26,839 nt of DNA from Promethearchaeota archaeon (GCA_048941265.1 JBHLNT010000046.1:1-26839); one strand, 5' to 3'; counted from the stretch's first letter, positions 1 through 26,839 are shown. The notes: generated by a model not told the origin, from the sequence alone. Translations and numbers: made by a program.

Positions 1-77
1 CCTTCAGAAATAATACCTCCTTCAGAAATAATACCTCCTTCAGAAATAATACCTCCTTCAGAAATAATACCTCCTTC
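1..77 (+). repeat. 18-bp coding tandem repeat CCTTCAGAAATAATACCT, 4 perfect copies plus a partial fifth
   Basis: Copies at 1-18, 19-36, 37-54 and 55-72, then CCTTC at 73-77. May continue beyond the window edge. Confidence 0.97.
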
Positions 78-432
78 TATAGAAATTAAAGAAACTGCTC
101 CTACTTTACTAGACATTGAAGAACGAAAAGATATTATTAAAATGATAGAAACTTTACCTGATAAACCTCAAAAAGAGAAAAATGTTATACTCAAATTAAT
201 ATTTGAATCGTTAAAACAAGAATTACAATCCGTTACAGGAGTAAAATTTGCACAATTACTAGATCTATTGAAGGATACGATACTTGATAATTTTGGAACC
301 TCATTAGCACTTTTTGATATTTCAAAAACTTCAAGAGAAGTAAGCAAAATTACGAATAAATTTCAAGAAGAATATATAAAAATATACCAGAATAGAATTG
401 ATAATTGGATTAATAGAATGATAAACAGATAA
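1..432 (+). CDS. 3' part of a hypothetical protein (5'-truncated by the window edge) with a (PSEIIP)n linker and a helical C-terminal domain
   Basis: Frame 1 is open from base 1 through the ATG at 142 to TAA at 430-432 (PSEIIP x4, PSIEIKETAPTLLDIEERKDIIK, MIETL...). The ORF-track start at 142 is therefore probably internal. Confidence 0.75.
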   Translation, partial: PSEIIPPSEIIPPSEIIPPSEIIPPSIEIKETAPTLLDIEERKDIIKMIETLPDKPQKEKNVILKLIFESLKQELQSVTGVKFAQLLDLLKDTILDNFGTSLALFDISKTSREVSKITNKFQEEYIKIYQNRIDNWINRMINR

Positions 433-445
433 AAAAGGATTAATA

Positions 446-970
446 ATGAGTTTGAAGTTATATAAGGTTAAAAACCGTGAAATTATTCCTATCAATGATA
501 TAAAACTTGATAATGATGGAATTTATATTATTTTAGATAAACAAAGCAAGAGGCCTAAGATCTGGATTTGGAGTGGTTCTAATGCAAATATTCAAGATAA
601 ATATATCGCAGGAGCGTCTGCAACAAAAATAAAATCTAAAGAAAAACTTTATGGTGCTAGTATAGAAGTTGTAGAGGATGGGAGCGAACCTGAAAATTTC
701 CCTATCATTTCTGAAGAAAAAATAATTACATCATTAGAAAAAGTTGATTTAAAAGAAAGAGAAAAAATAGAAATTGAAGTTTCAATAAATGCAGAAGAAA
801 AAGTTAATACTACAGAAGGTTTAAAGATTGACGCTTCAGAAGGTGATACATTAGAAGGTGATGATCCAATCCTTATATTAAAAGAACAATTAAAAGTGTT
901 TTTAAAAGATATTTCTGAAAACCTGACAGATGTTATTGTAAAAATTAAAAATTTTTCTAAAAAGTTATAA
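446..970 (+). CDS. Single-domain gelsolin/villin-like protein with an acidic linker and C-terminal helix
   Basis: LDNDGIYIILD...KIWIWSGSNA...DKYIAGASATKI...IEVVEDGSEPENF matches the gelsolin repeat pattern (FILD, IyiWxG, A-xxx-A helix, v.eG.Ep..F). Confidence 0.8.
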   Translation: MSLKLYKVKNREIIPINDIKLDNDGIYIILDKQSKRPKIWIWSGSNANIQDKYIAGASATKIKSKEKLYGASIEVVEDGSEPENFPIISEEKIITSLEKVDLKEREKIEIEVSINAEEKVNTTEGLKIDASEGDTLEGDDPILILKEQLKVFLKDISENLTDVIVKIKNFSKKL

Positions 971-1001
971 AATTAAAAATTATTGAAAAAGTGCAAATTA
1001 A

Positions 1002-2318
1002 ATGTTAGATGCCGGTGTAGGAATTTCAATTGAAAAAGATAGTTATAAAGCAGGAAGAAAAGTAGCACAAGAAGCCCTCAATGCTATGAATTCTAAACCT
1101 AAATTAGCAATCCTAGCAGTAGATTCATTAACTCGTAGAGCATATAATTATAATGAGATATTAAAAGGTGTTAGAGAAGAAATTGGTACAGATATTATTC
1201 TAATCGGAAGTACAGTAAATGGGATCTTGGTAGGAGATCGATTCGCATTAAAAAGTGTCGGATTAATGTTAATTGGTGGCGATTTTACTATCGATAATTC
1301 TTATAATTTTCCAAAATCAAGATTAGAGTATGAAAAAATTGCTGAAAAAGTTTATCAAGACAGTCTAAATTTAACACCAAATGATAATCGTTTTATGTTA
1401 ATATTTTTAGATGGATTAAAATTTCCTAAAGAAGTTTTAGATAAACAAAAATCTCTGAATAGTCGATTTGTATCTCTTTTTTCTGGTTTAGTGAGAAAAA
1501 TGTTTATGAAACAACTCGAAGAATTCAAAGAAAAAGGATTAGGAGTATCTTCCGCCCAAGAATTATTAGAATCTCTTTATGCTAAGGGATGGAAATGGTC
1601 AATAATTGGTAATGCTGCTACAAATGTAAGGAATTATGATTCTGTAGAATTTTATAATGATGAAGTTGGAGATGATAATTTTATTGGAGCCGTGATTTCT
1701 CCAATTGGATCAACTAAATTTGGACTGGGATATTCTGCAGGTGCAGAATATACAGGGAATTCAGCAACTGTTAATAAAAATATTGGAAGTTTTCTTTTAA
1801 GAATTGATGGAAAACCAGCATTAAAAGGTCTGTGCGACGCTGCTAATATCAAAATAGAATCTTTAAAAGAATTAAAAAGTTCTGATTATCTTAACTATTA
1901 TAATATCGTTGGTACTACGGAAAAATCGAATGATAAAGAAGTAATACATCTTGTCGCAACAATGACCAATCCTGATCTTGAAAGCCTTATTATAACAGGA
2001 TTTCCTTTTAATAAAGTTCCAAAAGAGATTCAAATATTTCAAAGTAATATGAAAATTTTGCATAAAACAGCTCAAAGTGCAGTGAGTCAAGCTTTAAATA
2101 ATTTATCTGAACCAAAATTTCTCTTAGGATTTGATTGTGGTATTAGATTTTTTGCTTATGGTGATAATCTTCCTAATATTGTTAAAACAATTGATGATAC
2201 TATTGGAAAAGATATTCCTCGAATGATCGTTGGTTCTGGTGGTGAAATATTTGGGCGAAGGGATTTAGATTTTTATTTTAATAATATGACTTTTATTACT
2301 TTAGCTGGTGGAGATTGA
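1002..2318 (+). CDS. Stand-alone FIST_N/FIST_C sensory domain protein
   Basis: N-terminal DSYKAGRKVAQEAL, LIGST, FLDG, RIDGKPA, and FIST_C motifs FDCGIR, GGEI, FNNMT. Confidence 0.85.
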   Translation: MLDAGVGISIEKDSYKAGRKVAQEALNAMNSKPKLAILAVDSLTRRAYNYNEILKGVREEIGTDIILIGSTVNGILVGDRFALKSVGLMLIGGDFTIDNSYNFPKSRLEYEKIAEKVYQDSLNLTPNDNRFMLIFLDGLKFPKEVLDKQKSLNSRFVSLFSGLVRKMFMKQLEEFKEKGLGVSSAQELLESLYAKGWKWSIIGNAATNVRNYDSVEFYNDEVGDDNFIGAVISPIGSTKFGLGYSAGAEYTGNSATVNKNIGSFLLRIDGKPALKGLCDAANIKIESLKELKSSDYLNYYNIVGTTEKSNDKEVIHLVATMTNPDLESLIITGFPFNKVPKEIQIFQSNMKILHKTAQSAVSQALNNLSEPKFLLGFDCGIRFFAYGDNLPNIVKTIDDTIGKDIPRMIVGSGGEIFGRRDLDFYFNNMTFITLAGGD

Positions 2319-2462
2319 ATTACTAAAGAAAACTAACTAATGTAACTCTTTTTTTTTTAAACTTTATATATTTTTATATATTGATATAATCTTTAAGAAT
2401 CGCTATAACATAAAGTGGGAATAAAGAAAATATAAATATAAAATCTTATATGTGTAGTATAA

Positions 2463-2502
2463 AGTGATTTTTAGAAAATATTTTGTTTGTATAAAAATCA
2501 CT
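2463..2502. promoter_or_regulatory. Perfect 11-bp inverted repeat upstream of luxE (operator or 5'-leader hairpin)
   Basis: AGTGATTTTTA (2463-2473) / TAAAAATCACT (2492-2502) with an 18-nt spacer. It lies downstream of TATA-like tracts (~2428-2452) and 30 nt before the luxE ATG. Confidence 0.5.
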
Positions 2503-2532
2503 ATTTTAAGAAATTAGGTAGAAAAGGATAAA

Positions 2533-3717
2533 ATGATAATCGATAATATATTAGAAAAAGCAGAAATTTTTTTTGATAAAAAGAATTTAAAAGAATTAGA
2601 AACACAGAGATTTAAGGCTATTAATGAGACTACAAGTCACCAATTTGAGAGCTGTGTATCTTATCGTCAGTTTTGCAAGCAGAAAAATTTTAATCCACTT
2701 AGGGATTTAAAATCATCTGAGGATATAAGTAAAATTCCGTATTTAACTACTGCAAACTTTAAAGTCAAATCTGGAAAACCAAAAGGGTTTCTCTGTGTTC
2801 CAGAAAGTGATATCCAGATATGGACACTTTCAAGTGGGACTTCTGGAGATCCTTCAATGATAGGAAGAGATAATATAAATTTAGTAAGATATTTTAGGGC
2901 AATGCATACGGTTTTTAGCATGATGTCAAATTGTACAGAATATGATTGGACTCTTATGTTTCAACCCCCTGTAAGACAAAGATTTACAATTAAAGATAAA
3001 GTCCAAGAACCTCAACATCACATGAGTTATATTTTTAACGTAGAAAATAGACTTCCTATGGATAAACGAGTTTACGCTTTGAAATTAGCAGACGAAGAAG
3101 CAAGAAAACAAGGAAAAATGTTTGAATTTGATCCTGACACTACATTTGGTTTTCTAAATTCAAATCCAAAAGCAAAAGGTTATGGATGGATTGGAGGTGC
3201 AGTTCCTATAATCTACTCCACATTAAAAGGCTATTATGATAAAACAGGTCAAGTTTTTGACATAGGAGAAGAATCTTTTCTAATATTTGGAGGGGGCTGG
3301 AAAACTTATTCTGGACCTCCAATTACACCTGAAAAATTTCGTGAGGATATGTCAAAAATTTTAGGAATTCCTAAACAACATATTCTTGATACATACAGCT
3401 TTACAGAAACGGATTGTTTTATTTCTGAATGTGAATATCATAACAAACATTGTCTTCCATGGCAAGATGTAATTATAAGAGATGTTGAAACGCTTGAACC
3501 TGTTGAGATGGGAGAAAGAGGTTTGATAAATATAATTAATCCAATCGCATATAGCTATGCAGGAATTTCAATACTTCAGGACGATATCGCAAGAATAACA
3601 ATGGTAAACGAATGCCCATGTGGAAGACAAGGTAAAATATTAGAAATTGAGGGTAGAGCTGAAGGTGCTGAAGCAAGAGGTTGTGGTGCTCAAATTGCTG
3701 ATGATACTTTAAGTTAA
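2533..3717 (+). CDS. luxE: LuxE-family acyl-protein synthetase (long-chain fatty acid--protein ligase)
   Basis: SSGTSG adenylation loop, GGGWK, DTYSFTE, QDD, CPCGRQG, and C-terminal GRAEGAEARGCG carrying the acylated Cys typical of LuxE. Confidence 0.88.
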   Translation: MIIDNILEKAEIFFDKKNLKELETQRFKAINETTSHQFESCVSYRQFCKQKNFNPLRDLKSSEDISKIPYLTTANFKVKSGKPKGFLCVPESDIQIWTLSSGTSGDPSMIGRDNINLVRYFRAMHTVFSMMSNCTEYDWTLMFQPPVRQRFTIKDKVQEPQHHMSYIFNVENRLPMDKRVYALKLADEEARKQGKMFEFDPDTTFGFLNSNPKAKGYGWIGGAVPIIYSTLKGYYDKTGQVFDIGEESFLIFGGGWKTYSGPPITPEKFREDMSKILGIPKQHILDTYSFTETDCFISECEYHNKHCLPWQDVIIRDVETLEPVEMGERGLINIINPIAYSYAGISILQDDIARITMVNECPCGRQGKILEIEGRAEGAEARGCGAQIADDTLS

Positions 3718-3862
3718 AAAATTAAAAAGAATACAAATAGGATAAAGTCAATATGATTTAGAGTCAAAATTGTAGGGGATACTAAGTCAATCAAATTCAA
3801 TTTTAAAGAAATAATTTAAAAATATTTTTTTTTTATTTTTAATAATTTGGAGGTATAAGTGA

Positions 3863-5557
3863 ATGATAAAAAAAATTAATATTCCAGCTTTTGTTTTTCA
3901 ACCTATCTATAAAGAAAACTCAACAAAAGAAGTAATTAAAAGACACGATGATATATTAGAAATCGAATTTCCTATATTTGAAAAGGAAGAAGTGCTGAAT
4001 ATTGCTGAGAAGTTAGCTTTGAAAAAAAGAAGAGCTCATGATAGAAATATAGATGATATATTAGAAGTTATTGATCATGTAGGAGATTTATGGCGTAATC
4101 CTAACTATGATATCCATAAGGAAGCTTTAGAAATTATAGCATTGATGACAGGACAATCAAAAAAATTATGCGAAATCGAATTAATGGGAACATTATCCTT
4201 ATGGAGTAGAGGCATAGCTGAAGCAGAATTGATGGGAGAGATAGGGGGGAAAAATTATTTAGAAGATTGGGTTACAAAAGGAGACATGAGAATTCATGCT
4301 CAACCAAGAGGTTTAATTTTACATAATATGGCTGGAAATGCATTTAATTTAGGATTGTTAACAATATTTTATGGATTAATAACTAAAAATGTGAATTTAA
4401 TAAAACTCTCACATGGAGAACCATATATTACAGTCAGATTATGCGAATCAATAGCAGACATAGATAAAAAAATAGCTAATGAAATTGTTGCTCTTTACTG
4501 GAAAGGAAGTAGAACTGATATATATGATGCTCTATTTCATTCAGGAACTATAGATGGTGTTCTTGCATGGGGTGGTATTGATTCAATTGAAGAAGTAAGA
4601 CGAAAAGCATATCATTATGGAATAAAAATAATTGACCATGGTCCAAAACTTTCCTTTAGTGTTATTTCGGAGGATATTTTTAAAGATATTAATCAAATGA
4701 GAGAAATTGCTCAAAAATTAGCAATTGATATCATTTGTTGGAATCAAAAGGCTTGTTTAAGCCCGAGGGTTATCTATATTGTTGATGATCCTCAAAAATC
4801 AGCCACATTCGAAAAATATACAAATGATTTATCTTCAAAATCTTCAGATTTACAGGGATCTTCTCAACCTAATAATAAGTTTTTTGATTATAATGTTGAT
4901 GAATCAAGTGGTTCTGAAATCTCTACTCTTATGCAAAGATCTTTAAAATTACTTAGAAATGAATGCTCAGAATTATCTCCGAAAGGTTTTGCTAAAATGC
5001 TAGCTAAGGGATTTGAAAAAATAGATGAGATTCTCCCACGAGCTCATTTGACAAGCGTAGATAGCTTATCAACAGCTAAAAAACGAGAATATTTTTTCAT
5101 GAATTATAGTATCAACAAAGCCGCACGTATTTTTACTCCTCCAAAGAACAAACTTGATTGGACAGTAATCTATTTCCGAGATTTACCAAAAATGAAAGAA
5201 ATTGATATGTGTCAAGATAGATTCGTGATTGTGACAAGAATCTTTAATATTCAGAACCTAATATACTCTATAAGAAAAGAAAAATTACAGAAATACATGC
5301 AAACTGTCTCAATTTATGGAACAGATGATTTTGTAAAGAAAGTAGCTGAGGATTTATCTTTAATTGGAGCTTATAGATTTCCTAGGATTGGAGAACATAA
5401 TATCCAACCAGTTGGAGCTCCTTGGGATGGGCATTATGTTTTACAAGATATGATAAAATGGGTTTATATAGGATATACTGGACAAGAAAATGATAATAAT
5501 GAAACTCAAAAGATAAGTCTTTTTAAAGGTTTGGAAATTCCAGATACAAATGAATAA
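3863..5557 (+). CDS. luxC: LuxC-family acyl-CoA/acyl-protein reductase
   Basis: QPRGLILHNMAGN, KNVNLIKLS, AWGG, HGPKLSF, NQKACLSP (catalytic Cys), QTVS, RIG and PWDG motifs. GGAGGT SD-like motif upstream. Confidence 0.9.
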   Translation: MIKKINIPAFVFQPIYKENSTKEVIKRHDDILEIEFPIFEKEEVLNIAEKLALKKRRAHDRNIDDILEVIDHVGDLWRNPNYDIHKEALEIIALMTGQSKKLCEIELMGTLSLWSRGIAEAELMGEIGGKNYLEDWVTKGDMRIHAQPRGLILHNMAGNAFNLGLLTIFYGLITKNVNLIKLSHGEPYITVRLCESIADIDKKIANEIVALYWKGSRTDIYDALFHSGTIDGVLAWGGIDSIEEVRRKAYHYGIKIIDHGPKLSFSVISEDIFKDINQMREIAQKLAIDIICWNQKACLSPRVIYIVDDPQKSATFEKYTNDLSSKSSDLQGSSQPNNKFFDYNVDESSGSEISTLMQRSLKLLRNECSELSPKGFAKMLAKGFEKIDEILPRAHLTSVDSLSTAKKREYFFMNYSINKAARIFTPPKNKLDWTVIYFRDLPKMKEIDMCQDRFVIVTRIFNIQNLIYSIRKEKLQKYMQTVSIYGTDDFVKKVAEDLSLIGAYRFPRIGEHNIQPVGAPWDGHYVLQDMIKWVYIGYTGQENDNNETQKISLFKGLEIPDTNE

Positions 5558-5602
5558 AAACTGAATTTTTTTGTTTTAAGGTAATAATTTTAGTTTTAAT
5601 AG

Positions 5603-7405
5603 TTACAGAAGTAAAATATCTAACCTTTTTACCTTGCTATACACTATTTCTTCTTTCTGATAAATTAGTATGATCTCCAAACTATCTGTTATTGGTTTTG
5701 TACGTTCTAATTGATAATTATGAAACTTCCATGTTAATATAAAATCTTGATTTGGTTTAAGTCTTGGAGGGATATATTTATCATTATCATCATACTCGGC
5801 TCTAAAATCTAGATTTTTTGGATAATCAATAAATATTGATAAATTCGAAATTATAACTGCTGAAGTATTTTTAATTTTAACAAGTAATTGAACATCATAA
5901 TCAAATGTTTTCAAGCTATGTGTAATTCTCCATTTTTTTAAGAATAATAAATCATCTTCTATATCACTAATATCTCTTATTGGTTCAATAATGTCTTTAT
6001 TGATTACGACTCTAAGCATTTTACTCTTTAAGAGAATCTTTAAAATCTCCATTAATTTTGATTTAGTCAGATGAAATTTATCACATAATTCCGTTATTTT
6101 AACTTGACCTCCTTGTTTCAAATTCAAATCCAACCAAACACTCATAGTCATATAACTAAGTTGAGGCATTATATCGTAAAGTAATTTTATTAAGTTCTGC
6201 CTTCTATTTTCTTCATTTTCGTCATCCATTAATCCTTTCGAAATTAATATATCATAACATGTTGAATAGATGTCATAATGCGGATTAGGAGATAATATCA
6301 TTCTTAATTTTAAATAATTAAATTGGGTAAGATTATCTAATATATAGGTTAATAATTTAGAAAAAATATTTTTCATCAATTGAAGATTTGAATTATATAA
6401 GTTTCGTATTACACTATTTAGCATTGAAAAAATTTGATCATCTGATAATGTCAAATCTTTGAAAATATTATAAAACCTGTTAAAACCGTGTTTAACTATT
6501 GAATGTCTTAAAATATCCTCAATTGCTCCTAAATTATCTAATTTCTTATTTTTTATGAGAGAAAATAAGATATCATCAAATAATACAGGATGATATTCAA
6601 TAATTTCCTTGATAATTTTAACTATTAAATTATTTATTAAATAATCATCATAATCCAAAAGAAAGAATAACTCTTTTTTGATAGGTTTTATTAATTCTTT
6701 TTTTTTAATTGCGATTTTACCTATTAAAAATAAAATTTTTTCTTGTGCTAACCATTCTCGATTAGGTATAGACTTAACCAAATTTGTAATATCTTCAACT
6801 GCAAATGTTTCTATGAATAGTTTTAATAAAAAGTCAAGAACTTCTCGTATTACATCAACATCTTTTTCATCATATAAAACCTCTAATTCTTTATCAAATT
6901 TTCTTATTTCAGTAGCCATCTGTAAAGAGATTTTGTTTAAAAATTGAATAATTTTAATCCTAGTTGTCCAAATTTCATCTTTTAAACTTCTTATTAAACA
7001 CTCTAATATATCTTGTTGATATTCTGAAAATTCAAAAAAAATTTCAATTAATATATTAATAAATGTTTCCCTGACAAATGGTTCAAATCCATTCATTCGT
7101 GAAATTATAAATTTAATTTCACTCTTAACTAAATTTTTATTTTTGATGATGTTATTAGAAAATAGATAGATTGCCATTTCTTGTATATTTTCATCAAAAC
7201 TATCTATAAGAGGTTTTATTTTTTGTAACTGTTCTAAAGATAAATCGAAACCGTTTTCTTGAATTTCTAATATTCCAGTTAAAATTTCTGGTAATAATGA
7301 ATGATTATTATCGCTATTAATTAATGATATTAAATTATCTAAAGCTTCTCCATATTTTCCATCTCTTATATCTTGTTTAATATATTTTAAATCAATCTCA
7401 GTTAT
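5603..7405 (-). CDS. HEAT-repeat protein with a winged-helix (PCI-like) segment and a C-terminal Ig-like beta-sandwich; ~600 aa if started at ATA 7405
   Basis: HEAT-like motifs (LKDEIWTTR, DEKDVDVIREV, REWLAQE, LLDYDDYLI). The frame stays open 76 codons upstream of the ORF-track ATG (7177) up to ATA at 7405, with AAGGGGTTG just upstream. Confidence 0.7.
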   Translation of the reverse strand: MTEIDLKYIKQDIRDGKYGEALDNLISLINSDNNHSLLPEILTGILEIQENGFDLSLEQLQKIKPLIDSFDENIQEMAIYLFSNNIIKNKNLVKSEIKFIISRMNGFEPFVRETFINILIEIFFEFSEYQQDILECLIRSLKDEIWTTRIKIIQFLNKISLQMATEIRKFDKELEVLYDEKDVDVIREVLDFLLKLFIETFAVEDITNLVKSIPNREWLAQEKILFLIGKIAIKKKELIKPIKKELFFLLDYDDYLINNLIVKIIKEIIEYHPVLFDDILFSLIKNKKLDNLGAIEDILRHSIVKHGFNRFYNIFKDLTLSDDQIFSMLNSVIRNLYNSNLQLMKNIFSKLLTYILDNLTQFNYLKLRMILSPNPHYDIYSTCYDILISKGLMDDENEENRRQNLIKLLYDIMPQLSYMTMSVWLDLNLKQGGQVKITELCDKFHLTKSKLMEILKILLKSKMLRVVINKDIIEPIRDISDIEDDLLFLKKWRITHSLKTFDYDVQLLVKIKNTSAVIISNLSIFIDYPKNLDFRAEYDDNDKYIPPRLKPNQDFILTWKFHNYQLERTKPITDSLEIILIYQKEEIVYSKVKRLDILLL

Positions 7406-7807
7406 CTACCAGCAACCCCTTAGAAAATTATTTATTAATTTATCTATTCATAAAAAAAGTAATATTACTAGTTTAAAAATTTGTAGAATAAGATAATATT
7501 AATTGTTTTAAGTTTAATTTGGATCGTCTTGAGTCCAATTATTGGATTGGATTTAGTATTGAAAGAGACATGGAAAATTGGCTACCAGAATATTTAGGGT
7601 GATATATTTTAAGTAATGAAATATCTGAAGTTAAGAAAATACTAAAGACTATTATTCCGATCAAAGAGAGAGAAATTATAAACCAGCAAACTTATTATTT
7701 CAGATAAAGATGATGAATTTTAATTTTAAGCATTAAAAAAGATATTTTTTAGTTATTAAACACAATGAGATTTTTCTAAGTTGTAATGAAAAATGAAATT
7801 TAAATAC

Positions 7808-8836
7808 TTAATTAGGTTTTTTATATTTCTTTAAAAGCTCTTTAGGTGTAAAGATTCCATCTTCAGTAATAATTCCAGTAACCAACCTAAAAGGCGTTAT
7901 ATCAAAAGCATAGTTTAAGCATTCAACACCATCGGGAACAATTTGGACTTTACCAAGAACGTTACTAACTTCGGAGTCGTCTCTTTGTTCAATGGTGACA
8001 TCCTCAATGGTTTCTTGAAGAGATAATGTAGATGTTGGCGCTGCTACATAAAATGGGATATTATTATCTTTTGCAGCTAAAGCAACTAAGTAAGTGCCTA
8101 TTTTATTAAAAACTGCATCAGATGTCACCCGATCTGTACCTACAATAACTTTATCTATTTTCCCTAATCTCATAATTAAACCGGACGAGGTGTCTGATAT
8201 AACCTTTACAGGTATATTATCATAATGCAATTCATAAGCAGTAAGCCTTGCACCTTGAAGTCTTGGCCTTGTTTCATCAGCAATTACTGAAATTTTTTTT
8301 CCCTCTTCAATAGCTGCTCTAATCGGAGCTAATGCCGTTCCATATTGAACAGTTGCGAGAGAACCTGCATTACAATGGGTTAAAACAACATCGCCATCTG
8401 ATAATAAAGCAGCTCCATTTTTTCCCAATGCCTTATTAACATTAACATCTTCTTGAGCCATAATTTTAGCTTCTTCTATTACAAGTTCTGAAATATTTGA
8501 AGGTTCATCGGGAAAGGTACTTATTATCTTCCAAATTCTATTAACCGCCCAAAACAAATTTGATGCAGTTGGCCGCGTGCTTCGGATAACATTCGCAGCC
8601 TCTTCCATTGATTTAAGAAACCTCTCCTTTGGAAGGTCCTTATATTCAATCGTAGCTAATGCCATTCCCATTGCTGCAGCTACTCCAATAGCCGGAGCGC
8701 CCCGAATATTCATTACTTTTATTGATTGAGCTACATCTCTATAATTATCGAACTCTAAAAATTTAAGCTCGTGGGGAAGCAGGGTCTGATCTATCATTTT
8801 AACTTTATTATCTATCCATTCTATCGAAGGAATCAT
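7808..8836 (-). CDS. mtnA: S-methyl-5-thioribose-1-phosphate isomerase (eIF2B-related family)
   Basis: IDQTLLP, IRGAPAIG, TRPTASNL, LTHCNAGSLAT, DETRPRLQGARLTAYEL, NKIGTY, AFDITP. Confidence 0.92.
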   Translation of the reverse strand: MIPSIEWIDNKVKMIDQTLLPHELKFLEFDNYRDVAQSIKVMNIRGAPAIGVAAAMGMALATIEYKDLPKERFLKSMEEAANVIRSTRPTASNLFWAVNRIWKIISTFPDEPSNISELVIEEAKIMAQEDVNVNKALGKNGAALLSDGDVVLTHCNAGSLATVQYGTALAPIRAAIEEGKKISVIADETRPRLQGARLTAYELHYDNIPVKVISDTSSGLIMRLGKIDKVIVGTDRVTSDAVFNKIGTYLVALAAKDNNIPFYVAAPTSTLSLQETIEDVTIEQRDDSEVSNVLGKVQIVPDGVECLNYAFDITPFRLVTGIITEDGIFTPKELLKKYKKPN

Positions 8837-8917
8837 AATGATTAAAAATATTAGAAGCTTTAAAAAGTTAAATCTGTTTCTTTAAAAACGTTGTATTAAA
8901 TGATATAGGTGCTAAAA

Positions 8918-11308
8918 ATAGCTAAGATTATCCTTGAAAGGGAACAAATGAGGGTTTTAATTGAAGAATATGAAAAATTTACTGAAGAAATCATTGAGGT
9001 TAAAAACAATAACACTTGGGTTCCCATTCTTAAAAATTTTAACGGGAATAGCACTTTAAGGGTGTGGTCGAATAAAAGAATTTTCAGTAAATCGTTAAAT
9101 TATTTAAAAAGGACCAAAAAAAAAACCTATTATCAGTTAGATGATGAGGATTTTAAGTTAAATTTAGATTATTGCCTCGAAGAAGATAATATTCTTCATA
9201 TACGATATAAATTATTAAATAAACGCGATATAACATTCTCTAAACTTATTGTTAATTATGAGATTTTATTGGGAAAAAATCCTGATTATACATGGGTGCC
9301 CCATTTAGTCCCCAAGGAAAATTTTGTAATTGGAGATCATGTCTTTCGATCACCTGTTATAATTTATAAAAAGGGGAATATTTCTTTTGCATTTTTTCCG
9401 GATCTTAAGACATTAGGACAAAATAGGCCATTTCAAACATTTTTAGATTTGAACTTACACCCTGAAGATGATAACTTACCAGAAATGTCATTTGGTTATG
9501 GAAATTATAAACCCTATAAGCACGTATATTTTAAACATAGACCTTCTTATGAATATGAGGTTAAAAAGAACACCAATTTAACTTTTAGATATTATATTAT
9601 TGCTTTCAATGAAAAAAATGTCAAGGAAATTCTTGAATATATTAATCACTTCTTTTGGGAAAAATATGGACGAAGAGCGTTTTATGAAAGCATAAATCCT
9701 CAAGTTGTGCCTTATGAAATCAATGTGAAAGAAGCTTTTAAGGCAATTTTTGAAAGACATAACTTCTGGGGTAACTTTAAAATTAATAATGTTGAATGTG
9801 GTGGATTTTGGCAGCAATCGGGAGTGGGAAAAAATAAGTTGCCTATAAAATTTATTCAACCTAAAGAGATGCAAACATTTAAAAAACAACGTTTTTATTC
9901 TCCAGGAACAGCAGTCATTTGGAATAATGCATGGTTTTCAAATATAAGATCCAGTTATGGATTGAGATTTTTTGGAGAGAAGTGGTCCGATATGAATTAC
10001 TTAGAAAAAGCTGAAAAAATGTTAAACACTGTATTATTTCTTCCAGACATTAACGGTATTTTCCCCAGTTTAATATTACCTGCTGGGTATAATTCAGATG
10101 AATACTCAATCGTAAATGGAGTACACGCTTTTTTTTGTCTTGAGGATTTTAATGTTGTAGATGCTTCTTTAACAATGTATTGGACAATAAAGCTATTTCA
10201 AGATTTTGGAGGTAATGAGCAACGGATAAGACAGAAATGTAAACAATTAGCTCATCTATTAAAAGAAATTCAGTTAGAAAATGGTGCTATTCCTATTATT
10301 ATTAATTTTAATCAAGAAACTAATGCCCCCATCATTAAAGAAGATTTAATAGATTCTGCTAGTTCAGGTGCTCCATTAATGTTTCTTTTAGAATATTATA
10401 AAATATCCCGAGATAAAGAAATCATTGAAGTATGTGAAAAAATTTCCCAATATATTGAAAATGAAATTATCCCAGATGACAAATGGCATGATTTTGAGGC
10501 ATTTTACTCTTGTACTTATCCTCCACCCTTTAATTATGATAACAATTCAAAAAGCCATATTAAAAATAATCTCTGCATTTACTGGTGTGCTGAGAGCTTT
10601 AAAGAATTATACAAAATAACTAAAAAGATAGAATATCTAAAATTGGGTGAGCAGATTCTCGCCACACTTTCATTATTTCAACAGGTTTGGAATATGCCTT
10701 ATATTAGTATTGATACGTTTGGAGGTTTTGGAGTACAAAACGCAGATGCGGAATTAAATGATGCACGTCAAGCCCTTTTTGTGAAAACGTACATGGAATA
10801 TTACTTAGAAACAGGGAAATATGAATACATGGAGCGTGGAATTGCAGCATTACGGGCAAGCTGGGTAACGCAGATGATTCCTGAATTTAAAGAAATTTGT
10901 TCGGGTAATTTAAAGGGGTTAGATACTGTTGATGGAATTGATAAAGGAATTCTTTTTGAAAATTATGGGCATTCTGGTAAAGATCAAAGAAATCGTGGAA
11001 TTGTTAATTTAGATTGGGGAAATGGTTCAGCGGCCTACGCCACTGCGTATGCTAAAAAACATTTTGGGGATCTTTTTATAGACTTTAAAGGACAATTTAT
11101 ATTTGGTATTGATGGAATACTAATGAAAAAATTCGATTTTATAGAGGAGAAGGTATTCATTGAATTTGACATAATTCCAAAAAAGAATACTATTTTAATA
11201 AAAGCCAGAGATTCACCCGAACATGGATGTGAACTAATTCTAAACAGAAAGTCATTTGGCAATTTTAAAAAATCATCTCTTAATAATGGTTTTAACCTTG
11301 ATATCTAA
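8918..11308 (+). CDS. Uncharacterised large protein: beta-rich N-terminus plus probable (alpha/alpha) toroid (six-hairpin glycosidase-like)
   Basis: Repeated helical-hairpin motifs (YLEKAEKM, IQLENGAI, LLEYYKISRDKE, ELYKITKKIEYL, EYYLETGKYEYMERG). Start uncertain: GTG 8909, ATA 8918 or ATG 8948. Confidence 0.55.
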   Translation: MAKIILEREQMRVLIEEYEKFTEEIIEVKNNNTWVPILKNFNGNSTLRVWSNKRIFSKSLNYLKRTKKKTYYQLDDEDFKLNLDYCLEEDNILHIRYKLLNKRDITFSKLIVNYEILLGKNPDYTWVPHLVPKENFVIGDHVFRSPVIIYKKGNISFAFFPDLKTLGQNRPFQTFLDLNLHPEDDNLPEMSFGYGNYKPYKHVYFKHRPSYEYEVKKNTNLTFRYYIIAFNEKNVKEILEYINHFFWEKYGRRAFYESINPQVVPYEINVKEAFKAIFERHNFWGNFKINNVECGGFWQQSGVGKNKLPIKFIQPKEMQTFKKQRFYSPGTAVIWNNAWFSNIRSSYGLRFFGEKWSDMNYLEKAEKMLNTVLFLPDINGIFPSLILPAGYNSDEYSIVNGVHAFFCLEDFNVVDASLTMYWTIKLFQDFGGNEQRIRQKCKQLAHLLKEIQLENGAIPIIINFNQETNAPIIKEDLIDSASSGAPLMFLLEYYKISRDKEIIEVCEKISQYIENEIIPDDKWHDFEAFYSCTYPPPFNYDNNSKSHIKNNLCIYWCAESFKELYKITKKIEYLKLGEQILATLSLFQQVWNMPYISIDTFGGFGVQNADAELNDARQALFVKTYMEYYLETGKYEYMERGIAALRASWVTQMIPEFKEICSGNLKGLDTVDGIDKGILFENYGHSGKDQRNRGIVNLDWGNGSAAYATAYAKKHFGDLFIDFKGQFIFGIDGILMKKFDFIEEKVFIEFDIIPKKNTILIKARDSPEHGCELILNRKSFGNFKKSSLNNGFNLDI

Positions 11309-11338
11309 TATTAACAAATTTATTAATAAGAGAAAATA

Positions 11339-11758
11339 ATGAAGAGAGAACATTCAATAGCAGCAGTATTAGTTAATGAAGATCAATACTTATTGCTCAA
11401 ATATGGTATGGGACATTGGGGGCTTGTAAAAGGAAATCAGGAGGAGGGAGAAACTGATAAACAAACAATATTAAGAGAATTAAAAGAAGAAACTGGTATA
11501 TCTGAAGCAAGCTTCATTAAAGGTTTTAAAGAAGAATTTAGTTATCACTATAGATTTAAAGGTAATCTTATTTTTAAGACAGTTACATGTTATCTAATTA
11601 GAACGAAAATAAAGGATGTTGTATTAAGTTTTGAGCATACCGAATTTAAATGGCTTCCCTACGAGAAAGCAATTAAAAAAGCTACCTTTGATGGACCAAA
11701 AACAATGATGGAAAAAGCAAAGAATTTTTTATCTAGGAATTTAGATGCTTTTCTATAA
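11339..11758 (+). CDS. Nudix hydrolase, Ap4A-hydrolase-like
   Basis: Nudix box KGNQEEGETDKQTILRELKEETG, HW upstream, LSFEHTEFKW downstream. Confidence 0.88.
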   Translation: MKREHSIAAVLVNEDQYLLLKYGMGHWGLVKGNQEEGETDKQTILRELKEETGISEASFIKGFKEEFSYHYRFKGNLIFKTVTCYLIRTKIKDVVLSFEHTEFKWLPYEKAIKKATFDGPKTMMEKAKNFLSRNLDAFL

Positions 11759-11915
11759 TAGACATGAATTCTGGCTACGATTTTTCATTTTTGACTTAAA
11801 ATCTCCCCAATTTACATTGTTATAGATTTAAAATCTAATTTAGTAAAAAAATTTTTGACATATTAAATTATAGATTTAATTGAGAGAAAAATTTATAAAA
11901 TTTTTATAAAAATCG

Positions 11916-12797
11916 ATGACTTTAGATAAATCTTCAATTACTAAATCTCCCATTGTTTCATGTTCCCGTAGAACTGATATTCCCGCATTTTTAATGGATT
12001 GGGTTATAGATAAAATTAAATTGGGATATGTCGAGGTAATTAATCCTTTTAATAGCAAACAGGTATCCCTTGTTTCATTGAGCCCTGACGATGTGAAATG
12101 TTGGGTATGGTGGTCAAAAAATTTTAGAGAGTGGATTCAAACTTATAAAATGTACAAATCTATCTTTAAAAAATATAAAGGACATTACTTTCAATTTACT
12201 ATTAATTCGCCCTCGGAATTGGAAAATAACATCACAGCCACGTTAGAGGAAAGGTTTCAACAATTAGCATGGCTAATCGAAGAATTTGGCACCTTAGCTA
12301 TAAATTTCAGATTTGATCCAATTATAGTGTACAAAAAGAAAGGATATAATGGGATAAAAAGTAATCTTGATAAATTTGAATATATAATAGAAAATATCTC
12401 TTCCCTTGGATTGAGGGAAATGATATTTTCATTTGCTACAATTTATACTAAAGTAAAAAATCGCATGTTATCAAGAGGTTATACCCCTATTGATCTTTCT
12501 CTAGCAAAAAAAGTAGAAATTATCAATCATTTAAAGAAAATCTGTTCTAAAAATAATGTAGAAATGAAGGCTTGTTGTCAGCCTGACCTGCTTCAAATAG
12601 AGGGTATTGAACAAGCTCATTGTATAGATGCATATAAAATTGAAAAAATTATAGGGGAACCAATTTTAAAGGTTAGAGATTCCGGACAGCGTAAGGATTG
12701 TGGCTGTTTTAAATCTAAAGATATTGGAGGATATACCGGTATATTTCGCTGTAAACATAATTGCGATTACTGTTATGCTTCTCCCGCGAAAAAATAA
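11916..12797 (+). CDS. DUF1848 family protein (radical-SAM-related, C-terminal CxxxCxxC)
   Basis: SCSRRTDIPAF, VINPFN, WSKN, FQFTIN, RFDPI, HCID, GQRKDCGC..SKDIG, CKHNCDYCYA. Confidence 0.88.
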   Translation: MTLDKSSITKSPIVSCSRRTDIPAFLMDWVIDKIKLGYVEVINPFNSKQVSLVSLSPDDVKCWVWWSKNFREWIQTYKMYKSIFKKYKGHYFQFTINSPSELENNITATLEERFQQLAWLIEEFGTLAINFRFDPIIVYKKKGYNGIKSNLDKFEYIIENISSLGLREMIFSFATIYTKVKNRMLSRGYTPIDLSLAKKVEIINHLKKICSKNNVEMKACCQPDLLQIEGIEQAHCIDAYKIEKIIGEPILKVRDSGQRKDCGCFKSKDIGGYTGIFRCKHNCDYCYASPAKK

Positions 12798-12901
12798 CTC
12801 GTTTTTACCAAAACCAAAAAAATATTATTAAATCTTCAAATATATCTATCTATTAAATTTAATTATACAATATAATAAAATTTAAAGGCGATTTTATAAA
12901 A

Positions 12902-14473
12902 ATGATTGAACAATTAGCTGAACAACAGTTTAGTGAATTTTATGATGCTGTAATTATTGGGGCAGGCAATGGAGGGCTAGTCGCAGCAGCAACTTTAGCA
13001 ATGAAGGGCGCAAAAATATTACTTTTAGAACAACATAACCTACCTGGAGGATTTGCTTCTAGTTTTGTAAGAGGAAGATTTGAATTTGAAACTTCACTCC
13101 ACGAACTTGCTGATTATGGTCCAACGACGGATAAAGGAGGTATTAGGTCTTTATTTGAGGATAAACTTAATTTAGACAGTGAATTTGTTGAGGTGCCCGA
13201 AGCATTTAGACTTATTTTAACCGATCCCAATGAGGATATTGATGTTACGATGCCATTTGGGATAGAAGAATTTCTTGACGCTATAGAAAAAGAAGTTCCT
13301 GGATGTAGAAATTCAGTGAAAAAATTTTTTGATTTAGGTAGGGATATCACCAATGCAACAGCCTATTTAGGCGCTACGCGTGGAAATCCTGATCAAAATG
13401 TCTTACTAAAAGAACATTCAAATTTCCTTAAAACAACGGCTTATACGGTAGAGGATGTGCAAAATGCTCTTAATATCCCTGAAAAAGCTAGGAAAATACT
13501 TAACGCCTATTGGGTGTATCTAGGCCTTCCAACAAATAGAGTAAACTGTACAATCTTTGCTGTTATGACTTATATATATATGTTAAGAAAAGCCTATATC
13601 CCTAAAAATCGTTCTCATGGTTTTACAACTGCTTTAGACGCTAAAATTAGAGAATTTGGAGGTAAAATAGAATATAATACGAAAGTAAATAAAATACTCG
13701 TTGAAAATGGGAAGGTTATAGGAGTAGAGACCTCCAATGGCGATAAAATAAAAACCAACCATGTAGTGAGTAATGCATCTCCAACACTTACCTATAATAA
13801 GTTAATTTATCCTAAGTCGGAAGTTCCCGAAATTGCTTATAAAGAAATTAACGCTAGGAGTCATGCAGTTTCCACATTTGTTGTCTATATGGGATTAGAT
13901 GCATCCACAGAAGAATTAGGACTTAAAGATTATAGTTATTTTATTTATAAAAATATGGATACCGAGGAATTATATGATTCATTAAAACAACTTGAAAGCC
14001 CTAAAGTACAAGCTACGATTTGTTTAAATACTGCTATTCCAGATTGTTCTCCTCCAGGAACATGCATTCTTTCTATAACGACTGCATTTCTTCCTGGAGT
14101 ATGGGATAAAGTAAAACCAGAAGATTACTTTCAAGTAAAAAATAAAATTGCTGAAGATCTTATAGATAATTTTGAGAAAGCTACGGGAATTTCAATTAAA
14201 GAACATATAGAAGAGATTGAAGTGGCTACACCTCAAACTTTAGCAAGGTTTACTGGAACTTATAATGGAGTAGTGTATGGTTATGAGCCAGATCCATGGG
14301 ATTCTTTTATTCCTCGCTTGATGTCGATGAATGATGAAAAACATATTGAAGGTCTCGAGTTTTGTGGAGGTTTTGGGAAAAGATGTCATGGTTATAGCAG
14401 TGCTTTAAAAGATGGGGAGACAGCCGCTTTGTTAACTTTACAAGATTTAATTAATAAAGGTGAGCTAAAATGA
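12902..14473 (+). CDS. Phytoene desaturase/retinol saturase-like FAD-dependent oxidoreductase
   Basis: DAVIIGAGNGGL FAD-binding motif, LEQHNLPGG, RGRFEFE, VVSNA, EVATPQT..RFT..YNG.VYG. Confidence 0.85.
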   Translation: MIEQLAEQQFSEFYDAVIIGAGNGGLVAAATLAMKGAKILLLEQHNLPGGFASSFVRGRFEFETSLHELADYGPTTDKGGIRSLFEDKLNLDSEFVEVPEAFRLILTDPNEDIDVTMPFGIEEFLDAIEKEVPGCRNSVKKFFDLGRDITNATAYLGATRGNPDQNVLLKEHSNFLKTTAYTVEDVQNALNIPEKARKILNAYWVYLGLPTNRVNCTIFAVMTYIYMLRKAYIPKNRSHGFTTALDAKIREFGGKIEYNTKVNKILVENGKVIGVETSNGDKIKTNHVVSNASPTLTYNKLIYPKSEVPEIAYKEINARSHAVSTFVVYMGLDASTEELGLKDYSYFIYKNMDTEELYDSLKQLESPKVQATICLNTAIPDCSPPGTCILSITTAFLPGVWDKVKPEDYFQVKNKIAEDLIDNFEKATGISIKEHIEEIEVATPQTLARFTGTYNGVVYGYEPDPWDSFIPRLMSMNDEKHIEGLEFCGGFGKRCHGYSSALKDGETAALLTLQDLINKGELK

Positions 14474-15690
14474 GTAAAAAAGAAGAAGATATAGTTATAA
14501 AAAGTCCTACGCGTGATTTATTTGCTTTCACAAAATTAGTACCTCAGAGAAAAAAAATAATTGAAAAGGCATCTAGTGAACCAATAACATCAGACCCTAT
14601 GAACGAACTCGCCAGCAAACTTCATCCTAAAAAACAATATTTAGTAATTGAGAAAATTAAAGATGAAACAAAATCGACCAAAACTTTCAAACTTATTCCC
14701 GATCCGGATTCAAATACTAAAGAATTAGCTTATTTCAGAGCAGGACAATATTTGAGTTTAAAGGTTCAGGTAAATGATGTAGTAATAACAAGACCATATT
14801 CCATATCCTCCTCTCCAACGGATGCATTAAATGGGTTTTATGAAATTTCTATCAAAAAAACTGATGATGGATTCTTAACTCCTTATATCTGGAATAATTG
14901 GAAAGTAGGCACTAAATTAGTAAGTTCAGAACCATCTGGACATTTTTATTATGATAATCTTCGAGATTTAAAGAATATTGTAGGTATCGGCGGAGGATCC
15001 GGAATTACGCCATTTCGTTCCATCGCGAGAGAAATTGCTGAGGGAAAATTAGATGTCAAATTAACTATAATTTATGGAAGTAGCGAAGAAGATGATATCA
15101 TATTCTATGATGAATTAAAAGAGATGGAAAAAAAATATCCAGATAAGATTAAACTTATAATTGTGTTGAGCTGTGAGGAGGTAACTCTAGAAGGATGTGA
15201 ACAAGGATTTATCACTGCTGACATTATTAAAAAATACGTGGATATAAATACAAGTTCATTTTTTATCTGCGGACCCCAGATAATGTACGATTTTGTTGAT
15301 AAAGAAATTAACAAGTTTAATTTACCATTAAAAAGAATTCGCAAAGAATTGTATGGTGAAGTAAAGGATGTCCTCAATTTACCTGGTTTTCCAAAGGAGA
15401 TTGCTGAAAAGACCTTTAAGATAAAAGTTCATATTGGAAATCAAACAAAAGAAATCCCTGCAATAGCAATTGAAACGGTTCTTGTAGCTATAGAAAGAGC
15501 AAAATTAGCTCCACCCTCAATTTGTCGTTCAGGAGAATGTGGACTTTGTCGTTCCCTTTTGATAAATGGTGATTTATACGTAAGTCCAATAAATGACGGA
15601 AGAAGGGAAGCTGATAAAAAATTTAATTTCTTTCATCCTTGCTCATCTTATCCAATCTCAGACCTAGAAATTATTGTTCCAAGAAGTTAA
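14470..15690 (+). CDS. FNR-type FAD/NAD(P)H oxidoreductase with C-terminal [2Fe-2S] domain (PaaE/Hcr-like)
   Basis: FRAGQY, RPYSISSSP, GGGSGITPF, ICGPQIM, CRSGECGLC...C. Overlaps the upstream stop (ATGA). Confidence 0.88.
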   Translation: MSKKEEDIVIKSPTRDLFAFTKLVPQRKKIIEKASSEPITSDPMNELASKLHPKKQYLVIEKIKDETKSTKTFKLIPDPDSNTKELAYFRAGQYLSLKVQVNDVVITRPYSISSSPTDALNGFYEISIKKTDDGFLTPYIWNNWKVGTKLVSSEPSGHFYYDNLRDLKNIVGIGGGSGITPFRSIAREIAEGKLDVKLTIIYGSSEEDDIIFYDELKEMEKKYPDKIKLIIVLSCEEVTLEGCEQGFITADIIKKYVDINTSSFFICGPQIMYDFVDKEINKFNLPLKRIRKELYGEVKDVLNLPGFPKEIAEKTFKIKVHIGNQTKEIPAIAIETVLVAIERAKLAPPSICRSGECGLCRSLLINGDLYVSPINDGRREADKKFNFFHPCSSYPISDLEIIVPRS

Positions 15691-15796
15691 CTTGAAAGTG
15701 GCATCATTTTTCTTAAATAAATCATTATTTTTTTCTTGATATAGGAGTTTTAAAAAACAATAAAAATTAAAAAATCATTTTAAATTCTAAATAAAG

Positions 15797-17257
15797 ATGA
15801 AGGGGCTTGATAAAAAAACTAGATTTGCGTTTTATTCATTGATAATAATACTCTTTCAGACTTGCTTGAAATTATTAGGCGTGATGATAACGGGAAGCTT
15901 GAGTCTTTTATCTGAATCAGTCGATACTTTAGTAGATATTGTATTTGTTTCTATTACTCTTTATTCTGTAAAACATAGTCAGAAACCGCCAGACTACGAA
16001 CATATGTACGGCCATACTAAGACGGATTCAATCGGGGCTATGATTCAAGGAATTATTTTAATAAATCTATATATTTTATTAATAATCTATGCAATAATGA
16101 GTATTTTAACAAATTCTTATCAAGTTGCGAATGCGAACATTGGTTTAGTCATATTAATAATCTCTTTCTCAACAAATCTTATCTTTTCGAGATTTTTAAT
16201 TTGGCAAGGAAGACGCTATAAGAGTCCTTCTCTCGAGATTCAAGGTTTAAACTTGTTTCAGGATTCATTACGTGCAATTGTCGTAATTGTAAGCTTTACA
16301 TTTGCATTATACGGTATTATATTCTTAGATCCCTTTTTTAGTATTGTTTTATCTACTTGGATAATTATTAGTTCGTTTAAACTGGCTAAAAAAGGTGCGG
16401 ATGATCTCACTGATATAAATCCAGTAGATTCAAGGCTTTTAGAAGAGATTAGAATAAAAATTTTTAACCTTGATCATGTAAACGGAGTTGATGATTTAAA
16501 AATCAGAGCTAGCGGAAGACAATTATTTTTTGAAGCTCATTTATCTGTTGAAGACCATATATCAGTTATTCATGCTCATGAGATAACAAAAGCAATACGA
16601 GATTTAGGAGATAAGCTTTTTCCGGTCTATGAAGTCGAATGTATTGTGGAAATGAATCCCCTAGGAGGCGAAAAATCGTTTAGCGAAAAAATAATTAATT
16701 TAATCTTTTCAATGAAATCTGAATACCCTAAAATCTTAAATATCAGAAATATTAATGTATTTAGAATTGAGGATAAATACTTCCTAGTTATAACTATGAA
16801 TATAAATGAGAATTTAACACTAAGACAAGCGCATGATATTTGTACTGAATTTGAAAATGAATTAAAACAACAAGTTCCGCAATTAAATAGAATTATTACT
16901 CATCTTGAAAGTCAATATAAAGAGGATATAATAAGTCCTCCCGATATTGAATGTGTGACTATAGATGATGAAACTATGAATGAAATGAAACGATTAATAG
17001 AAGACGTACTTAAATCTCATACTTATGTTAAAGGATTTCATGGATTTGAGTTTTGGGCAACATTTAATGCTTGCATTTTGGAACTTCACGTCTTTTTTGA
17101 AGGAGATCTCAATATAATGCAAGTACATGAATATATTACTGACTTAGAAAATGATATTAGAGATAAATTAAAAATTGATAATTTACAAGAAATTATTCTT
17201 CATTCAGAACCAGTAGAAGGTCGTAAAGATGGTATTCTTTTTAATGATGCAAAGTAA
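15797..17257 (+). CDS. Cation diffusion facilitator (CDF) transporter with three tandem C-terminal dimerisation domains
   Basis: GSLSLLSESVDTLVD, KPPDYEHMYGHTK, hydrophobic TM segments, then three repeats ending VEMNP, THLES and LHSEP, each preceded by AHEI/AHDI/VHEY. Confidence 0.88.
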   Translation: MKGLDKKTRFAFYSLIIILFQTCLKLLGVMITGSLSLLSESVDTLVDIVFVSITLYSVKHSQKPPDYEHMYGHTKTDSIGAMIQGIILINLYILLIIYAIMSILTNSYQVANANIGLVILIISFSTNLIFSRFLIWQGRRYKSPSLEIQGLNLFQDSLRAIVVIVSFTFALYGIIFLDPFFSIVLSTWIIISSFKLAKKGADDLTDINPVDSRLLEEIRIKIFNLDHVNGVDDLKIRASGRQLFFEAHLSVEDHISVIHAHEITKAIRDLGDKLFPVYEVECIVEMNPLGGEKSFSEKIINLIFSMKSEYPKILNIRNINVFRIEDKYFLVITMNINENLTLRQAHDICTEFENELKQQVPQLNRIITHLESQYKEDIISPPDIECVTIDDETMNEMKRLIEDVLKSHTYVKGFHGFEFWATFNACILELHVFFEGDLNIMQVHEYITDLENDIRDKLKIDNLQEIILHSEPVEGRKDGILFNDAK

Positions 17258-17288
17258 TGTAAAAGAGAAATAATCTTAATTTTTTTAT

Positions 17289-18392
17289 TTAAAATGGAAA
17301 ATTATATTGAATTAATCCAAGTTCTTTTTGCATAATCAGAATATCTTGCTGAAGATTTTTATTAATCGGAATTCCTGTTTTAATTCTTTCTTGTTCTTTT
17401 AGATATTCCTTTTCTCCTGCTGTATATATCCGTTCTTTTCCGGGAACTTTTTTCGCTTTTCTAAGCCCTCTCATGATATTTCCCGCATTTTTCTCAAATG
17501 TTTCTAAGGATAAAAAGCTCTCGATATTAATTGCTAAAAAGAAGTGACTAACTTTTAAGCGTTTTTGACCATTCTCCATGATACCTATTGTATCTTTTAA
17601 GTAAATCCCACCCGATAATGCTGCGGATAATATTTCTACTAGTGTTGCATAACCGTAGCCTTTATAACCTGAGGTTTCCTCACCTTTTCCCCCTAATGGT
17701 AATAAAGCTGCTTTACCTTTTCCTAAATCCTCCAATACTTTCCCTGGATCAGTCTCAGTTTTACCCTCAGAGGTAATAATAACTCCATCGGGAAGTTGTT
17801 TGTTTAATCGATTATATACCTCAACTTTACCTCTCTGAATTATAGATGTAGCGCAATCTATGAGAAAAGGGAAGTCCTCATCTGTAGGTGCTCCAAATGT
17901 TAGCGGATTGGTACCTAACATCGGTTCAACTCCGAATGTAGGTGGAATTGAAGGTCTTGCATTTGTACAAGTTAATCCAATCATTCCTTCTTTATTTGCC
18001 ATGAGTGAATAATACCCCGCAATTCCATAATGGGTTGAATTTCTTACAGCAACCGCTCCTAATCCATATTTCTTTGCTTTTTCGATGGCTGTTTTCATGG
18101 CTTTATAGGCAATAACATGTCCCATTCCACAGTTTCCATCCCATAGAGCAGTGGTAGGTCCATCTTTTATTACATCTATTTTCGTAATTACCTCGTAAAT
18201 TCCTGCTCTGATACGATCGTAATACATTTTGCACCGCTGAATTCCATGAGAATCAATCCCTCTGATATCAGAAGTGATTAGAACTTCTGCGATAATATTA
18301 GCATCTTCCTTAGGGACTCCCAATCCTATGAACACATCTCTCATAAAATTTTCAAGAGTTTTTATGTCAAGGTATGAAATATCATCAGACAT
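17289..18392 (-). CDS. Ldh_2 family (type-2 malate/L-lactate/L-sulfolactate) dehydrogenase
   Basis: DIRGIDSHG, RNSTHYG, GTNP, DCATS, LLPLGG...YKGYG, AGEKE. ATG at 18392 preferred over GTG 18401. Confidence 0.88.
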   Translation of the reverse strand: MSDDISYLDIKTLENFMRDVFIGLGVPKEDANIIAEVLITSDIRGIDSHGIQRCKMYYDRIRAGIYEVITKIDVIKDGPTTALWDGNCGMGHVIAYKAMKTAIEKAKKYGLGAVAVRNSTHYGIAGYYSLMANKEGMIGLTCTNARPSIPPTFGVEPMLGTNPLTFGAPTDEDFPFLIDCATSIIQRGKVEVYNRLNKQLPDGVIITSEGKTETDPGKVLEDLGKGKAALLPLGGKGEETSGYKGYGYATLVEILSAALSGGIYLKDTIGIMENGQKRLKVSHFFLAINIESFLSLETFEKNAGNIMRGLRKAKKVPGKERIYTAGEKEYLKEQERIKTGIPINKNLQQDILIMQKELGLIQYNFPF

Positions 18393-18566
18393 AATCTGCA
18401 CTATTTTATTTTTTTCAATATTTTTATTTTGTTTTCAAAGCATCTAAAGCTTAATATTAAACTTATAATAAGACGATTTGTTAACTTTTTCGTTAATTTA
18501 AATGGTCTTCAATCCTTTATATTTTATCTTAAAAAACCTTAAATTTTTCAATGGTTTTTTAATTCT

Positions 18567-19388
18567 ATGTCAGTTGTAGGCATTGATCAAGAAAAATGCA
18601 CAAAATGTACGCTTTGTGCTCAAGAATGCGTTCGTGGTTATTTTATTGTAAAAAAAAGTGGCGATGTAATATTTAATGAAGAAGCAATTTTGTGTAATTT
18701 ATGTGGTCATTGTATCGCAGTTTGTCCTGAAAATGCTATTTTAGTACAAAAGATAGATGATATCGAAACTTTTGCCGGGATTGATTCACCTGAAACAATC
18801 GTCAATTATGATCAAATTTTCCACCTCATTCGTGCAAAACGTTCCATAAGGCGTTATAAAAATAAAAAAGTACCTAAAGATTTAATTGAAAAAGTATTTG
18901 AAGCAATGAGATATGCACCGAGTGCAAGTAATGCCAGATCGTGGCGCTACTTAATTTTATCGGATCCTGAAAAAATGAAAAGAATAAGCGATGAAATAAT
19001 TAAGACCAATTATCAATATATGGGATTTCAATCTGGAGAGCAAGCACTTCAATATTTCAAATCAATTGGAAGAGAACCCATTTTTCATAATGCACCTCAT
19101 GCAATTATTTTATATTATAGAACCATCGAAAAAAATACAACTATGATTGGACTTCGAGCAAATGATGCGGGAATAGCTTTAACTTATGGTATGCTAGCTG
19201 CTGAAAGTCTTGGTCTTGGGACATGTTGGATTGGAATGGTTCAGGGAGCAATAGCCTCAAATAGAGAGATATTGAAGATTTTAGGAATAAAAGGATTTGT
19301 TTTAGGAGCATTTATATTAGGTTTTCCTGCCGTTAAATACCGTAGAACAGTCCCTCGAGCACCACTTAAAATAAAGGGATTAGAATAA
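18567..19388 (+). CDS. Nitroreductase family protein with N-terminal 2x[4Fe-4S] ferredoxin domain
   Basis: CTKCTLCAQEC and CNLCGHCIAVCP, KRSIRRY, APSASN, AESLGLGTCWIG. Confidence 0.92.
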   Translation: MSVVGIDQEKCTKCTLCAQECVRGYFIVKKSGDVIFNEEAILCNLCGHCIAVCPENAILVQKIDDIETFAGIDSPETIVNYDQIFHLIRAKRSIRRYKNKKVPKDLIEKVFEAMRYAPSASNARSWRYLILSDPEKMKRISDEIIKTNYQYMGFQSGEQALQYFKSIGREPIFHNAPHAIILYYRTIEKNTTMIGLRANDAGIALTYGMLAAESLGLGTCWIGMVQGAIASNREILKILGIKGFVLGAFILGFPAVKYRRTVPRAPLKIKGLE

Positions 19389-19391
19389 TAT

Positions 19392-19424
19392 TCGTGAAAT
19401 GTAAGTTTCACGATTTGATTTTTT
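19392..19424 (+). terminator. Hairpin plus T-rich tract between convergent genes
   Basis: TCGTGAAA (19392-19399), 6-nt loop, TTTCACGA (19406-19413), then TTTGATTTTTT, directly after the nitroreductase stop. Confidence 0.55.
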
Positions 19425-19431
19425 AAATTTT

Positions 19432-21333
19432 TTAATAAAACATGTTATCTAATTCTTTTTTAAGCCATTCTGGAGGAAATTTAGGAGTACGATCCATAGT
19501 TAATAAGCCATTTATTTCTTGAAATTGATCGTATAGTTCTGTATAGCAAAATCCGTGTACCCACGCCTTTCTTTTATCAAATTCTTTTAACAATTCTAAA
19601 ATCCTATTGAATAAATCTTCTTTACTCTTAATTAAATGTCCATAACCCCACTTTTTTTCCAGATTGCCATGTAAATCAAATCCATACCCACCTATCTCAG
19701 AGTATATAATTGGTTCATCTCTATATCTAAAAGACTTAAGATAAATTATACGAAATCCCCTGCTAAAACTACTTTTTTCATCGTCAAAATTGTTAGGTAA
19801 AAGATCTTTTGATAAATAAAAATGCACGGTACATAAATCCGTTTTCACATGCCACCATCCATCATCATCAATAATTAACCTTGTTGGATCGATGGATTTT
19901 ATTAAATGATATAGAGAAGCAGTATAATCGACTTTTCTTTGATCTTTATATGCTCTGGGAACACCCCATCCCTCATTTAATACTGTCCATACAATTATTG
20001 AAGGATGATTATAATCTCTTTCAACTTCAGCAACAAACTCATTAATTATGTTCAATTGTGATTTCACAGAAAACCTATAAGCATTTCCTATTTCCCCCCA
20101 TACTAAAACCCCCATTTTATCACACCAATAAAGAAATCTGGGATCAAAAGCTTTTTGGTGAGTTCTTAATCCATTAAAACCAAAATCAATGATATATTGA
20201 ATATCTAACTTTATATCCTCATCCGATGGTGCTGTATAAAGACCAGTTGGCCAATAACCTTGAACCAAGAATAATTTTTGATAAAGAGGCTTGTTATTTA
20301 ATAAAACTTGTCTGTTACTACTTCCATCTCTACTCATATTTTTAGGTTTTTCTGAAATTGAAATCTTTCTCATCCCAAAATAAGACGTTACTTCATCATA
20401 GCTTTCCATAGATTTTTTATTATATACTTTTAAGTTAACATCATACAGATTAGGATTATCAACATCCCATAAATAAAGTAAATTTTCTGGAATTGAAATT
20501 CTTAATTTAAACCGATTAGGATTTAAATTAAACCATCTTGGGATGGGGATTTCCCTTCTTTCTCTTTCCAAATTCCTATCTCTTATTTCTCCAGATTTTC
20601 CTAAAAAATCCAGATTTATTACTTTTTCATTAATTTTTTTATCTTTAAAATATATTTCTATAGAGAAAGTTAGATCAGAGAACCCTATTCCGTCCATTTC
20701 ACAATCAATGAAAATTTGAGATCTATCGATATCTGGAGTAAATTTAATTTTTTTTACAAAATAATCAGATGAAATATATTCTAACCAAACTGTTTGCCAG
20801 ATACCTGTAACTCTTTGATAAAAAATACCGTTTAAATTTTCCTCCCAATATTGTTTACCTCTTGGAATTTCAAGATCAACACTTGGATTTTCAACTCGTA
20901 AGACAATTACATTGTATTTCTCGATAAAATCAGATATGTCCAAAGTAAATCCAATAAAACCTCCAGAATGGCTTCCTACACATTCTCCATTAATATAAAC
21001 ATTGCAGAAATAATTTACTGCTCCAAAATGAAGTAAAACTTTTTTTTCTAAAAATTTTCTAGGAACACTAAATTTTCGCCTATACCATACGATATCATGA
21101 AAAGAAGTGTCCTCGATTCCACTCAATTTGCTCTGGAAACAAAATGGTACAATAATTTTTTTATCAAAAGCATTTGGTATATTATTTTTATACCATCTTT
21201 CTTTTATTCCTAAATTATTATCATCAAAGGCAAAATCCCACTCTCCGTTTAGATTTATCCAATTATCCTTTCTTACAAACTGCGGTCTGGGATACTCTGG
21301 CCTTGGTATATCTTTTATATCCAATATCCCCAT
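19432..21333 (-). CDS. Glycoside hydrolase family 2 (beta-galactosidase/beta-glucuronidase-like)
   Basis: PRPEYPRPQF, LNGEWDF, LHFGAV, PRGKQ, TGIWQTVWLE, GFNGLRTHQK, NHPSIIVW..NEGWG, SEIGG, YTELYD..QEINGL. ATG 21333 follows an AGGTG SD-like motif. Confidence 0.92.
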   Translation of the reverse strand: MGILDIKDIPRPEYPRPQFVRKDNWINLNGEWDFAFDDNNLGIKERWYKNNIPNAFDKKIIVPFCFQSKLSGIEDTSFHDIVWYRRKFSVPRKFLEKKVLLHFGAVNYFCNVYINGECVGSHSGGFIGFTLDISDFIEKYNVIVLRVENPSVDLEIPRGKQYWEENLNGIFYQRVTGIWQTVWLEYISSDYFVKKIKFTPDIDRSQIFIDCEMDGIGFSDLTFSIEIYFKDKKINEKVINLDFLGKSGEIRDRNLERERREIPIPRWFNLNPNRFKLRISIPENLLYLWDVDNPNLYDVNLKVYNKKSMESYDEVTSYFGMRKISISEKPKNMSRDGSSNRQVLLNNKPLYQKLFLVQGYWPTGLYTAPSDEDIKLDIQYIIDFGFNGLRTHQKAFDPRFLYWCDKMGVLVWGEIGNAYRFSVKSQLNIINEFVAEVERDYNHPSIIVWTVLNEGWGVPRAYKDQRKVDYTASLYHLIKSIDPTRLIIDDDGWWHVKTDLCTVHFYLSKDLLPNNFDDEKSSFSRGFRIIYLKSFRYRDEPIIYSEIGGYGFDLHGNLEKKWGYGHLIKSKEDLFNRILELLKEFDKRKAWVHGFCYTELYDQFQEINGLLTMDRTPKFPPEWLKKELDNMFY

Positions 21334-21481
21334 AATTTTCACCTAATAAAATTTTAATTTCTATAATTTATACTAAAATTAATATCATTTGATATGAATT
21401 GAATCCATAATCCTTTTTCTTTAGATTAGAATATCCACATATTATGTGATTTTTTGAAGGTTCTTTTTATGTTTTTACTTC

Positions 21482-21688
21482 ATGATAGTTAATGATTTAA
21501 ATAAGAAGGTTGTTGGCAGGTTCTATAAAGAAATAATAATTGATGATGAGCATGATGGAGAGAATATAACGTACATTTTTCCTGACACTCAAGAGTTTAT
21601 TGCAGTATTAAATAGGAAATTTCTCAATCAAAAAGTCATTGCTGAAGATATTAGCTTAAAGAAAGGAATTTCTAAAGAAGGCACTTAA
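21482..21688 (+). CDS. Small hypothetical protein or gene fragment
   Basis: 68-aa ORF in an otherwise intergenic gap, protein-like composition, no recognised motif. Confidence 0.4.
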   Translation: MIVNDLNKKVVGRFYKEIIIDDEHDGENITYIFPDTQEFIAVLNRKFLNQKVIAEDISLKKGISKEGT

Positions 21689-21740
21689 AGATCAAAATCT
21701 TTATCGAACTAAAATTGATTATCTTCACTAAAATTCAATT

Positions 21741-21752
21741 AAATTTTTATTG
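21741..21752 (+). promoter_or_regulatory. Candidate TATA box for the SRP RNA
   Basis: AAATTTTTATTG about 25 nt upstream of the GC-rich start at 21774. The AT-rich background makes this weak. Confidence 0.35.
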
Positions 21753-21773
21753 CTAAAATCATTATTTTTAATC

Positions 21774-22055
21774 GGACCTCCTGGGCTGGTCTGAAACCCC
21801 ATGCTGGGTGGACCGCAAAATGCTCATAGCGGAAAATGCTTGGTTTGAGGTTCCATGAGTATTATTAACCATTATTATATCTCGTCGAAGCATCGGCTGT
21901 CTAGGTGGGTTACAAGGCAGGGTATTTTGTAGGAAATACCTAAGTCTGTAATTGCAAAACCGGCAAGGCCAGGGATGGAGCAGCCGTAAGCATAGTGATT
22001 TACGCTTGGCAGTGCAGGTGTGGAGAGGTATGATATCCTTGGTCTTAATAGTATA
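21774..22055 (+). ncRNA. ffs: Signal recognition particle (7S) RNA
   Basis: GC-rich island. Helix 6 GGTATTTT-GTAG-GAAATACC (21921-21940) has a GNAR loop. Helix 8 CGGC-AAGG-CCA-GGGA-TGG-AGCA-GCCG (21961-21986) is followed by TAAGC. Long helix 5 pairs TATTATTAA with TTAATAGTA, TTATATCTC with GAGGTATGA and GTGGGTTAC with GTGATTTAC. The 5' domain is closed by GGACCTC/GAGGTTC. T-tract at 22075. Ends approximate. Confidence 0.9.
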
Positions 22056-22153
22056 ATTGGAATCAAGAATCAGGTTTTTTAATTTTCTCTTTTATAAGTT
22101 TTTGGATGTATCTTAAAAATTTAAAAGAAATTAGTTAATTAAATGGTTTAAAA

Positions 22154-22594
22154 TTATTCTTTCTTTTCTAAATAAAGTGTATAGTGGCAATAGCGATTAT
22201 CTGTTTGTAATATACATTCGTGAATATCCGAGGAATATTTGTATTGGGGGTCCAACTCATTTAAGAAGCCACCTGTATATGGAGTACACACGCTCTTTTG
22301 AATTAATTCAGCTTTTTCTGGATCAAATTTGCCTCCTATAGGACAGAATTTCTTCGGATGTTTAATTTTTATTTCTAATTGTTTATCATTTATTCGAGTA
22401 ATTTGTACGTCTGCACCCAGTGCGGTATAACTTTTTTTTAATCCGGTTTCTATGCTTGAAAATCCTTTTTTTTTATAAATCTTAGCAAGATTAGCACCTA
22501 GTCCAGCAGAAATCGTTTTTGGAAAATTTTCTCCTCCGATATTAATCATTTCTTTAATATATGCTTGAAAAAACTTTAAAGCATCTGTAGTCAT
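22154..22594 (-). CDS. V4R/MetOD1-like small ligand-binding domain protein with four Cys
   Basis: Helical N-terminus with GLGANLA, beta hairpin, then FCPIGG, VCTPYTGGFL, IHECI, YCHYTL. AAGGGG SD-like motif upstream. Confidence 0.6.
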   Translation of the reverse strand: MTTDALKFFQAYIKEMINIGGENFPKTISAGLGANLAKIYKKKGFSSIETGLKKSYTALGADVQITRINDKQLEIKIKHPKKFCPIGGKFDPEKAELIQKSVCTPYTGGFLNELDPQYKYSSDIHECILQTDNRYCHYTLYLEKKE

Positions 22595-22790
22595 AATATC
22601 CCCTTGTTAGATACAATTGTGCATAATAAAATTTTTGATAATAATAATGTGAATTACGACTATTTAACTGTTATTCTATCTCATTATAAAAAAGAAATGA
22701 ATTTAACTTATAATTTTGAGAATGCGAAATTTTTATTTTATGGTTTTTACTCTTGTGTTTTTAACTCAAAAGGATAACTCTTACAAAGAT

Positions 22791-23384
22791 TTAGATGTTA
22801 CGGTTTAAAGTAAATCGTAATAGCAGATCTTTATCTTCTTCGGCATAATCAATTCCAATTCTCTTATTGAAAATTATTTGATTATTGTTTACTTTTTGTC
22901 CTTGAGAGAGAAATAACTTTGAATTTGGAGAACATGAATCCTTCCCATTAAATTCTTCTTTTGTGATATCCATAGCCATACATAACTTGCTTGGACCATC
23001 TACTAAATTTTTATAATTCTTTCCAATCTTGACTTTTCTATTTTCTTTCATTAACTCAATGCCCTCAATAGGGTATAACTGTCTTATAAATACTGCACAA
23101 GGCATCCCTTCTGGCTCAGTTATAATATTTAAACAAAAATACATCCCATATATATAATATATATAAATGGTTCCTGGCGGCATATACATGATTTTTGTCT
23201 TTTCAGTTTTTTTGTAATTGTAACAATGACAAGCCTTATCATCTGGGCCAAGATAAGCCTCAACTTCAATTATTTTCCCAATTATATCCCCTTTAGTTGT
23301 TTTTCTCGTTAAATATTTCCCTAATAAATCTTTAGCTACAATTTCCGTTTTTCTGCTGAAAAATTCTCTTGTTAGCCTTTTCAT
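22791..23384 (-). CDS. mpg: DNA-3-methyladenine glycosylase (MPG/AAG family)
   Basis: VAKDLLGK, IIEVEAYLG..DKACH, YIYGMYFCLN, AVFIR, GPSKLC, RIGI. Confidence 0.93.
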   Translation of the reverse strand: MKRLTREFFSRKTEIVAKDLLGKYLTRKTTKGDIIGKIIEVEAYLGPDDKACHCYNYKKTEKTKIMYMPPGTIYIYYIYGMYFCLNIITEPEGMPCAVFIRQLYPIEGIELMKENRKVKIGKNYKNLVDGPSKLCMAMDITKEEFNGKDSCSPNSKLFLSQGQKVNNNQIIFNKRIGIDYAEEDKDLLLRFTLNRNI

Positions 23385-23462
23385 ATCAATTTATAGTAAT
23401 TCGCTAAACTAATTCTTTATGCTAAAGATTAAAAAAATAAAGAGTAAAAGCTTTACGATAGA

Positions 23463-26400
23463 TTAAGGTAATACAGGAATTAAGACTGTGAAATTGTCCT
23501 CTTCAACTGATAGCCTACCATTTACACTTTCTAAAATCCGTTCAATTAATAAAAATCCTAAAAGTAATCCCCTTATTTTTTCATTTTTGCTATCTTCCCG
23601 CATTAATATTTTCTCCTTGCTAATATCTGAGATGAGGGATTGATTATCAATAAATGTCAATTTTAAATAACTTTTATCGTTGTATTGGATTTTAGTAAGT
23701 ACAATGTTTATATGAATCATAATTTTCTCAGTATATTTTACTGAACTTATTAATATGTCTTCAAAAACATCGATTAAGTAATCATTAGCTAAAACATAAA
23801 CTTCTTTAAAGGGAGAATCGAAATTAACTGTTAATTCTTTTTCTGGATTATCATTTTTCACATTTTCTATGGCGTTATTAATAATTTTAATAATTTCTTT
23901 ATGTTTTAATGGCAATTTACTTTCTTCAATTTGTGTAAGTTTCCTTATAACGGTAACTAATTTTTCAGCCTCGAAACATTTTTGTTTTATATTTTTTATT
24001 AAAAATTTGATGTTAATTAGTTTTTGAAGATCCTCCTCTTTCGAAAAAATATCAATATTCGATTGTATGTTTTTAAAAATATTATTTACATCATGGATAA
24101 ATAATTCACGGTAAAAATTTGCCCGATCATATTCATTATGATATCTCTCTCTGCTTTCCAACAATTCCAGCTCTGATTGTTGCTTTTCGAGACTAATACC
24201 TATTAATTCTGGAAAAATGCTTAATAATTCAATATTCTCATATTTCCAATCTTTAGGTTTTTCAACATTATCAAATGCTATGAATCCTGCTAGATCTTGA
24301 TTAATTTGGATAGGATATATTAAGCTAGAAGCAGTATTTCCATTTTCCATTAAATATTTTATGTTTATAGCTTCTTCGGGTAACTCTGAAACATTTTTTA
24401 TATAAATACAATCTTTATTTTGAAGATTTTTTAGCAGCCAAGGATAATTTTTTAAATCAATCTCCTGAAAATTTTCTTTAATTTGAATTACATCTTCATC
24501 ACACCATTCATAGCTCACTTTCATGGTTTTTCTGTCTTTATCAAGAAGATATATATACACTCGGCTTAAACTACTTAATCTACCAATATCAAGAAGCGAT
24601 TTATTTATCGCATTACTAATATCTTTAGCACCCACAAATTGGGGTGAAATAATTGATAAAATCCTTTCAAACTTTATGATATTTTTTATATCTTCTTCTA
24701 TATTCTTTTGTGTCGTAATATCATAAGCGATAATTTGAAAAAATGTCTCATTCTTAATTATAGCGAATGATGTTTGGATTTTTGTCCAGATTATGCCTCC
24801 ATCTTTTTTAAATAACTGTACATCTAAAAGTGGTAAAATAACATTTCTTATTTCTGCTTTAAAACGTTTAAATAGGAGTAATAAATGATTTTGATGAACA
24901 ATGGAAAGATCAATAAATTTTTTATCCAATAATTCCTCTCTCTTATAACCTAATAAATCTTCCATTGCAGGATTACAGTCAGTAATCCGCCCTTTAGAAT
25001 TTATGAGTATTATTGAAAATGGAGAATTTTCAAATAAATGACGATATTTTTTTTCAGAATCTCTTAACTTCCTTTGTGTTTGTTTACGTTCAGTTATGTC
25101 TCTTAAGATGCATTGAATTAAATTTTGTCCTCCCATCTGAACTTGACTTGTATTAATTTCAACTGGAATCTTGTTATTTTGAGAATTTATAATACTAATC
25201 TCAATAGGATGCGAAATTTCCATTTGAATTTGATTTAAAATCTTATTCATAAAATCTCCGTTTTCATCCTCAAGCTTCAATTGACTGATGTGCATCCCTA
25301 TTATATCTTCTGCAGGCAATAATAATAATTTCTCTGTTTGTTCATTTGCATCCACAATTATTCCAGACTTACGATCAATGATGAAAATCGCATCTCGAGC
25401 AGCTTTAAATAAAGCTTGATAACGTAATTCTGCAATTTTTAACGCTTCTACTGTTGGTTCAGATGCCATTAACTTATTATTAATTGTATTATGAATTTCT
25501 TGAAGTATTGTCTGAACATAAGATTTATTTAAATAATATTCCTTAATCTGGTCAAATTTTTCAAAAATATAACTATTGAATTGGTCAAGAATCGCTCTTG
25601 GTACTTTTTCATTACAATATAAGATTAAGCAAAGTGGTAAAGCTTCTCCACGAACCTGCTCGTCAATAATATAATCAAAAAAGATTGCTGCTTTCGCATT
25701 AAGGTGCGGTAATGGTAAAAGAACGGATATTTTTTTAAATTCATTGTGACCAAAAATAAATTGTGAAATAGAAAAGCATCGAACTGCAACTAATTCAGGA
25801 TCATCAAAAGCTTCTGAAGGATGAACAGCTATAACTTTTACACCTATATTTTCATCCCAACTGGCAAATATCACACCTAAGTCACTTTTAGGTTTAGGAT
25901 AAACTCTCTCAGAGATCTGTAACGCTAGCCAATTGAAAGCATCATCAATATTTATGTTTTTAACTGCACTTGTTAAAAAATACTTAATGGGTCTCCCTCC
26001 TAATTTATCTAAATCCATCGCTTGAGTTAAATATTCAATATTAGGATCTATTAAATCAATTTTATTAAACATAATCAGTAATGGTAATTCACTCATTTCA
26101 GGCATATGTGCAATTGTGTGAAGTAAATCTCGCGCATCCGGAAATTTAATTCGATCATTTATATCAAGAACAAAAATTAAACCATCTTGTCCTTTTAGAT
26201 AAGGCTTCCATAATTCCCTATATTTAGGATAGCCTGGTGTGTCGTAAGTGAGTAAAGAAATATTATTGATTATTATTCTTGAAATATCTACACTTATTGT
26301 GGGAGGAGTATTTTTAAAGATCGATTTACGTCTGCATTTAATAATTGTGGTTTTCCCGGCTTGTGATAGACCATAAATTAAAATTCTAGCATCTTTACGT

Positions 26401-26839
26401 TCAAAGATAATATTTTCTTCTGGAAGTGATTTGTAAAAATTAAATAGTAATTCATTTATTTCAGTTAACTTAGCAGGGTCCCCCTCATAGACGTTTGATG
26501 TAGTATAGAAAGCTTTATATCCCTCTTCAATTTTTTTTAATTCATTGGCAAATCTTTCTAAAAGCTCTTGTGATAATGTCATGTTAAATTTACTCTTGTT
26601 ATCAATTACTATGGATATCATCAATCTCTCTATTTTTCCTGGACTGTATTCACTTCTTATTCTGAAAATTAGATTTGCACTAATAATACTTCCAAAGGTA
26701 TGAACAAAAAAACCTTTGTCATAGAGCTCTAATAATGTGGGAATTTGATTAGATTCTTCAGATTCAACCGATTCTGGTACTTTAAAAAATATTTTTGGTC
26801 TAAAATAAGGATTATGATGGCTTAAAATTAAAATATTCA
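23463..26839 (-). CDS. Multidomain signalling protein (5' end beyond the window): longin/uDENN-like, Arf-like GTPase, longin/uDENN-like, PAS, PAS, GAF, degenerate histidine kinase
   Basis: G1 GLSQAGKTT, G2 PPTI, G3 DTPG, G4 NKID, G5 SAV. PAS motifs (YQALFKAARDAIFII...LRDITERK; YRHLFENSPFSI...DITTQK). GAF (RVYIY, YEWC, GFIAFD). H-box FIHDVNN. The frame is open from the ORF-track start (26624) to the window end. Confidence 0.88.
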   Translation of the reverse strand, partial: NILILSHHNPYFRPKIFFKVPESVESEESNQIPTLLELYDKGFFVHTFGSIISANLIFRIRSEYSPGKIERLMISIVIDNKSKFNMTLSQELLERFANELKKIEEGYKAFYTTSNVYEGDPAKLTEINELLFNFYKSLPEENIIFERKDARILIYGLSQAGKTTIIKCRRKSIFKNTPPTISVDISRIIINNISLLTYDTPGYPKYRELWKPYLKGQDGLIFVLDINDRIKFPDARDLLHTIAHMPEMSELPLLIMFNKIDLIDPNIEYLTQAMDLDKLGGRPIKYFLTSAVKNINIDDAFNWLALQISERVYPKPKSDLGVIFASWDENIGVKVIAVHPSEAFDDPELVAVRCFSISQFIFGHNEFKKISVLLPLPHLNAKAAIFFDYIIDEQVRGEALPLCLILYCNEKVPRAILDQFNSYIFEKFDQIKEYYLNKSYVQTILQEIHNTINNKLMASEPTVEALKIAELRYQALFKAARDAIFIIDRKSGIIVDANEQTEKLLLLPAEDIIGMHISQLKLEDENGDFMNKILNQIQMEISHPIEISIINSQNNKIPVEINTSQVQMGGQNLIQCILRDITERKQTQRKLRDSEKKYRHLFENSPFSIILINSKGRITDCNPAMEDLLGYKREELLDKKFIDLSIVHQNHLLLLFKRFKAEIRNVILPLLDVQLFKKDGGIIWTKIQTSFAIIKNETFFQIIAYDITTQKNIEEDIKNIIKFERILSIISPQFVGAKDISNAINKSLLDIGRLSSLSRVYIYLLDKDRKTMKVSYEWCDEDVIQIKENFQEIDLKNYPWLLKNLQNKDCIYIKNVSELPEEAINIKYLMENGNTASSLIYPIQINQDLAGFIAFDNVEKPKDWKYENIELLSIFPELIGISLEKQQSELELLESRERYHNEYDRANFYRELFIHDVNNIFKNIQSNIDIFSKEEDLQKLINIKFLIKNIKQKCFEAEKLVTVIRKLTQIEESKLPLKHKEIIKIINNAIENVKNDNPEKELTVNFDSPFKEVYVLANDYLIDVFEDILISSVKYTEKIMIHINIVLTKIQYNDKSYLKLTFIDNQSLISDISKEKILMREDSKNEKIRGLLLGFLLIERILESVNGRLSVEEDNFTVLIPVLP

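Follow-up and report, generated by a model that had tools for sequence, protein, structure and literature searches.

At one end of a 26,839-nucleotide stretch of DNA from a Promethearchaeota archaeon (the window), a long open reading frame appears to join an Arf-like small GTPase to a prokaryotic sensor module, which raises the questions of whether this fusion is real, what its parts are and which of them delivers the output. A first-pass annotation had described one uninterrupted frame of more than 1120 codons encoding a soluble protein. The frame was confirmed: it comprises 1124 codons and a stop, with its 5′ end open at the window edge, and the four strings quoted from it (YRELWKPY, DGLIFVLD, PLLIMFNKID and AFNWL) are all present in the translation. 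The orthologous ORFs of two relatives (L001 and L003) start with TTG, one codon ahead of the residue aligned with residue 1 of the 1124-aa protein, and the closest of the 120 listed relatives are 1125 aa long; we therefore infer that the start codon alone is missing and lies one codon past the window end. The highest 19-residue Kyte–Doolittle mean is 1.3 and thus no membrane helix is predicted, which makes "soluble" a reasonable description. A gelsolin-domain gene lies within the same window, in keeping with an Asgard-like organism.

The domain composition is established, and we read its order as an NPRL2-like longin, an Arf-family G domain, a FLCN/NPRL2/C9orf72-like longin, a long helix, two PAS domains, a GAF domain, a DHp-like region and a degenerate ATPase (Table 1).

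Table 1. Features assigned to the open reading frame, with window coordinates and the basis of each assignment.
Feature	Coordinates	Strand	Basis
Whole ORF	23463..26837	(-)	1124 codons + stop
N-terminal longin-like domain, residues 1-112	26502..26837	(-)	AF2 model and relatives
Helical linker, residues 113-145	26403..26501	(-)	DSSP on model
Arf-family G domain, residues 146-312	25902..26402	(-)	Pfam, phmmer, Foldseek, motifs
Middle longin, residues 320-436	25530..25880	(-)	AF2, Foldseek, conserved W327-D328-E329-x-x-G332 and R396-G397
Long helix, middle longin to PAS1, residues 438-469	25431..25526	(-)	DSSP helices 438-458 and 460-469
PAS1, residues 472-585	25083..25424	(-)	Pfam PAS_9 482-583
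PAS2, residues 597-715	24693..25049	(-)	Pfam PAS 597-689, TIGR00229 592-716
GAF-like domain, residues 745-884	24186..24605	(-)	GAF_3/GAF below cut-off; relatives
DHp-like helical region with H915-D916, residues ~895-1000	23838..24155	(-)	Conserved motif; partial NCBIfam matches
Degenerate HATPase_c-like domain, residues 1021-1124	23466..23777	(-)	Sub-cut-off HMM, motif tables, homology via relatives

The window is a single contig, which leaves room for the view that separate genes for a GTPase and a sensor kinase were joined by an assembly or gene-calling error. The relatives speak against it. Among the 120 listed (clusters at 90% identity, drawn from NCBI, JGI, ENA and Logan assemblies), 115 combine Arf with PAS in a single protein, the length of 77 of the 120 falls within 1100–1149 aa, and the ORFs of L001 and L003 are unbroken at 1122 and 1123 aa. 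Mean pairwise identity across the 77 full-length members is 0.73 for the G domain, 0.70 for the middle longin, 0.69 for PAS1, 0.65 for both the N-terminal longin and the catalytic and ATP-binding (CA) domain, and 0.50 for both GAF and DHp, which places the junction between middle longin and PAS1 among the best-conserved regions. Conservation across many independent assemblies effectively refutes an artefact, to which we assign virtually no chance; the fusion is genuine and conserved. The first-pass annotation had named a chimeric junction and an architecture already described and common as outcomes that would speak against it. The relatives conserve the junction, but the second outcome was found in good part: with at least 115 clusters at 90% identity the architecture is common, and it is partly published. 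The labels of the relatives (Promethearchaeota, Loki-, Thor-, Hod- and Heimdallarchaeota) likewise point to an Asgard-like organism. Stand-alone longin–G–longin proteins (P0131–P0133, 435–487 aa) cover 88–95% of residues 1–470, and longin–G proteins of ~310 aa also occur among the relatives; we infer that longin–G–longin is a conserved working unit that exists also on its own.

By sequence and by fold, the G domain is a member of the Arf family. The Pfam Arf model matched residues 146–306 with 110.9 bits (cut-off, 22.3), whereas the other small-GTPase models scored lower (Ras, 54.3 bits; Roc, 31.7 bits) and the Gtr1_RagA HMM did not match the 1124-aa protein at E ≤ 1. In six of eight shorter or tail-less relatives the latter model reached 31.6–37.2 bits, compared with 122–133 bits for Arf. 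The best PDB phmmer match of the G domain was Arf1 (3lrp; E = 1.5e-26). Foldseek aligned it with a TM score of ~0.9 to Arf6, Arl8b and the Asgard ArfR structures 8ouk and 8oum, and all 36 rows shown were Arf, Arl, ArfR or Arf-fusion proteins, single-domain targets having TMt values of 0.83–0.94. All five G motifs, which had been recognized in an Arf-like context from the outset, were located (G1 at 156–163, T180, D199-x-P-G202, N258-K-x-D261 and T289-S-A). Across the 120 members GxxxxGKT (G1), T180, DxPG and NKxD do not vary, all of them sharing G156, G161, K162, T180, D199, P201, G202, N258 and K259, and G5 reads T-S-A/G. Position 203, that of the catalytic Gln, is Tyr (D-T-P-G-Y), a departure from the switch II DxxGQ pattern; the column holds Gln in 62 members, Lys in 50, Tyr in four and His in four, with Lys marking a nested 52-row clade on the tree. 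Because of the replacement of Gln by Tyr, the G domain may hydrolyse GTP poorly or by another route. GTPases without the catalytic Gln can still hydrolyse GTP given help in trans. Directly before the G domain, where Arf proteins have an N-terminal amphipathic helix that binds membranes, the 1124-aa protein has a 112-residue longin followed by a helical linker with a helix at residues 121–136.

The first-pass architecture had combined an Arf G domain with two PAS domains, which stands, but it had missed the longins at residues 1–145 and 313–470 (~300 residues). These are the most conserved parts outside the G domain and are central to any mechanism. The N-terminal longin has the predicted topology β-β-α-β-β-β-α (AF2 block pLDDT, 73–91). 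With the N-domain of P0134 it shares 38% identity (E = 4e-32). The Atlas model of P0134 resembles clusters of eukaryotic NPR2 (PF06218), with TM scores of 0.72 and 0.71, which we take as a lead only. Its alignment with the middle longin is weak but collinear (hhalign E = 0.012). P14 is found in 94 of 94 members, preceded by Pro (40), Gly (36) or Arg (15), the 1124-aa protein having R13; at position 66 it has Pro, where 76 of 120 family members have Arg and 23 have Lys. In the AF2 models, pLDDT falls below 50 in the linker at residues 141–146, and the pTM of 0.47 for residues 1–470 leaves the inter-domain packing uncertain.

The middle longin was modelled with a pLDDT of 86 and a pTM of 0.83, and has the topology β-β-α-β-β-β-α-α. 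Foldseek matched it to the Lokiarchaeota longin 8yqg (E = 8e-5) and also to GATOR1 chains, Lst4 and FLCN/FNIP2, at a probability of 1.00 and E values of 8e-5 to 1e-2 with moderate TM scores (0.45–0.61; TMq, 0.42–0.61). The domain after the G domain therefore matches longins and not the roadblock expected there in Rag/Gtr GTPases. Near-invariant residues were W327 and D328 (each 119/120), E329 and G332 (each 120/120), R396 (117/120) and G397 (118/120), R396 lying in the β4/β5 loop of the model. In C9orf72, W33-D34 is followed by G38-P39 (PMC12290439, section 2.4), and the distance from W327 to G332, +5, is the same. The GP motif of longin-type GAP subunits is located just ahead of strand β2 (PMC12290439), and passages of PMC8213707 state that C9orf72 W33/D34 and SMCR8 R147 are required for Arf1 GAP activity. 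The residue after G332 is Ile, Val or Leu, with Pro in only six of 120 members; 69 remote relatives of this longin have the consensus W-D-E-x-x-G-P ... V-R-G-G and are in some cases fused to REC (4/69), PAS (4/69) or TPR (20/69). The near-invariant R396 is a candidate arginine finger.

Both PAS domains that had been proposed lie above the Pfam cut-offs (PAS_9, 91.8 bits; PAS, 88.4 bits), and TIGR00229 scored 138.5 bits over two stretches. The nearest solved relative of PAS1 is the PAS domain of PpsR. PAS2 gave PDB phmmer matches to 1v9y and 9bgv (E ~3e-7); H648 lines up with residue 77 in the heme-PAS of DosP, and PAS2 possibly binds heme through it. Of the 110 members that have a residue in this column, 89 have His. 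The suggested GAF domain is below cut-off in the 1124-aa protein itself (GAF_3 at 751–884, 24.0 bits against 27; GAF, 18.2 against 22.4) and is supported through relatives: P0011 exceeds the GAF cut-off (23.5 against 22.4 bits), and GAF families are precomputed on P0002 and P0003.

The tail had been called HisKA/HATPase-like, of which the HATPase_c homology is upheld through relatives, whereas a HisKA match and the ATP motifs are lacking. The HisKA model matched neither the 1124-aa protein nor any of the nine family members scanned. HATPase_c scored 16.1 bits at residues 1021–1118, below the cut-off of 26.4, and 34.5, 61.4 and 59.4 bits in P0009, P0049 and P0104; no PDB sequence matched this domain at E ≤ 1. 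The NCBIfam models PhoR and BaeS matched partially, starting at residues 946 and 957. The DHp-like motif F-Y-K/R-E-L-F-x-N/H/Q-D is conserved, its variable column being Asn in 67, His in 24 and Gln in 11 of the 120; the 1124-aa protein retains the H-box His as H915-D916. Its N-box reads D1027...S1031, where canonical relatives read N...N; Asn occupies the 1027 column in 107 members, and 21 of the 120 have the N-box Asn. The N-box Asn is the residue that binds Mg-ATP. The G1 box is D-N-Q-S-L and has lost DxGxG, of whose two glycines the first is kept by only 17 and the second by only 16 of the 120. The full motif set (His, N-box Asn and DxGxG) occurs in four of 120 members, all basal relatives, with HATPase_c scores of 52–61 bits. 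On the tree, all 83 rows of a clade with SH-aLRT 99 that includes the 1124-aa protein are without all three ATP markers, while basal and sister lineages keep them; the tree thus places a single loss at the base of this clade. Within it, a 6-row subclade containing the 1124-aa protein has lost the ATP markers and kept the His. Since the ATP-binding motifs are missing, the tail is probably not a working kinase, although the H-box His and the CA-domain identity of 0.65 leave some phosphoryl chemistry conceivable.

Taken together, we propose, as a model to which we give an even chance, that the protein is a GTPase switch, located in the cytoplasm and probably dimeric, which carries its longin regulators in the same chain and is gated by PAS/GAF, in a Lokiarchaeia-like Asgard archaeon. 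The G domain would bind GTP or GDP and serve as the switch, and the flanking longins would regulate or hold it, in cis or across the dimer, much as C9orf72–SMCR8 cups Arf1 and as GATOR1 and FLCN–FNIP act on Rags, with the near-invariant R396 as the putative finger. Signals would be received by PAS1, PAS2 (possibly heme, via H648) and GAF, and the long helix and the kinase-derived DHp/CA would hold a parallel dimer and relay conformational change. As output, the nucleotide state of the G domain would act on effectors, without ATP-dependent autophosphorylation; a phosphorelay is an unlikely output. A bolder version, in which longin–G–longin is a single-chain prokaryotic counterpart of the two-longin GAP assemblies, with W327/D328 holding the G domain, R396 serving as the finger in cis or across the dimer, and PAS/GAF sensing (possibly of heme or gas via H648) gating the GAP step by way of the kinase-derived dimer scaffold, we consider unlikely. 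If it were true, the fusion would identify Arf-family GTPases as clients of the WD/GP/Arg-type Asgard longins, and sensor-gated longin GAP signalling would be older than eukaryotes.

Two other readings of the output have to be weighed against the GTPase switch. The protein could be a working sensor histidine kinase in which longin–GTPase–longin is an extra input, reporting the GTP/GDP state or an upstream GEF/GAP signal, and H915 passes phosphate to a response regulator elsewhere. Placing inputs first and DHp/CA last is the standard kinase layout, and the retention of H915-D916 in the clade, the complete motifs of the four basal relatives, the conservation of the CA domain and the partial BaeS and PhoR matches are all in keeping with it; both N-box Asn positions are nevertheless replaced, the G1 box is altered, HATPase_c is below cut-off without a PDB sequence match, HisKA is absent from the members scanned with Asn in place of His in 67 of 120, and the 18 window ORFs scanned include no receiver domain, all of which makes a working kinase quite unlikely. 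Alternatively, both enzymes could be non-catalytic, the GTPase through the change from Gln to Tyr and the kinase through loss of the ATP lid, the protein being a nucleotide- or ligand-bound adaptor or a His partner phosphorylated in trans by an active paralogue in a heterodimer. Tyr at position 203, the Lys clade at the same position and the subclade that lost the ATP markers and kept its His would suit such a pseudo-enzyme scaffold, as would the fact that the longest contig listed is 29,523 bases for P0049 (canonical) and P0111 (degenerate) alike, a hint of paired paralogues. However, the GTP-binding motifs are invariant in all 120 members, Gln-less GTPases have the recourse to help in trans noted above, and for the source genome the pairing of paralogues is a hint from other members only; we regard the scaffold as possible, if fairly improbable.

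This class of fusion has already been noted in genome surveys, yet it is uncharacterised, and the 1124-aa protein is one of more than 100 similar database entries; its value is that of a mechanistic lead, not of a newly discovered architecture. In eukaryotes, the control of nutrients and trafficking depends on complexes of longin-domain proteins that act on GTPases of the Arf and Rag kinds. Asgard archaea have many longins and Arf/Rag-like GTPases, and which longin pairs with which GTPase is stated to be an open question (PMC12290439). An Arf-type G domain covalently joined to two longins is a "Rosetta-stone" pairing and a compact construct for testing Asgard longins for GAP or GEF activity. 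The family also illustrates clearly how a histidine kinase has probably decayed to a non-catalytic scaffold while the GTPase side is strongly constrained.

Several known systems resemble the protein in part. Canonical PAS-GAF histidine kinases share with it the tandem PAS and GAF domains, the helical dimerisation region and a Bergerat-fold domain, and basal family members are themselves canonical; by contrast, the 1124-aa protein is without the N-box Asn, the G1 box, a HisKA match and a nearby receiver. Roco proteins such as LRRK2 also unite a Ras-superfamily GTPase and a kinase-type module in one chain, with dimerisation-linked regulation, but their Roc G family, COR domain and Ser/Thr kinase are unrelated, and we claim no homology. 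A precedent for coupling sensors that resemble kinases to small GTPases is given by the conservons of bacteria (PMC4316618, PMC13343842 and PMC13621833). The actinobacterial CvnA-D are four separate proteins with a membrane-bound sensor, an MglA-type GTPase and an MglB-type roadblock regulator, whereas the 1124-aa protein unites an Arf-type GTPase, longins and a kinase without ATP motifs in a single soluble chain.

Closer still are the longin-fused Arf/Rag-like GTPases reported from Asgard archaea by Tran et al. 2024 (PMC10933270) and Zhu et al. 2025 (PMC11914678), and ArfR (Vargova et al., 10.1101/2024.02.28.582541), whose structures match the G domain as given above. Like the 1124-aa protein, they have an Arf-annotated G domain with longins on one or both sides; the 1124-aa protein has a longin, not a roadblock, after the G domain, followed by ~650 residues of PAS-PAS-GAF and kinase remnant, and neither PAS nor histidine kinase turned up in a term search of the main texts of these three papers. 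Liu et al. (bioRxiv 10.1101/2020.10.19.343400) described, in passages of their preprint, Asgard fusions of an NPRL2-like longin to two-component domains, which they interpret as a growth-control module of eukaryote-like type that is wired in a prokaryotic way. These combine a longin with prokaryotic sensor/kinase modules and belong to the same class as the 1124-aa protein; in the passages concerned, neither a degenerate kinase nor the W-D-E-x-x-G and R-G motifs are mentioned. The eukaryotic longin pairs, C9orf72–SMCR8 with Arf1, GATOR1 NPRL2–NPRL3 with RagA and FLCN–FNIP with RagC, share the longin fold and the use of two longins per GTPase, and C9orf72–SMCR8 also shares the +5 spacing from WD, a conserved Arg and an Arf-family client. 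Unlike them, the 1124-aa protein is without the GP Pro in its middle longin and the Gly and basic residue in its N-terminal longin, and its GAP role is putative; it combines the longins in one chain, without DENN or NPRL2 C-terminal domains, and links them to prokaryotic PAS/GAF sensing in place of lysosomal nutrient sensing.

The fusion gene lies on the minus strand, from position 26837 to a stop codon at 23463-23465, and comprises 1124 codons in a frame that is open at the window edge. In two related loci, L001 and L003, the orthologous ORFs (1122 and 1123 aa) have a TTG start that precedes the counterpart of residue 1 by one codon, and the closest relatives of the fusion protein are 1125 aa long, so only the start codon is missing. 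The first-pass annotation had described a soluble protein in which an Arf-like GTPase is joined to a PAS-PAS-GAF two-component module. Every G-motif string that it quoted was found in the translation, and hydropathy is consistent with solubility, the highest 19-residue mean being 1.3, with no membrane helix. The HMM scans that it proposed recovered Arf and two PAS domains above cut-off, but GAF_3 and HATPase_c fell below theirs and HisKA had no match in the fusion protein in the Pfam/NCBIfam scan. When a 5.8-billion-protein collection was searched with residues 1-470, 125 of the 8000 candidates scored had E<=1e-3, and the family counts given here cover 120 of these proteins. Arf and at least one PAS family occur in one protein in 115 of the 120 relatives listed, indicating that the fusion is not a chimera, and the lengths of 77 of them fall between 1100 and 1149 aa. 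We conclude that the fusion gene is a real, conserved Asgard gene; that it is an assembly artefact is extremely improbable.

Domain matches and kinase-motif positions of the fusion protein, with residue counts among relatives (n=120)
Feature	Residue(s) in this protein	Score	Cut-off or residue counts
Arf domain	146-306	110.9 bits (Pfam)	cut-off 22.3
small_GTP		60.4 bits (NCBIfam)	
PAS_9	482-583	Pfam	
PAS	597-689	Pfam	
TIGR00229 (PAS)	two stretches	138.5 bits	
GAF_3		24.0 bits	under curated cut-off 27
HATPase_c		16.1 bits	under curated cut-off 26.4
H-box residue	H915		N 67, H 24, Q 11
N-box Mg-ATP Asn	S1031		N 21, S 73
G1 box glycines	D-N-Q-S-L		G 17 and G 16

The best solved relative of the G domain by sequence is Arf1 (3lrp, E 1.5e-26), and the 60 PDB sequence matches listed are all Arf, Arl or Sar. 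An AlphaFold2 model of residues 1-470 (mean pLDDT 81.8, pTM 0.47) matched Arf6, Arl8b, Arf1, Arl3 and the Asgard ArfR structures 8ouk and 8oum with target-normalised TM scores of ~0.9, all 36 fold matches listed being Arf-family. A PDB profile search with the family alignment gave 883 matches, of which the 60 listed were all Arf-family, and did not inform on the other domains. Gtr1_RagA had no match in the fusion protein in Pfam; it was weakly matched by six of eight shorter or tail-less relatives, at 31.6-37.2 bits compared to 122-133 for Arf. The nucleotide-binding motifs are invariant in all 120 members. The position of the switch-II catalytic Gln is occupied by Q in 62, K in 50, Y in 4 and H in 4 of them, and by Tyr in this protein.

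Two domains that the first-pass annotation had missed flank the G domain, and in the AlphaFold2 model both (residues 2-101 and 320-433) are beta-beta-alpha-beta-beta-beta-alpha units. The flanking domains of the window protein, L001 and L003 gave no meaningful Pfam match at E<=10 (best E 0.024, to an unrelated family), the Atlas feature search did not name them, and an Atlas search with the middle domain returned uninformative, unnamed Promethearchaeota clusters at 0.76. When the middle domain was modelled alone (residues 308-470; pLDDT 86.0, pTM 0.83), its best PDB match was the longin of a Lokiarchaeota Roadblock-Longin protein (8yqg, E 8e-5, TM 0.55), and it also matched GATOR1 complex chains (9o5d_D, 9v0j_A and 7t3b_B), the yeast Lst4 longin (4zy8), SEA-complex chains, FLCN/FNIP2 complex chains and DENND1. 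Because its best PDB fold matches are such longins, the middle domain is identified as a longin of the type present in eukaryotic GAP complexes. A passage of Tran et al. (PMC10933270, 'Asgard small GTPases') places a roadblock domain after the G domain in some Asgard GTPases. A roadblock identity was rejected for the middle domain: the fold search gave longins instead, and no match emerged from hhalign when the Robl_LC7 protein of L001, validated by Pfam, was the target (E 0.15-0.26). The N-terminal domain shares 38% identity (E 4e-32) with that of P0134, a 314-aa relative whose Atlas model matched eukaryotic NPR2-family clusters (TM 0.72 and 0.71) and DENND11 (0.65), a lead suggesting that the N-terminal domain may be NPR2-like. 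The N-terminal and middle domains aligned with each other collinearly but weakly (hhalign E 0.012 over 98 columns).

Within the middle longin, E329 and G332 are present in all 120 members, W327, D328 and P401 in 119, G397 in 118 and R396 in 117; in the model, strand 1 ends with W-D and strand 2 begins at G332. A section of PMC12290439 describes, for FLCN, NPRL2, SMCR8 and C9orf72, a GP motif that immediately precedes strand 2, and cites an essential W33-D34 next to G38-P39 in C9orf72. The W-to-G spacing of C9orf72 (+5, from that section) is the same in the middle longin, but a Pro comes after this Gly in only 6 of the 120 middle longins. An exhaustive search with the 128-residue longin core gave 98 representatives at E<=1e-3, and alignment of 69 of them, which excluded the 23 nearest ones and 6 that were short or fragmentary, produced the consensus W-D-E-x-x-G-P ... 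V-R-G-G. The fusion partners of these remote longins are TPR repeats (20), double zinc ribbons (8), receiver domains (4), PAS (4) and Arf (4). In the N-terminal longin, P14 is found in all 94 members with a residue there, preceded by P in 40, G in 36 and R in 15, and 99 of 120 members carry a basic residue at position 66 (R in 76, K in 23). The fusion protein reads R13-P14, and its residue 66 is Pro. As described in a portion of PMC8213707, ARF1 is cupped by two longins in the C9orf72-SMCR8-ARF1 structure, with R147 of SMCR8 serving as arginine finger, and no GAP activity is left in the W33G/D34K mutant. R396 of the middle longin is a candidate counterpart of that finger.

The relatives form a series of architectures, from longin-G (about 310 aa) and longin-G-longin (435-487 aa) to forms in which longin-G-longin is followed by about 170 C-terminal residues of no family (623-641 aa), by one PAS and kinase (830-833 aa), by two PAS and kinase (931-971 aa) or by two PAS, kinase and GAF (1100-1131 aa), and on to multi-PAS giants of 1772-1897 aa. 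No match identifying the ~310-aa relatives with the solved 'LokiRagM' was found among 44 at E<=1e-20. The C-terminal residues of the 623-641 aa forms (P0113-P0118) contain no Pfam family, PAS or kinase, and probably represent an alternative output or input module. Longin-G relatives (L004 1703-2527, P0137 and P0150; 33-42% identity) lie on contigs whose label is Candidatus Bathyarchaeota, which points either to an occurrence of the module beyond Asgard or to mis-binning.

The source labels of the relatives read 'PAS domain S-box protein' or 'ADP-ribosylation factor-like protein', and their MAGs are named Promethearchaeota, Loki-, Thor-, Hod-, Heimdall-, Odin- and Hermodarchaeota. The GC content of the window is 0.23-0.35, and its Asgard origin is well supported. 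A gelsolin repeat, a eukaryote-signature cytoskeletal domain typical of Asgard genomes, was detected in a 174-aa ORF (446-970, plus strand; Pfam E 2.1e-07) that adjoins a 143-aa ORF without a family running off the window start. At 1002-5557 (plus strand), the gene of a FIST-domain protein precedes those of a LuxE-like acyl-protein synthetase and a LuxC-like acyl-CoA reductase; the latter may constitute a module for fatty aldehydes or fatty alcohols next to a sensor-type protein. Pfam at E<=1 gave nothing credible for the four unannotated window ORFs, and two large ORFs, at 5603-7177 (minus strand, 524 aa) and 8909-11308 (plus strand, 799 aa), matched no family even at that threshold. Two genes downstream of the fusion gene, a 146-aa ORF (22154-22594, minus strand) contains several Cys and a C-P-I-G-G stretch; it had no credible Pfam match and may resemble ligand-binding V4R/TRAPPC3-like domains. 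None of the 18 window ORFs scanned encodes a receiver domain. The related-locus search, a single-protein query, gave 4 loci from 25 pattern matches, and no neighbour was common to the window and L001 or L003. The downstream gene encodes an alpha/beta hydrolase in L001 and L003 but a methylpurine glycosylase in the window. Divergently upstream of the orthologous fusion genes (L001 5150-7379, L003 5015-6660) are genes for a GNAT acetyltransferase and for a GTPase of the Ras family (170-175 bits), joined in L001 by one for a Roadblock/LC7 protein; the window ends before the region that would match these upstream genes.

PAS1 is strongly conserved (identity 0.69) and has PpsR as its nearest solved relative, while PAS2 is closest, among solved structures, to heme-PAS domains from E. 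coli DosP (E ~3e-7). H648 of PAS2 aligns with residue 77 of DosP chain 9bgv (native numbering), the proximal heme ligand, and 89 of the 110 members with a residue in this column have His; no conservation is seen at the position of the distal Met. For PAS2, sensing of heme or gas is, from these alignments, a lead only.

The columns of the H-box, N-box and G1 box were set by three canonical members, P0049, P0089 and P0104 (HATPase_c 52-61 bits). The His, the Asn and both glycines are jointly kept in only 4 of 120 members, and the C-terminal 248 residues of this protein had 0 PDB sequence matches at E<=1. In a quick maximum-likelihood tree of the longin-G-longin region (123 rows, none excluded), rooted on three stand-alone longin-G-longin proteins, the base is occupied by canonical kinase, tail-less and very long multi-PAS forms. 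An 83-row clade (SH-aLRT 99) contains this protein, and all three ATP markers are gone in every tailed row of it. The 6-row subclade of this protein retains His, a 74-row clade has lost it in all but one row, and a nested 52-row clade has replaced the catalytic Gln with Lys in all but two rows. Since canonical forms are basal and the tailed rows of the 83-row clade have lost the markers, the pseudo-kinase state is derived. The 52-row clade sits inside the clade with lost kinase motifs, so in the tree the changes to the GTPase part are layered on those to the kinase part. The CA-like domain has a mean pairwise identity of 0.65 among 77 full-length members; it is kept for a function that is unlikely to be ATP binding. 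P0049 (canonical kinase motifs, 971 aa) and P0111 (degenerate, 957 aa) share the same longest contig size, 29,523 bases, and the same source label, and may be neighbouring paralogues, hinting at heterodimeric pairs.

On what we see as the most economical reading, the functional core would be longin-G-longin, in which an Arf-type switch carries its longin partners within the chain. Signal input and a dimeric frame would be supplied by the PAS-PAS-GAF array together with the helical module derived from a kinase, and the protein would signal through the nucleotide state of its G domain. To this reading as a whole we assign roughly even chances. With Tyr at the catalytic Gln position and the ATP markers gone, beside intact nucleotide-binding motifs, the protein might instead be a doubly inactivated scaffold or a trans-phosphorylated partner, which we consider a rather unlikely but serious alternative. 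A working histidine kinase regulated by GTP would make use of the retained H915 and would have to function with a degenerate N-box and G1 box; we regard it as doubtful, more so than the scaffold.

Rag-family GTPases fused to longin in Asgard are reported in a passage of Liu et al. (bioRxiv 10.1101/2020.10.19.343400), as are Asgard NPRL2-like longins joined to two-component domains, and sections of Tran et al. 2024 (PMC10933270) and Zhu et al. 2025 (PMC11914678) deal with Asgard GTPases fused to longin or roadblock domains. Neither the main text of these papers nor literature searches yielded a description of the longin-Arf-longin-PAS-PAS-GAF-pseudokinase family, its kinase decay or its WD/RG motifs, although supplements or figures may contain one. 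The earlier suggestion of an undescribed architecture is in good part refuted: the fusion class, though uncharacterised, is already noted in surveys and common in databases. The main value of the fusion is that it naturally pairs an Arf-type GTPase with GAP-type longins in a single chain; therefore, the Asgard longin-client question becomes directly testable. In bacterial conservons, according to parts of PMC4316618, PMC13343842 and PMC13621833, kinase-like sensors work with small GTPases and roadblock-type regulators. Conservons thus offer a separate-protein precedent, in which sensor and GTPase are unfused, whereas here they are fused.
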